64,000 bases of DNA from Waterburya sp. (GCA_965217895.1 CBDCJV010000002.1:1216001-1280000), one strand, 5' to 3'. Positions 1 to 64,000 are shown, counted from the first letter of the stretch. Notes: generated from the sequence alone by a model not told the origin. Translations and numbers: made by a program.

Positions 1-700
1 CCGATAAAGCTAACTGAACTGTTCTTAATTCTGGACGAGTAGTAAACACCAAGGGTTTAAATAAATCGTTCCATTCCCCAATAAAAGTAAAGAGAAATAA
101 AGTTACTAAAGCAGGACGAGATAATGGCAACATGATACGCATTAAAATCTGTAAACGATTAGCTCCATCTAATGCAGCAGCTTCTTCTAATTCGATAGGA
201 ATGCTAGCAAAATATTGACGCATTAGAAAAATACCAAATCCATTGGCTGCGGTTGGTAAAATTAATGACCAATAACTGTTAATTAAATGCGCCCATTTTA
301 AAATTACGAATATAGGTATGACTAATAGCTGAAAAGGAATAACTAAAGTAGCTAAAATTATTAATAATACTGCCTGTTGTCCTTTAAACTTTAATCTGGC
401 TAAAGCATATCCTGCCAAAGCAGAAGTAACTATTTGCAAAGCAGTTACCCCCAAAGCCACTAGAGTAGAATTAGCAAAAGCTAATAAAAAATTACCCCGA
501 TGCCAAGCTGCTTGATAATTAGCAAAAGTCAAGCTACCTTTAGGTGAGGTGAAAGAGCTTTTTATGACAACCAACAAAGGAAATAAAACAACTATTGCTC
601 CAACTAATAAAACCAATAAAATTAATACATTGACTCGTGAAATATTTACTAGAGAAAATGGCAAAGAGGTTTTGTCTATTTCGAGCGATCGCTGTTTCAT
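1..700 (-). CDS. Carbohydrate ABC transporter permease (3' end runs off window)
   Basis: Not in ORF track. Manual minus-strand translation from ATG at 700: MKQRSLEIDK...LAGYALARLKF...IPIELEEAAALDGANRLQILMRIMLPLSRPAL, containing the EAA---G permease loop. Confidence 0.85.
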   Translation of the reverse strand, partial: MKQRSLEIDKTSLPFSLVNISRVNVLILLVLLVGAIVVLFPLLVVIKSSFTSPKGSLTFANYQAAWHRGNFLLAFANSTLVALGVTALQIVTSALAGYALARLKFKGQQAVLLIILATLVIPFQLLVIPIFVILKWAHLINSYWSLILPTAANGFGIFLMRQYFASIPIELEEAAALDGANRLQILMRIMLPLSRPALVTLFLFTFIGEWNDLFKPLVFTTRPELRTVQLALS

Positions 701-900
701 AAATAAACAAACTTGAAAAATCCTTAATTAATTTAAAAAATGGTTTGGGCAACTAATAAATAATTGCTATTTTATTATTTCTCATCTCTTATCTTTTCAT
801 AAGTTAATCATCTAAAATCGTGTAATACTGATCTCCATAAGTAAATACCCTTTTTTAAGTATTTAAGAGGGGGATATTTTATGGCAATTTTCTACTGAAC

Positions 901-1911
901 ATGAGTAAACAGCGAGTCTTATCTGGAATTCAAACTACTGGTAACCTACATTTGGGCAATTATTTGGGTGCAATCCGTAACTGGGTCGAAATACAGCAGG
1001 ACTATGATAATTTCTTCTTTTTTGCCGATCTTCACGCTATTACCGTACCCCATGATGCCAAAATTTTAGCAGCCAACACCTTCAATTTAGCAGCAATATA
1101 TCTAGCTTGTGGTATTGATTTAAACTGCTCAACTATTTTTGTGCAGTCTCATGTATCTGCTCATACTGAACTTGCGTGGCTGCTTAACTGCGTTACTCCC
1201 CTTAACTGGTTAGAAAGAATGATTCAGTTTAAGGAAAAAGCTGTAAAACAAGGTGAAAACGTCGGTGTAGGTTTATTAGACTATCCTGTGCTAATGGCAG
1301 CAGATATATTACTTTACGATGCGGACAAAGTACCTGTAGGCGAAGATCAAAAACAGCATTTAGAACTAACTAGAGATATTGCAGGTAGGGTTAACGATCG
1401 ATTCGCTAAGAAAAAACAATTAGTCTTAAAAGTACCCGAACCCATGATCCGCAAAGAAGGCGCAAGGGTAATGAGTCTTACGGATGGGACAAAAAAAATG
1501 TCCAAGTCCGATCCTTCAGAATTAAGTCGCATCGATTTACTCGATCCTCCTGATGCAATTAAGAAAAAGATCAAAAAGTGTAAGACAGATCCCGTAAAGG
1601 GATTGGTATTTGATGATCCAGAGCGTCCTGAATGTCATAACCTGCTTACTTTGTATCAGCTTTTGGGCAATAAAACCAAACAAGAAGTAGCAGCAGAATG
1701 TCAAGATATGGGATGGGGTCAATTTAAACCTCTGCTAACAGAAACTACCGTTGAGGCTCTAAAACCAATTCAAGACAAATATAATGAATTAATGGATAAT
1801 CAAGATTATCTTAATTCTGTTTTGCGAGATGGTGCAGCCAAAGCCAGTAATGTAGCCAACCAAACCCTAACCAGAGTCAAAGATGCTATGGGTTTTTTAT
1901 CTCCTATGTAG
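901..1911 (+). CDS. trpS: Tryptophan--tRNA ligase
   Basis: HLGN (HIGH) and KMSKS motifs, VPVGEDQKQHLE. Confidence 0.98.
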   Translation: MSKQRVLSGIQTTGNLHLGNYLGAIRNWVEIQQDYDNFFFFADLHAITVPHDAKILAANTFNLAAIYLACGIDLNCSTIFVQSHVSAHTELAWLLNCVTPLNWLERMIQFKEKAVKQGENVGVGLLDYPVLMAADILLYDADKVPVGEDQKQHLELTRDIAGRVNDRFAKKKQLVLKVPEPMIRKEGARVMSLTDGTKKMSKSDPSELSRIDLLDPPDAIKKKIKKCKTDPVKGLVFDDPERPECHNLLTLYQLLGNKTKQEVAAECQDMGWGQFKPLLTETTVEALKPIQDKYNELMDNQDYLNSVLRDGAAKASNVANQTLTRVKDAMGFLSPM

Positions 1912-1963
1912 ACGTAAATAATTAAACCGTTTAGAATACCAAAACCAAAAATCACCAATTCTA

Positions 1964-2860
1964 ATGACGAGTAATCTCCAGCAAGCCGTACTCAATCAAG
2001 ATTTTTTAGTCACTGCCGAAGTTGCTCCTCCAAAAGGAGGAAACCCTGCCAGAATGTTAGAGGTGGCAGAAAAACTAAAAGGGAGAGTTCACGCAGTCAA
2101 CGTTACTGATGGTAGTCGTGCCGTACTAAGAATGTCTTCTGTGGCTGCTTCGGTTATTCTTCAACAGAATGGTATTGAGCCAGTATGTCAGGTAGCCTGT
2201 CGCGATCGCAACTGTATTGGCTTGCAGGCAGATCTTATGGGTGCTTATGCTTTGGGTATCCGCAATATTTTGGCACTTACTGGAGATCCGATTAAGGCTG
2301 GCGATCACGCGAAATCTAGGGGAGTTTTTGAACTAGAATCGGTCAGGCTGCTAAAATTAATTAGTAAGCTAAACAGTGGATTTGACTTTAACGACAAAGC
2401 AATGCCAGATGAACCTTTAGATCTGTTTCCTGGTGCTGCTGTCGATCCGCAGTTAAAAAGCGTATCTGGTTTACAAAAAAGATTTGAAAAGAAACTAGAA
2501 GCTGGGGCAGAATTTTTTCAAAGTCAAATGATTACCGATTTTGACAAATTAGATAAATTTATGAGCCAGATTGCCTGTGTCAGCAATAAACCCATCTTGG
2601 CTGGCATATTTCTCTTGAAATCAGCTAAAAATGCTCAATTTATCAATAAATATGTGCCAGGGGTAGACATACCCGAATCTACAATTGAACGCTTGGGTAA
2701 TGCCGACAGTCCACTTCAAGAAGGGGTCAAAATTGCAGCCGAACAAGTTAAGTTAGCCAAAACTATATGCCAAGGAGTTCACCTGATGGCAGTCAAGCGA
2801 GAAGACTTAATTCCTGAAATACTAAGTCTGGCAGGAATTGAACCTATAGCGGTAAAATAG
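1964..2860 (+). CDS. metF: Methylenetetrahydrofolate reductase
   Basis: TAEVAPPKG, CRDRN, LALTGDP, KKLEAGAEFFQSQ. Confidence 0.92.
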   Translation: MTSNLQQAVLNQDFLVTAEVAPPKGGNPARMLEVAEKLKGRVHAVNVTDGSRAVLRMSSVAASVILQQNGIEPVCQVACRDRNCIGLQADLMGAYALGIRNILALTGDPIKAGDHAKSRGVFELESVRLLKLISKLNSGFDFNDKAMPDEPLDLFPGAAVDPQLKSVSGLQKRFEKKLEAGAEFFQSQMITDFDKLDKFMSQIACVSNKPILAGIFLLKSAKNAQFINKYVPGVDIPESTIERLGNADSPLQEGVKIAAEQVKLAKTICQGVHLMAVKREDLIPEILSLAGIEPIAVK

Positions 2861-2932
2861 GTCACTTCACTTCGGTTATTTTTGCCCACTAATCGCAACT
2901 CCCGTATCGCCTATAGAACTTTGATTGAACGA

Positions 2933-3484
2933 ATGAATAAATCTTGCAAGTCATCTGAGGTATTAGAGTTTTGGTTTTCTGAAAAAGTTAAACCGCTATG
3001 GTTTAAGAAAAGTGCAGAATTTGATCGAGAAATTGAAGCACGTTTTATTAATACTTATCTAATGGCAAAAACGGGTACATTAGATGATTGGAAAAGTAAT
3101 CCTCATGATGCACTGGCTTTAATTATTGTCTTAGATCAATTTCCTCGCAATATTTTTCGGGATACACCACAAGCATTTGTCACAGACAATAAGGCAGTTC
3201 AATTAACAAGATTTGCTGTTAATAATAACTATCAGCAAAGTTTATCAACAGATCGGCAGATATTTCTTTATATGCCTCTGATGCACAGCGAAAACAAAGT
3301 AGATCAGGCTAAATGTGTCAAGCTTTTTAGCGAATTGGGTAAAGAAGATAATCTTAAATTTGCCATTAAACATCAAGAGATTATCAATCGCTTTGGTCGT
3401 TTTCCCCACCGCAACAAAATATTAGGCAGAGAATCAACTTTAGCAGAGCAAGAGTTTTTGACACAACCTGGATCGAGTTTTTAA
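2933..3484 (+). CDS. DUF924 family protein
   Basis: LDQFPRNIFR, FLYMPLMHSE, RFGRFPHRNKILGRESTLAE; ATG at 2933 preferred over the TTG at 2882. Confidence 0.9.
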   Translation: MNKSCKSSEVLEFWFSEKVKPLWFKKSAEFDREIEARFINTYLMAKTGTLDDWKSNPHDALALIIVLDQFPRNIFRDTPQAFVTDNKAVQLTRFAVNNNYQQSLSTDRQIFLYMPLMHSENKVDQAKCVKLFSELGKEDNLKFAIKHQEIINRFGRFPHRNKILGRESTLAEQEFLTQPGSSF

Positions 3485-3496
3485 TTTGAACATTAA

Positions 3497-3560
3497 GTTT
3501 GTAGTTTGTAGTTAGTCGTTTGTAGTGAGAACAAAACTACCTACTACTTACTACCTAACA
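3497..3560. repeat. Degenerate heptamer tandem repeats (GTTTGTA / TACTAC type)
   Basis: agtttgtagtttgtagttagtcgtttgtagt...aactacctactacttactacc; related units at 28411-28465 and 41350-41378. Confidence 0.6.
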
Positions 3561-3696
3561 GTTAAATAATCTACTTGAACAAAATCTAGTATGAGTTAAG
3601 TTAAGTCAATAAAATCCTCCAAAATAATGACAAATCAGAAAAAGTGTGCGATACACGAAAGACAAATATAACAAAATGCGATCGCAATAGTTTTTA

Positions 3697-5130
3697 TTGG
3701 TTATGGAAGTACGTTTTTTAAGCAAGGTGTCATTGTTTTTGGCAGTCTTCGTCTTACCACAATTTATTCCCACCACTTCCACTTCTCAATCCCTACTCTG
3801 TTCGGCTGTACTGGCAGCAGATACCCAAGGTTTGGGTGAAAGTGGAGATGATGGAGAAGAGGGAGCAAAGGGTAATAATGGTCGCAATGGCGACAATTTA
3901 ACTGTGTTTGCCGATGGCACACCTATGACCTTAGATTTAACAGGTGGGGAAGGTGCTGCGGGGCAGCAGGGTATTCAAGGCTATGACGCTGAGTGTGAGC
4001 AACAAAAGGACAAAATAGATAAAAATCTCCAGGGTGCTGATGGGGGTGAAGGGGGCGATGGAGGCGACGGCGGAGTCGGCGGTAATGGTGGCTCTTTGAC
4101 TGTCTACACCACTAACAAAGAAAACTTAAAGCAGGTGTATGTAATTGCTGCGGGGGGAGAAGGCGGCGCACCAGGAAAAGCGGGAGTAGGAGGAGAAGGC
4201 TGCCATTGCGATCGCCCTTACTGGAATGAAGAAACTTGCGTTGGCAAGCCTGGAAGCCCTGATTATAATTGTACTACCGAAGAATTTCAATGTACCGATG
4301 GTGAATCAGGCAGAAAAGGACGCACTGGCAGAAAAGGGAGAGACGGTGAAATTGGCAATTTGACTCTAATTAATTTGGATAAGTCTCTCGATCCAGATTT
4401 ACCAGAAGTTACCGCGCCGATTAGTGAGTTAAAAGGCAGGGGCTATACTTTATCAAAAAATATTTGGCAGAACAAAAATAATGCTGCTTCTTTGCTTGCT
4501 CCTGGTTCAGTTATTGCTAACAAATATAAAGAATTAGTAGCTCGTCACGAACATACGGTATTGATAGTTTGGGATGCACCCCAGCCAGCCGAAAATTTTG
4601 ACGATCAGAATATGACTCTAGCTATTAAGGGACAAAATGACGCTGATATCTTTTTGCCTAAAGATCTGTGGTTAGAAACTAAAACAGAAAAACAGAATAA
4701 AGTAACCGAGCTGCATATTTTTAATGCTGTTCGCACTAAAGATGTTGACGATCTAACGATAGATGGTTTATTTGGACAAGGAGCAGATTTAGAGCTAGAT
4801 GTTTATGACAAAGCTGAACAGTCTAATTTAATCAGCACTGATTTTACGATTAGATACAGCGTGGGCGAAAAGTCAGAAAAGAAAAACTTTTTTGGTGGTA
4901 GTACTACCGAATATAAAACTAAATATGAGGGAAAAGTTCCGACTCAAGCGATCGCCAAAAACGGCAATTTATTTACCTTGCAGTTAGGCAAGTTACCTAT
5001 TCCTCCCCAATACCTAAAACCAGGCTTAAAAGTAGAAATAGAAGTAGCTGCAAAACGCTCTTTAGCAGATAACTCCCTAGTTAAAAAACTGTCTACCCGT
5101 ACTGAGATTGAGGGAGCAAATCGTTCTTAA
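3697..5130 (+). CDS. Secreted collagen-like (Gly-X-Y repeat) protein
   Basis: Hydrophobic N-terminus; several G-x-x runs (GESGDDGEEGAKGNNGRNG; GGEGGDGGDGGVGGNGG) interleaved with Cys-containing segments. Confidence 0.75.
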   Translation: MVMEVRFLSKVSLFLAVFVLPQFIPTTSTSQSLLCSAVLAADTQGLGESGDDGEEGAKGNNGRNGDNLTVFADGTPMTLDLTGGEGAAGQQGIQGYDAECEQQKDKIDKNLQGADGGEGGDGGDGGVGGNGGSLTVYTTNKENLKQVYVIAAGGEGGAPGKAGVGGEGCHCDRPYWNEETCVGKPGSPDYNCTTEEFQCTDGESGRKGRTGRKGRDGEIGNLTLINLDKSLDPDLPEVTAPISELKGRGYTLSKNIWQNKNNAASLLAPGSVIANKYKELVARHEHTVLIVWDAPQPAENFDDQNMTLAIKGQNDADIFLPKDLWLETKTEKQNKVTELHIFNAVRTKDVDDLTIDGLFGQGADLELDVYDKAEQSNLISTDFTIRYSVGEKSEKKNFFGGSTTEYKTKYEGKVPTQAIAKNGNLFTLQLGKLPIPPQYLKPGLKVEIEVAAKRSLADNSLVKKLSTRTEIEGANRS

Positions 5131-5139
5131 TCAAAGTTT

Positions 5140-5925
5140 TTAGTTTTTAGTTTTTAGTTCTAGGTTCTCAGAAATGCTTTTAATTGCTACGGCGATCGCT
5201 TGTTGAACAGTTTTATCTTTATCGGCTATAACTATATTCTCAGCCTCGGTACGTTGTGCCACTACCGCACAGACACAAGCAGCAGCAAAACCATAGACTC
5301 CAGCCATCTTGAATAGAGTTCCTGTTTCCATTTCATAATTCAAAATATTGAGATAACGATAGGTAGCAGTAATTCCTTTTAGCCAGGGTTGAAGATGGGG
5401 ATTAGCCGAAGATTCTGTTCTTTCTTGTCCTTCGTAAAAGGTATCTACTGAAGCGGTAATACCCAAGTGACAGGGAATTTCTAAACGACGGGCAGTTTCC
5501 ATCAAAGCCACTGTCAAATAAGGATCTCCCACGGCAGGGTATTCCACAGGAGCAATATCCAAAGCTGCACCTTGACGACATAAAGCTGCTTGAGATACAA
5601 CAAGGCTACCAACTTTTACGGTGGGCTGAATCGAACCACAAGTACCAACTCGAATAAACTGTTTGATGCCGACTTTAACTAGTTCATTTACTACAATACT
5701 TAAAGAAGATCCCCCCATTCCGCTAGTAGCGATTAAGATGGGTCTACCATTAGGCAGATTACCTAAATAACTATGAAGTCCTCGATATTCTGAAAGAAGT
5801 TTAACATTTTGTAAATAAGTCTGAGCGATGTATTGCGATCGCTCTGGTTCTCCAGATAACAGTACAGTCTGGGGCGCGTCAATACCAAGATCTGACTGGC
5901 TAAAGCCAATATGATAAAGTTTCAT
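5140..5925 (-). CDS. Uridine/nucleoside phosphorylase
   Basis: SGEPERS, IRVGTCG, VDTFYEGQER, NYEMET motifs of the PNP/UDP family. Confidence 0.9.
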   Translation of the reverse strand: MKLYHIGFSQSDLGIDAPQTVLLSGEPERSQYIAQTYLQNVKLLSEYRGLHSYLGNLPNGRPILIATSGMGGSSLSIVVNELVKVGIKQFIRVGTCGSIQPTVKVGSLVVSQAALCRQGAALDIAPVEYPAVGDPYLTVALMETARRLEIPCHLGITASVDTFYEGQERTESSANPHLQPWLKGITATYRYLNILNYEMETGTLFKMAGVYGFAAACVCAVVAQRTEAENIVIADKDKTVQQAIAVAIKSISENLELKTKN

Positions 5926-6028
5926 TTTTAAATCTAGACTATAAACTCAAAACTATTAATTAACTAGCAAATCCATGTCAGTTAGCACTGATTGTTGATT
6001 ACTAATTACTATTGACTGATACTAAACG

Positions 6029-8017
6029 ATGGTAACTCTCGAAAAATATTCCGTAATTGTCTCTAGCTGTAAAAATAGTCCCATAGGAAAACATTTGCCC
6101 AATGCGCTGTATGTACATAGTGATGCTCTTTTGCATCTCGATCCTCTCCTAAAAGACTATGAGCGTCAGGCAAGAAGCCTAGTAGAAAATACTGACAACG
6201 CTACTATCATCAAATTTGGTATAGATCGTCCTAAAATTTCTTATTTATATTATCCAGACTTTGACCTCGATCCTCATCCTCAACTACACCAAAGTGTTGT
6301 GGTAGATTTAATCAGCGAACAGGTAACAGTCCGACAGTATCATAATTCTCATAATCCGCCAATTCTCCATCGCAAAGAAACCTTTATTACCGCCGATTAT
6401 CCTAATTATCAAACCTTCGCCGAATTAACTGAAGCAGAAGTAGCTTTAGGCTTATTAGATAACTCCCGTCACATTGGTACTTTGCAGGAGTGGACACGCT
6501 TATTACTACAACAGGGAATATGTATTGTGAATCATTATCTGGCTTGTCCCGTGGACTCTCCCCTTGCCAAACAGCAAACTGTCTTAATTGAAAGGCATAA
6601 AGCAGCTTTAAAACGCTCAGAATTATCTCGCCCTGTAAGGGTTGCCTTGGAAGCAGATTTATTTACGCCAGGGGCAACCTTTTTTGATTATGGTTGTGGT
6701 TGTGGAGAAGACGTAAAGCGCATTGCTGAACTGGGTTATGATAGTTCAGGCTGGGATCCTTATTATCGCCCTGATGCTCAAACAAAGTCGGCTGACATTG
6801 TTAATCTAGGTTATATTATCAATGTGATTGAGGATATGGTCGAACGACGAGAGGTTCTGCTTAATGCTTGGGAATTAACTCAGCAGGTGTTGATAGTTTC
6901 GGCGCAAGTCCTGGTTGACGATCGCCGTCGTGGTCTAATTGCCTACGGCGATGGCGTAGTTACTAACCGTAATACCTTCCAAAAATATTACGAACAGGAA
7001 GAACTAAAGCTATACATAGAGCAAGTATTAGGGGCTGAAGCAATTCCTGGGGGCTTGGGCATTTATCTTGTATTTCGTCACGAAGATCGAGCAGAATCTT
7101 TTCGTGCTATCCGCGTATATTCTCGCCTGAGTACTCCTAGGGTTCAAGCTCAAGTTAGAAATTTTGATGACTATCGAGAGTTGCTAACTCCTTTAATGGA
7201 TTTCTATACTAAAAGGGGTCGCTTACCAATCAAAGGCGAAATTGCTTCAGAAACCGCGATCAAAGCCGAATTTCGCAGCTATCAGCGGGCATTCAAGGTA
7301 ATCTTACAGGCTACAGATAGAAAAGAATGGGAGGAGATCGCCGAAAAACGTCGCCAAGATCTCTTAGTCTATTTAGCATTGGGCAAATTTAGTGGTCGTC
7401 CTACCATCAGAAAGCTAGCACCTGAAGTCAAAGCCGATGTCAAAGCTTTGTTTGGTAACTATAAACAAGCCTGTACTATAGCCGATTTCTTACTAGTTCA
7501 AGTAGGAGACATGAAGAAAATCGCTAACCTCTGTGAAACTAGCAACATTGGTAAACAGCTAAATGATGCGATCGCCGTTCACGTTAGCGCACTCGAAAAA
7601 CTGCCTCCCTTACTACGACTATATGAAGGCTGTGCTAGTCGCAATTTCTACCGCTTAGAAAACGCCAACATTGTCAAACTATACTACAACAAGCCAAAAA
7701 TAACCTACCTAGTTTATCCAGAATTTGACACTAAAGCCCATCCTGCTTTACAGGCAACAATGGAAGTAGATTTACACAATCTATCTGTCACCTATCATGA
7801 TATTTCTGATGAGACTAACCCGCTAATTCTGCATCAAAAAGACACCTTAGTTGCGCCAGACTATCCTAGTTACAACAAATTCGTTCGACTAACCAAAAAA
7901 GAACAAAAATCAGGCTTACTAGAAAATACAGATGCTATTCGTCGTCTTCATGGCTGGATGCGCTGTCTTAGAGAACATGAAGTGAAGATTGAAGGACACA
8001 AACTTAGTAATCAATGA
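6029..8017 (+). CDS. DNA phosphorothioation-associated putative methyltransferase
   Basis: IERHKAALKR..LSRP, FFDYGCGCGED (SAM motif), GWDPYY, NLGYIINVIE, TFQKYYEQEEL; duplicated N/C-terminal domain. Confidence 0.8.
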   Translation: MVTLEKYSVIVSSCKNSPIGKHLPNALYVHSDALLHLDPLLKDYERQARSLVENTDNATIIKFGIDRPKISYLYYPDFDLDPHPQLHQSVVVDLISEQVTVRQYHNSHNPPILHRKETFITADYPNYQTFAELTEAEVALGLLDNSRHIGTLQEWTRLLLQQGICIVNHYLACPVDSPLAKQQTVLIERHKAALKRSELSRPVRVALEADLFTPGATFFDYGCGCGEDVKRIAELGYDSSGWDPYYRPDAQTKSADIVNLGYIINVIEDMVERREVLLNAWELTQQVLIVSAQVLVDDRRRGLIAYGDGVVTNRNTFQKYYEQEELKLYIEQVLGAEAIPGGLGIYLVFRHEDRAESFRAIRVYSRLSTPRVQAQVRNFDDYRELLTPLMDFYTKRGRLPIKGEIASETAIKAEFRSYQRAFKVILQATDRKEWEEIAEKRRQDLLVYLALGKFSGRPTIRKLAPEVKADVKALFGNYKQACTIADFLLVQVGDMKKIANLCETSNIGKQLNDAIAVHVSALEKLPPLLRLYEGCASRNFYRLENANIVKLYYNKPKITYLVYPEFDTKAHPALQATMEVDLHNLSVTYHDISDETNPLILHQKDTLVAPDYPSYNKFVRLTKKEQKSGLLENTDAIRRLHGWMRCLREHEVKIEGHKLSNQ

Positions 8018-8079
8018 ATAATAATTACTATTTAGTCTGGTGAGCATGAGCGATCGCCCACAAAACTGTTGGTGAGCCG

Positions 8080-8292
8080 ATGTACCAAGAAAATCGCTTC
8101 AATTCCTTTTCCACTCATTTCCTAAAGATAATGACGCTCTTTTTTACCCCGATAGACTACACGGCATTAAAACCTCGCCAGAAAGAAAACTACAAGTTTC
8201 AGAAGGTTTCGGCTGTTCTCGCTGATTATGGTTTCGCCACAATTCGACTGTCTGATGACTGGCAGGGTATTGACGCTGAAGCTAGCGTTTGA
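8080..8292 (+). pseudogene. Probable truncated hypothetical protein (possible nuclease-fold fragment)
   Basis: RQKENYKFQKVSAVLADYGFATIRLSDDWQG resembles the N-terminal part of a conserved hypothetical family, then stops abruptly. Confidence 0.45.
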
Positions 8293-8393
8293 CGTAACTT
8301 CTAATGCAGATAACCACCAAATGTGCTTAAGCGGGCGAGTCATTTTTTGATGGTTGCTTTACTCCGCCCACATAGCGATTCGGAGCGTTACGT
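8292..8393 (+). other. attC-like imperfect palindrome
   Basis: ACGTAAC (8292-8298) right at the ORF stop and its exact complement GTTACGT (8387-8393); internal GCGGGCGAGT/ACTCCGCCC complementarity. Confidence 0.4.
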
Positions 8394-8443
8394 TTTAAGT
8401 GATGGCACTAGTTTAAGAGTTACTCGTTTTCTCAGAAAGCGTA

Positions 8444-8473
8444 TTGACAATGTAAATACGTTTTACTTATACT
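8444..8473 (+). promoter_or_regulatory. Sigma70-type promoter of the TA operon with palindrome in the spacer
   Basis: TTGACA (8444-8449), 18 nt spacer, TATACT (8468-8473); GTAAA-N5-TTTAC at 8452-8466. Confidence 0.7.
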
Positions 8474-8480
8474 ACAAAGT

Positions 8481-8777
8481 ATGGATGTGTATTTCGTGCT
8501 GAATGGCATCACTTTTGTTTGGAACGACGAGAAGGAACAAAGCAACCCTGGTAAACATAATAGAATTACGTTCCAGCAAGCTGCGGAAGCCTTCTTTGAC
8601 CCCTTTCTTATTGTGGTTGATGCAAGTCGCAACAATCAAACAAGAGAAGCGGTAATTGGTATGGATCGCCAATGGAATTTGTTGTACGTGGTTCATATTG
8701 AAAGCAAGGAAAGTGTCATTCGGATTATCTCTGCCCGTAAAGCAACCCCACAAGAGCGAAAAGACTATGAAGATTGA
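8481..8777 (+). CDS. BrnT family ribonuclease toxin
   Basis: FVWNDEKEQSN..KH..ITFQQAAEAFFDP...IRIISARKAT..ER. Confidence 0.88.
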   Translation: MDVYFVLNGITFVWNDEKEQSNPGKHNRITFQQAAEAFFDPFLIVVDASRNNQTREAVIGMDRQWNLLYVVHIESKESVIRIISARKATPQERKDYED

Positions 8778-9051
8778 AGCATTGAAAAAGCGATTAGACA
8801 AAAACCGTCCGATGACGAGTGTAACGATTCGGATTCCTGAAGATGTAGTAGAAGATTTAAAGCGGATTGCGCCGTTATTAGGCTTTTCAGGTTACCAGCC
8901 GTTGATTCGTGCTTACGTTGGTCAGGGATTGCGAACCGATTTAGAGCGATTCGAGAGCGAAACAGTAACAGCGTTGATCGCCAGCTTAAAGCGACGGGGT
9001 GTGAGCGAAGAAGTCATTGACCAAGCGTTGAGTGAAATTGTTCATAGCTAG
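8767..9051 (+). CDS. Cognate antitoxin (ribbon-helix-helix-like)
   Basis: Overlaps the toxin stop; SVTIRIPEDVVEDLKRIA...GYQPLIRAYV; start taken at ATG 8767 (MKIEALKK). Confidence 0.8.
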   Translation: MKIEALKKRLDKNRPMTSVTIRIPEDVVEDLKRIAPLLGFSGYQPLIRAYVGQGLRTDLERFESETVTALIASLKRRGVSEEVIDQALSEIVHS

Positions 9052-9132
9052 TCAAAGTAATTTGCTGTATGACGACGAGTCTGTTCATTGATAATCAACT
9101 TTATTACCTCCTTATCCTTTATCCCTCAAAAG

Positions 9133-11319
9133 CTACCACTGAGGCAAACTAGCAATTAAAGCTTCTGCTTGTCTATGGCTCAATGGTCTAGAGAAGAAGA
9201 AACCCTGTCCATACTCGCATTCAAGTAATCTTAGCTGTGCTAGCTGAGAGGTGGTTTCAATTCCTTCGGCAATAACGTCCATCTTTAACATATGAGCCAG
9301 AGTGACGATCGCTTTGACAATGGCTGAATTTTCGCCATTGGCCTGCATCTGACTGACAAAAGAACGATCTATTTTAATCGTGTCTACAGGAAAACGGTGT
9401 AAATAGCTAAGGGACGAATAGCCTGTGCCAAAATCATCAATACTAAACTGAATTTGCCTTTTTCTGAGAGAGAGAATTATATCTGTGACTGTTTCTAAAT
9501 TATCAATTAAAATACTTTCGGTGATTTCTAACTTGAGAAACTTACCTTCTAAACCAGTTTCTGCGAGGATGCGGTCAACTTCTTCAATTAACTGTGGCTC
9601 GCGAAATTGTTGACCAGAAAGATTAACGCTCATCCTAATTGCTGGATGTTCGGGATATCTCAACTGCCAATCTTTTGCAGCCTGACAAGCTTGCTGGAGC
9701 AACCAGTTACCTAAAGGCACAATTAAACCAGTTTCCTCGCAGACAGGAATAAAACTATCTGGTTTAATCCGACCTTTTGTCGGATGATTCCAGCGAGCTA
9801 GTGCTTCAAAGCCAGATAAATTTCCTAGTCTTAAAGAAGTGATTGGCTGATAATAAACTTCAAATTCTCCTCGCTCTAACGCCCGTCTGAGGTCGGTTTC
9901 TAGCTCTAATCTCTGTACTGCGCGATCGCGTAAGGAATTATCAAATATTTCATAACGTGCTTTGCCCTGCTCTTTAGCACTATACATGGTCAGATCTGCA
10001 TCTCGTAAAATATCCTCTGGTTTTTCATATCCCTGAGAAGAAAGGGCAATTCCAATACTAGCGGTAGTAAATAGCTCATAACCCTCAATGTTAAACGGGA
10101 AAGTCAAAGTTTGATAAATGCTTTCAGCCACCAAAGTAGCCTCAGATTTACTGGCAATATTTTCTAGTAGAATAGTAAACTCATCTCCTCCCAAACGGGC
10201 TACGGTATCTGTTGGCGCGATCGAGCCTTCTAAACGCCGACCAATTTCAATTAATAATTTGTCCCCAACCAAATGACCAACGCTATCATTGACCACTTTG
10301 AAGCGATCGAGATCGAGAAACAGTACAGCAAACAAATAGTCTTTTTGATTTTGGCTTTTTTTAAGCTGTTGTTCTAAGCGATCCATAAACAAAGCCCGAT
10401 TAGGTAATCCTGTTAGAGCATCATGGAGAGCATCGTGCAGTAATTGCTGCTCCATATATTTGCGTTCGGTAATATCGACAATCTGATTATTAAAATGTAG
10501 GGGTCGATCGTCGGCATCAAGAACAACTAGTACTTTCAGCAAAGTATCAACTATCCGACCATCCTTGGCGATAAAACGTTTTTCTATTTGAAAGTTTGAC
10601 TCTTTACCCTTGATTAATTGCTGTTCTAAGCTGCGGTGTATTTGCAAGTCTTCAGGATGGCTAATTTCCGCAAACGATAGTTCTAATAATTCTTTTTGGG
10701 TATATCCTAAAGCATCACATAAAGCCTGATTGACCCTTTTAAATCTGCCTTTTAAGGTACTAATAGCCATGCCTATCGGAGCCATTTCAAAGGTAAGACG
10801 AAACTGTTCTTCACTCTTCCTGAGAGCTTCTTCTGCTTCTCGGCGTTTAGTAATATCTTCGGCAATACCTACAAAGCGGTTAACTTTGCCCATTACATCG
10901 CGAACAGGAAAGGCTCTAACCCTTACCCAGCATATCGATTCATCGGGGCGAACAATACGATATTCTTCTTCAAAATCGTCTCCTGTTCTAAATTGAGTTT
11001 CAATTGTGGCGATCGCTCTATAAGAATCTTCTGGATGAATGGCAAATAACCAAGATTGAGGATCTTCATACAAACTCTGACAGCTACGACCCCAGACTGT
11101 TTCGTAAGTAGGGCTTATGTAGAGTATTTCGTCAGTTTTGGCAGAGATGACAAAAAAAACCTCGCGAACATTTTCTGCAATTTGTCGAAAACGTTCTTCT
11201 CTTTCTTTCAACTCCTGTAATTCTGTTCTCAACCGTTGATTTTCAGCCAAGACTGCTTCAATTCGGTTTAACAGAGAATTCTGCTGCTGTACAATTCCTA
11301 CTATTTGCTGATCAGACAT
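9133..11319 (-). CDS. PAS-PAS-GGDEF-EAL diguanylate cyclase/phosphodiesterase
   Basis: Two PAS/PAC domains (IHPED, SHPED), RLGGDEF, FEALARW, DDFGTGYSSL. Confidence 0.95.
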   Translation of the reverse strand: MSDQQIVGIVQQQNSLLNRIEAVLAENQRLRTELQELKEREERFRQIAENVREVFFVISAKTDEILYISPTYETVWGRSCQSLYEDPQSWLFAIHPEDSYRAIATIETQFRTGDDFEEEYRIVRPDESICWVRVRAFPVRDVMGKVNRFVGIAEDITKRREAEEALRKSEEQFRLTFEMAPIGMAISTLKGRFKRVNQALCDALGYTQKELLELSFAEISHPEDLQIHRSLEQQLIKGKESNFQIEKRFIAKDGRIVDTLLKVLVVLDADDRPLHFNNQIVDITERKYMEQQLLHDALHDALTGLPNRALFMDRLEQQLKKSQNQKDYLFAVLFLDLDRFKVVNDSVGHLVGDKLLIEIGRRLEGSIAPTDTVARLGGDEFTILLENIASKSEATLVAESIYQTLTFPFNIEGYELFTTASIGIALSSQGYEKPEDILRDADLTMYSAKEQGKARYEIFDNSLRDRAVQRLELETDLRRALERGEFEVYYQPITSLRLGNLSGFEALARWNHPTKGRIKPDSFIPVCEETGLIVPLGNWLLQQACQAAKDWQLRYPEHPAIRMSVNLSGQQFREPQLIEEVDRILAETGLEGKFLKLEITESILIDNLETVTDIILSLRKRQIQFSIDDFGTGYSSLSYLHRFPVDTIKIDRSFVSQMQANGENSAIVKAIVTLAHMLKMDVIAEGIETTSQLAQLRLLECEYGQGFFFSRPLSHRQAEALIASLPQW

Positions 11320-11408
11320 CCAATTGGCTACAATTGCGGAAATTACAACCCTATAATGCCCAGATGAAATTTAAAAGTAACATTCTTTGAGGAGGGTATA
11401 GACAACAA

Positions 11409-11450
11409 CAGTTAGAGCAGTTAGGACAGTTAGGACAGTTAGGACAGTTA
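11409..11450. repeat. 9-bp tandem repeat CAGTTAGGA, about 5 units
   Basis: cagttagag cagttagga cagttagga cagttagga cagtta; same family in reverse orientation at 42799-42814 and 50607-50655. Confidence 0.85.
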
Positions 11451-12104
11451 AAGCAACTTCTCAATCAACTCGACGACACCATCTCCGCAACTTTTAGTCA
11501 TTACCCAGTCAGAAGCCTCTTTTAGTATAGGTACAGCATTATTCACCGATACAGACAGACCGCCTAATTTTAATAAAGGCAAATCGTTTTCTCCGTCTCC
11601 GACAGCTACCACTTCATCAGAGGATAGATTCATCTGGTTCAAAGCAGATCTCAATCCAAAATCCTTATCAACACCCTCTGGCAGCAGCATAACTGCCCCT
11701 TTGTTATAGCTAATCTGCCAAGCCAAGCCCTGTTCTTTGATGACTTTAAGTGCGATTGTGTCATAAGGAATCTCAGTAGATACAATTCCTCGTCCGACTG
11801 AAAGTGGTTCGACCTGCCGTTGTTGTAAGGCTTCAATTAGAGAATCAGGAGGTGGCAAACCCAATAACTTTTCTTCTCCAATAATTGGCAAAGAAAGTAA
11901 TGCTCCATTTTCTGCCACAATACAGTCAAATGATTTAGCCTGGGGAAATACATCGTAAAGATTATCCAGTCGCCTTCCAGTTACTAAAATAAGCGATCGC
12001 CCTGTTTGTTGCCAGTGTTTTAAGGCTGAATATGTAGTTGCGCTAACTTTCCCTTCCGTTGCTATAGTCCCATCATAATCAGTTGCAAGTGCTTTGTATG
12101 ACAT
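11448..12104 (-). CDS. HAD-superfamily (Cof-like) hydrolase
   Basis: DYDGT, VTGR, GVDK, VGDGEND. Confidence 0.9.
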   Translation of the reverse strand: MSYKALATDYDGTIATEGKVSATTYSALKHWQQTGRSLILVTGRRLDNLYDVFPQAKSFDCIVAENGALLSLPIIGEEKLLGLPPPDSLIEALQQRQVEPLSVGRGIVSTEIPYDTIALKVIKEQGLAWQISYNKGAVMLLPEGVDKDFGLRSALNQMNLSSDEVVAVGDGENDLPLLKLGGLSVSVNNAVPILKEASDWVMTKSCGDGVVELIEKLL

Positions 12105-12288
12105 AATCTAAATTATATAGGGAGTAGGGATGAGGAAAAGAGTAATAGTAATAGGTTTAGTAATCATCTCCTAAACGTAATCATCCATAATTCTAATAGA
12201 TTTGCACTAATCAGTCTTATTTTTCGCTATCTTTTTCTAAGGTAGAAAAGAAGTATCCTTTATTTTTCATTTTTCATCCTTTCAAATT

Positions 12289-15200
12289 ATGGCTTTTGCA
12301 TCGGTAGTACGGACGATAGAAAAATCGCCTTTAACCAGAGAATTACTAACCAAACTAGATAAAGGGCAGTCATTGTTGCTTAATGGCATACCACGTTTAC
12401 CAAAGGGAATTGTTAGCTCTAGTTTGGCAAAAGCTAAAGACAAAAACTTATTTTTAGTTTGTCCTACCTTAGAAGAGGCTGGACGTTGGGCTGCCCAATT
12501 AGAAGCAATGGGATGGCAGACAGTAAATTTTTATCCCACTTCCGAAGCAAGTCCTTATGACCCATTTGACCCCGAATCTGAGATAACTTGGGGACAGATG
12601 CAGGTTCTTTCAATTATCAATTATCAATTATCAATTATCAATGAAGAAGACGATTCTAAACCGATCGCTATTGTAGCCACAGAGCGATCTCTTCAGCCTC
12701 ATTTGCCACCTCCAGAGGTTTTTGAGTCTTATTGTTTGACCTTACAGCAGGGCATGGAATTGACCTCAAAGCAGCTAGATGAATCTTTGGTTAGATTGGG
12801 TTATGAGCGAGTAGCTTTGGTAGAAACAGAAGGGCAATGGAGCAGAAGAGGCGATATTGTGGATATCTTCCCAGTTTCGGCAGAATTACCCGTGAGGCTG
12901 GAGTGGTTTGGGGATGAGTTAGAAAAGTTAAAGGAGTTCGATCCTGCTACTCAAAGATCTTTAGATAAACTGGAGCAGTTGTTGTTAACGCCAACTTCTT
13001 TTAGTAACATAATTGCTAACAGTATTTTGGAAAATGGTAAGAGTATTGAAAGCTATTTGGATGATGAAGAATTAGAAGCTCTACTTGAGGGAAATCCTCC
13101 AGAAGGGATGAGACGTTTTTTAGGAATTGCTTTCGCTCGACCAGCTTCAATTTTAGATTATCTACCTGATAATACTTTAATAGCTATTGATGAATTAGAA
13201 CAGTGTAATGCCCATAGCGATCGCTGGATAGAATTAGCTCAATCTCAATGGCAGAGTTTAGAACCAAGTTTACCCAAAATTCACGCTGAGTTCCAAAGTT
13301 GTTTAGCTAAAACTAATAAGTTTGACTGTATTTATTTATCAGAAATTGCCGAAGAAAAACCTCGTTTAAATATAGCCAAACCTGATACAGTATCGGTACA
13401 CAATTTACAGGCGCGTCCGATTCCTACTACTCCTAATCAGTTTGCTAAGTTGGCTAGTATCCTGCGAGGTAAAAGAGAAATATATAGCGGAATGACGTTA
13501 GAAAAATATCAGACTTGGTTGATTTCGGCGCAGCCTAGTCGTTCGGCTTCTCTATTACAAGAACATGATTGTCCCGTTCAGTTTATTCCCAATCCTCAAG
13601 ACTTTAGGGCAATAGAAAAAGCTCAAATTCAAAGTACAGCCGTAGCAGTAAAATATTCTGGTTTAGCAGAATTAGAAGGCTTTATTTTACCGACTTATCG
13701 GATTGTCATTGTTACGGATAAAGAATTTTTTGGACAGCAAATTTTAGCCACATCTGGCTATATCCGTAAGCGTCGCCGAGCTACTTCTAAAAAGGTCGAT
13801 TTAAATAAATTACGTCCTGGGGATTATGTGGTACATAAACATAGTGGCTTAGGTAAATTTATTGAGTTGGAAACTTTAGCTCACCGTGAATATTTAGTAG
13901 TTCAATATGCCGATGGAACTTTAAGAGTTCCTGCTGATTCTTTAGATATGCTGACGCGGTTTCGACAAACAGGTAAGCGTCCACCAGAATTAAATAAAAT
14001 GGCAACTCAGTCTTGGTCAAACACTAAGACTAAAGTTAAAAAGAATATTAAAAGATTGGCAGTAGATTTATTAAAACTCTATGCTAAACGCTCAAAACTA
14101 GAAGGTTATGCCTATCCTCCTGATAATCCTTGGCAACAAGAATTAGAAGATTCATTTCCCTATCAACCTACCCCAGATCAACTAAAAGCCACCCAAGATA
14201 TCAAGATAGATCTAGAAAGCGATCGCCCGATGGATCGGCTTGTATGTGGTGACGTGGGTTTTGGTAAAACGGAAGTGGCAATTAGAGCAATTTTTAAAGT
14301 AATTACCAGTGGTAATAAACAGGTAGCGTTTCTTGCACCCACAACTATTCTGACGCAACAGCATTATCACACCCTCAAAGAAAGATTTGCACCCTATCCA
14401 ATTAACGTCGGCTTATTAAATCGTTTCCGCACTGCTTCTGAGAAAAAAGAAATTATGCAACGGCTGGCTACGGGTGAATTAGATATCGTAGTCGGTACAC
14501 AGCAGCTATTAAACAAAGATGTCCAATTTAAAGACTTAGGAATGCTAGTGGTAGATGAAGAACAACGGTTTGGAGTAAATCAAAAGGAAAAAATTAAGGC
14601 GTTCAAATCTCAGGTAGATGTTTTAACCCTCTCAGCGACTCCCATACCCCGCACATTATATATGTCCCTGTCGGGAATTAGGGAAATGAGCTTAATTACC
14701 ACGCCTCCTCCATCTCGTCGCCCAATTAAAACCCATCTTTCCCCCTATAACCCTGAAGTAATTCGCAATGCCATCCGTAACGAATTAGATCGGGGTGGAC
14801 AAGCTTTTTATGTTGTTCCTAGAGTCGAAGGCATCGAAGAAGTTAGCGCGCAGCTACGAGAGATGATTCCTAATATCAAAATTGCGATCGCTCACGGACA
14901 GATGCCTGAGACGGAATTAGAATCAACCATGCTTACTTTTAGTAACGGCGAAGCGGATTTACTACTTTGCACCACCATCATTGAGTCTGGTTTAGATATT
15001 CCCCGCGTCAACACAATTATTGTCGAAGATTCCCAAAGATTTGGCTTATCCCAACTGTATCAGTTAAGAGGTAGAGTCGGACGAGCGGGAATTCAAGCCC
15101 ACGCATGGTTACTATACCCCAGTAAACAAACTTTATCAGATCAGGCTCGCAAAAGACTTAGAGCTTTACAAGAATTTAGCCAGTTGGGTTCAGGTTATCA

Positions 15201-15816
15201 ATTAGCCACAAGAGATATGGAAATACGTGGTGTGGGTAGTCTATTAGGCGCAGAACAATCTGGACAAATAACTAACATTGGCTTTGAACTCTACATGGAG
15301 ATGCTACAAGAAGCAATTCAAGAGATTCAAGGACAGGAAATACCTAAAGTCGAAGATACCCAAATAGATCTTAAGCTTACCTCTTTTATTCCCGCCAGCT
15401 ACATCGCCGATCCTGGACAGAAAATGGATGCCTATCGCGCGATCGCCACTGCATCCTCGAAAAAAGAACTGGTACAGATTGCAGCCGAATGGGAAGATCG
15501 TTATGGTGCAATTCCCTCCCCGACTCAACAGCTAATTCAGGTAATGGAATTAAAACAAATAGCTAAGGCGATCGGCTTTTCCCGTATTAAGCCTGAAGGA
15601 CAAACAAATATTGTCTTAGAAACCCCGATGGCTGAACCTGCTTGGAATTTATTAGCGGAGAATTTGCCGAAGCACTTGCGATCGCGTTTTGTATATGCGC
15701 CAAAGAAAGTGATTGTGCGCGGTTTAGGTATTGTTAAACCTCAAAAGCAACTGGATAATTTGATTGACTGGTTGGGTACAATCCACAAGGCTTTACCTGA
15801 ATTAGAATTAGTTTAA
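12289..15816 (+). CDS. mfd: Transcription-repair coupling factor
   Basis: [44 protein letters not shown]-terminal TRCF domain. Confidence 0.98.
12610..12642 (+). repeat. CAATTAT heptamer, about 4.5 units, inside mfd
   Basis: tcaattatcaattatcaattatcaattatcaat encodes [11 protein letters not shown]. Confidence 0.9.
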
Positions 15817-15833
15817 GTAAGTAGAATTAAAAA

Positions 15834-16313
15834 ATGAACAGTCAACTTAAGCAACTTTATCATCAGGATTTAAATCTTTGGCGCGAAAAGATTGTAACCG
15901 CCATTCAAAATAGGAAACTAGAAAACATGGACTGGGACAATCTGATCGAAGAAATTAATGATATGACAGCAAGTGAGAGACGTGCTTTACGCAGTTATAT
16001 CAAAAGACTGATAGAGCATATTCTCAAGCTTAAGTATTGGCGAGCGACCCCGCGCCGACGCAAGGCGCAAGGGAATGCGCGAGATGAAAATGAACGAGAA
16101 TATAATCGGCGAGGTTGGGAAAAAGAAGTAGTTAATTTTCGTGAGGAAGTTAAGAGTATTTTAGAAGAATCTCCTAGCTTGAATAGTTATTTAGAACAAA
16201 ATTATTTTGACTGGTACGCAAAATCAGTTAAAGCAATGAAAAGAGAGTTTTCTATTCCTGACAATAATTTAGTAGATTTAAACTTAATTATGACTGACGA
16301 TTATTTTGCATAA
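15834..16313 (+). CDS. DUF29 family protein with an in-frame 39-bp insertion
   Basis: LYHQDLNLW, DWDNLIEEI, LIEHILKLKYW, ILEESPSL; GC-rich insert 16040-16078. Confidence 0.88.
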   Translation: MNSQLKQLYHQDLNLWREKIVTAIQNRKLENMDWDNLIEEINDMTASERRALRSYIKRLIEHILKLKYWRATPRRRKAQGNARDENEREYNRRGWEKEVVNFREEVKSILEESPSLNSYLEQNYFDWYAKSVKAMKREFSIPDNNLVDLNLIMTDDYFA

Positions 16314-16461
16314 TCCGTCCTTTAGATTTTTAATCGCCCGATCATTTATGCGCTGAAAAAAGTTGATTTATGAGAAAACTATTTAGTCAAATAGCAAGCT
16401 TAGCAAAATATATTCTTTATGGCTTTTAAGTTAACTTAATTTTTTTTAAAATCATGCATAA

Positions 16462-18048
16462 CTATTCTATTTCCTCTCTATCAAAAATATCAAGATACTT
16501 AGCTAAAGTAAATTCTGGATCTTGTTGAAAATGTCTTGGAGCTTTGAAAAGTTCTATACCTATGTCTTTAAATATTTCCTGTTGACTATTTAAGATTGAT
16601 TTGAAAAATTGATTTTCCTTGATATTTAAATTTTCAATTAATTCATTGAGTTTTTCTGAATTTATTCCTAACCTAAGATATCTAGAAAAAAATATGAGCC
16701 ATACAATTTCAAAAATAGAACCTTTTCTAGAAGCTCTTAAAATTTCATTTTCAATAGTAGATTTTAAATAGTTTTTTAGTTCAGAACAATCTTTGCTATA
16801 GTCAATATATAATTGTTCTGAGATAGATAAAACGTGACACAATAGTTTTTCAGATTCTCTTTTTACAAGAAAAAGTAAACTAATTACTTGTTTAACTTCT
16901 CTGATTCTTTTTTGGTTATTTTTTGAAAAAATAATTTTCAGTTTCTTTTCTTTATTTGGATTGTTCTTGGTAAAGCATTCTGATATAAATTTTTCTAAAA
17001 TGCTAGTTCCAGGACACTTGCGGTGAATATCGAGAGCAATTAACAATGTATGCTCAAAACATTTAAAAGTTATTTCGTTTCTATTTTTCAAGCTATGTGG
17101 AAAGTAATCTCTATCATGCTTTCTGTAAAGACCATCAGGCAATTTCTGAATCGAGGTCTTATTCTCATTAATTGATAAATTATATGCTAAAAGATTTTTT
17201 GCCAAAGCCTTCAATATTTTTTCAGCATCAGCTTCACAGTCACAGAGAATTCTATAATCATCTTTAAATCTAACTGCAAGAAAATCAATATCTTTCAGTT
17301 CTTCTGAAGTATTTCTGTCAATTTTGGATAAAATAATTTCTGCAATTAAGTCACTTAGTACAGAACCTATTGGAATCCCATTAGTTCCTCCATCATTAGC
17401 ATATTGTATGAGCTTGTCTATCTTGTTACCAAAAAAGCTCATCTCACGATCTCTTAATGCCTTATCTCTACCATGCAATGCCCATGCAATGCTATGAGTA
17501 TATATGGATGAATAGAAATTAGTAATATCGGTACGTACAATATATTGATAATGTTTGGCATCCAATACTAAATCTTTTTCTGCCATTGTCAGCCATTCAT
17601 ATATCATTCTCCCTGTACGTAAACTACTCAATCCAGCTTGGTTTCTATTCTTTTTTGTCAAGGCAATAGGAAAACTATAAGAATATATCTTATTTTCTTC
17701 ATGAAAAAGATGGCTTATCACCTCATCCCAGTTTTTTTCTATGTAGAAAACAATATCATGAAAATTGTATGGATGCTGAATACTAAATATTCTAGAGCTA
17801 AGATTAGTCTTCGGATGAGAGATGTTGATAAGTTGCCTTCTTTTTAACTTACATAAGTTTTGTTTGTAAGGTTGATCTTGAAGAACAAAATTAGCAACCT
17901 GAAAGGATGGTGGTAGTATATATTGCTCTGCAAAATATCCTTGGTTAAGTATCCAGTTAGCTATTTCTTTTGATGGAATATCTTTGACAAGATCTCTAGT
18001 TTCTTTGAAATGGTTTATAACATATACTTCATCACCGAGCATCATCAT
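16462..18048 (-). CDS. Stand-alone reverse transcriptase, AbiK/UG-like (probable anti-phage)
   Basis: RTDITNFYSSIYTHSIAWALHG, TNGIPIGSVLSDLIAEIIL, VRFKDDYRI, LSINENKT; about 200-aa probably helical C-terminal extension; very AT-rich. Confidence 0.88.
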   Translation of the reverse strand: MMMLGDEVYVINHFKETRDLVKDIPSKEIANWILNQGYFAEQYILPPSFQVANFVLQDQPYKQNLCKLKRRQLINISHPKTNLSSRIFSIQHPYNFHDIVFYIEKNWDEVISHLFHEENKIYSYSFPIALTKKNRNQAGLSSLRTGRMIYEWLTMAEKDLVLDAKHYQYIVRTDITNFYSSIYTHSIAWALHGRDKALRDREMSFFGNKIDKLIQYANDGGTNGIPIGSVLSDLIAEIILSKIDRNTSEELKDIDFLAVRFKDDYRILCDCEADAEKILKALAKNLLAYNLSINENKTSIQKLPDGLYRKHDRDYFPHSLKNRNEITFKCFEHTLLIALDIHRKCPGTSILEKFISECFTKNNPNKEKKLKIIFSKNNQKRIREVKQVISLLFLVKRESEKLLCHVLSISEQLYIDYSKDCSELKNYLKSTIENEILRASRKGSIFEIVWLIFFSRYLRLGINSEKLNELIENLNIKENQFFKSILNSQQEIFKDIGIELFKAPRHFQQDPEFTLAKYLDIFDREEIE

Positions 18049-18112
18049 TTTATTCTTTAGGATATTTACTTCATTCTCAAAATGCCATGAAATAAAAATG
18101 TCGGGTGTGATC

Positions 18113-18235
18113 TATAGCGTTTCTCTTATTTACGAGATGCACTTTAGTTGTGTCTGGTTAAGGGGAAAAGGCAAAAGTTTTGCGCTGTTTTCCAGAACTT
18201 AGCTAATGTACCTCATTGATTTGAGAATTGCTATA
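18113..18235. mobile_element. MITE/REP-like 123-bp inverted-repeat element
   Basis: Ends TATAGCGTTTCTC...GAGAATTGCTATA with nested internal complementarity; same TATAGC/GCTATA termini at 31709-31814. Confidence 0.65.
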
Positions 18236-18254
18236 AAGTTTGAGCTATGTTAGG

Positions 18255-18395
18255 TTAGCTAATGCCTACTTTATACGATACTAGTTCTGAAGTTAATTTC
18301 TCGATCCTCTTTTTTAACCCTTCTTGTTCTCTTTTGTCTCTAATTTTGCTCAACAATTCTATTGCTAGAGGAGTAATTTCAAGTTTGTATTGCAT
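18255..18395 (-). pseudogene. Truncated RelE/ParE-family toxin
   Basis: Not in ORF track. TAATG overlap with the antitoxin stop; MQYKLEITPLAIELLSKIRDKREQEGLKKRIEKLTSELVSYKVGIS* (46 aa) lacks the C-terminal catalytic half. Confidence 0.7.
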
Positions 18396-18658
18396 TACCA
18401 ACCTAGCTTTTCTTGAGCCTCCTCCCAGCTAATTGTTTCTCCAGCCTGATCTTGTTGAATGCTTGCAGACAATAGTGAACTAAATTCTTTATCTTCTAAA
18501 ATTTCCAAAGTTTCTAATAAACATTTCATTTGCTCGTAACTAACCGTTACCATTACAGGCTTACCATGTTTAGTAATAATTATAGGTTCGTCAATTAATT
18601 CATCAGGTAAACTTAGAAAATTTTTTCTGGCTTCTGTAATGGTGAGATATTTTGGCAT
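18395..18658 (-). CDS. Phd/YefM family antitoxin
   Basis: TITEARKNF, PIIITKHGKPV, LETLEIL; ATG at 18658 preferred. Confidence 0.9.
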   Translation of the reverse strand: MPKYLTITEARKNFLSLPDELIDEPIIITKHGKPVMVTVSYEQMKCLLETLEILEDKEFSSLLSASIQQDQAGETISWEEAQEKLGW

Positions 18659-18666
18659 GAAGACTA

Positions 18667-18697
18667 AATGTACGCTCAAGTGTACATTCAAATTATA
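18667..18697 (-). promoter_or_regulatory. -10 box and palindromic operator of the Phd/RelE operon
   Basis: TATAAT on the minus strand (18692-18697) followed by AATGTAC-N8-GTACATT (18667-18688). Confidence 0.6.
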
Positions 18698-18720
18698 ATG
18701 TGATTTGAAGACTAAGGTGT

Positions 18721-18791
18721 GCGATCGCTTAATCGCCTATATGCCAAAGAGAGAATCATTGTGCGTGGTTTGGGTATTGTTAAACCGCAAA
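18721..18791 (+). repeat. Degenerate direct repeat of a segment near the mfd 3' end
   Basis: 18758-18791 matches 15712-15745 at 31/34; both copies preceded by HIP1 (18721-18728, 15678-15685). Confidence 0.85.
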
Positions 18792-18815
18792 TATCTTAAC
18801 CCAAACTAACGTTAT

Positions 18816-19778
18816 TTATGACATCTCCAACATTCTCTGAATAGGTTTTAAGGCTCTGGTGCGAATATCTTCAGGTAAAGTAATTTCTGGGGTTTTATTT
18901 TTCATCGCCAAGTAAAGCTTCTCTAATGTATTCAGGCGCATATAAGGACATTCATTACAGGCACAGTTATTCATAGCTGGAGCAGGGATAAAATACTTAT
19001 TAGGTGCAGCTTTTTCCATCTGGTGAATGATTCCTGGTTCTGTAGCGACGATAAACCGATCGCTACTGCTTGTCTGACAGTATTTTAATAAAGCCGTAGT
19101 TGAACCAATAAAGTCGGCATGGCGTAATACAGGAGATTCGCATTCAGGGTGAGCAATCATTTCGGCGGTGGGATGCTCAACCTTTAATTCAATAATTCTC
19201 TTTTCTGAGAAAGTTTCGTGAACAATGCAGCTACCTTGCCATAAAACTAAGTCTCTACCTGTTTTTTCGCTAACGTAACGACCTAAATTCTTATCTGGGG
19301 CAAAAATAATTGGCTGATTTTTTGGGATTTGATTAACTATCTTTACCGCATTAGAACTAGTACAAATAATGTCACTTAAAGCTTTGATTTCAGCAGTACA
19401 GTTAATGTAAGAAATAACTATATGATCTGGGTGAGCTTCTTTAAAAGCCTTAAATTCTTTTGGTGGACAACTATCAGCCAAAGAACAGCCAGCTTCAAGA
19501 TCGGGTAATAAAACCAACTTGTTAGGATTGAGTATCTTCGCGGTTTCTGCCATAAAATGCACTCCCGCAAAGACAATTACCTCCGCATCAGTATTAGCAG
19601 CCTGCTGAGACAAACCCAAAGAATCGCCTAGATAATCGGCAATATCTTGAATGTCTGCTTCCTGGTAATAGTGAGCTAAGATTACGGCGTTTAACTCTTG
19701 CTTTAGCTTATTTATTGCGCCAAATAAGTCATTAGGAATCTCGTAAGGGTTTGCTTTAGGTTTAGCTGCTGTAAACAT
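18816..19778 (-). CDS. nadA: Quinolinate synthase
   Basis: [35 protein letters not shown]. Confidence 0.97.
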
Positions 19779-19815
19779 ACTGGTTGGCTTTTATAATCTA
19801 AGATTTAGTTTATGG

Positions 19816-19844
19816 GTAATTATAGTAGTTTTTACTATAATTAC
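19816..19844. promoter_or_regulatory. Palindromic operator upstream of nadA (NrtR-type box)
   Basis: GTAATTATAGTA-GTTTT-TACTATAATTAC; core TTATAGT-N7-ACTATAA. Confidence 0.7.
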
Positions 19845-19915
19845 ATTATAGTTTATTCCACCAATATTTGCAGACCAAAGATAAATCGCGCAGAGTCAGT
19901 AGTTTAGAGTCTTGA

Positions 19916-20614
19916 TCAAGAATATAGCCAGCTATCAACTATTCTCAATATAGTTTTATCACCCAAGCCTCTAACATTTTCTAATACTTCGGTTAATGAT
20001 TTAAAAGGTCTTGCTTCGATAATTTTAGGAGCTATATCGTTAGCTTTTTTATCTGATCTAAGAATTGGTTTTAATTTACTTACTAGCTCAATTAAGCTAG
20101 CATTATTAAAAGTTGTCAAAGGCTCTATTTTTTCAGGAAGCTTGTTTTTAAGAGAGTCAATTTCTTGCTGTAATTTTTTATTATTTTGAGTATATTCACT
20201 TTTTAATTCATTTAGTCGATTTTCTATTCTTGATTCAATATTGGTTAAGCGAGTTTCTAAATTACTTGTATCACGGTTATCTTTTTGATCTGGTTTTGGT
20301 TTTGAAGGATTACGAAATATGGCAACCTGATCTTTTAATATTGCTTCGTTTTTGTCTTCAATAATATATGCTGCGATCGCTTCTCCGATTTCTAGATTTA
20401 ATTCTCTTGCTCTTGCTGCTGCATAATATTCAAAATGTCCATCTATTATCTGAAAAGAATTGATGCCTGTTCGACTTACTATTAAAGGATTAATTATGCC
20501 TTCTGCTGCCACTATTAATTTAGCAGCCTGTTCTATTTCCTGTTGATCAAAATTAGAACGAGGGCGATCGCAAGTTATGGTTCTAACTTCAACTAATGAT
20601 GATGATAAAGTCAT
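19916..20614 (-). CDS. ParB/Srx-like N-terminal domain + coiled coil + helix-hairpin-helix protein
   Basis: GIINPLIV..FQIIDGHFEYYAA; coiled coil LETRLTNIESRIENRL; C-terminal NNASLIEL...RPFKSLTEVLENVRGLGDKT. Confidence 0.7.
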   Translation of the reverse strand: MTLSSSLVEVRTITCDRPRSNFDQQEIEQAAKLIVAAEGIINPLIVSRTGINSFQIIDGHFEYYAAARARELNLEIGEAIAAYIIEDKNEAILKDQVAIFRNPSKPKPDQKDNRDTSNLETRLTNIESRIENRLNELKSEYTQNNKKLQQEIDSLKNKLPEKIEPLTTFNNASLIELVSKLKPILRSDKKANDIAPKIIEARPFKSLTEVLENVRGLGDKTILRIVDSWLYS

Positions 20615-22002
20615 GCTACTCCTATTTTTTTCAATACTTCAGTTGCCAAGTTTTCAAATTCTTGAGAAGATTTAGAATTAGGGCTATAGTCTAATACAGA
20701 TCTAGGATCGGGCATTTCTATTTCACCGATAAGTTGAACAGCATCAGAGCATTTAGCCAAATCTTCACGTTGAAATATAGTGGTGCTTAATAACGGTAAA
20801 CTATATTTATTGGTTATTTTAGATAATTGTTTTGGCAATGTATGCTGAACAAATTTGGCATGAGTTGATATTTTACAGGGAAGAACCCCAATTATTTCTA
20901 ATGGTTTTTGATTAATTACTTTCTTAGTAGCGTTAATATCTTGAATAAAGTTTTTGACGTTTACTAATCCTTGGTTAGCAAAAGGTTTCAAGTCCGAAGG
21001 AATTAGTAAATATTCTGCTGTAATTAAAGCAATTCTGGCATATAGATTTAAAGACGGAGGAGTATCAATTAAAACAATATCATATTGGTCTTTAACTTCT
21101 TTTAGCTTTTCTCGCAAAGTAAAATTTATTGAAGCTAACTGATTTAATCTATTTTCCTTCTCCATCAAACTTATATGAGCAGGAATAATATCAACTGTTG
21201 GAATACAAAAATTAGATGTTACCTTAATATCTTTAATTGGATAGGACTCTGAAAATCCTATAACATGAGATACGTTTGCTTTTTCAATATAATCATCAAA
21301 CTCATCATCAAACTTAACTAAACCTGTAGCAAAAGTTGTATTTGCCTGACTATCTAAATCTATAACTAATACTTTTTTACCTTTCTTACTCAGTGCTGCC
21401 GCTAAATTAACTACGGTAGTTGTTTTGCCTACACCACCTTTATTATGATATACCGCTATGATTTTCATATTTTGTTTTATTGATACTTTAGTTACCGTAG
21501 AAGTACTGCTAATAATTGCTTCCCTTGTTTGCCTATTATTTTTCCTTAGACTATCTTTCCCAATTAAAGCTTTAATATTAGCAATATTATTATCAATCTC
21601 ATTTCCGCCACATTGGAATAATAGTTTGGGAGAATTGGGTAATAAACCTTGAGACAATTCTGGAGATATTTCTTTCTGATAAATTCTAAAGTCTCTACTG
21701 TTAGTCAAAACTCCATACTGTACAGATATAGTATGTAGATATCTATTAAATTGCGCTAGATGATTGTCTAAATTTTGTTTTGGATGCTTTGTTTCTACAA
21801 TTAGACTACGATCTAAATTTATCTTTTGTTGGTTATAAACAATCGGTTTGCTCAAGATCAAGAAGTCCAGACGAATATTGCGAATAGTTACTTCTTCATA
21901 CCAACTATCAGGAGAATAGCCTAATCTTGGCAACAAATAGTGAACTATTAGCTTGCTTCTTACTTCTGTTTCATTACGACAATAATGATGATTAAAACTC
22001 AA
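20611..22002 (-). CDS. HsdR_N-like nuclease domain fused to ParA/Soj ATPase
   Basis: NETEV..KLI..LL..LGY, RLDF, IVETK, QFNRY, GVLTN; then KGGVGKTT, IDLDSQAN, IDTPPS. Confidence 0.8.
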   Translation of the reverse strand: MSFNHHYCRNETEVRSKLIVHYLLPRLGYSPDSWYEEVTIRNIRLDFLILSKPIVYNQQKINLDRSLIVETKHPKQNLDNHLAQFNRYLHTISVQYGVLTNSRDFRIYQKEISPELSQGLLPNSPKLLFQCGGNEIDNNIANIKALIGKDSLRKNNRQTREAIISSTSTVTKVSIKQNMKIIAVYHNKGGVGKTTTVVNLAAALSKKGKKVLVIDLDSQANTTFATGLVKFDDEFDDYIEKANVSHVIGFSESYPIKDIKVTSNFCIPTVDIIPAHISLMEKENRLNQLASINFTLREKLKEVKDQYDIVLIDTPPSLNLYARIALITAEYLLIPSDLKPFANQGLVNVKNFIQDINATKKVINQKPLEIIGVLPCKISTHAKFVQHTLPKQLSKITNKYSLPLLSTTIFQREDLAKCSDAVQLIGEIEMPDPRSVLDYSPNSKSSQEFENLATEVLKKIGVA

Positions 22003-22165
22003 TGGGATACACTTAAATCTGTAATTCGGTCAATAGTTGTATTTTACTGATATTCTAAATGCTTGATAGCGATCGCTATTTTCTAAATCCCTACACTTGA
22101 TTAGAAATTAGTCGATTAACGTTAGATTGAAGAAGAATTAGTTAGTAAGTAAACCAATAACTCTA

Positions 22166-23494
22166 TTGAATCATAATCACTCTTGGGAACCCGATTATCA
22201 GAGTCGTTTTTGGCGGTTGGCAATAGTTAATATTTTGTCTAACTTAATGGTGCCGTTGGCTAGCTTAGTTGATGTAGCATTTTTGGGACATTTAACAGAA
22301 ATTCGTCATTTAGCAGGAGTGGCGATCGCCACTATCCTATTTAACTATATCTACTGGACTTTTGGTTTTCTACGGATGGGAACAACGGGTTTAACTGCTC
22401 AAGCAATGGGCAGAAACGAAGCAGACCAAGTTATTTTAACTTTATTACGCAATGGTGCGATCGCTCTGACTCTAGGCATAATTATTCTTATTTTGCAGCA
22501 ACCTATAAGAGAAATTGGCTTTAGGTTACTCAAAGCCGACTCAGGAGTAATTGAAGCGGGACGAACTTATTATAATGCTTTGATTTGGGGCGCGCCTGCT
22601 ACACTGTTAAATTTTGTCTTACTAGGCTGGTTTCTCGGCAAAGAACAAGGAACAAAAGTATTCTTATTCTCTCTGGTAAATAGCGGGGCAAATATTATTT
22701 TTGACTATCTATATATTGTTCGCTGGGGACAAGAGAGTGCTGGCGCAGGCACTGCAACGGCAATCAGTCAATATACAACTCTACTATTATGCTTAATTTT
22801 GGTCGGGCGAGAAATTTCTTGGTCTTCCTTACGGCACAACTTTAAAAACATCATTAATATTTCGGCATTTAAAGCTACTTTTTCCCTTAACAGAGATATT
22901 TTAATTCGCACTTTGGCTTTAATATCTACCTTTGCTATTTTTACTAACCTCAGCGCAACCATGGGAACTATGGTTTTGACTGCCAACACCTTACTTTTGC
23001 AGGTAGTAACTTTAGCAGCCTACTTTATAGATGGTATTGCCTTTGCCACCGAAAGTATTGCTGGAAATTTACAGGGACAAGGACGAAATAAGCAGCTAAT
23101 GCCTTTACTTAAACTAGCTGGTGGTAGTAGCTTACTAGCTGGTTTGGGTTTTGCGATCGCCTTTTCTCTATTTACGCAGCCGTTATTTAGTCTTTTGACT
23201 AGTCACTTGGAAATAGTTAACCTAGTCGGTAACTATGTCTGGTGGCTATTGCCCATTCTAGGTTTTGGTTCAATGGCATATATGCTAGATGGCTATTTTT
23301 TAGGTTTAACCGCAGGTAAGATATTACGCCAGTCTACTCTGATTGCTACTTTACTCGGCTTTGCGCCTATGGCGATCGCAGCATGGTATACCCATAGGTC
23401 ACATTTACTTTGGCTGGCACTGACTTTATTTATGGCAGCTAGGAGTATAACTTTGGGTTTAGAAGTAAGAAGGCGATTCAGTCGCATTCACTAA
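22166..23494 (+). CDS. MATE family efflux transporter (DinF-like)
   Basis: LVDVAFLGH, FGFLRMGTTGLTAQA, multiple TM segments. Confidence 0.92.
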   Translation: MNHNHSWEPDYQSRFWRLAIVNILSNLMVPLASLVDVAFLGHLTEIRHLAGVAIATILFNYIYWTFGFLRMGTTGLTAQAMGRNEADQVILTLLRNGAIALTLGIIILILQQPIREIGFRLLKADSGVIEAGRTYYNALIWGAPATLLNFVLLGWFLGKEQGTKVFLFSLVNSGANIIFDYLYIVRWGQESAGAGTATAISQYTTLLLCLILVGREISWSSLRHNFKNIINISAFKATFSLNRDILIRTLALISTFAIFTNLSATMGTMVLTANTLLLQVVTLAAYFIDGIAFATESIAGNLQGQGRNKQLMPLLKLAGGSSLLAGLGFAIAFSLFTQPLFSLLTSHLEIVNLVGNYVWWLLPILGFGSMAYMLDGYFLGLTAGKILRQSTLIATLLGFAPMAIAAWYTHRSHLLWLALTLFMAARSITLGLEVRRRFSRIH

Positions 23495-23517
23495 CGCCTA
23501 AATTTAAGCAGGCGTTG
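23493..23517. terminator. Hairpin between convergent genes
   Basis: AACGCCT-N10-AGGCGTT. Confidence 0.45.
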
Positions 23518-23548
23518 GTAGAATGCGTAATATTATAAAGCCTAATAA

Positions 23549-25012
23549 CTAGTACACATTCGCCAAAAGCTTACGGTTTAAAAATGCCATAGGATCTACT
23601 GCACCTTGACCCTTAGGATGAATTTCAAAATGTACATGAGGACCAGTGCTGTAGCCAGTGCTTCCCACTTCCGCTATTTGCTCTCCTTGATTGACTCTCT
23701 GACCAACGTTAACCATGATTTGACTATTGTGGGCGTAGAGAGTAACGCTACCGTCTAAATGCTGAAGCTCAATCATATTGCCATAGCCTCCACTATTCCA
23801 ACCTGCCTCAATTACTTCTCCTGATGCTGCTGCTACAACTGGAGTGCCGATAGGCGCAGCAATATCGACTCCTGCGTGGAGTCTACCCCAACGCCAGCCA
23901 TAACCAGAACTCAATACTCCTCTAGCAGGCCAAGCATAACCGTTAAAGACCTTTGGTAGATATTCTTCTGAGGGAGGTAAGGGGGGTAATTGTAAGGCAA
24001 TAGCATTTTTATCTAATAGATCTGGTTGTGAATCCTGTTTAGCAGGAATAGAAGTCGCCGTATCAGCCTCTGTCTTAATAGATTGAACTTCAGAGTTATC
24101 TCCACCAACACTAGAAGCACCAGCATCATTTAAAGTATTTTGTTGTTCTGGTTGAGGCTGCTGGCGATACTTATTACGCAACTCATCAATTTCTGAACTC
24201 AGTTTGCTAATGTAAGGATCGTCGCTTGAATTTGCTGAGTCATGACTATTATCGTGCCTATCTAACCTCTCTCCATCGTCTTTTAAAACTTTAGCGGAAA
24301 GTTCGGTAGAGGCTAATTTTACATTTTTTTGATTTGTATTAGCGTCATACAAAGCACTATCAATTGCTCTGGGAGGAATTTTTAGCTCTCGATCGATCTG
24401 GATAATATTGGCGTTTTTTAGACCGTTGAGCTTGACTAATTCTGCACTAGAAACCTGATATTTTTTAGCAATTTGTTCAACAGTATCGCCATATTTTACT
24501 TTGTGAATTTTAAAATTTGAACTAGCTGCTGGCAAAGCAGGAGTGGAAGGTAAAGCTGAAGGTTTATAGTTATTAGCGACCAAACTAGATGAGGAGTCTA
24601 GATTGTTATTTACTTGACCCGCAAGAAAATTGTTTTGCTGGTTAGGAGTTGCTTGAGCAAGATTTGCTGGATTTGTGGCTTTGTTTCTCAAAGGTGAGGT
24701 AATCAAACTAAAGATACGTGGCAAAAAAGCAGAGCGTCTAGCTTGGCTGGTGTTGGAATCAGAGTTTGTTGGTGAAGTCGAAAATTGATTGCCAAAACTG
24801 GCCGTTTTGCCTGACTCTGAGCTTATATTTTTAGCGGTAGCTACTCTACCATAGATCGGTAGATAAATTACTACTGCGATCGATGTAGCTAACCCCAATT
24901 TGATAGTTAAGCTAGTGTTGCGTCTGACATTTTTGGCTGGGATTAAAGGAGATTGATTTAAAGAACTAATATTTGATTGCTCTTTGGGAGTGGAAGCTTT
25001 GTGAGAAGGCAT
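23549..25012 (-). CDS. LysM + M23 peptidase (NlpD-like)
   Basis: HKVKYGDTVEQIA (LysM); HAGVD, YAH, TGPHVHFE (M23). Confidence 0.92.
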   Translation of the reverse strand: MPSHKASTPKEQSNISSLNQSPLIPAKNVRRNTSLTIKLGLATSIAVVIYLPIYGRVATAKNISSESGKTASFGNQFSTSPTNSDSNTSQARRSAFLPRIFSLITSPLRNKATNPANLAQATPNQQNNFLAGQVNNNLDSSSSLVANNYKPSALPSTPALPAASSNFKIHKVKYGDTVEQIAKKYQVSSAELVKLNGLKNANIIQIDRELKIPPRAIDSALYDANTNQKNVKLASTELSAKVLKDDGERLDRHDNSHDSANSSDDPYISKLSSEIDELRNKYRQQPQPEQQNTLNDAGASSVGGDNSEVQSIKTEADTATSIPAKQDSQPDLLDKNAIALQLPPLPPSEEYLPKVFNGYAWPARGVLSSGYGWRWGRLHAGVDIAAPIGTPVVAAASGEVIEAGWNSGGYGNMIELQHLDGSVTLYAHNSQIMVNVGQRVNQGEQIAEVGSTGYSTGPHVHFEIHPKGQGAVDPMAFLNRKLLANVY

Positions 25013-25239
25013 AATATTAGAGTCAGATGCTTAAATTCTATAGTGGTTGGTGATTTGCTCTGCCAAGAGGCTTAAATATGAGGCAAGTATGATCTACTCA
25101 AGTAACTTAAAAATATATTCAACAGAATTTACCACCGATAGGCGTAAAAGGTTATCTGCCAAAAAATAACTAGTTATTTCTATGGAAGGTTATCTTAAAA
25201 CAGAGATTAAAACAAGAAGAGTACAGAAAAAAATAAGAT

Positions 25240-25710
25240 CTAATTGAGTGAACTGTTGTTAGTAGTCTGTCTAATCGCTTCAAATAGACCGATCGCCACA
25301 CTGACAGAAAGATTTAAACTACGCACGTTAGGTTCGGCAATATTAATCCTTACTTTCTTGTCGCAAGCATCAATGACTGCTGCGGGTAAGCCTGCGGTTT
25401 CTTTGCCAAACAATAGCCAGTCTGTGTCCTGATACTGACAGGCAAGATAGTTTTTGCTGCCACGGACGGTAAAACCGATTAGTCTACCGCCTCTTTGACA
25501 ATGTTCTTGCCAAAAAGCAGCTAAATTCTCGTGATAATGTAAATCTACGTAGGGCCAATAGTCCAATCCTGCTCTTTTCAAATAGCGATCGCTAATCTCA
25601 AATCCTAACGGTGCAACTAAATGTAGCTCGGTTTTAGTAGCAGCACAGGTACGGGCAATATTTCCCGTGTTAGGTGGAATTTCAGGATGAACTAGAACAA
25701 CACGAACCAT
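25240..25710 (-). CDS. trmL: tRNA (cytidine34-2'-O)-methyltransferase
   Basis: PEIPPNTGNIAR, RAGLDYW, FGKETAGL, RSLNLS. Confidence 0.95.
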   Translation of the reverse strand: MVRVVLVHPEIPPNTGNIARTCAATKTELHLVAPLGFEISDRYLKRAGLDYWPYVDLHYHENLAAFWQEHCQRGGRLIGFTVRGSKNYLACQYQDTDWLLFGKETAGLPAAVIDACDKKVRINIAEPNVRSLNLSVSVAIGLFEAIRQTTNNSSLN

Positions 25711-25733
25711 TTAAGTCAATTATCAATTATTTA

Positions 25734-25761
25734 GTAAGGGCGAACGGCCGTTCGCCCTTAC
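25734..25761. repeat. Perfect 28-bp REP-like palindrome
   Basis: GTAAGGGCGAACGG|CCGTTCGCCCTTAC. Confidence 0.9.
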
Positions 25762-25769
25762 AACAGTTA

Positions 25770-26927
25770 TTAGGCTATCAAAGCAGGTGGACATACAGCA
25801 TAATCCAAATCTCGTTCTTGTTGAGCAATAGCTTGAATATCTTGCTGAATAATCTGAGGAATAGGCATTCCCTGGCGATGTAATTTTAACCATTGCTGGG
25901 CGGTATTTCCCGTGCGCAGAATTTTCTTGAGAGGGGATAAAAAACAGCTAAAGCCTTGTTTTTTGGCAAGGGGATACACCTGATCGTAAATTTCTTGAAT
26001 CCAATCCCTAGCGATGATTTTTCTGCCGTCTTGCCAGTGGCGTAACTCGGCATCTAAACTGTGGCGTGCTGCTGCCATTTCGTTGGCATCAGCCAAAGCC
26101 ATTAACTCTGACTGGAGATCGTTTGCTGACAAATTACTTTGCTGTAAAGGATCGAGTTTCAGATTAGCCATCATCTGCATAATTCTTGCCTCTAACAAAG
26201 CAGTAATTGCCAAAAGAGCCAAGGGATCGACAACTAGGTCACAAATCCTTAATTCCAAACGATTAAGATTATAAGGACGGCGATCGCCATTTGGTCGAAC
26301 CGAACTCCACAGATGACGCACATTGCGCATTTTTCCTGCTGCTAGCTGTTCCTCTGTCCAGAGAATAAAATGACCGTGACTTTCAAACAGGGGTACATTT
26401 TGAGGTGTTTTGGGAAACATTTGCCAACGGGATGAATGACTCCCTGTTGCCTTGCCGTCGATAAAGGGAGAAGACGCGCTCAAAGCTAAATACAAAGGAG
26501 CTTCTACCCGCACCAAACGACAGGCTTGCATCAGCAATTCAGGATTATCAATGCCCACGTTAATATGAATGCTGGCGGTAACTACATCTGTGCCGTAGGT
26601 TTGCTCAATGTAGGTGTGATAAGGATTATTGGGATCGGAGCGACAAAAGCGATCGCTTCCGCCTAATGACATGGTGCTACCAGGAATTATTGTATAATCT
26701 CCTAAAGTCTGAATGTAGGATCTCATAGCTTGCCGAGGTTTTAGCAAGGCGCACAACAGGCGATCGTAGGCACAAAAGGGCGCAGTAGTATACTCAACAT
26801 TACGACTGTCTGGTTCGCGGACAAAACCGTCCAAAGCCTGAACAATTTTATCTGACAATCCTACAATTTTACCTTCTGGAGTGCCAGTGTACATTTCTAC
26901 TTCAAAGCCTTTGGACAGTAAACTCAT
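25770..26927 (-). CDS. gshA: Glutamate--cysteine ligase (cyanobacterial type)
   Basis: KGFEVEMY, REPDSRNVEY, ASIHIN, LELRICDL. Confidence 0.92.
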   Translation of the reverse strand: MSLLSKGFEVEMYTGTPEGKIVGLSDKIVQALDGFVREPDSRNVEYTTAPFCAYDRLLCALLKPRQAMRSYIQTLGDYTIIPGSTMSLGGSDRFCRSDPNNPYHTYIEQTYGTDVVTASIHINVGIDNPELLMQACRLVRVEAPLYLALSASSPFIDGKATGSHSSRWQMFPKTPQNVPLFESHGHFILWTEEQLAAGKMRNVRHLWSSVRPNGDRRPYNLNRLELRICDLVVDPLALLAITALLEARIMQMMANLKLDPLQQSNLSANDLQSELMALADANEMAAARHSLDAELRHWQDGRKIIARDWIQEIYDQVYPLAKKQGFSCFLSPLKKILRTGNTAQQWLKLHRQGMPIPQIIQQDIQAIAQQERDLDYAVCPPALIA

Positions 26928-27319
26928 CTTTAATTTTATTACTAGCTCAACTGTAAATATATTTGGACAAACTTGATTTTCTCTAAGAGAATTATCTAAA
27001 AAATGATCTTGAATGATCTTGGTTTGATTTTGCTTATTTTCTGCCCCTTTGTTCCTGCTCTTAGCTTAAAGGGCTTTAATGTAATGTAGCTAATTAAACT
27101 TGGGGGACAACCTTTAAAAAATATAAGAAACTTACTTAATTTCAGGTTTTATATAAAAAATTTCAATGATCTCGCGGTTTTTGAGTCACTGTATATGATT
27201 AACAGTGTAAACGATCACAGTTAGGCAAGGATCAAAAGATTAAGATACACAAAACATACTCTCTTTGGGTTAACATTGCTAATTGTTACATTCCAACCCT
27301 ATTTAACAATAATTTTTTT

Positions 27320-27505
27320 ATGACAACACTTTTATCTACTCATAGTGCTAAACACTACCAGACAGACCAACAGGTAAAGTATTTACATCTAGAGGCAGAG
27401 GTAGATATACTGCTCCAAAAATTAACTGCCCTTCAAAAACAAGAGCAGCTTTTAAAGGAACTTGCTACTAAATCATCTGAGTCTAGTGAATTAAATGCAG
27501 GCTAG
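27320..27505 (+). CDS. Small hypothetical protein upstream of DUF561
   Basis: 61 aa, YQTDQQVKYLHLEAEVDILLQKL helical segment; co-oriented with the next gene. Confidence 0.6.
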   Translation: MTTLLSTHSAKHYQTDQQVKYLHLEAEVDILLQKLTALQKQEQLLKELATKSSESSELNAG

Positions 27506-27568
27506 GTTTTAAGATAATCTAAGCTGGTGTTTAAAAAACGCCGATGACCGAATCCAAGAAAGTAAAGA

Positions 27569-28324
27569 ATGAAGATACATCCTCAGCTAGCCCAAGCCTT
27601 GGCTCAAAAAAATGCTCTTAAGGTAATTAGTGGCTTAAACAATTTCGACCAGGAACAAGTAACGGCAGTAGTTAAAGCTGCCGAAGCAGGTGGTGCAACT
27701 TTTGTTGATATTGCTGCCAAAGCAAGTTTAATCGAGACAGTTCGCAGCTTAACCAGCTTGCCTATCTGTGTCTCGGCAGTTGAACCAAAACTGTTTGTCA
27801 GTGCGGTTAATGCTGGTGCTGACTTAATCGAAATAGGTAATTTTGATAGCTTCTATAGCCAAGGACGGAAGTTTGAGGCAGCAGAAGTATTAGAATTGAC
27901 TCAGAAAACGCGATCGCTATTGCCTCAAGCGACTCTTTCTGTTACAGTGCCTCACATCTTGGCTTTAGATGAACAAGTTCAGTTGGCACAACAACTAGTA
28001 CGCTCAGGAGCGGATATAATTCAAACCGAAGGTGGGACTAGTATTAAGCCTGTTAGCCCTGGTGTAAGAGGCTTAATTGAAAAAGCTGCCCCCACATTGG
28101 CTGCTGCTTATAGCATTTCCCATGCCGTAGATATTCCTGTGCTTTGTGCTTCGGGCTTATCTAGCGTAACCGTACCAATGGCGATCGCTGCTGGTGCTTC
28201 AGGAGTTGGTGTTGGTTCGGCAATTAACCAGCTAAACAGCGAAGTAGCTATGGTTGCTGCTGTACGTAGTTTAGTTGAAGCTTTATCAATCATCAATTAT
28301 CAATTATCAATTAACAGAAATTAG
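27569..28324 (+). CDS. DUF561 (Ycf23) TIM-barrel protein
   Basis: LKVISGLNNFD, EIGNFDSFY, IQTEGG, GVGVGSA. Confidence 0.88.
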   Translation: MKIHPQLAQALAQKNALKVISGLNNFDQEQVTAVVKAAEAGGATFVDIAAKASLIETVRSLTSLPICVSAVEPKLFVSAVNAGADLIEIGNFDSFYSQGRKFEAAEVLELTQKTRSLLPQATLSVTVPHILALDEQVQLAQQLVRSGADIIQTEGGTSIKPVSPGVRGLIEKAAPTLAAAYSISHAVDIPVLCASGLSSVTVPMAIAAGASGVGVGSAINQLNSEVAMVAAVRSLVEALSIINYQLSINRN

Positions 28325-28478
28325 CTGTAGGGTGGGCAGGAAGAACAATTGTGTTTTTATCAGAATTCACTGCTATTAATGCCCATCAAAAATAATCATT
28401 TTATCAAAGAGTTTGTAGTCTGTAGTTTGTTGTTTGTAGTTTAAATCCGACTACAAACAACAAACTTTTTTACTGCTT

Positions 28479-29615
28479 TTATATTTCTGATAAGCCATCT
28501 TTAAGGGCGTAAGCTACCTGCTCTTGCTCCTTTGGGGAAATACCAGGAAACATCGGTAAAGATAATACTTCTTGGGCAGCTTGCTCCACTATAGGCAACT
28601 GCCCTTTTTGATAGCCTAAATCGTCATATACAGGCTGTAAGTGCAGCGGAATTGGATAATAAATCATGGAAATTATTCCCTGATGCTTTAAGTATTCTTG
28701 AACTAAATTCCGCTTTAGCTTCTTATTTAAGCTCTCTTGAGTCACACAAACTGTATATTGATTCCAAACGCTATCTCCTCCCGCTATAGCTTGAGGTAAC
28801 TTAATTGACGTAACCGAGTGTAAAAGTTCTTGATAGTAGCTTGCAGCCTGTTGACGTTGTTGATTCCAATAGTCGAGATAGCGCAGTTTAACGGTTAAGA
28901 TAACGGCTTGAAGCGCATCTATACGGCTGTTTAAGCCAATAAAATCATGACGATAGCGTTGAGGCGAACCATGTTCTTTGAGGATTCGCATTTGTTTGGC
29001 GATCGCACTATCGTTAGTTGTGACTGCACCACCATCGCCACAGGCACCTAAATTTTTAGTCGGAAAAAAGCTAAAGCAACCCACATGACCAATGCTGCCT
29101 ACTTTGCGTTCATTCCAGGCTGCACCCGTAGCCTGAGCGCAATCTTCGATTACGTATAAATTATGAGCTTCGGCGATCGCCATTAATCGCGTCATGTTTA
29201 CAGGCTGTCCAAAGATATGCACAGGAATAATGGCTTTCGTCTGGGGTGTTATTTTTTGCTCTATCTGAGTTGGATTGAAGTTAAATGTATCAAGCTCAAT
29301 GTCAACAAAAACAGGCTTTGCGCCCACTCTGCTTATCACTTCGGCAGTGGCAAAAAAAGTAAAGGGACTAGTAATTACCTCGTCCCCTGCACCAATATTT
29401 AGAGCTTTTAAAGCCAAAAAGAGGGCATCTGTGCCTGAGTTGCAGCTAACGCATTCAGTAACGCCCGTATAATTGGCAAACTTTTCTTCAAAAGTAGCAA
29501 CGGCTTCTCCGCCAATATAACAACCAGAATTAAGAATTTCGAGAACAGCAGAGTCTGTTTCTGCTTTAATTTGTTTATATTGCCTAGTTAAATCGACTGG
29601 GGGAATCTTCTTCAC
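28479..29615 (-). CDS. DegT/DnrJ/EryC1/StrS aminotransferase
   Basis: NSGTDAL, IEDCAQA, SFFPTKNLGACGDGG. Confidence 0.95.
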   Translation of the reverse strand: MKKIPPVDLTRQYKQIKAETDSAVLEILNSGCYIGGEAVATFEEKFANYTGVTECVSCNSGTDALFLALKALNIGAGDEVITSPFTFFATAEVISRVGAKPVFVDIELDTFNFNPTQIEQKITPQTKAIIPVHIFGQPVNMTRLMAIAEAHNLYVIEDCAQATGAAWNERKVGSIGHVGCFSFFPTKNLGACGDGGAVTTNDSAIAKQMRILKEHGSPQRYRHDFIGLNSRIDALQAVILTVKLRYLDYWNQQRQQAASYYQELLHSVTSIKLPQAIAGGDSVWNQYTVCVTQESLNKKLKRNLVQEYLKHQGIISMIYYPIPLHLQPVYDDLGYQKGQLPIVEQAAQEVLSLPMFPGISPKEQEQVAYALKDGLSEI

Positions 29616-29983
29616 TCGCTTAAATTAAGAGTTTTGCCTTAGTTAAAATATTTTCAATAATGAATTGTTGTTCAATGTTGTTCAATATAGGGTAGCGTGA
29701 AAAAAAGATATTTAGTGGTAATTGACCTTTCATTGAACAATGAATATCGATTATTGAACATTGATAAATGCTAAATGTTTAATGAGATGACCAAAGTACT
29801 TACGCTTGATATGAATTAGCGGCGAGCCCCCCTAAAAGGTTCGACATTAAAAAGCATTATCTTATGCCTAGCGTCAATCTAAATTCAAGTTTGAAGCAAA
29901 GTTAAAATTACATAGTCTAATAGGTACAGTAAAATTGTCCTGTTATATACTCCACGTTTTTTCCGCAGGAGCATTTTAAGGTT

Positions 29984-31009
29984 ATGGAATCATCAGAAAA
30001 TCGAGAACAGCAGCTAAAAGCAAATCAATCAACTGAGAAATCTAATAACTCTCCGCCTTTATCAAAAGTTGAAACTCTTAAGCTTTTAAACGAAACTATC
30101 GACAAACTTGAAAAGACAATTAAGGGAATCAGCGAAAGTTCAAACAATGATTTACCATCTTCTGCCTCGATTAATGATTTAGTGAATACTACCCAGGAAT
30201 TAGCTAATACTGTCGCTCCTGCAAATACTGAGCTTATTCCTCAACCTATAGTTAAACAAGCCCCTACCAAAAAGACTAATCTACCAACCACCGATAAAAA
30301 GACAGAATCAACACCCTCAAGTCCGAGTAAAATACCAGCCGTTAAAGCCAAGAAACAGGAAAAATTAGGTTTGATTGCTATTGGCGTTTTTGCGATCGCC
30401 ATGACAATTGTAGCCATATTTTGGCTATGGCTTCCCCAACGTCAGGCTCGTCTTGCTTCTATTACTCAACCAGAACCTCAAGAAATTATTGCCGATGATA
30501 GCACCCTGTCTGTTCCCGAAACAATTAATACACCTGAAACCGAGCCTATCGATCTTGTCCCAGAAAATGCAACCCCACAGCCAGAAGCAATATCCGAAGC
30601 AAAATCTCCTGCTGAAATAGCAATTCCCTTAGAATTAACTTCCCCAGGACGAGCCAAAAACCTCAAAATGGTGACTATTGAGCCAGAGTTAACCTTTACC
30701 CCCGAACAAACTCTAATTGCAGCCTTGCAAAGCAAAATTGCTAAGATAAGCGAGGGTGAGGCTACAGATACAAATATTATCGATTCTATTAAAGTTAACT
30801 TACCCCAAAGTAGTCTGTTGATAAAAGTAACCGACAATTGGTACGAATTAAACGAGTCTGGGCAAAGTAAAATAGCCAACGAAATTTTAGAACGCTCTCG
30901 TAAGCTCCAATTTAACAAACTAGAACTTCAAGATTCTACAGGTACACTAGTTGCACGCAACCCCGTCATTGGCAATCAAATAATTATTTTAGAAAGCGAT
31001 AAACAATGA
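29984..31009 (+). CDS. Hypothetical single-pass membrane protein
   Basis: One TM segment (LIAIGVFAIAMTIVAIFWLWL), Pro/Glu-rich linker, C-terminal LTFTPEQTLIAALQ...LVARNPVIG. Confidence 0.75.
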   Translation: MESSENREQQLKANQSTEKSNNSPPLSKVETLKLLNETIDKLEKTIKGISESSNNDLPSSASINDLVNTTQELANTVAPANTELIPQPIVKQAPTKKTNLPTTDKKTESTPSSPSKIPAVKAKKQEKLGLIAIGVFAIAMTIVAIFWLWLPQRQARLASITQPEPQEIIADDSTLSVPETINTPETEPIDLVPENATPQPEAISEAKSPAEIAIPLELTSPGRAKNLKMVTIEPELTFTPEQTLIAALQSKIAKISEGEATDTNIIDSIKVNLPQSSLLIKVTDNWYELNESGQSKIANEILERSRKLQFNKLELQDSTGTLVARNPVIGNQIIILESDKQ

Positions 31010-31115
31010 TTAATGACCAATGAATAAACTTTATTCCTCATCCTTCATCCTTCATCCCTTATCCCTTAGAATGTACAATGTCTCTGGAGTAGTTTTTAAA
31101 AGGATATAGTAACAG

Positions 31116-31658
31116 GTGGTCAAAAAATTGAGTAATGCAATCTTAATTAGTATTGCCGTAGTTTTTCTGTGTGGCTCGGTACTGATATTTTCTGCTTTGA
31201 CTAACAATTTTAAGCAGCAAGCGATCGCCTCGGAAATACAACAGCCTACGACTAATTCTCCCCAACTAATCGCTCAAAGTAATACCCCTCAAGAGGAAAA
31301 TTCTATGGATTTAGACAACGCTCAAACTACAGATTCAGGCTTAAAGTATATTGTTGTCAAAGAAGGTGACGGTGCGTCTCCCCAAAGAGGCGAAAACGTG
31401 ACAGTTCACTATACAGGCACTCTAGAAGACGGTACCAAGTTTGATAGCTCTCGCGATCGCAATCGTCCTTTTTCTTTTAAAATTGGCGTTGGTCAAGTAA
31501 TCAAAGGTTGGGATGAAGGAGTAGCCGATATGAAAGTCGGTGAAAGACGCACTCTGATTATTCCTCCTGAATTGGGTTACGGTGCAAGAGGTGCAGGTGG
31601 GGTGATTCCACCCAATGCCACTTTAGTTTTTGATGTGGAATTATTAAAAATTGGTTAA
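31116..31658 (+). CDS. FKBP-type peptidyl-prolyl isomerase
   Basis: [32 protein letters not shown]. Confidence 0.96.
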
Positions 31659-31689
31659 TTAGTTTCTGTCGCTTTATTCAATATATAAG

Positions 31690-31849
31690 GGTGGGCAAAT
31701 TTTAAACATATAGCAATCGAATCATAGATTAGGACATCTTTTAATTTCTCTGCGTCTTTGCGCCTCTGCGCCAGATAATTATTTATAGTCTTAACCTTTA
31801 CTTCAACTGCTATATCTTTATTTACCTAAACTTTTTATTTTTTGCCCAC
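31690..31849. mobile_element. TATAGC...GCTATA element (31709-31814) nested within a REP-like GTGGGCAAA...TTTGCCCAC pair
   Basis: Direct reading of termini and flanking inverted arms. Confidence 0.55.
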
Positions 31850-32297
31850 AAAAACCAATTTATTTTTTCGATTTAATTGCAGCTGCATCTATAAACTTGA
31901 AAGTGCGATAATATTTGTAAGGCTTTCTACCGCTTTATTTCGATCCCTTTACTTCAGATAATTTTATAGTGGGATGGGAGTATTTCTAATTATTTTGCGC
32001 CAAAATTTAGTATAATTAACGATATACGTGAATATAGTGATTACTTCAAAAACCTTAAGAGGAACAATATGCTTTTAGCTGTTAAATTAAACACTGACCT
32101 GAGCGGATCATTTTAGGGAACAAAGAGTTAAAGATGATTTTTACAGAAAGTATGCACAAATACTAATACATTCAAGCACTGTGTTAGCTACCATAAGCAA
32201 CTTTCGTAATTTTAAAGTTTGAGTACTCATAAAGCTACAAACATACATAAGTTTTTAACAGCAAAATTCCGATAATTTAACCTAGAGGTGCAAATTA

Positions 32298-32762
32298 GTG
32301 ATTGCCATTCCTATTCCCTGGAATCGAAGCAAGTGGAGTACGTTGAGCTTCACTTCAACACTTTATCTCTGTCCTGTTCTCGATTTACTATTAGCGAGCG
32401 TACCTCCAGAATGGCGAGCAGAAGTAAGGTTAGGACTACAAGAAGCGTTAGTTAATGCGGCTAAACATGGTAATAAACTCGATCCTAGTAAGACTATTAT
32501 TGTCAAGTTTGTAGTTACCAATCAAGAATATTCGTGGGTAATTGCAGATGAAGGAAGGGGATTTGCTAAAGGTCATGAATGTCCTAACAGTTACCACAGT
32601 ATCGCTACACAATTACCAACAGAAGAAGCTGAAAATGGTCGAGGCTTTTCAATTCTGCACGAGGTTTTTGACTGCGTACACTGGAATAGAGATGGCACAA
32701 AGCTAACCCTTTCTAAAGCAGTATCTAAAATTAAAAATGAACAATCTTCTGTGATGAGCTAA
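32298..32762 (+). CDS. pmgA: PmgA-like anti-sigma factor/HATPase protein
   Basis: SFTSTLYLCPVLDLLL, RLGLQEALVNAAKHGN, DEGRGF, ENGRG. Confidence 0.85.
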   Translation: MIAIPIPWNRSKWSTLSFTSTLYLCPVLDLLLASVPPEWRAEVRLGLQEALVNAAKHGNKLDPSKTIIVKFVVTNQEYSWVIADEGRGFAKGHECPNSYHSIATQLPTEEAENGRGFSILHEVFDCVHWNRDGTKLTLSKAVSKIKNEQSSVMS

Positions 32763-32903
32763 TTTAAGGCTGACAAGGCTTCTAATGTCAAATAATTCTA
32801 AATCATAAAGCTTAATTAGGTTTTTTACACCTTTAGCAGTAGGTCTATTATGATGTTTTTTGAAGATAGATTATTGGCTTAGACTCTGTCAAATACCGAC
32901 AAT

Positions 32904-33971
32904 ATGATCGATACAATTGCTAAATTACCGAAATGGTTGACTAGAGGGTTAGTTTTACCCCTATTAGTTTTAAATGGCTGGCTGCTGATATTGGTGTTTG
33001 AATATTTTCAATCTTTGATTACTATCCTTGCCACCGCAACTTTACTATCATTTATTTTAGATTACCCTGTTCGCTGGTTAGAACAACGCCATCTTCCTAG
33101 AGCGATCGCAATTTTAGTTGTTTTACTATCGGGTATATTATTATTGACCGTAATTGGAGTTACAGTCATTCCCGTCCTGATCGATCAGATAAATGGACTA
33201 TTAGAGCGTTTACCTAGCTGGGTAGCATCGGGTAGTGAGCAAGCACAGGTATTTGAAACCTGGGCTGATGAGCGCAATTTTCCAATTAGCATCAGTACCT
33301 TAATTACCAATTCTTTAGGTCGCATTTCTTCCCAATTGCAGCAGTTAAGCGGGCAAATTTTAGGCAGCTTCTTTTCGGTAGTTGGTAGTTTATTAGACTT
33401 ACTCTTAACTATCGTTTTAACTTTTTACCTGCTGCTACACGGCAGCGAACTTTGGCAAGATTTATTCCAAGTTTTTCCCGATCAATCAAGAGTTAGGATT
33501 CGTGAATCGCTTAAGCGAACCTTTAATAATTATTTTGTCGGACAGTTAACGGTTGCTTCTGTAATGTGGATTAGCATTACTGTGGCATTTTTTATTATTC
33601 AAGTTCCCTTTGGTTTCCTATTTGGTCTAGTTGTGGGAATTATGGCACTTTTTCCGTTTGGCGCAGCCTTCAGCATTAGCTTGGTTAGTTTACTGATGGC
33701 TTTAAAAAGTATTTGGCTAGGATTGCGTGTTCTAATAGTAGCCTTTGTAATTGAGCAAATAGTTGAAAGCGTAGTCGCTCCTCGTCTTTTAGGAGAGTTT
33801 ACTGGCTTAAATCCTGTCTTAATTTTACTTTCTTTGTTGGTTGGAGCGCAGTTAGGAGGCTTTTTGGGCTTAATTTTAGCAGTGCCTGCTGCTAGCTTTA
33901 TCAAAGCTTTGTTGCTAATTTTTAAGTCTGAACCCGAACCAAAGCCTGAGAAACTAACGGTCAATGTCTAA
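32904..33971 (+). CDS. AI-2E family transporter
   Basis: LLSFILDYPV, APRLLG, GLILAVPAA; multi-TM. Confidence 0.9.
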   Translation: MIDTIAKLPKWLTRGLVLPLLVLNGWLLILVFEYFQSLITILATATLLSFILDYPVRWLEQRHLPRAIAILVVLLSGILLLTVIGVTVIPVLIDQINGLLERLPSWVASGSEQAQVFETWADERNFPISISTLITNSLGRISSQLQQLSGQILGSFFSVVGSLLDLLLTIVLTFYLLLHGSELWQDLFQVFPDQSRVRIRESLKRTFNNYFVGQLTVASVMWISITVAFFIIQVPFGFLFGLVVGIMALFPFGAAFSISLVSLLMALKSIWLGLRVLIVAFVIEQIVESVVAPRLLGEFTGLNPVLILLSLLVGAQLGGFLGLILAVPAASFIKALLLIFKSEPEPKPEKLTVNV

Positions 33972-34001
33972 ATTTTGTGGAACAGAAAAAAATTTCAAAT
34001 T

Positions 34002-34481
34002 ATGATTGCAATTTATCCAGGCAGTTTTGATCCAGTTACTTTAGGTCACATTGATATTATTGAAAGAGGTGCAAAACTATTCGAGCGAGTGATTGTAGCA
34101 GTTCTTTCTAATCCTAGTAAACAGTCATTATTTACCACAGATGAAAGAATGGGGCAAATCAAAGAATGCACTCAACATATTAAAAATATCAAGGTTGATA
34201 GCTTTATTGGCTTGACGGTTGAATATGCAAAACTACATCAGGCTGGAGTATTGTTGAGAGGTTTGAGAGTTCTCTCGGACTTTGAAAAGGAGTTACAAAT
34301 GGCACATACCAATAAAACTTTAAATCGGGAAATTGAAACAGTTTTTCTAGCGACAGCTAAAGAATATAGTTTTTTAAGCAGTAGTATTGTTAAAGAAATC
34401 GCTCATTTTGGAGGGTCAATCGATCATTTAGTTTCGGCGAATGTTGCTCAAGATATGTATCGAAAGTACCAAAACCAGTAG
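34002..34481 (+). CDS. coaD: Pantetheine-phosphate adenylyltransferase
   Basis: [29 protein letters not shown] at 34002. Confidence 0.97.
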
Positions 34482-34592
34482 CAAATTGGGGGAAAAACAC
34501 TAAAAAGTAATTTTATGCTGCTAAATATCTAATTTTTACTGGCAATTGTTGGTAATTTAAGTTACAAATAAATCAAAGAAGCAGCTTAAATT

Positions 34593-35201
34593 ATGGTACA
34601 GGCAAATTATTATCAAGATAATCTAACTCAGTATAATGAGCTAGAGGGACAAGAAAATATAGCTAATAATTCCTCATCTAATTTTAAGATTGAAGCTGAA
34701 TTAGACGACTTGGAAGAAATAGTTATCAGTGGATCTCGTATTCCTTTAACAGATTTAACTGTTTTAAATCTAAATTTGTTGTTAGATCAGCTAAATCAAG
34801 TCAAAGTTAATTTACCGATAGAATTAGCCACGGCAGTTGAAATTGTAAATCGCCGACAAGAGATTATTAGTGAAGCTGAGGGTTATGCTTGCCTAATGAT
34901 TAAATCGGCTGAAGAAAAGGCTAGCAAAATTACGCGAAGTTCAGCCATTGTTCGTCAAGCAGAGCTAGATGGAGCAAAAATGCGTTTAAAAGCTGAACAA
35001 GAGTGTGAGCAGCTAAAAAACACCACAAGAGAGCAAATAGAGCAGTGGCGCAAAGATGCGATCGCCGAATGTCTAGCAGTTCAAACAGGTGCTGACAAAT
35101 ATGCTGATTCTACTTTAGAAGATATTGAACAACGGCTACAAGAAATGCTTAATATTGTGCAAAATGGTCGTCAGCAGCTAAATCAAACTTCTCCAGAATA
35201 A
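34593..35201 (+). CDS. DivIVA-like coiled-coil cell division protein (Cdv3-like)
   Basis: ELDDLEEIV...RIPLT, GADKYAD..L, NGRQQL; downstream of coaD. Confidence 0.7.
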   Translation: MVQANYYQDNLTQYNELEGQENIANNSSSNFKIEAELDDLEEIVISGSRIPLTDLTVLNLNLLLDQLNQVKVNLPIELATAVEIVNRRQEIISEAEGYACLMIKSAEEKASKITRSSAIVRQAELDGAKMRLKAEQECEQLKNTTREQIEQWRKDAIAECLAVQTGADKYADSTLEDIEQRLQEMLNIVQNGRQQLNQTSPE

Positions 35202-35263
35202 GTAAGAAGTAGCAATTAACATTATATCTTATCATTATTTTGCTATTCAATCTTAATGTTAAG

Positions 35264-35430
35264 GCGATCGCTAATGATTCTAGATTAGCCGTAGATGCTC
35301 TCGATGGCGCGCCAGGACTTTATTCATCTGGGTGTGGCAAGACAAATGCAGACAGAATTAATCGTTTGCTAAGGGAATTGGAGAATACAAAAAACAGACA
35401 GGCAAAATTTATTTGTGCAATTGCGATCGC
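35264..35430 (+). pseudogene. Internal fragment of RdgB/Ham1 NTP pyrophosphatase
   Basis: AIANDSRLAVDALDGAPGLYSS...NRQAKFICAIAIA resembles ADDSGL.VDAL.GAPG.YSARY; fragment begins and ends at HIP1 sites. Confidence 0.8.
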
Positions 35431-35449
35431 CACTAGCTTAAATTGTATT

Positions 35450-35926
35450 CTAAAGTAGTTCAGTATTTCTTAGTTTCCGTATTGTTTGAGGCAATACCCC
35501 AACTAATAAGGCAAAAGCTTCATCAGGTAAACTAGCTACTGTTTCTAAATCAAACCAATGTTCAAACTGATTTAAAATAACCTGCGCTCTTTCTGTTGGT
35601 TCAGGATTATTAATAATTTGTTTGGTAAGTCTAACCCACTGTCTGCGCATTTTGTATGCTTGTTTTTTCTCTTGAGAATTTTTAGGAGAGACTAAAGATA
35701 ACTTACCGACAGCGATAATATTAATTACATTAAGATCAAATTGACCACCGACAATTGCTCCTGGACCAACAAATTCGGCATGATATTTTTTATAGACTAT
35801 TAGACCGTTTTTGCGACGGGGATTAACTATTAGTAATTCTTGCGCTTTTAATTTAGGTAAAAGTTGTTTAATTAAAAATTCATTGTCGATATTTTGTTCT
35901 TTCACTTTTTGAGTATTATTGCCCAA
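35450..35926 (-). CDS. Conserved cyanobacterial protein, probably Crp-like with C-terminal HTH
   Basis: NPRRKNGLIVYK..HAEFVGPG; C-terminal LPDEAFALLVGVLPQTI. Confidence 0.6.
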   Translation of the reverse strand: MGNNTQKVKEQNIDNEFLIKQLLPKLKAQELLIVNPRRKNGLIVYKKYHAEFVGPGAIVGGQFDLNVINIIAVGKLSLVSPKNSQEKKQAYKMRRQWVRLTKQIINNPEPTERAQVILNQFEHWFDLETVASLPDEAFALLVGVLPQTIRKLRNTELL

Positions 35927-35991
35927 ATGGAAGACTTCAGGAGATAATTATAAACTTATCATCATATATTTTAAAATTAACACGAACTGCC

Positions 35992-36657
35992 CTAATTGTT
36001 GACTAAAATTTGCTTTTTTAAAAGTAAGCGTGGTGAATAATCAAACCATAAATTTCCCCAGTTGGCTTCTATTTGCGAGATTTGATAGCCATTGTGACAA
36101 TATAGTTGCTTGGCTGAATCATTGCTGTCTAAAACATGAAGGTGAGTCTCATGATAGCCCCATTCAAGAGCCACTTGTTCACATTCAGCTAAAAGCTGGC
36201 TACCAATACCTAGACGACGGTAGTTTTGGTGAACTGCTAGGTTAGATATGTAGGGATGTTGCGGACAAGTTGACCACAGGGAAGGAGAACGTAAAGCTAT
36301 TTCTATAGTACCTACAACTATCAAGCTTGAATCGTCTTGAGTTGTGTCGTTTTGCCCAAAAAGATTGTTTTGAGTCGCTATTTTGGCAACTAAGCAACGG
36401 TAGTATGGTGAACGAGAACGCAGACGATAGCGTAAATCTTCGCTAATAGTAAACTGTAAAAATGGATAAACCCAGCTAGCGAATTCAGGTAAACTATAAA
36501 AACTTTTAGCTAAGACTCGGCTAACCTCCTTGGTATCCTCTATGACAGCGGAGTTGATAGTTAGCTGCAAATTGTCATCAACACTATGATTATCAAGGGA
36601 TTTTAAAACCATTAAGTTACAAATAAGCTGAAGTTTCTTCAATAGCCATAACCGCAA
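35992..36657 (-). CDS. GNAT acetyltransferase
   Basis: YISNLAVHQNYRRLGIGSQLL, LHVLDSN..A..LY. Confidence 0.9.
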   Translation of the reverse strand: MRLWLLKKLQLICNLMVLKSLDNHSVDDNLQLTINSAVIEDTKEVSRVLAKSFYSLPEFASWVYPFLQFTISEDLRYRLRSRSPYYRCLVAKIATQNNLFGQNDTTQDDSSLIVVGTIEIALRSPSLWSTCPQHPYISNLAVHQNYRRLGIGSQLLAECEQVALEWGYHETHLHVLDSNDSAKQLYCHNGYQISQIEANWGNLWFDYSPRLLLKKQILVNN

Positions 36658-36836
36658 ACCAAGACTAATGTATTTTTCTTAGCCTGTTTGGGAACAATAC
36701 TATTATGCTTTTGGCTGTTAGATAATTACACCAAACTTTATTAAATAGCTAAAAAAGATTATTTTTATTTTTTTGAGTTCATTTATTGCTGGTGTTGTAA
36801 GCCAACTGTAGTTAACCGCTTACCATAGTCTAATTC

Positions 36837-39152
36837 ATGAGCCAGTATGAATATAATCAACTATTAAACAATTTGTCCTGGGAAAAAGCGGGTCAAAATA
36901 TTGTTGATACGGCTGGTAAATTACTCAATGTGGGAATTATTATCTTACATTTTAAGAAATTACAGCCTGATAGTGAACAACATTTCTTTCATCGTCACCT
37001 TAGTTTAAGTAATTTTAATCTTAGTCAAGACTTACTCAAGTTAACAGTAGCATCTGATTCAGAACTATGTATTAACAATAATTTAATTATTCAAAAATAC
37101 AAAGTGGAGGAATCCACCTCCAAATCTGTTAGTTACCAGGCTTGTTTAAAAGCAAAAATAAGCTCCAGCATATTTATTCGTATATTTTCTCACCCAAATC
37201 TGACCGCTTCTCTAACGGTTCATCGTTGCCAAGAGTTTGACGATTGGCACGAAGAAGAAATAAAAGCAGTAGAAATAGTGGCTCAACAGGCGACTTTGAT
37301 TATTACTCAGATGCTAGCCGGAGAAAAATTGCAGGAATTAGCACAAAGAGAAACCACTATCAACCGTATTACTGCTACTATTCGCTCTAGTTTAGAACCA
37401 CCAGTCATGTTTGCCACCATTGCCAAAGAATTAGGTGAAGCTTTGAAGGTGGATGGCTGTACTCTCTCTCTGTGGACAAAAAGCGATCGCTTTGTTAAAT
37501 GTGTTGGTTTATACAATCCTCACGAACCACAAAAAATTATCCAAGATTATTCTGATGTATCTTCTTCTGTACCAATTGCCCAAAACCCCATACTCCAGGC
37601 TCTTTTATATACTAAAAAAACCGTAAGTTCAGCCGATTTAGAAAAACAACAAAGCATAGCTCGCTATGAGCTTCCTTGGCACGCCAAAGCCAGAGCTTTA
37701 TTAATTGTACCTTTGATTGTTGAGGAAGAGATTATTGGCAGTATTACCCTCAGACAGAGTGGTGCTTCTCGGCAATGGAAGCAAGCCGAAATTGAATTAG
37801 CTGAAGCCGTAGCGTCAACCGCAGCGAGCGCTATTTCTCAAGTATTGATTCACCAGCAGGTAAAAGAACTAGCTCAAAGAGAAACTACCATTAACCGTAT
37901 TACCAGAGCAATTCGCTCAAGCTTAGAAGCACCAGTCATGTTTGCCACTATTGCCAAAGAATTAGGTGAAGCTTTAAAGGTGGATGGCTGTACTCTTTCT
38001 CTATGGACAAAAAGCGATCGCTTTGTTAAATGTGTTGGTTTGTATAACCCCCATGAACCACAAAAAATTATCCAGGATTATTCTGATGTATCTTCCTTAG
38101 TGCCGATTGCCCAAAATCCCATACTCCAGGCACTTTTATATAGCAAAAAAACCGTTAGTTCAACCGATCTAGAAAAACAAAAGAATTTAGCCCGTTATGA
38201 GCTTCCTTGGCACGCCAAAGCCAGAGCTTTATTAATTGTACCTTTGATTGTTGATGAAGAGATTATTGGCAGTATTACCCTCAGACAATCAGATATATCC
38301 CGCCAGTGGAGTCAAGCAGAAATCGATCTAGCCGAAGCCGTGGCTTCTCCTGCTGCGATCGCCGTGCAACAGGCAAAGCTATACCAAACTACTAAAAAAC
38401 AAGCAGAATTGCTGCGAATTAAAGAGCAAAAAGTCAGAGATTTAAATCTCTATCTGACTGAATCAGTTTTAAAACGATTTTTACCCGCAGCTATAGTTAA
38501 TAAAGCAGCTACAGGCAAACTTTCCCTCGACCTAACTCCCGAACCTCGTCGCGTAACGGTTTTATTTTGCGACTTAGTAAGTTTTACTAATTTATCTAGT
38601 CAGCTAGAAGTACTTCTTTTAGCAGAAATCCTGAATGAATATCTCGAAGCCATGAGTAAAGCAGTGTTCGATCATGGCGGTACGGTGGATAAGTTTATGG
38701 GAGATGGAGTTATGGCGATGTTTGGCGCACCAGAAGATTTATCCTGTCCAGAACAAGCCAAAAGAGCTATTTTAACTGCCAAAACCATGTATTATTATTT
38801 ACAAAAATTAAATGAGCGATGGCAAGCTAAAGTATGGAAAACAAATAGCAAAATTCCTTCTCTGGCAATGCGCTGTGGCATTCATCAGGGTGCAGCAGTA
38901 GTGGGAATGTTTGGCGGGGGACAAAGAAAAGACTATACGGCAGTCGGGAAAGTGGTCAATATTGCTTCTCGTTTACAAAGCGTTGCCCAACCCAATACCA
39001 TTCTCATTTCCCAAGCTGTTGCCAATTCTTTGGGAACTAAGATCGACTGGGGGCAAGGGTGTAATCTTAAGTTAAAGGGTATTGATAAAGATTTTTATGC
39101 CTTTGCGATCGGTATTGATTCGATGAGTAATGAAATGACCGTTAGCTCTTAA
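36837..39152 (+). CDS. Multi-GAF class III adenylate cyclase
   Basis: LFCDLVSFT, DKFMGDG, DYTAVG..VNIASRL; 177-aa GAF unit tandemly duplicated. Confidence 0.9.
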   Translation: MSQYEYNQLLNNLSWEKAGQNIVDTAGKLLNVGIIILHFKKLQPDSEQHFFHRHLSLSNFNLSQDLLKLTVASDSELCINNNLIIQKYKVEESTSKSVSYQACLKAKISSSIFIRIFSHPNLTASLTVHRCQEFDDWHEEEIKAVEIVAQQATLIITQMLAGEKLQELAQRETTINRITATIRSSLEPPVMFATIAKELGEALKVDGCTLSLWTKSDRFVKCVGLYNPHEPQKIIQDYSDVSSSVPIAQNPILQALLYTKKTVSSADLEKQQSIARYELPWHAKARALLIVPLIVEEEIIGSITLRQSGASRQWKQAEIELAEAVASTAASAISQVLIHQQVKELAQRETTINRITRAIRSSLEAPVMFATIAKELGEALKVDGCTLSLWTKSDRFVKCVGLYNPHEPQKIIQDYSDVSSLVPIAQNPILQALLYSKKTVSSTDLEKQKNLARYELPWHAKARALLIVPLIVDEEIIGSITLRQSDISRQWSQAEIDLAEAVASPAAIAVQQAKLYQTTKKQAELLRIKEQKVRDLNLYLTESVLKRFLPAAIVNKAATGKLSLDLTPEPRRVTVLFCDLVSFTNLSSQLEVLLLAEILNEYLEAMSKAVFDHGGTVDKFMGDGVMAMFGAPEDLSCPEQAKRAILTAKTMYYYLQKLNERWQAKVWKTNSKIPSLAMRCGIHQGAAVVGMFGGGQRKDYTAVGKVVNIASRLQSVAQPNTILISQAVANSLGTKIDWGQGCNLKLKGIDKDFYAFAIGIDSMSNEMTVSS

Positions 39153-39188
39153 AATAACTTTTAGAGATAGATATCGTGCTTTTTGGTT

Positions 39189-41312
39189 ATGTCAACTTTT
39201 GCCTCGTTAGAGTTAGCTTTGAAATATTTTTTTGGTCACGATAGCTTTCGTCCTGGGCAAAAGAAAATTATTGAAGCAGCTTTGCGCAATCAAGATTTAC
39301 TAACAATTATGCCTACAGGAGGAGGTAAATCTCTTTGTTTTCAATTGCCAGCTTTGCTTAAAGATGGCATAACTATTGTGGTTTCGCCTCTGATCGCCTT
39401 GATGCAGGATCAGGTAGATTCTTTACAGGACAACGGCATCAATGCTACCTATCTCAATAGTACCATCGAGTATGAAGAAAGGCGATCGCGCCAAATAGCT
39501 ATTCTCAAAAATCAGGTTAAGCTACTTTATGTTGCTCCAGAACGACTGCTAAACGAAAGATTTAGTGTATTCCTCGAACAAGTAGCTACTCAAGTGGGCA
39601 TATCCACCATCGCTATTGATGAAGCTCACTGCGTCTCGGAGTGGGGACACGATTTTCGTCCTGAGTACAGCAAGCTAAAAATATTACGCCAACGCTATCC
39701 CCAGATTCCTCTTCAGGCACTTACCGCCACCGCTACCAAAAGAGTTCAGCAGGATATAATTCAACAGCTTAATTTGCGATCGCCTGATATTCATGTCGCC
39801 AGCTTCGATCGCCCTAATCTTCATTATGAAGTACAGCCTAAAGACCGCAATATCTATCATAGGCTGCTGCGGACTATTCGCTCGGAATTGGGTGCGGGGA
39901 TAGTTTATTGTCTGAGTCGTCGTCGCGTCGAAGAAGTAGCGACTAAGCTCAAGCATGATGGTATAAATGCCCTGCCCTATCATGCAGGATTATCAGACAA
40001 AGAAAGAAGTAGTAATCAGACTAGTTTTTTGCGGGATGATATTCAGGTAATTGTTGCCACTATTGCTTTTGGTATGGGTATTGATAAGCCTGATGTGCGC
40101 TTTGTTTTTCATTACGACTTACCCCGCAGTTTAGAAAGCTTTTATCAAGAGTCGGGGCGTGCGGGAAGAGACGGCGAACTATCAAAGTCTATCTTATTTT
40201 TTAGTTTGGGCGATCGCAAAAAGATTGAGTTCTTGATCGAACAAAAAGCCGATCAAGGTGAACAAAAGATTGCTCTACAACAGTTACGCCAGGTAATTAA
40301 CTACGCTGAGGGTAATGATTGTCGTCGTACCATTATCCTGCGCTATTTTGGCGAAAGATATCCTGGAAATTGCGGTAAATGTGATAACTGTCTCAATCCT
40401 AAACCCATCGAGGACTGGACTGTAGAAGCGCAAAAGTTTCTTTCTTGTGTTGCTCGCTGTGAAGAAAAATTTGGTGTCAATCACATTGTTGATGTCTTAA
40501 TTGGCTCACGCAAACAGAAAATCTATCAGTATGGACATCATCTATTATCTACCTACGGTATCGGCAAGGGTAGAACCGCCGATGAATGGCGAATGCTAGG
40601 GCGAAGTCTAGTGCATCAAGGTTTGGTAGGGCAAACAACTGACGGTTATTCCGTACTCAAACTCAATAAACGCAGTTGGTCAGTTTTTCGTAGTCAACTA
40701 GCGGTAAAAATTGCCATTGACAAACATCAAACTAAAACTACTACTGCTTACAATCCTCGCAAAGAAGAAGCAGAATTACTGTTTGAAAAACTCAGAAAAC
40801 TACGCAAGCAAATTGGCGATCGCAATTCTCTTGCACCCTATATGATTTTTGCCGATTCTAGTCTCAAGCTAATGGCGCAAGTGCGTCCCAAAACTTTAGT
40901 AGATTTTGCTAATTTATCGGGAGTTAACGAATATAAAGCCCAACAGTATGGCGATAGTTTTATTTCGGCAATTTTAGAGTTTAATGAGTTGCACAAACTA
41001 CCCGTCAGCATTCCTTCAAAAAGCCAAATGGCCACCCTAGAGCTACATCAGCAGGGTTTGAGCGTAGCCGAAATTGCCCAAAAACGCGGTTTTGCAGTCT
41101 CAACAATTTACAATCATTTAAGTGAGCTATTGGAAATGAATCAGCCAGTAGCTCTCAATAAATTAGTTACAGCAGATAAGCAACAAGCGATTATCAAGGC
41201 GATCGAGCAAGTTGGAGATGCTAGTCTTAAAACTATCAAAGATAGCCTCACAGACGACTATAGTTATGAAGAAATAAAGCTAGTCCGAAGCTGGAAGCGA
41301 AATCAAAAATAA
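39189..41312 (+). CDS. recQ: ATP-dependent DNA helicase RecQ
   Basis: MPTGGGKS, DEAHCVSEWGHDFR, QESGRAGRDG, Zn-binding CRR..CGKCDNC, RQC and HRDC regions. Confidence 0.97.
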   Translation: MSTFASLELALKYFFGHDSFRPGQKKIIEAALRNQDLLTIMPTGGGKSLCFQLPALLKDGITIVVSPLIALMQDQVDSLQDNGINATYLNSTIEYEERRSRQIAILKNQVKLLYVAPERLLNERFSVFLEQVATQVGISTIAIDEAHCVSEWGHDFRPEYSKLKILRQRYPQIPLQALTATATKRVQQDIIQQLNLRSPDIHVASFDRPNLHYEVQPKDRNIYHRLLRTIRSELGAGIVYCLSRRRVEEVATKLKHDGINALPYHAGLSDKERSSNQTSFLRDDIQVIVATIAFGMGIDKPDVRFVFHYDLPRSLESFYQESGRAGRDGELSKSILFFSLGDRKKIEFLIEQKADQGEQKIALQQLRQVINYAEGNDCRRTIILRYFGERYPGNCGKCDNCLNPKPIEDWTVEAQKFLSCVARCEEKFGVNHIVDVLIGSRKQKIYQYGHHLLSTYGIGKGRTADEWRMLGRSLVHQGLVGQTTDGYSVLKLNKRSWSVFRSQLAVKIAIDKHQTKTTTAYNPRKEEAELLFEKLRKLRKQIGDRNSLAPYMIFADSSLKLMAQVRPKTLVDFANLSGVNEYKAQQYGDSFISAILEFNELHKLPVSIPSKSQMATLELHQQGLSVAEIAQKRGFAVSTIYNHLSELLEMNQPVALNKLVTADKQQAIIKAIEQVGDASLKTIKDSLTDDYSYEEIKLVRSWKRNQK

Positions 41313-41383
41313 TTATGTATGTCTATGTAGTAAGTAAATTTCTGTAATTACAAACTACCTACTACAAACCACAAACTTAGTTT

Positions 41384-41500
41384 TTAATCAATGCCCAACT
41401 GATTACCACGCTTGTACTGCATATAGGCAGCAAAGAACAATCCTGCCAAAGTAATAAAAACTAGACCTAAGACAATTCCCAAAAGTAAAGGTTCGATCAA
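41384..41500 (-). CDS. petG: Cytochrome b6f complex subunit V
   Basis: Not in ORF track. TTG start after [45 protein letters not shown]. Confidence 0.95.
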
Positions 41501-41762
41501 GAGCGTATCTCCTTAAAAGTAAATTATTTAACTAACTAAAATATATCCTACGCTAATTCAGCCATAGCTGTCACAGAGACTAGGTAGCAAATATAATTTC
41601 AACTTATGTTTGTTTTTAGTTTGCTATCTATATTATATTTAACTCCTAAGAAATTAAATGATGAATTTGCTTAGCTTATCTATAAGATTTTAAAATATTT
41701 GTTAAATCATAGTTAATATAAGTAAACATTCATCAATTCTTTAATATACATAAATATACATA

Positions 41763-42137
41763 GTGGATAATCAGTTAGTCCAATCTCAGGCTTGGCTAAA
41801 CCGCCTATTTTTAATCATAGTGGCAGTAATGCTGATGATCGGCATCAGCATTCTAGGAATCCATTGGCAAAATGTTTCAGATCCCTATGCCCATGAGGTG
41901 TTGTCTTTAGAAGGTGATGCTTCTAAAGGCTTGGCAATGTTTCAAATTAATTGTGCAGGATGTCATAGTCTACAGGCAGATAGAAATGTAGGACCAAGAT
42001 TAGAAAATATTTCTAAACACAAATCTCAGCGAGACTTAATCAGGCAAGTCACTAGTGGGCAAACTCCTCCCATGCCTAAATTTCAACCTAGTCGGCAAGA
42101 AATGGCAGATTTACTTAGCTATTTAGATCAGCTATAA
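41763..42137 (+). CDS. cytM: Cytochrome cM
   Basis: N-terminal TM, CAGCH heme motif, GQTPPMPKFQP; divergent from petG. Confidence 0.88.
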   Translation: MDNQLVQSQAWLNRLFLIIVAVMLMIGISILGIHWQNVSDPYAHEVLSLEGDASKGLAMFQINCAGCHSLQADRNVGPRLENISKHKSQRDLIRQVTSGQTPPMPKFQPSRQEMADLLSYLDQL

Positions 42138-42186
42138 TTTGAGCCTAGAACTTGCGCAAAATAAACTTTTAAACTCTGCATATATC

Positions 42187-42211
42187 GTAAGGTGGGCATT
42201 GCCCACGCTAC
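42187..42211. repeat. REP-like palindrome
   Basis: GTAAGGTGGGCA-T-TGCCCACGCTAC. Confidence 0.75.
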
Positions 42212-42285
42212 TTACTTATGGTGTTCTTCCGTAAGTCCTGAAGTTTAAACAGGACGAATAGCCATTTGCCCCTACTTAGAAAAAT

Positions 42286-42537
42286 TTAAAATCGCTCTAC
42301 ACTACCAAGGAAGACTGGTTCAACTCGAATAGCTAGTACGCTCTTTGGTCGAATAACCATATATTCTCCCTGAACGTTCTTAATTGGTACATTAACAAAA
42401 TCTTCGGAATCTGATTTTGACATTAATTCCGTGCTGTACCATTTTTGGAAATCTTGGACAGAAGTAAAGCGAACTTCTTCTTTATGACCACCAGAAATTA
42501 ATAGGTTAACTGCGTATTCGTCAGGCTTTCTTGGCAT
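42286..42537 (-). CDS. Small hypothetical protein
   Basis: 83-aa ORF with ATG start in an otherwise empty interval; GGHKEEVRF..FQKWY..VPIKNVQGEYM. Confidence 0.75.
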   Translation of the reverse strand: MPRKPDEYAVNLLISGGHKEEVRFTSVQDFQKWYSTELMSKSDSEDFVNVPIKNVQGEYMVIRPKSVLAIRVEPVFLGSVERF

Positions 42538-42615
42538 AGGAACTAGTTGAAAACTGCAATATCTATAGTTCCCAAAAAACCTAATTTAAACGCCATCTGC
42601 TTAAAAATTTAGCTG

Positions 42616-42794
42616 ACGCGGTGAAGCAGTCCGTTGCGAGGCGAAGCGTTGTGGGGGTTTCCCCCATTGTAGCTATTGCCGTGGGTGCGGAGGTTTCCAA
42701 GGCGGAGACGATCGGGTCAGTTACGGACAAGTCCTTACTCGACCAGATTCCACGCCGCTCGTTATAGAAACTACTGAACCCTTTAGGGGGTCGC
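42616..42794. repeat. GC-rich composite of nested small dispersed repeats
   Basis: GC-rich patch in an AT-rich spacer; hairpins TGGGGG-TTT-CCCCCA, GGAC-AA-GTCC, GGCG...CGCC. Confidence 0.55.
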
Positions 42795-42819
42795 TCGTCT
42801 AACTGTCCTAACTGCTAAA

Positions 42820-43125
42820 CTAATCTTCAGGCTCAACGGTTTTGCTAGGTGAAGCTTCGTATAAAGCATCTAGCTTTGAGCGAGCATCATCTACAGATAC
42901 CGATCGCATTACGAGCAATGGTTCTTCAATCACTTTACCTTGCTCATCTAATAGTTCTGGATGAACTTCTTTTTGCTGGCGAAAATAATTGTTATTTGAA
43001 CGATTGTAGTTGGGTGGATAGAACTTTTGAGTATCGGCACTCAAAGTAATTAAGCTACGTATAAGGTTACTAACTGCCAAAAGAGCAATGGCAGTAAATA
43101 CCAGAATGTAAACTAAATGCAACAT
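42820..43125 (-). CDS. DUF2973 family protein
   Basis: MLHLVYILVF..LAVSNLIRSL, HPELLDEQG, EPLLVMRS. Confidence 0.8.
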   Translation of the reverse strand: MLHLVYILVFTAIALLAVSNLIRSLITLSADTQKFYPPNYNRSNNNYFRQQKEVHPELLDEQGKVIEEPLLVMRSVSVDDARSKLDALYEASPSKTVEPED

Positions 43126-43228
43126 AAGTCTTTTGTTCCTAATAAACTCTTCAAGATGATCTATAAAGTTATATCAATGAGTTTTTTACTGTTGTTTGAG
43201 ATTTGTCAGATATTTTAGATATTTAAGC

Positions 43229-43543
43229 TTAATTTTTAGACTGTCGTCTTTTTTGGGCTACATTCCAACACTCAGCCACTAACTGATGCCAGGGAAGCAG
43301 CATTCTTGAGTCAATACCTGCTGCACCATCTGTAGCCTGAAATAGCATTTGCGCCGTTGTAACTTCTTTTTGACTCTCAACAATTCTTGCTAATAATTGA
43401 GCTTGCTCTTGAGTAGAAAAAAAAGACATTTGCTCTGATTCCAATAAAGAGCGCGATCGCCCAAACCAATATTGAAAATCTTCCAGAAGTGGCTCTAAAA
43501 CCGTCTTGAGTAACTCTTTCTCAGTAGGCTGTTGTCTAGACAT
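43229..43543 (-). CDS. DUF2605 family protein
   Basis: LEPLLEDFQYWF, LPWHQLVAECW. Confidence 0.8.
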   Translation of the reverse strand: MSRQQPTEKELLKTVLEPLLEDFQYWFGRSRSLLESEQMSFFSTQEQAQLLARIVESQKEVTTAQMLFQATDGAAGIDSRMLLPWHQLVAECWNVAQKRRQSKN

Positions 43544-43725
43544 TAAATTTAAATTAGCTTGTAATCTTAATATTTATCTTAGCGGTTTTCATAAAATTTA
43601 ATATAATTTCATTGTTTTATCATATATTGATCTAAAAAGTTGAAGCAGTTGAAAAGTGTAAGAGCAGTTAAATTCAGATTAGACTTAAAATATAACGAGA
43701 TTACTTGCGTCCTTTACAACAGCCG

Positions 43726-45537
43726 ATGCCTGAAGCAGAACAAGCACAACAACCAATAAAATTACTCCGTACTAGTGAATCCGAATCCTTACAGAAAATT
43801 CGCCACACCGCATCTCACATCATGGCAATGGCGGTGCAAAAGCTTTTTCCTAAAGCCCAGGTTACCATAGGACCCTGGACAGAAAATGGCTTTTATTACG
43901 ATTTTGATAGTCCCGATCCTTTTACCGAAAAAGATTTGAAAAAAATCCGTAAGGAAATGATCAAAATTATTAATCGTAACCTACCTGTAGAGCGAGAAGA
44001 AGTTAGCCGAGAAGAAGCTAAACAACGCATTGAAGCTCAAGGTGAACCCTACAAGCTAGAAATTTTAGACAGTATTCACGAACCGATTACCATTTATCAC
44101 TTAGGCGAACAGTGGTGGGATCTCTGTGCAGGTCCTCATGTAGCCCACACTGCTGATATCGATCCTAAGGCGATCGCCCTCGAAAGCGTGGCAGGGGCAT
44201 ACTGGCGCGGAGATGAAACTAAGGCACAGCTACAGCGTATTTATGGTACTGCTTGGGAAACACCCGAACAGTTAGCAGAATATCAGCGTCGTAAAGAAGA
44301 AGCTTTAAAACGCGATCATCGTAAACTGGGCAAAGAACTAGGCTTATTTATCTTCTCTGATTTAGTTGGGGCAGGTTTACCTTTGTGGACTCCTAAAGGA
44401 ACTATCTTGCGATCACAACTGGAAGATTATCTTAAGCAAGAACAAATAAAGCGGGGTTATCTGCCTGTAGTTACGCCTCATCTGGGTAAAGTCGATTTAT
44501 TTAAAATTTCAGGACACTGGCAAAACTACAAAGAAGATTCGTTTCCGATGATGGCAGAAGACGAAGCAGCAGCAGCAGCAGAACAAGGTTTTGTGCTTAA
44601 GCCCATGAACTGTCCGTTCCATATTCAGATTTATCAAAGTGAATTGCGCTCTTATAAAGAGTTGCCGATAAGACTGGCGGAATTTGGTACAGTCTATCGT
44701 TATGAACAGTCAGGTGAATTAGGTGGACTTACACGAGTTAGAGGTTTTACTCAAGACGATGCTCATTTGTTCGTTACACCAGAACAATTAGATGAGGAAT
44801 TCTTGAAAGTAGTTGATTTAATTCAAATTGTCTTTAAAAATTTGCAGTTAACTAACTTCAAAGCCCGTTTGAGTTTCCGCGATCCAGAATCGGATAAATA
44901 TATCGGTTCAGATGAAGCATGGTCAAAGGCTCAAAATGCAATTCGTCGTGCTGTAGAAAAAATGGGCATGGAACATTTTGAAGGAATTGGCGAAGCTGCT
45001 TTTTATGGACCAAAGCTAGACTTTATCTTTGAAGATGCCTTGGGTAGAGAATGGCAGCTAGGTACAGTGCAGGTAGACTATAATTTGCCCGATCGCTTTG
45101 GACTAGAGTATGTTGCCGAGGATGGCTCCCGCCAGCGTCCAATTATGATCCACCGCGCGCCTTTTGGTTCATTAGAAAGGCTAATTGGCATCTTGATTGA
45201 AGAATATGCAGGCGACTTTCCTCTGTGGCTTGCCCCTGTACAGGTGCGCTTGTTACCCGTGCGAGATGCTCATTTCGACTATGTAAAAGCAGTAGCTGCC
45301 AAAATGCGGGAGGCAGGAATTCGCGCCGAAGCTGATACTAGCGGCGAACGTCTGGGTAAAATGATTCGTAATGCCGAGAAGCAAAAGATCCCTGTCATGT
45401 CAGTGGTTGGTGACAAAGAAGTAGAAGATAATACCTTGAGCATTCGTACTCGTGCTTCGGGAGAATTAGGCGCGATCGCTCTTGTCGAAGTTATTAAGAA
45501 ACTGACTCAGGCAATTTCCGAACACACTAACTTTTAG
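43726..45537 (+). CDS. thrS: Threonine--tRNA ligase
   Basis: RHTASH, DLCAGPH, KPMNCP, RVRGFTQDDAH, HRAPFGSLER; ATG 43726 preferred. Confidence 0.98.
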   Translation: MPEAEQAQQPIKLLRTSESESLQKIRHTASHIMAMAVQKLFPKAQVTIGPWTENGFYYDFDSPDPFTEKDLKKIRKEMIKIINRNLPVEREEVSREEAKQRIEAQGEPYKLEILDSIHEPITIYHLGEQWWDLCAGPHVAHTADIDPKAIALESVAGAYWRGDETKAQLQRIYGTAWETPEQLAEYQRRKEEALKRDHRKLGKELGLFIFSDLVGAGLPLWTPKGTILRSQLEDYLKQEQIKRGYLPVVTPHLGKVDLFKISGHWQNYKEDSFPMMAEDEAAAAAEQGFVLKPMNCPFHIQIYQSELRSYKELPIRLAEFGTVYRYEQSGELGGLTRVRGFTQDDAHLFVTPEQLDEEFLKVVDLIQIVFKNLQLTNFKARLSFRDPESDKYIGSDEAWSKAQNAIRRAVEKMGMEHFEGIGEAAFYGPKLDFIFEDALGREWQLGTVQVDYNLPDRFGLEYVAEDGSRQRPIMIHRAPFGSLERLIGILIEEYAGDFPLWLAPVQVRLLPVRDAHFDYVKAVAAKMREAGIRAEADTSGERLGKMIRNAEKQKIPVMSVVGDKEVEDNTLSIRTRASGELGAIALVEVIKKLTQAISEHTNF

Positions 45538-45818
45538 CAGGCGCGAAATATTGATGTTTAATTAAGGGAAAAACTTAAATCTACTACTTTCAAATATTTG
45601 TAAAGTAAAGTAATCTATTTTACCAAAAGCTTATATTGAGTTGTTTAGTAGTTTAGTAGATGTACATTAGCAGACAGACTGAATTAAGCTAGATCATATA
45701 AAAATATAATAAATCACTAAAAGCTTTCTGACTGCATGGGAAAGTGCGCCTTGGCAAATTCTGACTTCTGACTAAAAGTATCTCTATTTTTCCTACTTAA
45801 TTTATATATACAATATCG

Positions 45819-48644
45819 ATGTCATATAGTTTTCCATTGCTAACAAATGCAGTAACCATATTTAGCTATTGGTCTAAAAAGTCTGGCAATATAGTTGTAT
45901 GTAGCTTACTTTGGTTTAATTTTGGCATTATAAAAGCTCATGCCAAAGATAATATTTTGGTAATTCATTCTTATAATCCCGAATTATCTCAAACAAAGCA
46001 GCAGCAAGAAGCTATCGCCCAGGGGTTTGCGGAAACAAACGATAAAATCAACGTTTTTCACGAGTATTTAGACGGGAAACGTTATTCAAATCCAAAACAA
46101 AAACAGGAATTTATCAATTACATAGATAAAAAATACGCTACGGCTTCCCTTAATTTATTAATGGTGGTAGATGAGCCTAGCTTGCAACTAATGTTAGAGC
46201 AACATGACCGCCTTTTTGCCAATCTTCCAGTCGTATTTTTAGGTATAGATCATTTGCGACAGGAGTTACTAGACACTCCCTGGCTTACAGGAGTATTTGA
46301 GAACTACGCCACAATCGATACTATTTTAGAAGCTGCACGACAAACCTGGACAAATACTGTAGTTGTTGTTAACGACACTACTGAAGCGGGAGAAGTAAAT
46401 CTAGAGCAAATCAATCAACTAAAAGAGATTTCTAATAAACATCTTCGGGTTGAGATGATTAACGATCTAAGTGTTCGGGACATTAAAAATCGCTTAGGAA
46501 AATATCCTGATAATTTGCCGATTATATTACTAGGACAGCTACGCCGAAATAATTCTGGTGGTGATTTGATCGACCCTGAAGAAGATACTCAAATTATCAA
46601 GTCAAAAATTCCTAATCCTATTTACACTGACAATGCAGTTCGTTTGGGAAAAGGAGTGGTAGGAGGAAAAGTTTTTGATACGGACTATCATGCCCGACAA
46701 GCTGTGGAACTTGCTGAACAAATTTTGCAGGGAGTAAAGCCTAATGAGGTAGGTCCCATTTTTACAGGGAAAAACCGCTGGATTTTTGATTATCGACAGT
46801 TGCAGAATTATGATATCAAGCTTGATTCATTACCAGACGACAGTGAGTTGCTGTATGTTGAACCACCATTTTATGTCAAGTATAGAACCATAGTTGCCAT
46901 TATTGCTCTTGGCTTTCTTTCGAGTGTACTCACAATTATTTTGTTAAGCGAAAAAATGAGAAAGCGCGATATTGCTAACAAAATTCTTCAGGAACATAAA
47001 CAAAGGTACAAAGATTTGGCTGAGGCAGGAGCAAATGTTTTTTGGGAACTAGATGACCAACTAAAATATTGTTATATATCTGGGGATATTCAAGATCTTT
47101 GTGGCTTAAAGCCTTCAGATCTATTGGGTCATTCTCCTCAAGATTTACATCGTCGCAATTCTAAATTGGATGTAGATTGGGAACTTTTGCGACAACTTAC
47201 TCAACTGCGAGAGCCAATCAAAAACTTTACTTTTAGTCTAAAAGATGAAGAGAATAAGGTAAGGATCTTTAAAATCAACGGTAATCCTTTATTTGATCGC
47301 GATTATCGCTTCTTGGGATATCGCGGTGTAAAGCAAGAAATCACCGCCGAAAGAAATCTATCTCAAAAAATTGCTTATCAAGCAACCTATGACGATTTGA
47401 CGGGTCTATTAAATCGCCGTGAATTTAATGAAAAACTGAAATATTCTGTGCAAAAAGCGCATAAATACCATACTGAATCAGTTTTGTGCTATCTAGATTT
47501 AGATCGCTTCAAAATTGTCAACGATACCGCTGGACATTTAGTTGGCGATCGCCTGTTGTCAGAATTGGCACAGCTACTACAAAAAATGATCCGCAAGGGA
47601 GACACCCTGGGTAGATTAGGGGGAGATGAATTTGGATTATTGCTAGAAGGATGCTCTATCGCTGAAGCAGAGCAAATTTGTGAACACTTAATCAGTTCGA
47701 TTAATAACTATCGTCTCAAGTGGAACAATGTTGAATTTGATGTGGGAGTCAGCATTGGCATTGTTGGTATTTCCTATGCTTCTACTGATGCAGCCGAAGT
47801 TTTGAGTCGGGCAGATGTGGCTTGCTATCAGGCAAAAAATTCAGGTCGAGGTCGAGTTTACATTTTCGAGAATAACCATCAAAAAGTTAATCTAGAGCAA
47901 ACTCAAATGGGACACATTGCTAATGTTTCTCAGGCAATTAAAGAAAATCGTTTTTATTTAGTTAAACAATTAATCAAACCTTTAGTCGATGATGGTCAGC
48001 AACGTCAACATTATGAAATTTTGCTAAGGCTTAAAGACCCTTCTGGCAAGTCTATTCGCCCAGATCAGTTTATTCCTGTAGCCGAACGCTATGGGGTAAT
48101 TACCATTGTCGATCGCTGGGTTTTAGAAGCAACTTTAAACTCCTATGCAGAATGCTTTGGCGACACACAAACCTTAGTTTCGATCAATTTATCTGGTGCT
48201 AGCATCAATGACGAAAGATTTACTAATTATGCGATCGATCTAATCAAGCAATCTAAAGTGCCTGGGGATTGTCTTTGTTTTGAAATCACTGAAACCGCAG
48301 CTATTGAACAAATTATCCATGCTCAAAAATTTATGTCTTCGATGAAAGATTTGGGAGTCAAATTTGCTTTGGATGATTTTGGCAGTGGTGTTTCTTCCTT
48401 TTCTTATCTCAAAAATTTACCCGTAGACTATTTAAAAATTGATGGCAGTTTAGTCAAAAATATTCTCAAGGAAGAGTACAATCTCGCTATTGTCAATTCA
48501 ATCAATGAAGTTGCTCATCTAATGGGCATTAAAACCATTGCTGAGTTTGTAGACAACGACCAGATATTAGAACGTTTGGCAAAAATTAGTATTGACTACG
48601 CTCAAGGTTATTATCTCGGCAAACCAGTGGCGATCGCGTCTTAG
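45819..48644 (+). CDS. Periplasmic-binding-type sensor + PAS + GGDEF-EAL protein
   Basis: ILVIHSY..EYLD sensor region, TM, PAS, RLGGDEF, YEILLR, DDFGSG. Confidence 0.9.
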   Translation: MSYSFPLLTNAVTIFSYWSKKSGNIVVCSLLWFNFGIIKAHAKDNILVIHSYNPELSQTKQQQEAIAQGFAETNDKINVFHEYLDGKRYSNPKQKQEFINYIDKKYATASLNLLMVVDEPSLQLMLEQHDRLFANLPVVFLGIDHLRQELLDTPWLTGVFENYATIDTILEAARQTWTNTVVVVNDTTEAGEVNLEQINQLKEISNKHLRVEMINDLSVRDIKNRLGKYPDNLPIILLGQLRRNNSGGDLIDPEEDTQIIKSKIPNPIYTDNAVRLGKGVVGGKVFDTDYHARQAVELAEQILQGVKPNEVGPIFTGKNRWIFDYRQLQNYDIKLDSLPDDSELLYVEPPFYVKYRTIVAIIALGFLSSVLTIILLSEKMRKRDIANKILQEHKQRYKDLAEAGANVFWELDDQLKYCYISGDIQDLCGLKPSDLLGHSPQDLHRRNSKLDVDWELLRQLTQLREPIKNFTFSLKDEENKVRIFKINGNPLFDRDYRFLGYRGVKQEITAERNLSQKIAYQATYDDLTGLLNRREFNEKLKYSVQKAHKYHTESVLCYLDLDRFKIVNDTAGHLVGDRLLSELAQLLQKMIRKGDTLGRLGGDEFGLLLEGCSIAEAEQICEHLISSINNYRLKWNNVEFDVGVSIGIVGISYASTDAAEVLSRADVACYQAKNSGRGRVYIFENNHQKVNLEQTQMGHIANVSQAIKENRFYLVKQLIKPLVDDGQQRQHYEILLRLKDPSGKSIRPDQFIPVAERYGVITIVDRWVLEATLNSYAECFGDTQTLVSINLSGASINDERFTNYAIDLIKQSKVPGDCLCFEITETAAIEQIIHAQKFMSSMKDLGVKFALDDFGSGVSSFSYLKNLPVDYLKIDGSLVKNILKEEYNLAIVNSINEVAHLMGIKTIAEFVDNDQILERLAKISIDYAQGYYLGKPVAIAS

Positions 48645-48689
48645 GAAGCAAGAAGTATTCGATTTTATAGCATTACGTTTTTAGATATT

Positions 48690-50366
48690 TTAAGAATCGA
48701 TAATAGGCTTAATTTTGGTTAGATAAGCTTGCCAAGCATTCATGGCTTCAGGGTTAGAGTTTACGCCCTTCTGTAATAAAACTACTCCTTGATTAAAGCC
48801 AATGACACCATATTCTTGGTTTTGGAGAACCTGTTTGATTACCTGAGTGATAACTTTTAGGTCAGTGCCATAGTTACTGAAAACTACCTGATAGCGTTCC
48901 ATTATTCCCAGATCGGCAATAAGATAGTCTACCTGATGAATTTTTTGGTTATCTCCTCTAATTTCTAATCCAGGTAAGCGGATGACTTCCCTTCTACTTG
49001 AAACATGGGGAATGATAAAACTGGTTGCTGAAACACTAGCACTGGCAGGAATTTTGGCTAAAAGATGGTAGATATTCTGGCTGCGCTGCCATTGTTCGGG
49101 TGCAGAAATATAAACTAAGGGTTTAATTGAATCGGGTATTAAAAAATAAAAAGTCTGACTGGGGTTGGAAGTGACTGTAAAAAATAAAGATAGACAAATA
49201 CAAAAGATCCAGAAACGACGAAACTGAGGACGAAGCTGGCGCGGTTTGCATTGAGTAATTGCTCTGTTAACATTACCAAAACCCTGTCCAGCCCACCACA
49301 AAATTGAACCATAAAATAAACCAGGAGTAACGCTGATGGCGTAGCGAATGGAAATGCTTAAAACTAAATCTCCCTGACTGAGAAACAATTGTAAAAGAGG
49401 AAAAATGGCGATCGCCCAAGCAGCAGGAGCAACAACGGGTATAAAAGCTAAGGGCAACCATTGCCCCAGCAAATATTTTAGGGTGCTAAAAAAAGGTGTA
49501 AACAACTCCACCAGCAACTTTCCAGGATGAGTAACCATATTGAGAATAATCTCTAGGGTTGAAGCCTGATTTCCTTGGGCGTACTGTCCAAAGTTTTCAA
49601 GCATAAATCTTTGGGAAATATCGCTACTAAACAAAGGCATGACCAAATTAGTTACACCCAGCACATACAAAAAACTACCCAGACACACCGCCAAGCCAAT
49701 TCGCGGATATCGCCGACTAAGAATTAAATAAACTCCAACACCAAATAAGGTAATCCCGCTATCTTCTCGCACTGCCAAAGTACAGATGGCAAAAATCGTA
49801 ACCAGCCACCAGCAGCGTTTCTCCATCGCCAAGAGTAAACTAAACATAAACAGAGGAATTTGGGAAAGATCGTGAAAATTTCCCATAGTTGGACCGACTA
49901 CGGCATTAGCACCATAAAAACTAGCGGTAATCAGAGTTGCGATCGCAGGTTTTAAGTATATTCTTGCCAGAGGATATAAAACCAATCCTGCTGCGGTGAC
50001 AAAAATTACCTGTAAAATCGTCAGGGTAGCTGGATAAGGAAACAAATAGTAAATTGGCAACCAGAGCAATAAAGCGGGGGTAAAATGCTGTCCTAAGCGG
50101 TGATAGCCCACATAGGGAACTTCTCCACTATGAATCACGTTAGTAGAGAGTTGAGAAGAAAGGGTGCTTTGAAAAAAGTTGCCGTGAGTACCGTTCCAAA
50201 AAACCTGATTAAAAATTCCCTGATCGTAAGAAGAATAAAATGAGAAATGACGATGTAGAGTTAAAGTCAGGGTAATTAGAAAAAAAGCGATCGCGAAGCT
50301 AACCGTAGGCATCGCCCAGTAAGTAACAGCTTTTTTATCAGAATCGGTACTCAATTTAGATGTCAT
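48690..50366 (-). CDS. DUF2079 membrane protein (possible GT-C fold)
   Basis: YDQGIFNQVFWN, LGQHFTP, NFHD, VREDS; many TM segments. Confidence 0.8.
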   Translation of the reverse strand: MTSKLSTDSDKKAVTYWAMPTVSFAIAFFLITLTLTLHRHFSFYSSYDQGIFNQVFWNGTHGNFFQSTLSSQLSTNVIHSGEVPYVGYHRLGQHFTPALLLWLPIYYLFPYPATLTILQVIFVTAAGLVLYPLARIYLKPAIATLITASFYGANAVVGPTMGNFHDLSQIPLFMFSLLLAMEKRCWWLVTIFAICTLAVREDSGITLFGVGVYLILSRRYPRIGLAVCLGSFLYVLGVTNLVMPLFSSDISQRFMLENFGQYAQGNQASTLEIILNMVTHPGKLLVELFTPFFSTLKYLLGQWLPLAFIPVVAPAAWAIAIFPLLQLFLSQGDLVLSISIRYAISVTPGLFYGSILWWAGQGFGNVNRAITQCKPRQLRPQFRRFWIFCICLSLFFTVTSNPSQTFYFLIPDSIKPLVYISAPEQWQRSQNIYHLLAKIPASASVSATSFIIPHVSSRREVIRLPGLEIRGDNQKIHQVDYLIADLGIMERYQVVFSNYGTDLKVITQVIKQVLQNQEYGVIGFNQGVVLLQKGVNSNPEAMNAWQAYLTKIKPIIDS

Positions 50367-50510
50367 TGTTTACTGTCTTATTGTTTACTGATTAGCGATC
50401 GCTGATTGAATTTGTAGCAAATCTTCCCCATAAATCAAAACAATCTTAACTTTTGATCTACTTAATCTATAAAATTCTGGCATTTTTAAAGTTCTATTTT
50501 AGAATAGAGA

Positions 50511-50577
50511 GGGCGGAGACAAAAGTTTCCGTTCACTCCTCACACCACAATCCGCTCGATAATTATCGGGCGGTTTT
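50511..50577 (+). ncRNA. yfr1: Yfr1 small RNA
   Basis: Signature ACTCCTCACAC (50535-50545) between a 5' hairpin (GCGGAGAC..GTTTCCGT) and a terminator hairpin (CCGCTCGAT..ATCGGGCGG TTTT); TAGAAT -10 at 50500-50505; upstream of trxA. Confidence 0.92.
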
Positions 50578-50606
50578 CTATTTTCAACGTATAAGTTAAA
50601 TATTTT

Positions 50607-50655
50607 ACTGCCCTAACTGCCCTAACTGCCCCAACTGTCCCCACTGCCCTAACTG
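50607..50655. repeat. 9-bp tandem repeat CCCTAACTG, about 5 units
   Basis: Direct reading. Confidence 0.85.
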
Positions 50656-50770
50656 TTACTTCTACTACTTTCGATATAAAGTCTTGTTGTTTTAGAATCT
50701 ATTAACCGTTGGCTATGGTAGAATTTTGTATTATTGAAAAGGATTTTTGTGGTAAATCAGGACTTAAATA

Positions 50771-51097
50771 ATGTCATCATCAGCTGCGCCAGTAACAGAT
50801 GCAAGTTTTGCAGAAGAAGTTTTAGAAAGTTCCGTTCCCGTACTAGTAGATTTTTGGGCTCCTTGGTGTGGTCCTTGCCGTATGGTTGCGCCAGTAGTAG
50901 ACGAAATTGCCGAGCAATATGACGATCAAATTAAAGTAGTTAAATTAAATACAGACGAAAACCCTCAAGTTGCTAGTCAATATGGTATTCGCAGTATTCC
51001 CACCTTGATGATCTTCAAGGATGGTCAAAGAGTAGATATGGTAGTTGGAGCAGTCCCTAAAACTACTTTGGCAAACACACTAGAAAAATATCTATAA
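50771..51097 (+). CDS. trxA: Thioredoxin (m-type)
   Basis: WAPWCGPC. Confidence 0.97.
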
Positions 51098-51121
51098 TTT
51101 TTCTATTAAACATTATGTATG

Positions 51122-51166
51122 TAGCTTCAGCAGATCTTATTCAAAGATTAAGCTGGGGCTAATTTT
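51122..51166 (+). terminator. Putative trxA terminator
   Basis: TAGCTTCAGC...GCTGGGGCTA followed by ATTTT. Confidence 0.5.
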
Positions 51167-51304
51167 ATGTTTGCTCATATTTTTACAGCAGCGGACAGAC
51201 CCCTCGCGTCCGCGTTTATATCGGACGCAGCAGAGTAATCTGTAACTGTAGAGCCATTTTTATCGCTACAATAACTGAGGAAAAAAGTCTATTAGAATAA
51301 ATTT

Positions 51305-52372
51305 ATGACTTTATCTTCACCTAACGACTCAGAATTATTAAATCAGCAGCTAAAGGATTTGCTGGCAATTCTCTCTAATCATCCTCATCGTCAATTAATC
51401 CAGCGAGCTTTGGGTGTGCTAACCAGAATTGCTAAGGAGGACACAGAACGACCCAACTGGAAGATTTTAACTGCTTCTATTGAAGATTTAGAACAGGGAT
51501 TTAAAAAGTTTTACCCCTATAGACACACCAGAAAAATTGCTATTTTTGGTTCAGCTCGAACTTTAAAAGAGCAGGCAGAATACAAAATGGCAATGGAGTT
51601 TGCTCGCTGTATGATCCAGTCTGGATTTATGGTGATAACTGGGGCTGGGGGCGGAATTATGCAGGCAGGAAACGAGGGGGCTGGCAAAGATAATTCTTTT
51701 GGGCTTAATATTAGATTGCCTTTTGAACAGGGTGCCAACTCTGCTATTAAAGGGGATGATAAGTTAATCGACTTTAAATACTTTTTTACTCGCAAATTAT
51801 TTTTCTTAAGAGAAAGTGATGCGATCGCTCTTTTTCCTGGCGGTTTTGGTACTCAAGATGAAGCTTTTGAAACTCTAACCCTTTGTCAAACTGGTAAATA
51901 TGGCCCTGTACCTTTAGTTTTGGTCGATAAACCAGGAGGGGATTACTGGCATTCTTGGAATAATTATATTTGTAAACAGCTAAAAGCTAAAGGGTTAATT
52001 AGTCCAGAAGATACTAGTCTGTATACGATTACCGATGAATTAGACGTAGCTTGTCAAACTATTAAAGACTTTTACCGCGTATATCACTCTAGTCGTTACG
52101 TAGGTAGCCTATTTGTAATGCGTCTTAAGCTGGAATTAGCCGATGAAAAAGTTGAGGAGCTAAATCAAGATTTTGCCGATATACTTAGTCAAGGAAAAAT
52201 TACTAAGACTGCTGCCCTCCCAGAAGAGCAAAAAGACCAACAGACAATTAATTTACCGCGCTTGTGTTTTTACTTTAATCAAAAAAGCCTAGGTCGTTTA
52301 CATCAGCTAATCGCTAAAATTAATCAGTTTGACATGGTTTGTGATGCCACGGAACATCCAGAACTCAAATAA
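51305..52372 (+). CDS. LOG/Rossmann-fold nucleotide-binding protein
   Basis: IFGSAR, ITGAGGGIM, YFFTRK, FPGGFGTQDE. Confidence 0.9.
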   Translation: MTLSSPNDSELLNQQLKDLLAILSNHPHRQLIQRALGVLTRIAKEDTERPNWKILTASIEDLEQGFKKFYPYRHTRKIAIFGSARTLKEQAEYKMAMEFARCMIQSGFMVITGAGGGIMQAGNEGAGKDNSFGLNIRLPFEQGANSAIKGDDKLIDFKYFFTRKLFFLRESDAIALFPGGFGTQDEAFETLTLCQTGKYGPVPLVLVDKPGGDYWHSWNNYICKQLKAKGLISPEDTSLYTITDELDVACQTIKDFYRVYHSSRYVGSLFVMRLKLELADEKVEELNQDFADILSQGKITKTAALPEEQKDQQTINLPRLCFYFNQKSLGRLHQLIAKINQFDMVCDATEHPELK

Positions 52373-52493
52373 AGCAGTTATGTTTCTTAAACATAAAGTA
52401 AATAATAAAAACATATTATTAAGCTTTGTATAAATATAGTATTTAAATCTAAATATTTTCTTTATATTTCTTGGAAGTGAACTAGAATTTATA

Positions 52494-52775
52494 TTGTGGT
52501 CAGAAGTAACTACTGACTTACGACAATATAACGAGCTATTGGGTGAATTTGAATTGAATATTACACTATTGCGCCAAACCTGGAATTTAATTGAAACGAC
52601 TAATGCTTCAGAAATTTTAGAAATAGGCGAAACAGAATTGGTACAAAAATTATTAAGCCGTCTTGATGCTCAAAAACCTTTAGCCGATCAAGAACGTATT
52701 ACCTTGGTTGAATACCTTCACTCCAAAGTTGGCTTGATCAAGGATACTGCCGAGTCTCGCTTGGTGTCTGTCTAA
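52494..52775 (+). CDS. Hypothetical protein (start uncertain)
   Basis: LLRQTWNLIETT...YLHSKVGLIKDTAESR resembles a small conserved cyanobacterial protein. Confidence 0.6.
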   Translation: MWSEVTTDLRQYNELLGEFELNITLLRQTWNLIETTNASEILEIGETELVQKLLSRLDAQKPLADQERITLVEYLHSKVGLIKDTAESRLVSV

Positions 52776-52795
52776 ATAATAATTGACGAATGCCT

Positions 52796-53086
52796 TCAAG
52801 TTCTAAGCCAAACTCGGTAACTCCAATTCAGTAGCCAAATAAGCTGCCTAACTTTTGCTAATTGTAACTGTATGAGTTGATAGCGTTTGCGGGCTAAGTA
52901 TATGTTTTGTTGTCCTTGATAAATTACCTTGGGAGTAAATTTAAGCACAACACGAAAATAAATCTCATAATTTATCAAAATGGCAGTGATTCTAGCTAAA
53001 AGCAGCCTTAATTGCCAGATTTTAATGGCTATATAAATATTAAGCAGTGTAATTGAGAAATTAACCGCAACAATTAGAAATATCAT
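52796..53086 (-). CDS. Hypothetical membrane protein
   Basis: Hydrophobic N-terminus, ATG start. Confidence 0.55.
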   Translation of the reverse strand: MIFLIVAVNFSITLLNIYIAIKIWQLRLLLARITAILINYEIYFRVVLKFTPKVIYQGQQNIYLARKRYQLIQLQLAKVRQLIWLLNWSYRVWLRT

Positions 53087-53131
53087 TAATGCTTAAAATA
53101 GAGCCAGATTAATTTAATCAGTTAAACCCGA

Positions 53132-54343
53132 ATGAAACTGCTGGTTCTGAGTAATGGTCATGGAGAAGATGTAATAGCTGTTCGCATTATAGAACAATTA
53201 CAAATTGTTACCAATAATTTAGAAATAGCGGCTTTACCGATTGTCGGACAAGGTTACGCTTACAACAAATTAAATATTCCCATTGCTGGAAGAGTGCAGC
53301 AAATGCCTTCTGGGGGATTTATATATATGGGAGGCGATCCGCTTTGGCAAGATGTGCGGAGTGGGTTAATTAAGTTAACAACTGAACAGCTCAAGCTAGT
53401 GCGTCAATGGGGTAGAGAGAATGCGGCAATATTAGCAGTAGGAGATATTGTTCCCTTGCTATACGCCTGGTTGAGCAAAGCTAATTTTGCTTTTGTAGGT
53501 ACGGCTAAATCCGAATATTATCTGCGTAGCGAAACCGATTGGCTGGCTAAAACTTCCAGCTTAGAGAAAAAACTTGGTTCGGTTTATTTACCTTGGGAGC
53601 GTTGGTTGATGAGTCGTAATACCTGTAAAGCAGTATTTCCTAGGGATAGTTTGACTACAGAGATTTTACAAAAGTGGTCAATTCCTGCTTACGATCTGGG
53701 AAATCCGATGATGGATGGAATTACCTCAGAAATAAAATCCCTAGAATTAAAAAAACTCAGAGTATTATTATTAGCGGGTTCGAGAATGCCAGAGGCATTA
53801 AATAATTGGCAACAGATTTTGACCGCCTTGCTGTGGATAATTAATGAGTTTCCAGCCGAAAAATTAGAGTTTTTAGGCGCGATCGCACCAATATTGAATC
53901 TTAGAGTATTTGTTGAAGATGCAGTCACCTACGGCTGGGAAATAGCCGAAGAGAAAGCTCAAACTATAACCTTGACTAAAACCAACTGTGACCTAATTTT
54001 GAGCCAAGAAAATTATCAACAGTTTCTACAACAGTCAAATATTGCGATCGCCATGGCAGGTACAGCAACCGAACAATTTGTCGGCTTAGGCAAACCTGCG
54101 GTTATCATGCCAGGATCTGGACCTCAATTTACCTCTGCTTTTGCTGAAGCTCAATCGCGTTTACTTGGTTGCTCAATCATTATGGTAGACAATCCTCAGC
54201 AGGTGGGTAAAGCGATCGCTCAAGCAATCAATGATCCGCAACAGCTAATTAATATTGCTCTCAATGGTAAACGACGGATGGGAAAAGCAGGTGCCGCTAA
54301 AAGAATTGCTCAATGTCTACAAGAAAAGCTCTTAAAAATCTAA
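53132..54343 (+). CDS. Lipid-A-disaccharide synthase-related protein
   Basis: LSNGHGED, MPSGGF, LLAGSR, MAGTATEQ, GPQFT..FAEAQ. Confidence 0.85.
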   Translation: MKLLVLSNGHGEDVIAVRIIEQLQIVTNNLEIAALPIVGQGYAYNKLNIPIAGRVQQMPSGGFIYMGGDPLWQDVRSGLIKLTTEQLKLVRQWGRENAAILAVGDIVPLLYAWLSKANFAFVGTAKSEYYLRSETDWLAKTSSLEKKLGSVYLPWERWLMSRNTCKAVFPRDSLTTEILQKWSIPAYDLGNPMMDGITSEIKSLELKKLRVLLLAGSRMPEALNNWQQILTALLWIINEFPAEKLEFLGAIAPILNLRVFVEDAVTYGWEIAEEKAQTITLTKTNCDLILSQENYQQFLQQSNIAIAMAGTATEQFVGLGKPAVIMPGSGPQFTSAFAEAQSRLLGCSIIMVDNPQQVGKAIAQAINDPQQLINIALNGKRRMGKAGAAKRIAQCLQEKLLKI

Positions 54344-54350
54344 AATAAAG

Positions 54351-55124
54351 ATGACAAATCAATTACGGGGTTTAATCTTTGATGTAGACGGTACTTTGGC
54401 TAACACAGAAAGAGACGGACATCGAGTGGCTTTTAATCAGGCGTTTGCAGAGGCTGGTTTGGATTGGCATTGGTCAGTAGAATTGTATGGTCAGCTACTA
54501 GCAGTTGCAGGGGGAAAAGAAAGAATTAAGTTTTATCTAAGTCAGTGTTTACCAGACTTCAAACCTAGTCAGGACATTACTGATTTTGTTACTCATCTCC
54601 ATCAGCTTAAGACCAAATACTATTTAGCATTACTTCGCCGAGGAGCAATCAAACTTCGACCAGGAACAAAGAGAATCATTGAATCAGCTAGACAAAATGA
54701 TGTTAGTCTGGCGATCGCAACTACATCTTCTTTACCTAACGTAATTGCTTTATTGGAGAAATATTTAGACTTAGATTGGTTTGAAACTATTGCCGCAGGA
54801 GATATTGTCGCTGCCAAAAAACCTGCTCCCGATATTTATAATTACGTTATCGATAAAATTTCCCTTCCGGCTCAAAACCTGCTGGTTTTTGAAGATTCTA
54901 ATAACGGTTTAGAAGCAGCAACTAAAGCAAGATTAAAAACCGTAGTGACTGTTAACAATTACACAAAACAACAAGATTTTAGCCAAGCAGCTTTGGTAGT
55001 CAGTGATTTGGGCGAACCAAATTTACCATGTCAAGTTATTCAAGGTGATTTTCAAGCTAGCTATTTAGATATAGCAAATTTAGGCACAATTTTAGCAACC
55101 CAAATATCCAACAAACCACTATGA
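54351..55124 (+). CDS. CbbY-like HAD hydrolase
   Basis: FDVDGTLANTERDGHRVAFN, KKPAPDIY, FEDS. Confidence 0.9.
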   Translation: MTNQLRGLIFDVDGTLANTERDGHRVAFNQAFAEAGLDWHWSVELYGQLLAVAGGKERIKFYLSQCLPDFKPSQDITDFVTHLHQLKTKYYLALLRRGAIKLRPGTKRIIESARQNDVSLAIATTSSLPNVIALLEKYLDLDWFETIAAGDIVAAKKPAPDIYNYVIDKISLPAQNLLVFEDSNNGLEAATKARLKTVVTVNNYTKQQDFSQAALVVSDLGEPNLPCQVIQGDFQASYLDIANLGTILATQISNKPL

Positions 55125-55220
55125 AATAAGGATTTAATTCCCATAGAAAATGGCGATCGCTATCGCTGTTGCTGATTCGGAAGTCTAATTGATTAAAAAT
55201 GCTAGCTGTTAGACAAATAC

Positions 55221-55249
55221 AAAAAAAGGATGTTTTAGTAAACATCCTT
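55221..55249 (-). terminator. Intrinsic terminator after rplL
   Basis: Minus strand AAGGATGTTT-ACTA-AAACATCCTT followed by a T run. Confidence 0.8.
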
Positions 55250-55275
55250 CTAGTAATTAAATTTCAATTAGCTGA

Positions 55276-55656
55276 TTACTTAACAGTAACTTTTGCGCCA
55301 GCTTCTTCCAATTTCTTCTTGGTTTCTTCTGCATCCTCTTTAGGAACACCTTCTTTTAAGGCTTTGGGTGTAGATTCTACCATTTCTTTGGCTTCTTTTA
55401 GACCCAAGCCAGTGATGGTACGAACCACTTTGAGAATGGCAATTTTCTTGTCTTTGGGTACATCTTCTAAGATTACGTCAAATTCAGTTTTCTCTTCTTC
55501 AGCCTCAGCAGCAGCAGCAGGAGCAGCCATAGCTACACCAGCAGAAGCAGCAGCACTTACGCCGAAAGTTTCTTCAATTTGGGAAACCAGTTCAGAAGCC
55601 TCTAAAAGACTTAGAGTTTTCAACTTTTCGAGAATTTCATCAGTTGCAGTAGACAT
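55276..55656 (-). CDS. rplL: 50S ribosomal protein L7/L12
   Basis: [19 protein letters not shown]. Confidence 0.98.
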
Positions 55657-55713
55657 AAATTTACTCCGTATTTTAGATAGTGATTAATTACGTAAATAAT
55701 TGGCGAAAAACGT

Positions 55714-56238
55714 TTATTCTTCTTTCTCGGAAACAGCCTTGATAGCTCTTGCCAGTCCACTGGGAACTTCTTTAACACCTACAGCAAGTTTGGTTGCCAA
55801 AGCGTTAATTGAGCCAGCAATTTGAGCATATAGCTCATCTTTGGTAGGCAAGTCACCTAATGCTTCAACCTGCTCTTTACTTAAAGCCTGACCTTCCATT
55901 ACGCCACCGCGCAATTCAGTCTTCTTGGTATCCTTCTGGAATCCCTTATAAGCTTTAACGGCTGCGCCTATCTCTTCTCCAGTAAAAAGAAATGCCGTGG
56001 CATCGTTAAGCAATTCAGCCATTGGCTGCCAGTTTTCATCACCATCAATGGCGATGTTCATTAGGGTGTTTTTGGTAATCTTACAGCTAGCACCGCTAGG
56101 GCGTAGACGATTACGCAGATCGGTAATTTCTGCTACCGATAATCCTTCATAGTTAATTACAAATCCTAGCTGTGCCTCACTCAAGGCTTCTTTAAGATCG
56201 GCTACTATTTCTTTTTTGTTGGCGAGGGTTCTCCCCAT
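55714..56238 (-). CDS. rplJ: 50S ribosomal protein L10
   Basis: GLSVAEITDLR, KNTL; operon position. Confidence 0.97.
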   Translation of the reverse strand: MGRTLANKKEIVADLKEALSEAQLGFVINYEGLSVAEITDLRNRLRPSGASCKITKNTLMNIAIDGDENWQPMAELLNDATAFLFTGEEIGAAVKAYKGFQKDTKKTELRGGVMEGQALSKEQVEALGDLPTKDELYAQIAGSINALATKLAVGVKEVPSGLARAIKAVSEKEE

Positions 56239-56297
56239 CTTCTATCACCTCCTTTTTGATTGTTATCTTTTGGGTCAAAGTTACACCGTCATAAAAC

Positions 56298-56430
56298 GAA
56301 AAAACCTCCAGCTTCTTGCCAGAGGTTGCCCAGTCATTTATCTCAATTTCTAATCAGAGAAATTGCTCGATAAGACTGATGGACATTGACCTCGGCAGGA
56401 AATTAAGCAGACGCGCCTGCTGTCTTTGGT
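56298..56430 (-). promoter_or_regulatory. Ribosomal L10 leader RNA
   Basis: Minus strand CCAAAGACAGCAGG...TTAA..CCTGCCGAGG, then AACCTC..GAGGTTTTTT hairpin upstream of rplJ. Confidence 0.8.
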
Positions 56431-56482
56431 GTTAGTCGTCTAATCTTGGATGTTTATTTGTGGTGTTTGTCAAAAATTTCGT

Positions 56483-57202
56483 TTAGGCTGCCTCAGTCAA
56501 ACTTAAATCTCGTAAAGCACTCGCATCAACCTGAATTGATGGACCCATGGAAGCGGAAATATAGACAGTACGCCAGTAACGACCCTTTGCTCCCGAAGGG
56601 CGATTGCGGTCAACGGTTTCCTGTAGAGCTTTTAAATTAGCTAGCAAATCTTCCGCCGAAAAAGATGCCTTACCAAACATAACATGAACGATACCACTTT
56701 TGTCAGCCCGAAACTCTAATTTACCAGCTTTGAATGCCTGAACGGCTGGTTCTAAATCGGCGGTAACAGTTCCTCCTTTAGGAGATGGCATTAGACCTTT
56801 TGGCCCTAAAACACGACCTAATTTAGCTACCTTGGGCATCATATCAGGAGTCGCAATTAGAATATCAAAATCCATCATGCCTTTGGAGATGTCTTCGATT
56901 AGCTCTTCTGAACCATAGATTTCCGCTCCAGCATCTTGGGCTTCTTTGACCTTTTCGCCGCGAGCAATTACTGCAACTCTAACGGTTTGTCCTGTACCTT
57001 TAGGTAAACTGACGGTGGTTCTAAGCTGTTGGTCAGTGTACTTGGGATCGATACCCAGCTTCAGGTGAGCTTCTGCTGTCTCATCAAATTTAGCTGTAGC
57101 AGTCTCTTTAAGCAAGTTTAAGGCTTCTAGAGGCTCGTATGCTTTATCTTCGTCAACTTTTTTAATTAGCTCTCGCATTCGGCGAGACATTTTCTTGGTC
57201 AT
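56483..57202 (-). CDS. rplA: 50S ribosomal protein L1
   Basis: [17 protein letters not shown]. Confidence 0.98.
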
Positions 57203-57312
57203 GGTTGAATCTCTCCTTGGGTAATTAGCGAAGTGGTTTGCTTCTCCCCGTAAAATTTGTAAGTAATAAGTTTTTGACTGTGGAAAATATGCTTAATCAG
57301 CGATGCCTACGG

Positions 57313-57741
57313 CTAAGCTTCGCTAATCGCCACACCCATATTTTTTGCTGTTCCCGCCACAATTTTCATTGCTGCTTCGATATCATTGGCATTGAGATCG
57401 GGCATTTTGGTTTGAGCAATTTCTTTAAGCTGATCTTTGCTGATCGTTGCCACTTTTTGCTTATTTGGCTCGTTTGCTCCTTTTTCTATGCCTGCTGCCT
57501 TTTTAATTAGAACAGATGCAGGAGGAGTTTTGAGGATAAAAGTAAAGCTTCGATCTTCAAATACAGAGATTTCTACAGGAATTACTAGTCCTACTTTCTC
57601 TGCTGTTTTGGCATTGTATTCTTTACAGAATGCCATGATATTGACACCGTGTTGACCCAAAGCAGGACCAACTGGAGGTGCAGGGTTAGCTTTACCCGCA
57701 GGCAAAGCTAATTTAATTAACGCTACAACTTTTCTAGGCAT
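57313..57741 (-). CDS. rplK: 50S ribosomal protein L11
   Basis: [15 protein letters not shown]. Confidence 0.98.
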
Positions 57742-57744
57742 TTT

Positions 57745-58383
57745 TTAGTTTTGTTTCTCGACTTGATTAAACTCCAATTCTACTGGAGTATCTCGCCCAA
57801 AAATAGATAGTAAGGCTTTTAGCTTACTTCTTTCTGGGCTAACTTCAATTACCTCCCCTTCAAACTCTTTAAATGGACCAGAAAGGACGGCAATCTTATC
57901 GCCAATTTCCATGTCAATTTTCATGACAGGCTCTTGTTCTTCAGCTTGCTTAAAGATGCGCTCTACTTCAGCGCGGGATAAAGGAAGTGGCTTAACATGA
58001 CCCCTACCTCTACCATAACGACGCTTTTGTTCTGCACCTACAAAGTTAATCACATTCGGGGTGTTTTTGACTATCTGCCAGGCATCATCATCCATCAGCA
58101 TTTTCACCAGAACATATCCAGGGAAAACTTTTTCGTCGCTGGTATAGCGTGAACCGTCTTTACGGATTTTGACGCTGGGGGTTTGGGGAATCTGCACCTG
58201 CATAACGCGATCGCCTATGTCTAGGGTTTGAATCCGCATTTCCATATCAGTTTTAACACGCTTTTCACATCCTGAAGCTACCTGTATAGCGTACCAGCGA
58301 GGACTACCTTTGGCTTTTAGATTAACCTGCACCTCCTCTGTCTGCTGATTATCATCTTCTGGTATGTCTGCGGCATTAGTCAT
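57745..58383 (-). CDS. nusG: Transcription termination/antitermination factor NusG
   Basis: WYAIQVASGCE, FPGYVLV, KOW GPFKEFEG, IFGRDTPVEL; ATG at 58383. Confidence 0.97.
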   Translation of the reverse strand: MTNAADIPEDDNQQTEEVQVNLKAKGSPRWYAIQVASGCEKRVKTDMEMRIQTLDIGDRVMQVQIPQTPSVKIRKDGSRYTSDEKVFPGYVLVKMLMDDDAWQIVKNTPNVINFVGAEQKRRYGRGRGHVKPLPLSRAEVERIFKQAEEQEPVMKIDMEIGDKIAVLSGPFKEFEGEVIEVSPERSKLKALLSIFGRDTPVELEFNQVEKQN

Positions 58384-58385
58384 AA

Positions 58386-58622
58386 TTAAAATACTTTTCC
58401 TGCTCCCCAAGTAAAAAATTTATCAATTAGATAAATTATTGTGGACACTAAAATAACCATCAGAATTACGGCTGCTGACTCACTGATTAACTGTTGACGA
58501 GAAGGCCAAACAACTTTTCCCAATTCTTCTTTGGTTTGAATGGCAAATTCGGCAACACCACCGCCACTTGCTGCTTCTTTAGCTGCTGGCGTTTCTTTTT
58601 TTACTATATCTTTTTTGGTCAA
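58386..58622 (-). CDS. secE: Preprotein translocase subunit SecE
   Basis: ELGKVVWPSR + TM. Confidence 0.95.
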   Translation of the reverse strand: MTKKDIVKKETPAAKEAASGGGVAEFAIQTKEELGKVVWPSRQQLISESAAVILMVILVSTIIYLIDKFFTWGAGKVF

Positions 58623-58885
58623 AACTGTTACCTCGCGAGGGTATTCGCTGAAAATAATTTATATGCTACTATCTTTAAAATATTAGCTTCAAAGTAAAAT
58701 AGTACTGCTGACTATCCAATCACTGCTTGATAACTTCATTTTTTACTCACCAGAAATTTGCCGATAGCTATTATATTATTAAGCTTAATCAATTATTGAG
58801 TAAATAGCTTGTGGGGATTAATAAGTTTTTGAACCTTTCTGACGCTTGTTTTTAAGCTTCTTCTTAGCAACCAACTTGGGAAATA

Positions 58886-58958
58886 CGCGCCTTGGAGGAC
58901 TTGAACCCCCGACATCCGGTTTTGGAGACCGACGTTCTACCAACTGAACTAAAGACGC
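58886..58958 (-). tRNA. trnW: tRNA-Trp (CCA)
   Basis: GCGTCTTTAGTTCAGTTGGTAGAACGTCGGTCTCCAAAACCGGATGTCGGGGGTTCAAGTCCTCCAAGGCGCG folds as a cloverleaf with anticodon CCA; canonical position before secE. Confidence 0.97.
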
Positions 58959-59061
58959 ATCTATTTAACTGACTTTGACCAACGGTCAATCGTTTCCAAT
59001 TATATCCCATTGGTGCATTTTTCAATTAAAAAAGTAGGTCTTAAATATTTGCGAGAAAACT

Positions 59062-59424
59062 TCAGATAGGGCGATCAAAACGCTGTTTGATTCTAGTAGC
59101 TTTACCGACGCGATCGCGCAAATAATATAGCTTAGCGCGACGAACCTTACCGCGACGCTCTACTTTTATCTTAGAGATCATAGGCGAGTGTAAGAGAAAT
59201 ATTCTTTCTACCCCTACTCCTTGAAACACTTTACGCACGGTAATAGTTTCGTTAATACCGCCATTCTGCATGGCGATTACGGTGCCTTTATAAGGCTGTA
59301 CCCGCTCTTTGTTTCCTTCTGTAATTCTGACACCTACTTCTACAGTGTCACCAACATAGATATTAGGCAAATCTGATTTAAGATGTTCGGCTTCTATTGA
59401 ACGTATTATGGCTTCAGCATTCAT
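59062..59424 (-). CDS. rplS: 50S ribosomal protein L19
   Basis: [20 protein letters not shown]. Confidence 0.98.
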
Positions 59425-59574
59425 GGCTATTATAAAAACTCACGATTTACCATCATAGCTTTTTTTCAGCCAATGGGAAAGAGGAAATCACAGTAGTTCA
59501 CATCAAAGTATTAAAGTATTAATTAAATTTCGTCAAATTTAAGTCTCCCTGATTTGTTACTTTATTCTTGACTC

Positions 59575-61035
59575 CTAAACTTGATTCCCAATTGGTAGAG
59601 AAACGGTGAACTTGGTTTTTCCAGGAAGTGTAGCTTTGTCTGATAAAACATTTACTGTGATACTACCTTCATGATGTTCAATGATTTGTTTGGCAATTGT
59701 TAATCCTAAGCCGGTGTTGTCACCAGAAGATTTGGTAGTGAAAAAAGGATCGCACATTTTTTGCACTACTTCTGGCTCTATGCCTTCTCCTGTATCGATG
59801 ATATCCACCGTAAGATTGTCTTGTTGCTGGTAGAGATTAATAGTTAATATCCCCTGTGAACCTATAGCGTCCAGGGCATTTTGAATTAGATGAAACCAAA
59901 GCTTTTGTAATTCTTCTGGGTAGCAATAGACAGCAGGAACATTGCCGTAATTCCTCATGATTTGAATACCTTTAGGCATCTGTTTTGCAAGCAAGCTTAA
60001 AGCAATTTCGATCGTGTTTTTAAGATGAGCCTGGCGTTTTTGAATATTGTTTTTTTGACTATTGGCATAGTTATCAAGAGCTTCGATAATCTTGGTGAAT
60101 TTATCAGTTGAATCAGCAATGTGTTCTACACTTTCATGCAAATTATTAATTAGGTAAGCATTTTCTAAAATTGCTAAATAGTCTTTGCCTGTTAATAGGG
60201 GTAAAAACTCTTCTATTTCTTCATCAGAACCCAAGTTAAAGAGAATATTGGCAGTTTTTTCGGCTGCTGCGATTTTAAATTTTTCCAGTTTGGCAATAAT
60301 TTTAGCTTTTAGCTCTTGTTTTTCTGCCGTTGACAACAACAAGTTAACGTTTCTACTTCTAGCTTGTTTTAATAATGCTATGAAATATTTTTGTTGCTCA
60401 GGTGAGAGCTGCTGCAAGAAAATAGGCAAATCTTTTAGGCTAGATTCTTTAAATTGATTTAACTCTGCTAAAGAGCTTTTAATTTCTGACAGAGGATTAT
60501 TAACCTGTTGGCTAATACCCGCAGTTATTTTTTCTAAGGTCAAATATTTATTTGATTTAATTATTTGCTTTTGGTTTTTTTTAAGCTGATTTACTGCTCT
60601 ACTTAGCTGCTCATTTCTAGCTTGTAACTGATGTTTTAGATTGACTAAAGAAAGCTGATTTTTGACTCTAATTAAAACCTCGTGCATCTGGAATGGTTTT
60701 TGAATATAGTCAGCACCACCGATGGCAAAAGCTTTGACTTTATCTACCGATTCATTAATAGCACTGATAAAGATTACGGGAATATGTTTAGTTCTAGGAT
60801 TACTTTTTAACTGTTTACATACCTGATAACCATCTAAATCTGGCATCATAATATCTAATAATATTAAGTCTGGAGGATTTATTTCTGCTGCTGAAAGTGC
60901 AAGTTTGCCATTAGGAACAGGTCTAACCTTATATTCATATTTAGTTAAAATATCTACTAACAAATGCAGATTTTGGGGAGTATCATCCACCACCAAAATA
61001 TTATTTAATTCCTGTGCCACCATTAAACTTCTCAT
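59575..61035 (-). CDS. REC + histidine-kinase-like protein lacking the H-box histidine
   Basis: REC (VVDD, LLDIMMP, QKPF); AGISQQVNNPL at the H-box; NALDA, DTGEGI, FFTTK, GLGL. Confidence 0.85.
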   Translation of the reverse strand: MRSLMVAQELNNILVVDDTPQNLHLLVDILTKYEYKVRPVPNGKLALSAAEINPPDLILLDIMMPDLDGYQVCKQLKSNPRTKHIPVIFISAINESVDKVKAFAIGGADYIQKPFQMHEVLIRVKNQLSLVNLKHQLQARNEQLSRAVNQLKKNQKQIIKSNKYLTLEKITAGISQQVNNPLSEIKSSLAELNQFKESSLKDLPIFLQQLSPEQQKYFIALLKQARSRNVNLLLSTAEKQELKAKIIAKLEKFKIAAAEKTANILFNLGSDEEIEEFLPLLTGKDYLAILENAYLINNLHESVEHIADSTDKFTKIIEALDNYANSQKNNIQKRQAHLKNTIEIALSLLAKQMPKGIQIMRNYGNVPAVYCYPEELQKLWFHLIQNALDAIGSQGILTINLYQQQDNLTVDIIDTGEGIEPEVVQKMCDPFFTTKSSGDNTGLGLTIAKQIIEHHEGSITVNVLSDKATLPGKTKFTVSLPIGNQV

Positions 61036-61057
61036 TACTTTCTTCCCTTTTATAAAA

Positions 61058-63907
61058 CTAGTTTTGGAGTAATAAATTTAAAATATGTTCGTATTCAAAA
61101 TTGTCAATATGTTGATTTATTGTCTGTGCTAGCAACTGATTTTCATAAGCAATTTTCTCAATAGTTTGATTGATTTTTTCTAAATCTATTGCCATGATTG
61201 ATTGCTGAAGCTCTAAAATCAATTCAGCCGATAAAGTATCAAAAGAATCTGAATTAAGTTGCGATAAGCCTAGCGGCATTGCTTCGCTATGCAATTCTTT
61301 TGTTGTCATACTATCTGTCTCCGCATAGGTATAACACACACCTAAATGCTTCGTCATCATTGCCAAAAGTTCCTCGGCTTGAAATGGCTTGCGCATAAAG
61401 TCATCACAGCCCGTATCCATAATCACTGCTTTTTCTGACTGCATTGCACTAGCAGTAAGGGCAATAATTTTGGTTTTAGACAACTTGTCTGTCTTGATCC
61501 TGCGTACAGCTTCATAACCATTCATGTTAGGCATCCTAATATCCATAAAGATTAAGTCTGGCTGCCATTCTTGCGCCCAAGCGATCGCTTGTTCTCCGTC
61601 CGCTGCTTTTTTGACAGCAAAACCCAAAGGCTTAATTAACTCTACTAGCAACTCACGATTATCAGATTTATCATCCACTACTAAGATGCGGTATTGAGGT
61701 TGATTTGCCTCTAAACCAATAACTTTTCTTTGAGGCTGTTTGGCGGGTATTTGTTCTGAGGTGCTTATCTGCACTAACACCTCAAATTTAAAGACGCTGC
61801 ATACATTTTCTATTGAGCGAACCTGAATCTCTCCTCCTAAAAGCTGAACAAATTTACGGCTAATAGCTAAACCTAATCCCGTTCCTTCCTTAGCTTCTCT
61901 TCCAGACTGAGTTTGAACAAACGGTTCAAATAATGAATCAATTTCTGTTGCTGCAATACCCTTACCCGTATCTTCTACGGTAAAAACAAGCTTGATATCT
62001 GTATTGGGTTCAAGCTGATTAGCATTATCCGTAATCGGCATAACTCTCAGCACCACGCTACCTTGGCTGGTAAACTTGAGCGCGTTATTGAGTAAATTAA
62101 TCAGAATCTGGCGTAATTTGCCTTGATCTGTCTTAATGTATGGCGGTGTCTGTTCAGCAACTTCAAAATTAAGCTGTAAACCCTTATTGCGAGCTTTGAG
62201 AGCAAACATTTGCTTTAAATCGTTCAAAAACTCGTAGAGATCGAAGTTAGTTTGTTCGAGGGTGAAACGTTCTGCCTCTATTTTAGATAAATCTAAAACA
62301 TTGTTAATCAGTCCTAATAAATGCTCTCCACTACGGCTAATAATTTCTAAATGCTTTTGTTCTGCTTTGGGTAAAGCCTGATTGCGATTTATAAGTTGAG
62401 CAAAGCCCAAGATGGCATTCAAGGGTGTTCTGAGTTCATGACTCATGTTGGCTATGAAGGCACTTTTAGCTTGATTAGCTACTTCCGCTTTTTCTTTGGC
62501 AGTAGATAACTCGGCGGTGCGTTGTTCGACTTTCTGTTCTAAATCGGCATTGAATTGTTTTAACTCTAAGGTTGAGGCTTCTAAACTATCAATTACGTGA
62601 TTGTAATGCTTCGCTACGTGACCAATTTCGGTAAAGGGTTCTACAGGGACTCGTAAACTCAAATCTTGGTTAGCCGCTTGCAAATTCATCACCTGCAACA
62701 TTTGGTAAACAGTGCTTTGGGCATAGTGTTCTGAGATATTTAGTCCTCTCTCCTCGTCTATAGCTGAGACTCGTAAGGGTGTAAAGCGATTAATAATCTT
62801 TAATAAAATCCAAGTTATGGCAAATGCCCAAACACCACATATTGCTATACCCAGCAGCTGAATCAAAAGTTGATTTAAGCGATCGCCCGCAGGTAAAAGT
62901 TCTAAGTTGCCAAATAAAGCAACAGAGAGAGTTCCCCAAATACCTCCACCTAAATGAACGGGAATTCTATCGATCGCATCATCTATTTGCCAGTACTGTA
63001 GTAGATAACTACACCAAATACAGATAATTCCGCCAATAAAGCCAATAATAATGGCGATTTGGGGGTTAACTATATTGCAAGCAGCAGAAATTGACACTAA
63101 ACCCGCTAGAGAACCATTAATTAAAAATTCGACTTTAATGGTTTTTAATCTTTGCCAACTAATAAATCCCGCACCAAACATTCCTGATGCACTAGCTAGC
63201 ATCGTATTGAGAATGATTAAAGCAACTTTGCTAGTTAAAGCCAGAACGCTACCACCATTGAAACCCAGCCATCCTAGCCAAATCAACATCGCTCCTAAAA
63301 CAGAAAAAGGTAGATTTGAACCATGAATTTGAACCGCTTTACCTGATGATGTAAAACGCCCTGTTCTTGCACCGATAATTAAAACCACTGCCAGAGAAAC
63401 CCAACCACCTACGCTGTGAACCACCGTTGAACCTGCAAAGTCAACAAAACCTATCCGTGCTAAAAAACCAGTTACATTATCTGTATGCAGACCATTCCAC
63501 GCCCAGTGACAAAAAATAGGATAGATTAACCCTGAAACCAGAACGGTAATAATTACATAGGCTCTAAATCTTAAACGTTCTGCGGTAGCACCAGCAACAA
63601 TAGTAGCGCAGGTGCTACAAAACATCATCTGGAAAATAAAATAGACAATCTCTCTAGCAGAGAAAGATTCTGGGTTAAAAAAGAAATTATTTGTACCAAT
63701 TAACCCCATGGCTGAAATGCCAAATGCCAAGGCATAACCAAATGCCCAGAAAAGTATAATGGAGATGCCTAAATCGATCAGATTTTTGATGGCTACGTTG
63801 ATACTATTTTTGGTTCTGGTAAGCCCAGACTCTAAGCACATATAGCCTGGCTGCATTAGTAAAACCAGAAACGTGCAAAATAGCAACCATAAGTAGTTAG
63901 AATTCAT
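61058..63907 (-). CDS. Ammonium transporter - histidine kinase - receiver fusion
   Basis: Amt motifs ([30 protein letters not shown]), [31 protein letters not shown] (VVDD, FMDIRMP, RKPF). Confidence 0.93.
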
Positions 63908-64000
63908 GGGTATTTAAAGCTAGTAGGGATGATAATATTAATCCTCGATTCAATTATTCCCTCTTTTTTGGGAATTGGCACTAGTGTCGCTGCGCTTAAG

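Follow-up and report, generated by a model that had tools for sequence, protein, structure and literature searches.

A UG14 reverse transcriptase gene in an islet at the mfd 3′ end of a Waterburya chromosome, and HIP1 sites at the edges of local repeats

An islet next to mfd carries a reverse transcriptase gene

The window, by which we mean the whole 64,000-nucleotide stretch of Waterburya sp. DNA analysed here, comes from the chromosome of a HIP1-rich cyanobacterium that carries approximately 5,800 sites for HIP1, the cyanobacterial palindrome GCGATCGC. On the minus strand, positions 16462–18048 encode an intact reverse transcriptase (RT)-like protein of 528 amino acids, with no stop inside the 528 codons, that matches the PADLOC profile RT_UG14 (E 5.1e-191) and exceeds the cut-off of the Pfam RVT_1 model (E 5.5e-13). 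The GC content of the gene is 29.4%, compared with 39.1% for the chromosome, and equally low values occur in 0.12% of equal-sized blocks. An earlier note on this DNA had described an AT-rich RT gene of this length, and every motif that it quoted is present: GYFAEQYILPP at residues 37–47, DITNFYSSIYTHSIAWALHG at 174–193, GIPIG at 224–228 and RFKDDY at 260–265. The tail of about 200 residues that it reported corresponds to a helical region at approximately residues 310–524. Xenococcaceae are the source of the closest named homologues among the matches listed.

The RT gene lies in an islet of approximately 3 kb that begins at the stop codon (position 15816) of the gene that we take, from its motifs, to be mfd (12289–15816), and that ends at a displaced copy of the mfd 3′ end; the gene beyond is, on the same basis, presumably nadA. 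The duplicated segment runs from the last HIP1 site of mfd (15678–15685) to its stop (15678–15816, plus strand). Its decayed copy (18720–18791, plus strand; 79% identity over 72 nt) starts at a HIP1 site (18721–18728), forms the far edge of the insert and is the sole second copy in the genome. Between these borders are a DUF29 gene convergent with the RT gene (15834–16313, plus strand; Pfam PF01724, E 2.8e-32), a Phd/YefM antitoxin gene (18395–18691, minus strand; PF02604, E 8.3e-14) and a truncated ParE-type toxin gene (18255–18395, minus strand). DNA alignment to two relatives (G006 and G021) reveals the truncation: 46 codons remain, compared with 101 amino acids in the G006 protein, which matches Pfam ParE_toxin. 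The position of the toxin 3′ half is taken by a MITE-like element of about 124 nt with short inverted ends (18112–18235), of which four near-full copies (83–92% identity) and five partial copies exist elsewhere in the genome. A gap of 63 nt separates this element from the start of the RT gene. The element disturbs the upstream region, so expression of the RT in this host is uncertain. A promoter scan gave chance-level results (15 predicted, 13.3 expected), and no terminator was found.

The RT falls far under the cut-offs of retron, group II intron, DGR and CRISPR-RT profiles, and Rfam gives zero matches in positions 15500–19000 at E ≤ 0.5. These results and the identities of the neighbouring genes agree with the earlier statement that no group II intron, cas gene, DGR or retron effector lies nearby. 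The description of a single-gene Abi/UG-type RT in an accessory insert likewise stands. Two other parts of the window carry genes of related interest. Positions 19916–22002 hold an AT-rich pair: the first gene joins an HSDR_N nuclease-like domain to a ParA ATPase, and a ParB-domain gene follows. At 6029–9051, a phosphorothioation-associated putative methyltransferase gene (TIGR04096) precedes a small gene pair that appears to resemble BrnT/BrnA.

The RT is assigned to UG14

The match to PADLOC RT_UG14 (PDLC03751) scores 634 bits and aligns residues 11–524 with profile positions 5–492/493. The runners-up are Drt6 (235 bits), Drt4 (202), AbiP2 (197) and AbiK (127), and no NCBIfam RT model passes its own cut-off with this query. 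To place the protein among its relatives, we used a homologue search that found 1290 proteins among 7996 scored candidates. A tree was built from 94 long proteins, drawn from the best 150 cluster representatives, plus the query (95 in all). Labels were given by best PADLOC profile rather than by the sequences of Mestre and colleagues, the UG14 proteins scoring more than 330 bits, and yielded 32 UG14, 29 Abi-P2-like, five DRT6-like and two DRT4-like proteins and 26 without a strong family. A quick LG+G4 tree places the query in a clade of 33 rows that includes every one of the 32 proteins labelled UG14. The SH-aLRT value of this clade, 88, lies below 95, and its labels derive from the same profile. 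DRT6 and DRT4 are split from UG14, the unnamed rows and Abi-P2 with support of 100.

Membership in the neighbouring characterised families was ruled out case by case. The RT reaches 197 bits with the Abi-P2 profile, compared with 467–648 for the 29 Abi-P2-labelled proteins, which form a separate clade with support of 100. Its Drt6 score of 235 bits compares with 494–560 for the five Drt6-labelled proteins, which also lie in another clade. For DRT4, the NCBIfam model gives 162 bits against a cut-off of 450 and the protein falls outside the DRT4 clade, and the AbiK profile gives only 127 bits.

We conclude that the RT is almost certainly a member of UG14, a group already catalogued. UG14 was listed by Mestre 2022 (PMC9226505) as a predicted defence group with a defence association of at least 0.15. 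The protein shares with UG14 as catalogued (PMC9226505; PDLC03751) the full-length profile match, the single-gene arrangement, FKDD and a tendency to occur in defence islands; there is no difference of substance, the group itself being described in that source as predicted only. A search of the open-access and bioRxiv literature returned neither experimental work on UG14 nor a later DRT name for it, and the group appears not to have been tested experimentally. The possibility of an uncharacterised clade is rejected by the 634-bit match and by the position in the tree, and the suggestion of an undescribed system gives way to a group that already had a name.

The 26 RTs without a strong PADLOC family (labelled MID, P0170–P0256; best scores approximately 185–295 bits) lie between UG14 and Abi-P2. 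Nineteen of them form one clade (SH-aLRT 98), and these proteins may be an unnamed group.

The predicted fold resembles DRT6, DRT4 and Abi-P2

The structure predicted for the RT (mean pLDDT 90.3, pTM 0.90) has a C-terminal domain at approximately residues 310–524 (16477–17121, minus strand) that is nearly all helix. DSSP assignment of the model and whole-chain superposition identify this domain as alphaRep-like; a C-terminal domain of helical repeats is a feature of Class 1 UG/Abi RTs. Superposition on DRT6 (9wy8) gives Z 27.8 and an rmsd of 3.0 over 434 aligned residues, followed by DRT4 (9vdo; Z 27.7) and Abi-P2 (7r08; Z 26.4). All three superpositions span the whole chain (rmsd approximately 3, 429–439 residues aligned), and a Foldseek ranking agrees that these are the nearest folds. 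AbiK (Z approximately 21) and AbiA (Z 13.8) score lower, and in templated RTs (Z 13.7 or less) the RT core alone superposes. The kinship with AbiK, AbiA and Abi-P2 claimed earlier holds as far as the Abi/UG type is concerned, but the tree and the fold place Abi-P2, DRT6 and DRT4, not AbiK, as the nearest characterised relatives.

Each of these systems shares part of its architecture with the UG14 protein. Of the proteins with solved structures, Abi-P2 (7r08; PMC9508834) matches best in sequence (E 4.8e-27), and it has in common an aromatic-basic-DD loop, an Asp at the position of D233 and a two-lobed fold. In contrast, identity over the structural alignment is approximately 19%, the clades are separate, the loop is YRDD rather than FKDD, and Abi-P2 primes on Tyr61 in a fingers loop where the UG14 tyrosine is variable (Y61 in 63/104). 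DRT4 (UG15) and DRT6 (UG12) are likewise encoded by single genes and have the same fold (Z 27–28). In addition, DRT4 residues H160 and D192 are kept as H185 and D211, and a tyrosine lies near the DRT4 priming position. Identity to these systems is nonetheless 20–22%, the x of their YxDD is hydrophobic, and the base-contacting DRT4 residues N124, N285 and D286 are absent in our protein. AbiK and AbiA combine an RT core with a helical domain, and in AbiK a motif aromatic (Tyr245) is reported to stack on the product, but both are more distant and AbiA carries a HEPN fusion.

The catalytic loop

The catalytic Asp triad is complete. D263 and D264 belong to the loop F261-K262-D263-D264 (17257–17268, minus strand), which aligns with YRDD of Abi-P2, YIDD of DRT4 and YVDD of DRT3b. 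The third Asp is D174 (17527–17529, minus strand). An alignment of close homologues (109 of the 120 listed, 11 shorter ones omitted) has RFKDDY in 104/109 rows. In a wider UG14 set the loop is FKDD in 94/104, YKDD in nine and FRDD in one, with lysine at position 262 in 103/104. Abi-P2-like proteins have YRDD (25/29) or FRDD (3/29), with one degenerate loop. Position 262 is lysine in 31/32 UG14 proteins and arginine in 29/29 Abi-P2-like ones; the first loop position varies among DRT6-like rows also. Proteins P0191 and P0207 and one row of the close-homologue alignment have YKDN or FKDN in place of a loop ending in DD.

The non-canonical FKDD site pointed out in the earlier note is thus real but not private, being clade-wide and near to the Abi-P2 YRDD. 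With RFKDDY in 104/109 and FKDD in 94/104 rows, a private or degenerate site is rejected. Judged from the alignments, FKDD reads as a signature of the UG14 clade and not as evidence for new chemistry, and the presence of YRDD in Abi-P2 means that a basic residue at this loop position is not new. In DRT4 the loop tyrosine is reported to stack on the base of the product (bioRxiv 2026.10.21.760695), and in AbiK Tyr245 is reported to stack on the product (PMC9508834). By analogy, F261 would stack on the primer base and K262 would be the counterpart of the Abi-P2 arginine.

It had also been proposed that the loop lysine alters nucleotide preference. In DRT4 the residues held responsible for base choice are Q23, D29 and N124 (bioRxiv 2026.10.27.754916), and in DRT3b they are E22 and R241 (PMC13174585); the available part of PMC13314766 names no gate residues. 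Because base choice in these solved relatives is assigned to residues outside the YxDD loop, the proposal, though conceivable, finds no support here.

Neighbours of UG14 genes

To search for conserved partners, we compared 81 loci, comprising the best 80 of 236 confirmed loci and the window. Each neighbour cluster is confined to 7/81 loci or fewer, and type I restriction subunits are the commonest of those that recur. Flanking sequence is shared little among 72 loci (14 matches on each side, a few close pairs only), and both-side spacing is below 100 nt in 4/57 loci. The limited sharing, and the existence of loci with so little room on either side, give no indication of a required ncRNA. The conserved neighbours or upstream ncRNA envisaged earlier were therefore found neither in these 81 and 72 loci nor by Rfam.

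Immediate neighbours were scanned at 73 loci (126 of 128 neighbours, two RT fragments being omitted, after five near-duplicate loci were dropped). A named defence gene (E 2e-20 or better) adjoins the RT in 17/73 loci, a raw count with no background rate, and the types are restriction-modification, DRT8, AbiU, GajA, PD-Lambda-3 and ThsA-like. The number rises to 27/73 when PADLOC candidates and generic domains are counted, leaving 46/73 with none. In one locus (L039:7639–9228), a DRT8 RT lies directly downstream of the UG14 RT. Three enterobacterial loci (L017, L023 and L027) have a gene for 195–197 amino acids, without a PADLOC match, 1–4 nt downstream of the RT gene, and this is possibly a local partner.

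Within the host family, matches above 300 bits occur in 6/61 genomes, of which four are whole, one is cut by a contig end and one is half a gene. Close cyanobacterial UG14 copies follow other core genes, which we take to be aconitase-like (L002, L003 and L008) and smpB-like (L006 and L033). The location of UG14 copies after different core genes indicates that several insertion slots are used.

A proposed mechanism and its alternatives

Our printed alignments reproduce the published numbering of DRT4 (D240/D241) and DRT3b (D182, R241 and Y276), and residues of the RT can therefore be mapped onto these relatives. DRT4, DRT6, Abi-P2, AbiK and AbiA are all reported to make protein-linked, untemplated ssDNA (PMC12783706, PMC9508834), with priming sites that differ between relatives (PMC12783706). 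The explanation that best accounts for the whole, and that we consider likely, is a stand-alone UG14 RT of the Abi-P2/DRT6/DRT4 branch that makes protein-primed ssDNA and acts by abortive infection. Taken separately, template-free protein-primed polymerization is highly probable by comparison with these relatives, and an anti-phage role is quite probable. The functional guess of the earlier note probably holds.

The helical tail takes the place of a thumb, and the protein would form an oligomer, a trimer or hexamer judging from its relatives. A three-copy complex prediction limited to residues 300–524 scored 0.00, a value that counts neither for nor against assembly. The polymerase would prime on a tyrosine of its own and extend a short protein-linked ssDNA without a nucleic-acid template. 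The best candidate for this tyrosine is Y150 (17599–17601, minus strand), to which phmmer aligns DRT4 Y125; the register is ambiguous, as profile and multiple alignments place Y125 at 152–153 (W152), three residues off by profile. Y150 is put forward because it is conserved in UG14 (100/104 rows), follows a low-confidence loop of the model (145–147) and is uncommon at the same column in other groups. Y124, kept in 102/104 rows, is a second candidate from the alignment. Y61 (the Abi-P2-like position), Y308 and the C-terminal Y518 were rejected as too variable.

The trigger may be a phage ssDNA-binding protein or raised dNTPs, after which the cell would arrest in an abortive infection. The reported RNase pair of DRT4 is H160/D192 (bioRxiv 10.64898/2026.10.21.760695, citing earlier work), and by alignment its equivalents are H185 (17494–17496, minus strand; H in 102/104 UG14 rows) and D211 (17416–17418, minus strand; D in 104/104). 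Because of this match, a DRT4-type RNase is the most likely effector, although the RNase step as such has something less than an even prospect of being correct. Abi-P2-like and DRT6-like proteins conserve this pair just as strongly and DRT3b has it too, and a pair common to all groups may be structural.

A somewhat unlikely alternative keeps the same polymerase and assigns defence to the ssDNA itself, which would accumulate or sequester phage SSB or annealing proteins, H185 and D211 being structural. Toxic ssDNA accumulation has been proposed for DRT4 and DRT6 (PMC12783706), and all groups sampled retain the YTH..W and LD blocks. Against this, activated DRT4 is reported to cleave RNA in two 2026 preprints (bioRxiv 2026.10.21.760695; 2026.10.27.754916), and the His/Asp pair is nearly invariant in the UG14 rows.

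Protein templating of the DRT3b kind is improbable; here UG14 would produce DNA of a fixed or strongly skewed sequence by way of invariant residues around the pocket (E41, D233 and R309) or of K262, the lysine raised in the earlier note. D233 is aligned with R241, the dC gate of DRT3b, and the four positions are near-invariant in UG14 rows (E41 102/104, D233 103/104, R309 104/104, K262 103/104). E41 is absent from the common residues of Abi-P2-like proteins, and lysine or arginine at 262 divides the two groups. However, Abi-P2-like proteins likewise have D233 and a basic residue at position 262, and the products of Abi-P2 are described as random (PMC12783706); in the available text on solved relatives, base choice is nowhere assigned to the x of YxDD.

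Least probable, and quite unlikely, is a polymerase that is active but has no anti-phage role, serving DNA repair or travelling as a selfish passenger, or else a gene that is silent in this strain. In favour of such a reading, most immediate neighbourhoods (46/73) are not of defence type, broken or partial copies exist (the half gene in G021, a fragment in G013, and split L004, L005 and L022), and the toxin gene upstream of the RT is disrupted in the window. Against it, all characterised members of the branch are described as defending against phage (PMC9226505, PMC12783706), the corresponding slot next to the toxin-antitoxin pair is occupied in G019 by a type ISP restriction gene, and UG14 is spread patchily across many phyla.

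HIP1 sites at the edges of repeats

The slot at mfd is variable among relatives. In G006 and G021 the RT is likewise flanked by mfd and the same toxin-antitoxin pair, only a fragment is present in G013, and in G019 the toxin-antitoxin pair is followed by the type ISP restriction gene. A survey of 20 further stretches, which were fetched because of matches and are not a random sample, together with the window contains 22 displaced mfd copies in 11 genomes. Of the 20 copies that lie wholly inside their stretch, 14 start within the interval equivalent to 15675–15688, at the last HIP1 of mfd, yet just 5/22 retain the full octamer, so HIP1 conservation does not explain the edge. Cargo between or beside the copies includes long Argonaute, Uma2, XisH/XisI, PIN, MazEF, an AbiEii-type ATPase with DUF3226, and DUF29. 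The array of copies in G008 lies approximately 30 kb from mfd and is inverted.

Long Argonaute genes occupy the slot in four relatives (L113:11688–13838, L115:4308–6449, L120:9582–11723 and L130:4887–7031); PAZ and Piwi were confirmed on the L113 protein, whose N-terminus the other three share. In G017, G019 and G020, mfd and nadA are close and differ from the window in relative orientation, so the slot has undergone an inversion.

To determine how general such edges are, we collected local direct repeats across the genome (35–400 nt, gap of at least 200 nt, at most four copies), which gave 153 low-copy repeats from 389. HIP1 lies at an edge in 49/153, compared with a mean of 9.4 and a maximum of 20 in 200 random shifts and with 4–18 in local shifts; about six of these 49 repeats represent paralogue pairs, and several lie in clusters. 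A stricter set, restricted to pairs of at least 80% identity and merged within 5 kb, comprises 49 loci and leaves the window pair (79%) outside. HIP1 is at an edge in 19 of these 49 loci, an enrichment of approximately sixfold over random placement (mean 3.0, maximum 11 in 500), and 43 control hexamers of like abundance reach a mean of 2.4 and a maximum of 6. Inside the repeats HIP1 is at background (nine observed, 8.9 expected). Many edges are sharp, with identity of 0.9–1.0 inside and approximately 0.25 outside. Among downstream same-strand partial copies of ORF ends, 12/43 begin no more than 3 nt from a HIP1 start.

Examples of HIP1-edged repeats on G000:C2 are 127980–128775, 1450031–1451539, 2554595–2555819, 4470718–4471631, 2376931–2384537 and 3523780–3525541. 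Such repeats bracket inserts of 0.2–6 kb, whose content is often a single small gene or a pair of them, either toxin-antitoxin-like or unknown, and two clusters resemble nested arrays.

The HIP1-edge pattern is statistically firm in one genome and is repeated at mfd across the genus. The enrichment suggests HIP1-anchored cassette capture, and the geometry fits either a homologous crossover combined with a HIP1 joint or small circles integrating at HIP1. On one side, incoming DNA would pair with homologous sequence that runs through a core-gene end; on the other, it would join at a HIP1 site inside that gene. Each event would add 0.3–6 kb of cargo and displace the old gene end downstream. Repeated events would build arrays containing the UG14 RT, long Argonaute, type ISP restriction, PIN, MazEF, ParE, XisHI and Uma2, and dozens of such capture scars would be spread across the genome. 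The RT would have arrived as cargo in the variable slot at the mfd 3′ end, with a HIP1 site as the far edge. We therefore put forward, tentatively, that cassette capture in these cyanobacteria needs no integrase and uses HIP1 as its joint, that it builds integron-like arrays at mfd and elsewhere, and that the UG14 RT is a putative DRT4-like polymerase-RNase so delivered.

HIP1 at the edges might instead be a by-product, arising because alignments end at a conserved octamer or because a frequent motif offers microhomology, with the inserts due to ordinary island integration or illegitimate recombination. This alternative is possible, although we regard it with some doubt. In its favour, 30/49 repeat loci have HIP1 at no edge, and in G006 the RT directly follows an mfd that lacks this particular HIP1 site, while the remaining 3.4 kb of the contig contain no displaced copy. 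Furthermore, a HIP1-edged repeat around the RT is absent from seven other family-level UG14 loci, save a weak 35-nt pair in G006. A by-product is harder to reconcile with background levels inside repeats next to a sixfold rise at edges that control hexamers do not approach, with the sharpness of many edges, and with mfd copies that start in an octamer that most of them no longer keep whole.

The capture proposal has partial precedent. HIP1-flanked excision in smtB and plasmid recombination in PCC 7002 have been reported (PMC4390886, PMC13756078), and these HIP1-linked events in cyanobacteria likewise have joints at GCGATCGC. A HIP1 site ending a homology arm is reported to raise transformation up to 83-fold (bioRxiv 2024.09.10.611283). 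What differs here is the genome-wide insertion scar, consisting of a gene end, cargo and then HIP1 with the old gene end, together with the tandem arrays at mfd. No description of HIP1-edged cassette scars was found in the available portions of the literature searched.

Concluding remarks

The RT is in itself ordinary: it has more than 1,000 relatives, and its group was named in 2022. UG14 is nevertheless a seemingly untested branch between Abi-P2 and DRT4/DRT6, and is of value for this reason: residues D263/D264, Y150, H185/D211 and E41/D233/K262 bear on the generality of the DRT4 RNase switch and on the DNA product. The islet outweighs the RT in significance, because its sharp HIP1 edges bear on the open question of HIP1 function, which a 2026 paper calls “largely elusive” (PMC13756078). 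If the proposal is true, HIP1 capture would be direct genomic evidence for that function. Displaced gene ends starting at HIP1 could reveal new cyanobacterial defence hotspots, and the HIP1-edge pattern may show the route by which such defence genes enter.
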